Positions 1-7,944 of a DNA stretch of 7,944 bases are shown one piece after another. The stretch is from Vitrella brassicaformis CCMP3155. Lineage: Eukaryota; Protista; Chromerida. The notes beneath the pieces were generated by a model. The model was not told where the DNA came from and searched no databases. It saw nothing but the letters and a program-made list of their open reading frames with translations. Each line of letters opens with the position of its first letter. Positions within the stretch are counted from its first letter, which is position 1. Location of the stretch: the NCBI GenBank assembly GCA_001179505.1, contig CDMY01000960.1, positions 1-7,944 on the forward strand. The letters run 5' to 3'. The position numbers and the translations under genes are program-made.

Positions 1-75
1 TCTCGGCCTGTAGAGAACTATGAAGCCTTCAACTTGGCTGCCCTCGACGCCCTTGTGACCACTTCGTGCCCATAA
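1..75 (+). CDS. Possible 3' terminal fragment of an upstream gene (SRPVENYEAFNLAALDALVTTSCP*), product unknown
   Basis: 24 sense codons open from the window edge with C/G-rich third positions, ending in TAA at 73-75 and followed by UTR-like repeat-rich sequence. An antisense frame over the same bases is also open, so the strand is not certain. Confidence 0.35.
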   Translation, partial: SRPVENYEAFNLAALDALVTTSCP

Positions 76-148
76 ATACAAATGCATGCAGTAGCTTTGT
101 CAGTTGGACCCAGTGTAGTCTCTGGGTCGCCGAGGGATGACTGACTGA

Positions 149-194
149 CTTGACGATTGAACTGTAGATAGCTTGACGATTGAGCTGTACATAG
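149..194 (+). repeat. 23-bp tandem duplication
   Basis: CTTGACGATTGAACTGTAGATAG (149-171) followed by CTTGACGATTGAGCTGTACATAG (172-194), 21 of 23 identical. Confidence 0.9.
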
Positions 195-965
195 CTTTGT
201 TTTGTGAGAGAGAGTGCCTGTCATGGGACTGTGCTTTTGGTCAACGAACGGTTGTCGATAACTTGAGCGAAGAATGGAGACTCGATGGTGTGTGTGTGTT
301 GCCTCGATGGGCACAGCCCAGGCCAACATGACGTGTGACTGAAGAAATTAATCAATGGGAGTCCAACCAATATCGCATGCAGGCAACACACACACACATG
401 CATTCAGAGGAGGGAGTCAGGCGTGCATGCGTATGCATATCCGCCGTTCGAACACGAATATTGAGTTCGGCAAAAAAGTGCAAAGTGAGGCTAGGCTGCC
501 CCGAGACAGAGACCCGTTCGCACTGAGAGTGAGGAAAGCAATGCGAAAGGACAGGTGCAGGCAGCCCAAATGGTCGTGTGTATCATCCTGCCTGACAGAG
601 GCGTATCGCATCGTCTGCAGGACCCACCTCTCTCGATTGGTCGTGTCCGCCTTCTGTGTGCCTGGCCTGGCTGGCTGGTTGTGTGATGTCTGTCCTTCCT
701 GGAGGAACTCGGGTGGGAATATAAGATGAGATGTGTAGAGAAAGGGACAAACAATCCGTCCGTGAGACACGCAGTGACGCACACGAAGGGGCGACAGCAA
801 GAAACGAACCCCTCATCAGGGCGCAAAAATCCCATCGAAAGAAAGACCCATATGCGGGGCGCGTCCTTGAAACCAATATGACGCGCCCTCTGGCTCGCTC
901 AGGAAAGATATATAGAGAAAGTGCCACACAACCCCGTGTACAAATACGACCCTCCCTCTTCGCGC

Positions 966-1034
966 AGACACACAGACAGACACACAGACACGCAGACAGA
1001 TATATAGATATACAGGCAGCCTCAGGCAGGCAGG
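966..1034 (+). repeat. Compound simple repeats (CAGA/CACA, TATA, GGCA)
   Basis: agacacacagacagacacacagacacgcagacagatatatagatata...ggcaggcagg read directly from the sequence. Confidence 0.8.
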
Positions 1035-1041
1035 CACTCAC

Positions 1042-1062
1042 TAAAATTTCGCCCATTCTCAT
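1042..1062 (-). CDS. Possible 21-nt first exon (MRMGEIL) of a leftward gene
   Basis: The minus strand reads ACAAC-ATG AGA ATG GGC GAA ATT TTA directly followed by a consensus donor GTGAGT and intron-like (GCCT)n/(GTCT/GT)n repeats. Downstream exons could not be assigned with confidence. Confidence 0.3.
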
Positions 1063-1550
1063 GTTGTCTGTTTGTTTTTCGCGCGTGCGATGTCAGTAGA
1101 CGAATGGACGGCACGCACGTGTATTGAGGGGGCGGGGGGAGGGGAGGGGCAGCGTGGGGTGAAGATGGGTGTCGTTCAAGGGAGTTCGCTCACTGCTCAA
1201 TCAAAAGATGATGAGAGATAGTAGCTGAGGTCAGTTAAGTGCCATGATCCATGCATTTCTAATGCATGCATTCATCCGTCCGTCTGTCTATCCATCCGTG
1301 TACACATCACATCCTCCCTCCCTCCCTCCAATCCACATGTGTATAGGTTACACACACATACGGCCGGCCACCCCCCACCCCATCCACCCACTTCGCGTAT
1401 GCATTACGGGCGTACTGACTGAGGAGATAGAAAAACAGCCAATGACAGACACGGGAGGGAGGGGGACCGACGGACAGCAAAAACGCGACCCTCCACATAA
1501 CAGATCCGTACGTGTGCGCAAAATACATACGAGCATGGTGCTACATACGA

Positions 1551-1569
1551 TCTCTCTCTCTCTCTCTCT
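1551..1569 (+). repeat. (TC)9 microsatellite
   Basis: Read directly from the sequence. Confidence 0.95.
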
Positions 1570-2065
1570 GGATGCAGGCACATCACATGTCCATGCGATA
1601 TAGACGGCGGCCGAGCACGCACGTGGCCGATCCAGCCCTCGGAGCTGGTGAGCCGAGGCGCGCGAGCTCACTTTCATTCATTCTCACGCTGAATGAATGC
1701 AGAGCACGCAACGAGGAAGAAATGATCACATGCATACCAACGTGCGTGCACAAGCAAGACATACACACATACATACATGGACAGCCACGCACGCAGGCAG
1801 GCAGGCATGAAAGCGGGAAGGGCATGCACCAGCCAGCCAGTCAGCCAGTCATCCAACCAGACATACAGACGGTAAGCATCCATCCAGCCAACATCCATCC
1901 ATACCATGCACCCACCCACCCGAGCAAGAATGACCATGTCATGACCATCAATCACCATACATACAGACGAGACAAAACTCCCCTTGATTGCTCCTTTCTC
2001 TCTTTCCCGCCCGGAGTGAGCATGGCATGCACCTCTCCTTTCTACGCAGCCTCTGTCGGCTGTGT

Positions 2066-2086
2066 CTGCTGCTGCTGCTGCTGCTG
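2066..2086 (+). repeat. (CTG)7 microsatellite
   Basis: Read directly from the sequence. Confidence 0.95.
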
Positions 2087-2720
2087 CCTGTTGGTGGCCG
2101 ACTTGAGCATGCCGAACACTAGACGAAGCGAGCAGCCACTAGACCACTCACAACGTTACAAATGCAGCCCTGCACGTTTGAAAGGACTGCCTGTCTGTCT
2201 GGGCTGGCCACTAGCGACAGCATGATTGAGACCACAACACACTGATTGAGGCCACAGCACACATACACCATGAGAAACTCGAGAACACACAGCCACCGGG
2301 AACACAGACAACACACTCCGGCACGCAACAGACACATCCGCAAAGCCAGAAGAGCCGTTCGTCTGAGTGTAGGACTTGTTGATCTTGTTTTGAAGAAAAA
2401 GCCGACACGGCCGTCGTACTAGTACACACACGAACAACACGAACAGTACGCAAGCAACCCAGCGCCTCAGATAGAACTGCCGCATCATGGTTGCGGCAGC
2501 GAGGCGAAAAATACACTTGGGGGGGAACTTCACAGGACACCCACCACATAAGGCAGCCACCATATGACCATGGAACACGAGGAAAATACAAATAACCCAC
2601 TCCCGGGGACGCACGCAGACACGTTAGCTATAAATTCGCACATTCGAATAAGTTGTTGGCCCTTTTCCTCCACGAGTTCCTCCACCTTCTTCATCCACTC
2701 ATGTCGGCGAGGCAGGCCGA

Positions 2721-4703
2721 CTAGTTGCTGCGGGACCGACTGTAGCCGTTGCACTTGCGGTGTGCCACGGTGGTGCAATCTTTCTGGTTGCGGCTGAAGT
2801 CTATCTGGATGGTCGTGTGCAAGATCTTGAAATGATCCTAGCAAGACACGCACACACAAGCAAGTGCTGGGTGGTCCCTACCGACGTGCTCTGGTCTCTC
2901 TGCTCACGCACCTGGCATATCCTGGTGGCCGTTTTGGTAATGCGTATGCGTCTCGCCATGTCCTCCTGCTCGGCCACAATGTGCACCGAGAGGACGGGCT
3001 TGCCCACCGACAGCGACCACACGTGGAGATCGTGCAACTCGACCACGCCTAAGAAATCAGCACACACAGACCGTTGCATGCAGCACACGGGCAAGAAGGA
3101 CGCTGGCTCGCTGCGAGGTGGGTTTCTGACCAGGAATGAGTGTGAGGTCATCTTGGAGGTGTTCGAGATCGACGTTCCGAGGGGTGCCCTCCATCAGGAT
3201 GCTCACGGCGTCGCGCAGGATGCTGACGGTGCTCCACAGCACGAAGAAGGAGAAGATGAATGTGCAGATGGGGTCAGCAATCAGCCAGTCGGGGTTGATC
3301 CAGATGCACGTCCCAGCTGTCACCACACCCACACTCTGACCGATCACACAGTCGCACAAACGCCACGCTTCGATGACATATTGTTTCGACTATCCATCCC
3401 CAGTGGCAGGCAGGCACCTGGAGGAGGTCCCCCAGCGCATGCAAGTACGCGGCCCGTAGGTTCATGCTGCCCTCCTCAGCCGGGACATCCGCCGACTGCT
3501 TTGCCTTGGTCCTGCTGCACTCATACGGCAGCGGCGCCGGGGGCTCCTCAGCATCATGTGCATGCACGTCTATCGCGTGGTGATGCTCGTGCTCGTGTTG
3601 GTGGTGATGGTGATGGTGGTGGTCATGGTGGGCGCAAGGGCCACATCCGAGCGTCTGTGCATGGTCCTGGGCATTGTGCTCATAGTGGGCATGGGTATTG
3701 TGGGCAGGCTGAGAGTGGTGGGCGTCCTCATGGCCGTGGCAATGGCCGCAATCGCCGCCTAAGCCGTGATTGTGCACCTGCGACACACACAGGGAGACAG
3801 AGGGAGAGAGAGAGATGGGTCCAGAAATCAGTCACGCATACAAGCGCTCGTCTGTGGCCACCTTGAGTATTTGGGTCATCACGACGTTCGCACCCAGGCC
3901 GACGATAGCCACAATAGTCATGATTGCACCATCCTTTCCACCACATAAAAGACATCCATCGCATTCCTGGCGATCGTCTACTTGGGTCCTTACGCACCAC
4001 AGGTTCTGGAGCGATGACCTTCTGGACAGCCTCATACACCAGCCCTATTGTGAGTCCCCAGATGAGCATCACAGATGTCAATGCTCCTAGAATCTCCATC
4101 CGATGATATCCGAACTTCGTGCATACAGCGCACAGACAGATTGACAGGACACCACTCAATGCGCGTATGTATGGCATACGGGCAGTATTCATAGGTGAGG
4201 CACTCACCGAGAGTGTGCTGCCCCCGCTCTTCGAAGCGACCCAAATCGCAAAGAGCCTTCATAGATAAACCCACCCACCCGTTGTGCACGTCGGACTCTC
4301 TCTACGTCCCACCCCTGTGTACACGCCGACTCACCCGATTGCGTTCGCGATCAAGTCGGTCAGCCTTCATCAGAAAGCATACAAACCAGAGAGATGGCCT
4401 GCGGTCGTGGCATCGTCTCCCTTTCTCCCCGTCTCTTTCTCTGTCTGTGTGCACATCCACTCTGCATACATGTGCGTGGCGTCCGTCATGAGAGCTATGG
4501 AAGACGCGAGGTAACCCCCAACCACCTCCGCAACCATGAACACCACCTGCAGTCATAGATCATCAGATCATCAGATCAACACAAGCACAGGGACACGTAT
4601 ACCATGATGCATGCGTTGTCATGATGCATGTAGCCCCTACGCAGACGACGGACGCCCAGATGAGTTTCGTCTTGACAGTGGCCTGGTTGGCGTGGTAGGC
4701 AGC
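2721..4703 (-). CDS. ZnT: Cation diffusion facilitator (CDF/SLC30, ZnT2-like) zinc transporter, 5' end unresolved. Exons 5'->3': 4703-4641, 4546-4470, 4364-4335, 4256-4208, 4114-3998, 3933-3862, 3777-3418, 3335-3131, 3048-2912, 2837-2721 (1227 nt, 408 aa + stop)
   Basis: Splicing at GT..AG boundaries gives one continuous frame with CDF hallmarks in the expected order: KTKLIWASVVC|VVFMVAEVVGGYLASSIALMTDATHM|LTDLIANAIG|LFAIWVASKSGGSTLS|FGYHRMEILGALTSV (TM1-3, HxxxD in TM2); His-rich loop; SMNLRAAYLHALGDLLQ|SVGV (TM5 HxxxD); IADPICTFIFS; ILMEGTP; ELHDLHVWSLSVGKPVLSVHIV; HTTIQID; stop TAG at 2723-2721. All 9 introns (64-105 nt) have compatible phases. Family assignment is from recognised motifs, not a database search. 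Confidence 0.93.
3556..3777 (-). other. His-rich cytosolic loop (TM4-TM5) of the ZnT protein, containing two CxxC motifs
   Basis: 28 His in 74 residues (VHNHGLGGDCGHCHGH...GCGPCAHHDHHHHHHHQHEHEHHHAIDVHAH). The His7 run is encoded by CAC/CAT triplet repeats seen as (GTG/ATG)n on the plus strand near 3600-3625. Confidence 0.9.
4557..4578 (+). repeat. 8-bp tandem repeat (AGATCATC) x ~2.7 inside a ZnT intron
   Basis: AGATCATC AGATCATC AGATCA lies just upstream of the acceptor of minus-strand intron 4640-4547. Confidence 0.85.
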
Positions 4704-5062
4704 CTAGTGAGCTCGAAGAAAACGCGGCGTCAGCGAGACGCTGCCGCGAGGCGTGGATCCAGACCTGGGAGAGAACCAGAGAGCTCCGCTGTTGAAGGGA
4801 GAATGCCACTTGGGAGACTGAACTTCATTGCGGGCCATGATATGCATCTTCCGAAAACCAACACAGTAACGGATGGATGCCAGGCGCTCGTGCGCAAGCC
4901 ACAAGCGCCCTGCAGAGCTTTTTTCCGTTAGAGCAGCTTGACGTACAAGCTCTTGTGACCCCAAAGCCTGGCCTGCTGCACCCCACAGTATGGCTGCGGT
5001 ACAAGATCCCGCGTCGTTCATCTGTTGATGAATCTGTGTCGAATTGGCTAGTTCATCCACCC
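4704..5062. promoter_or_regulatory. Short divergent region between the ZnT and atpC-like genes (probable bidirectional promoter/5' UTRs, may include the first ZnT exon or exons)
   Basis: Head-to-head orientation with only 359 nt between the last recognisable ZnT codon (4703) and the atpC-like ATG (5063). No specific promoter motif was identified. Confidence 0.5.
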
Positions 5063-5188
5063 ATGATGAAGCTGCTCTGTCCTTCCCCTCTGCTATTCGC
5101 CCTCATCGCATCAGTGCCTTTCGCAGATCCCTTCTCGCCGCCGTGCAGCCCTTGCTCCCCTCCCTTTCATCGCCGGAGATCTGTGCAG
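5063..5188 (+). other. Putative bipartite plastid-targeting leader (signal peptide + transit peptide)
   Basis: MMKLLCPSPLLFALIASVPFADPF has a hydrophobic core followed by a Phe, then an S/P/R-rich, acid-free stretch SPPCSPCSPPFHRRRSVQ. This pattern is typical of nuclear-encoded proteins of red-algal-derived complex plastids. Judged by eye, no predictor run. Confidence 0.55.
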
Positions 5189-7713
5189 ATGAGTGTCATT
5201 GATCGGCAGGCGGCTTACGGAAGGAGCCTGCGTCCCAAGCGGCACCACGTGACCATCAAGGAGACCATCGATGACTACAAGAAGCTGGAGAAGGTCGCCA
5301 CTGCGGCGCACATGATATCAACAGCCAGGTGATGTGCACAATGGCTGCACCGGCATGCCCCCCACAATGCATGGGGTTTCTCTCGTGTACGCGTCGTGCA
5401 GGGTCCAGCGTGCTGCCGCGATATGGAATCGCTTCAAGACCTTCTATCAAGGCATCACTTGGGTGAGCGAGGATTTGAAACAGCCGATGCCACGAAGCTC
5501 GAGGTGTGCAATTGTATGTGTGTCAGATGACTCGAGCACTGCTGCCCCACGTGCTTCGGGTACAACAGTGGGAGGACGCGAGAGATATGACCCGGAAGGA
5601 ACGAGAGGAGGCAAGAGCACCGAGAGAGGTGGGTGGCCATGCGCTGAGCACTGTGCGTCTATAACGGATTGGCACCTCTTCGTCGTTTCAGGTTGGTCGT
5701 CTGTATCGCCTTCTGCGTGAACACCCGCAGAAGCGATCTGCCGTGCTCCTGCTCGTCGGAAGTGACTCTGGTAGACGTCCATGGCGTTCGATTCGCACCT
5801 ACATCGCCATCAACTGTCGCATCTGCAGGCAAGTGTGGTGGTTTGAACGAAGCAGTGCTGCTGCGCGCCAAGAAGCGAGTCATTCAGCTGGCGAAAGAGG
5901 TCAGGCGGGCAATAAAATAAACGAAAGCGTACATTCGTCTGAGTGTCCCTGTGTTGCATTTTGCAGGGTGTGGAAGTGCTTAGTTTCATCGTCGTGGGCC
6001 ACCGTCTGTTTGAGCAGCTGAAGGACGCAGACGCAGGCCGTCTCATAATCCAGCAGTACCCGAGTGGGCGGCAACCCGATGGAAGCCTTGCTAAGAACAT
6101 CACACGACAGATGGTCAACTGGTACACAGGTGAGACCAATGGATGTGCAGAGCTTGCCATGACACGGTACTGCTTTCTGTCTTGGCTTGCGCAGAGGATT
6201 CGCCCAGGATCGATGCGGCGGAGGCCATCTTTTGTCGGTTGAAAGCTGATGGCTACCGAGAGGTGGCTCTCACCCCCCTGCTGCCCGTGTCCATCCCGCT
6301 GTACGACTCAGACGCATTCAAACTTACGACAGATCACGGCAGGTCGGCAACAAACAAATGCCTACCGAACAACACACAAACAACAAACACTCGTTAGTAA
6401 AATGCTCTACTTGTGCCGTGTGGCGTGTATGCAGGGTGAAAGTGATGAACAGCCCTCTCGCGTCCACCGCGCCAGGGGTGTACGACATCTCCAAATACTC
6501 CTTCTACCTGCAGGACGAGGAGAGCGTCTTCCGCAACCTGGTCCCTACCTTCCTCTTCGCACAGCTGCTGAGGGCGATGGTGGACTCGTGCGGTGCTGAG
6601 GCAGCCGCAAGGATGTCGTCACACGACAAGCGAGCACGTGAGGAACAGACAGCGGTGCACGCCAGCAATGCCTCTTGTGTACCTGCCTGTGTTTTCCTGC
6701 CATCAGAGGCGATTCAGGGTATGATTGGCGATCTCGAGAAGGAGTACATCAAGGCCAAGCAGGCGTTCATCACGCGTCAGGTGGTCGAGCAGTCGAATGC
6801 AGCTATCAACGTGGAGGACAGGTGGCGACCGGGCGAGCCTCTGGAACACTCACTGCAGCGTCTCTACGTGCAAGAGCTTCAGCGGACATCCTCCCCCTCC
6901 CCCATTCCATCCCCACTCAACGCGACCCTCTCCACCGCTCTATCCGACACGCAGGCGACTGAGTTCACGTCGGCTATACGCGATCTCGGCAGCGGAGAGA
7001 AGCTCTGGCAGACGATCTTCGACGAAAGTGAAGACAGGGGCAGCGACAGGGAAGAGCGCACTCCTGACTGGGTATCGTCTCTTGGTGGCTTCTCGTCGGA
7101 CGAGTTCAACGAAGATGAGCGCGCTGACGAGGCGGCTTCGTTTGCACCAGACGAGGAGTTGACCGACTCATCATTACTGACGAGACTAGAGATTATGGGG
7201 GGTGACAATGAGGACTTGTTTCCGGCTCTGAGGCACCCACGGCAAGACGAAAGGCTAGAGTCTCTGCTTAAACGAGAAGTTAATGAGTCGTCGGCTGAGA
7301 GGGTGGATGAAGTGGCGAGGGGGGATGACAGCAATGAAGGCGACCTCGACCTATGGATGTTGAATCCGTCAAGGCAAGAAGCAGAGGAGGCTCTGACAAC
7401 GAAGACAGGGGAGGCCCCATCAGGGGAAGGGGAGGGAAAGAGAGTCATGGTCGATCACATGGGCGTTGTCTTGCCGTCGCCACCAAAGGGACGTCTGGCG
7501 GCGACGAAGAGGCAAAGAAGGTCTCCAACGGCGCGCCAGTCGCATCGAAATGTGACGTCTGCGGTTGCGAGTGTAGACAGGCGGAGCAAGAAAAAGGCTG
7601 AAGGACAGGCAGACGTGCTGGACCTCAGGTTAGGGAGCAAGGATCAGAGGATTGGTCACGATTCGGATGGGAAGCACGTATCGAGGCAGCACAGGGAGCC
7701 ACAGACACATTAG
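5063..7713 (+). CDS. atpC: Plastid-type F1 ATP synthase gamma subunit-like protein (divergent) with N-terminal targeting leader and long C-terminal extension. Exons: 5063-5328, 5402-5462, 5527-5628, 5692-5770, 5829-5899, 5967-6129, 6195-6342, 6435-6637, 6707-7713 (2100 nt, 699 aa + stop)
   Basis: The spliced frame shows gamma landmarks in order: N-terminal helix (KKLEKVATAAHMISTARVQRA, cf. KKIT.AM..VAAAK.RRA); AVLLLVGSDSGKCGGLN (cf. V.TxDRGLCGGFN); SFIVVG; RIDAAEAIF..LTPLLP; the cyanobacterial/plastid-type segment DAFKLTTDHGRVKV (cf. E.FRLTT.EG); LVPTFLFAQLLRAMVDSCGAEAAARMSS; and EYIKAKQAFITRQVVE (cf. YN.ARQA.IT.EILE). All 8 introns (58-92 nt) are GT..CAG and phase-compatible. The exact start (5063/5066 vs 5189) is less certain. 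Confidence 0.85.
6805..7713 (+). other. 302-aa low-complexity C-terminal extension of the gamma-like protein
   Basis: The frame stays open for 302 codons beyond the point where gamma subunits normally end (..ITRQVVEQSNAA). It has a Ser/Pro patch, an acidic middle and a Lys/Arg-rich end, with stop TAG at 7711-7713. Confidence 0.7.
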
Positions 7714-7944
7714 ACGGCGCATGGAAGGGTGTTGAGCCGTTTTCGCATTTAAGCCAGGCTGCATATCATGCGCTTCAACTTAACGAATGAATCAAGTGAC
7801 AATGGGCTTAGCTATGAGGCGTGCCCCCAATGATTGAGTCGGTTATTTCTCGGCTGTTTCTCCTCCTTTTCGGATGAGGGAGCGTGTATCGGACTACACC
7901 CAACCCCCCCCAGTGACCCTCATCCCGCGAGACGGCGGCGGGCC

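What the first reader, a model, noticed from the sequence alone, without database searches (positions are those of the whole stretch)
6805..7713. ATP synthase gamma-like subunit carrying a 302-aa C-terminal extension
Seen: the frame continues 302 codons past the conserved C-terminal helix (AKQAFITRQVVEQSNAA), so the predicted protein is 699 aa, about twice a normal gamma. Established: in F1 the gamma C-terminal helix ends inside the alpha3beta3 ring near its top, and gamma subunits normally stop there. Inference: the tail must exit through the crown near the delta subunit, be cleaved, or mark this protein as a non-rotor paralogue such as an assembly factor, brake or stage-specific regulator. 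Any of these would be an unusual form of plastid ATP synthase biology.
Basis: partly seen in the sequence, partly recalled or inferred. Interest (0 to 1): 0.75.

Follow-up and report, generated by a model that had tools for sequence, protein, structure and literature searches.

The report
Plastid ATP synthase gamma with long tail
The alga Vitrella brassicaformis makes an mRNA for its chloroplast-type ATP synthase rotor subunit (gamma) that carries, in frame and unspliced, a 302-residue floppy tail found in no other known protein; this is an odd but probably tolerated appendage on a very conserved machine.

Summary
The window is a whole 7.9-kb contig of Vitrella brassicaformis CCMP3155. A nine-exon gene on the + strand (5063-7713) encodes 699 codons. 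The public model (657 aa, "ATP synthase subunit gamma") starts at an internal Met.

Assembled transcripts from three runs in two studies remove eight GT-AG introns. They run unbroken from 6707 to about 7828, so neither proposed donor (6781, 6822) is used, and the tail is in frame in the mRNA.

The core passes Pfam PF00231 and folds as gamma. It is closest to cyanobacterial and chloroplast gammas, including their hairpin insert, but it is the most divergent gamma in the set.

The tail (6805-7710) has no relative in any search. It has coding-like codon statistics, is first acidic and then basic, and is predicted mostly disordered. Chromera's orthologue has an unrelated tail of about 90 aa. A clade of unnamed marine algae has 39-64-aa tails.

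Most likely this is a real rotor gamma with a lineage-specific disordered tail that leaves F1 through the crown, as engineered yeast gamma-GFP fusions do. Cleavage, a regulatory role or paralogue status are not excluded. No protein-level data exist. The scan had not noted this on other DNA.

The parts
5063..5328 (+). Exon 1. ATG 5063 opens a hydrophobic signal-peptide-like stretch, then an S/P/R-rich transit-like stretch, then the start of the gamma N-terminal helix. The public model starts at an internal Met 42 codons downstream.
   Evidence: Transcript contigs start at 5050/5053 and one reaches back to 4962. Kyte-Doolittle means are about 2 or more over windows 4-11. The donor is GT.
5402..5462 (+). 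Exon 2
   Evidence: Joints 5325/5399 and 5461/5526 in spliced contigs; AG/GT borders.
5527..5628 (+). Exon 3, a 34-codon insert that lengthens the N-terminal helix. My first model missed it.
   Evidence: Joints in runs X1 and X7; present in P0001; AF2 helix 19-85.
5692..5770 (+). Exon 4
   Evidence: Joints; borders.
5829..5899 (+). Exon 5, with the conserved G.CGG..N motif
   Evidence: Joints; G128, C130, G131 and N134 are kept.
5967..6129 (+). Exon 6
   Evidence: Joints.
6195..6342 (+). Exon 7, with the cyanobacterial/chloroplast-type hairpin insert (DAFKLTTDHG...)
   Evidence: Aligned to the insert of 5zwl_G and 6fkf_g; AF2 strands 248-252 and 255-259.
6435..6637 (+). Exon 8, start of the C-terminal helix (E.AAR motif)
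   Evidence: This exon alone matches PF00231 at 5.9e-6; joints.
6707..7713 (+). Exon 9, coding part: the end of the gamma C-terminal helix, then the tail, then stop TAG 7711-7713
   Evidence: Continuous in contigs X7 record 9 (6707-7828) and X1 record 3 (6707-7825) with no differences or gaps.
6805..7710 (+). The 302-codon C-terminal tail (P0001 residues 356-657)
   Evidence: No Pfam, NCBIfam, PDB, word-search or phmmer relative. Coding-like codon-position GC. Mostly pLDDT below 50. No tandem repeats.
6841..6888 (+). Predicted short helix just after the normal gamma end (residues 368-383)
   Evidence: AF2, pLDDT about 77. Prediction only.
6955..7404 (+). Acidic part of the tail (net charge -26 over 150 residues)
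   Evidence: Charge count per 50 residues.
7237..7317 (+). Predicted helix, residues 500-526
   Evidence: AF2, pLDDT about 75-78. Prediction only.
7405..7710 (+). Basic end of the tail (net +9; KRQRR and RRSKKK runs)
   Evidence: Charge count; translation.
7714..7828 (+). 3' untranslated region
   Evidence: Spliced contigs end at 7825-7838.

Best explanation
This is Vitrella's nuclear gene for the gamma (rotor shaft) subunit of the plastid F1Fo ATP synthase (AtpC). The precursor has 699 residues: a signal-plus-transit presequence, a very divergent but complete gamma core, and a 302-residue tail encoded by the same last exon. Shown here: the tail is in frame in the mature mRNA, it looks coding, and it has no relatives. 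Inferred: the tail is translated and stays on the subunit as an intrinsically disordered polyampholyte, acidic for about 200 residues and basic for the last 100. Because the gamma C-terminus points into the dimple at the top of the alpha3beta3 crown, the chain would leave F1 through that central opening and turn with the rotor in the stroma. I take it to be a lineage-specific, fast-evolving appendage that the enzyme tolerates, rather than a folded domain with a conserved job.
For: Organism and gene: (P0001, Vitrella, contig length 7944). Gamma membership: PF00231 scores 113.9 bits against a cut-off of 39.9 over residues 23-350. AF2 gives pLDDT above 90 for most of 20-360, and Foldseek listed only gamma chains among its best 50 matches, TMt 0.68-0.89. 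Plastid type. mRNA: eight GT-AG joints and an unbroken last exon in runs X1, X2 and X7, while X8 is unspliced. Coding signal. Disorder: tail pLDDT is mostly below 50, with only two helices at about 75-78, and there are no hydrophobic segments. Other C-terminal tails occur on plastid gammas and are also seen in transcripts: Chromera Cvel_189 has about 90 aa, and the same tail is in an MMETSP transcript. Five unnamed marine eukaryote gammas have 39-64 aa. Feasibility: GFP fused to the C-terminus of yeast gamma gives functional enzyme (Prescott et al. 2003, as described and cited in PMC3155378).
Against: There are no protein-level data. The only Vitrella thylakoid MS tables found list no ATP synthase subunit. 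Contigs cannot show minor isoforms or early polyadenylation. The core is extraordinarily divergent: it keeps 15 of 29 columns that are at least 85% conserved (family median 27, Chromera 23). It changes the otherwise invariant Arg of the RQ..IT motif to Lys, and the Met of the N-terminal K.AM motif to Ala. Its end branch is 2.3-2.6 substitutions per site against a median of 0.5-0.8. Such divergence would also fit a paralogue under altered constraint. The tail is not conserved even with Chromera, so no function can be argued from conservation.
Confidence: 0.45

Rival explanations
1. The tail is made but removed. After import, a stromal protease trims the disordered extension, and the assembled enzyme carries a gamma of normal length. 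The tail is then a dispensable or transient pro-region, for example during import or assembly.
For: The tail is predicted disordered and exposed and is not conserved. Its length differs widely between Vitrella (302), Chromera (about 90) and the unnamed clade (39-64), as expected if the mature enzyme does not depend on it.
Against: No processing site or protein data are available. An open, coding-like frame of 302 codons is kept. Appendages at this position are tolerated in yeast, so removal is not required.
Confidence: 0.25
2. The protein is a divergent paralogue that is not the working rotor. It could be an assembly factor, a brake or a condition-specific variant, while a canonical AtpC exists elsewhere in the genome.
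For: It is the most divergent gamma of 80 compared, with changes at near-invariant positions. The long branch leaves its placement unsure. I could not map this protein to the identifier Vbra_19020 that PMC5643376 lists for atpC.
Against: None of the 26 top hits whose sources I looked up, including all 23 members of the plastid clade, is another Vitrella protein. The paper lists a single plastid atpC for Vitrella. A tree joining it to Chromera's AtpC is not rejected and has a higher likelihood (AU p 0.57). It has a plastid-type presequence and is expressed.
Confidence: 0.13
3. The tail is retained and functional. A rotor-tethered regulatory or stator-contacting element would compensate for the undetectable epsilon, delta, b and b' subunits, for example by blocking ATP hydrolysis in the dark when it binds the crown.
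For: Chromerids lack recognisable plastid atpD/E/F/G (PMC5643376). This gamma has no redox Cys pair in the insert (sequence, alignment). C-terminal tails recur on several complex-plastid gammas, and one clade has a conserved acidic motif. Two helices in the tail are predicted with moderate confidence.
Against: There is no similarity to epsilon, delta or any family. The conserved motif of the short-tail clade is not found in the Vitrella or Chromera tails (p 0.34 and 0.55 against shuffles). The Vitrella and Chromera tails are not conserved with each other.
Confidence: 0.12
4. The long ORF is not the main product. A minor splice or polyadenylation isoform missed by contigs gives a normal-length gamma, and the tail is mostly 3' UTR that happens to be open.
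For: Only assembled contigs could be laid, and these drop rare variants.
Against: All three spliced runs show the same unbroken exon. Chance openness is about 6e-6, and codon-position GC is coding-like and unlike the real UTR and introns, whose GC is 0.51-0.53.
Confidence: 0.05

Closest known systems
Chloroplast and cyanobacterial F1 gamma (AtpC; spinach 6fkf chain g, Thermosynechococcus 5zwl chain G)
   Same: Same fold: N- and C-terminal coiled-coil helices plus a Rossmann-like domain. Same photosynthetic-type hairpin insert. The G.CGG..N, E.AAR and Q..IT motifs are kept.
   Different: A 302-residue C-terminal tail; a 34-residue addition to the N-terminal helix; no Cys pair; 14 of 29 conserved columns changed; only about 25% identity.
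Chromera velia AtpC, Cvel_189 (P0025, 455 aa)
   Same: Probable orthologue (clade not rejected). Signal-plus-transit presequence. It also runs about 90 residues past the end of the Pfam profile, and this is seen in an MMETSP transcript too.
   Different: The tail is a third as long and has no detectable similarity. The core is much less divergent (23 of 29 columns kept).
Clade of five unnamed marine-eukaryote plastid gammas (P0005, P0019, P0033, P0040, P0050; MMETSP and Tara metatranscriptomes)
   Same: Plastid-type gammas with acidic C-terminal extensions.
   Different: The extensions are 39-64 residues and share a motif, D-[SN]-E-[ED]-[ST]-I-x(3)-[FL]-[ML]-x-E-[LI]. This motif is not detectable in Vitrella. 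The organisms are unknown.
Engineered yeast mitochondrial gamma-GFP fusions (Prescott et al. 2003, J Biol Chem 278:251; cited in PMC3155378)
   Same: A large polypeptide added to the gamma C-terminus is compatible with a working enzyme. This shows that the top of F1 can let a chain out.
   Different: These are artificial, mitochondrial, and carry a folded adduct on a short linker. The tail here is natural, plastid and disordered.
Mycobacterial alpha-subunit C-terminal extension that locks gamma against ATP hydrolysis (my own knowledge; the structures appear among the Foldseek hits)
   Same: An extension of a core F1 subunit used as a built-in brake. This is an analogy for the regulatory rival.
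   Different: It is on the stator subunit alpha, is short and conserved, and its binding has been shown. Nothing of the kind is shown here.

Membership tests
F-type ATP synthase gamma subunit (Pfam PF00231) | Whole-protein score above Pfam's gathering threshold, covering nearly the whole profile | tested here: met
   113.9 bits against 39.9; residues 23-350 match profile positions 5-277 of 285.
F-type ATP synthase gamma subunit (Pfam PF00231) | Gamma fold: long antiparallel N- and C-terminal helices plus an alpha/beta domain | tested here: met
   AF2 pLDDT is above 90 over most of 20-360, with helices 19-85 and 283-361. The best 50 listed Foldseek PDB matches are all gamma chains, TMt 0.68-0.89.
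F-type ATP synthase gamma subunit (Pfam PF00231) | Near-invariant residues of the family | tested here: inconclusive
   Only 15 of 29 columns that are at least 85% conserved are kept. G128, C130, G131, N134, G162, P236, E310, R314, Q341 and T345 are kept. M40A, M318H, A321R and R340K are changed.
F-type ATP synthase gamma subunit (Pfam PF00231) | Assembles as the rotor in alpha3beta3 and turns | not testable with these tools
   Needs purification or structure. No MS evidence was found.
NCBIfam TIGR01146 (bacterial F1 gamma equivalog) | Score above the curated equivalog cut-off | tested here: not met
   99.3 bits against 194.45 (E 3.3e-28). The model is tuned to bacterial orthologues, so I do not file the protein under this equivalog, only under the Pfam family.
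Plastid/cyanobacterial-type gamma (AtpC) | Closest to cyanobacterial and chloroplast gammas rather than mitochondrial ones | tested here: met
   5zwl_G 6.6e-18 and 6fkf_g 2.2e-13, against Toxoplasma, bovine and Polytomella mitochondrial gammas at about 2e-6 to 7e-6. Six of the seven best hits after the query itself (P0002-P0007) are plastid-clade members.
Plastid/cyanobacterial-type gamma (AtpC) | The insert with a beta-hairpin between the alpha/beta domain and the C-terminal helix | tested here: met
   DAFKLTTDHGRVKV aligns to EIFRLTTRGSHLEV (5zwl) and ELFRLTTKEGKLTV (6fkf). AF2 places strands at 248-252 and 255-259.
Plastid/cyanobacterial-type gamma (AtpC) | Placement inside the plastid/cyanobacterial clade on a tree | tested here: inconclusive
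   In the 80-row tree the long branch is pulled to another long branch, P0053. In the 40-row tree it falls on the plastid side with weak support (36). A clade with Chromera and P0004 is not rejected (AU p 0.57).
Plastid/cyanobacterial-type gamma (AtpC) | Bipartite presequence for a complex plastid | tested here: inconclusive
   A hydrophobic N-terminus is followed by an S/P/R-rich stretch when translation starts at ATG 5063. No dedicated predictor was available.
Green-lineage thiol-regulated chloroplast gamma | Cys pair in the insert (spinach ICDINGKC) | tested here: not met
   There is no Cys in the aligned insert of P0001 (alignment; sequence).

The most novel reading that the evidence does not exclude
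C-terminal tails on the rotor subunit may be a functional trait of chromerid and some other complex-plastid ATP synthases. In this reading the tail projects through the crown and acts as a tethered inhibitor or stator contact. It would replace the lost or unrecognisable epsilon/delta regulation, making this a rotary ATP synthase whose shaft passes right through the catalytic head.
Probability: 0.12. Interest if true: 0.8.

Novelty: new variant of a known kind. Interest (0 to 1): 0.45.

Why it matters
The gamma C-terminus is buried in the bearing at the top of F1 in every solved ATP synthase. Among 176 gammas compared here, a median of 8 residues follows the last helix motif. A natural gamma of twice the normal length shows what the top of F1 can tolerate. 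It also bears on an open question: chromerid plastid ATP synthases have no recognisable delta, epsilon, b or b' subunits (PMC5643376). The locus gives concrete targets for proteomics or cryo-EM of that enzyme, namely tail peptides and an expected mass of about 70 kDa against about 36 kDa. If the tail proves to be a passive disordered appendage, the finding is a curiosity of chromerid protein evolution plus a correction to a gene model.

Tried and rejected
1. My first exon model missed the 102-nt exon 5527-5628. Transcripts corrected it.

2. By eye, the acidic motif of the short-tail clade seemed to recur in Vitrella (PDEELTDSSLLTRLEIMGG). An HMM built from the five extensions scored the Vitrella and Chromera tails no better than shuffles (p 0.34 and 0.55), so I rejected the match.

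3. I looked for a hidden epsilon or delta domain in the tail. Pfam, NCBIfam and PDB sequence searches up to E = 1-10 gave nothing. The ESM Atlas gave noise only: score 0.80 to clusters of about 20 aa.

4. The tail is not a microsatellite expansion: there are no tandem repeats.

5. The word search with Chromera's gamma returned mostly bacterial gammas and missed even P0004 at 42% identity. It is therefore useless for counting Vitrella paralogues.

6. I tried to name the short-tail clade. The sources are only MMETSP and Tara ids. There is no dinoflagellate spliced leader on L001. The Atlas gives only 'algal gamma'.

7. The AU test on the 80-row tree did not finish in time, so I repeated it on 40 rows.

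8. I could not map P0001 (CEM37883.1 / A0A0G4H369) to Vbra_19020.

9. In one search, exon DNA was concatenated in memory only to count codons. Nothing joined was translated, saved or searched.
Full report
**What the window is.** A word search with the long ORF returned one protein, P0001 (657 aa). NCBI calls it 'unnamed protein product [Vitrella brassicaformis CCMP3155]' and UniRef calls it 'ATP synthase subunit gamma'. Its longest contig is 7944 nt, which is the length of the window (accessions). The window is therefore a small whole contig of this chromerid alga, a photosynthetic relative of apicomplexans.

**Gene structure.** Three-frame translation and splice-site reading gave a multi-exon gene on the + strand. 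Laying the contigs of four public runs settled the structure.
- Three runs (X1, X2, X7; two studies) hold spliced contigs, and one (X8) holds unspliced DNA-like contigs.
- X7 record 9 (2226 nt) runs from 5053 to 7828 with eight GT-AG introns removed: 5329-5401, 5463-5526, 5629-5691, 5771-5828, 5900-5966, 6130-6194, 6343-6434 and 6638-6706.
- All exon borders are AG/GT, and the exons from ATG 5063 sum to 2100 nt, that is 699 codons plus stop.
- The public model starts at an internal Met 42 codons downstream. It lacks the first 42 residues, which form a hydrophobic signal-peptide-like segment followed by an S/P/R-rich stretch. This is the pattern expected for import into a complex plastid. Chromera's orthologue begins in the same way.

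The last exon is continuous from 6707 to 7828 (X7) and to 7825 (X1), with no differing letters or gaps. X2 covers most of it. No joint is reported downstream of 6707, so the donors proposed at 6781 and 6822 are not used in these assemblies. The tail is thus in frame in the mature mRNA. One caveat applies: contigs show what is present, not what is absent, and raw reads were not available.

**Is the open frame meaningful?** The stretch 6805-7710 is 302 sense codons.
- Only 1 of 20,000 shuffles stays open, and composition gives P about 6e-6.
- GC at codon positions 1/2/3 is 0.62/0.47/0.64 in this frame, like the gamma exons (0.62/0.43/0.69). Introns and the 3' UTR have GC of 0.51-0.53.
- There are no tandem repeats.

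**Is it a gamma, and which kind?**
- Exon by exon, only exon 8 reaches Pfam (PF00231, 5.9e-6). The database protein as a whole scores 113.9 bits against a gathering score of 39.9, over residues 23-350, which match profile positions 5-277 of 285.
- It stays under the bacterial equivalog cut-off of TIGR01146 (99 bits against 194).
- An AlphaFold2 model built on 80 homologues gives pLDDT above 90 for most of 20-360, with the typical long N- and C-terminal helices. The best 50 Foldseek PDB matches listed are all gamma chains.
- Against PDB sequences the best matches are the cyanobacterial gamma 5zwl_G (6.6e-18) and spinach chloroplast gamma 6fkf_g (2.2e-13). Mitochondrial gammas, including Toxoplasma's, lie near 1e-6. 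The alignments include the hairpin insert of photosynthetic gammas. There is no Cys pair, so no green-type thiol switch.

**How divergent it is.**
- In 1.84 billion representative proteins, only the protein itself scores E <= 1e-30. The next hit is 8.3e-19 at 28% identity.
- It keeps 15 of 29 columns that are at least 85% conserved in the other 79 gammas. The family median is 27, the next lowest is 22, and Chromera keeps 23. The changes include R340K, in a column that is otherwise 100% Arg, and the Met of the N-terminal K.AM motif.
- Its end branch is 2.3-2.6 substitutions per site against a median of 0.5-0.8. In the 80-row tree it is attracted to another long branch. With that row removed it falls on the plastid/cyanobacterial side.
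- A tree that joins it to Chromera's AtpC and P0004 has a higher likelihood than the free tree and is not rejected (AU p 0.57).

**The tail itself.**
- No hit has a best stretch that reaches meaningfully past query residue 360.
- A word search restricted to residues 357-657 found only the protein itself among 6981 candidates.
- Pfam, NCBIfam and PDB sequence searches were blank at lax thresholds, and the ESM Atlas gave noise.
- The tail is rich in E, S, R, L and D. It is strongly acidic over residues 51-200 of the tail (net -26) and basic over the last 100 (net +9). It has no hydrophobic segment.
- AF2 gives pLDDT below 50 for most of it. Two helices have moderate confidence: 368-383, right after the normal end of gamma, and 500-526.

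**Other tails.**
- Among 176 gammas with a recognisable RQAxIT helix motif, a median of 8 residues follows it.
- Chromera velia Cvel_189, the atpC listed in PMC5643376, runs about 90 residues past the end of the Pfam profile. The same tail is in an MMETSP transcript. It has no similarity to Vitrella's tail.
- Five representatives from MMETSP and Tara Oceans metatranscriptomes form a well-supported clade (98-99 SH-aLRT). They carry 39-64-residue acidic extensions that share a motif. An HMM of that motif does not find the Vitrella or Chromera tails.
- C-terminal extensions therefore recur on complex-plastid gammas but look independent. Vitrella's is by far the longest.

**Context from papers.**
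- Sobotka et al. 2017 (PMC5643376) found no plastid atpD, atpE, atpF or atpG in Chromera or Vitrella and suspected highly divergent subunits. Their MS tables contain no Vitrella ATP synthase subunit.
- PMC3155378 describes and cites Prescott et al. [quoted passage not shown]
- I found no paper that describes a natural C-terminal extension of a plastid gamma.

**Reading.**
- Shown: a real, expressed, nine-exon gene; a plastid-type gamma core; and a tail that is in frame, unspliced, coding-like and without relatives.
- Inferred: the tail is translated and remains as a disordered appendage that exits through the crown opening and turns with the rotor. Its lack of conservation suggests tolerance rather than a conserved function (0.45).
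- Rivals: cleavage after import (0.25); a non-rotor paralogue (0.13), which the divergence keeps alive because I could not scan the whole Vitrella genome; a functional tethered regulator that replaces epsilon/delta functions (0.12); and a minor-isoform artefact (0.05).

**Limits and rule-keeping.**
- The joined 699-residue model was never built as a protein, searched or folded. Whole-protein work used the database protein P0001, and exons were searched by reference.
- In one search, exon DNA was concatenated in memory only to count codons.

Noticed in passing
window 5063-5191: The public protein model (657 aa) starts at an internal Met. Transcript contigs include an upstream in-frame ATG at 5063 that adds 42 residues with a signal-peptide-like hydrophobic core and an S/P/R-rich stretch. 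The deposited model probably lacks the plastid-targeting presequence. A 13-codon upstream ORF (ATG 4990) lies in one contig that reaches back to 4962.
   Followed up: partly
window 2800-4210, minus strand: The neighbouring gene for a cation diffusion facilitator (zinc transporter) is split by introns. It matches Pfam Cation_efflux (PF01545) and ZT_dimer (PF16916) and has a long His-rich loop (about 3450-3650).
   Followed up: partly
window 7850-7944: The contig end is a high-copy repeat. Depth in the DNA-like run X8 jumps from about 50-120 to 3,500-10,900. Several different contigs join at 7822-7842, with variant letters at 7888, 7903 and 7909. This probably explains why the assembly stops here.
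   Followed up: no
P0005, P0019 (L001:347-1300), P0033, P0040, P0050: A well-supported clade of plastid-type gammas comes from unnamed marine eukaryotes (MMETSP, Tara metatranscriptomes). Its members carry a 39-64-residue acidic C-terminal extension with a conserved motif (D-[SN]-E-[ED]-[ST]-I...[FL]-[ML]-x-E-[LI], then G-S-L-P-x-E-P). The organisms and the function are unknown.
   Followed up: partly
P0069 (639 aa): A green-lineage chloroplast gamma with the redox Cys motif continues into a multi-pass membrane protein of about 270 residues. It is either a natural fusion or a read-through gene model.
   Followed up: no
window 5527-5628: A 34-codon exon confirmed by transcripts lengthens the gamma N-terminal helix. 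AF2 predicts helix 19-85, against about 45-55 residues in ordinary gammas. It is a second unusual feature of this subunit.
   Followed up: partly
It is a second unusual item in the same pathway. I did not check it here.
   Followed up: no
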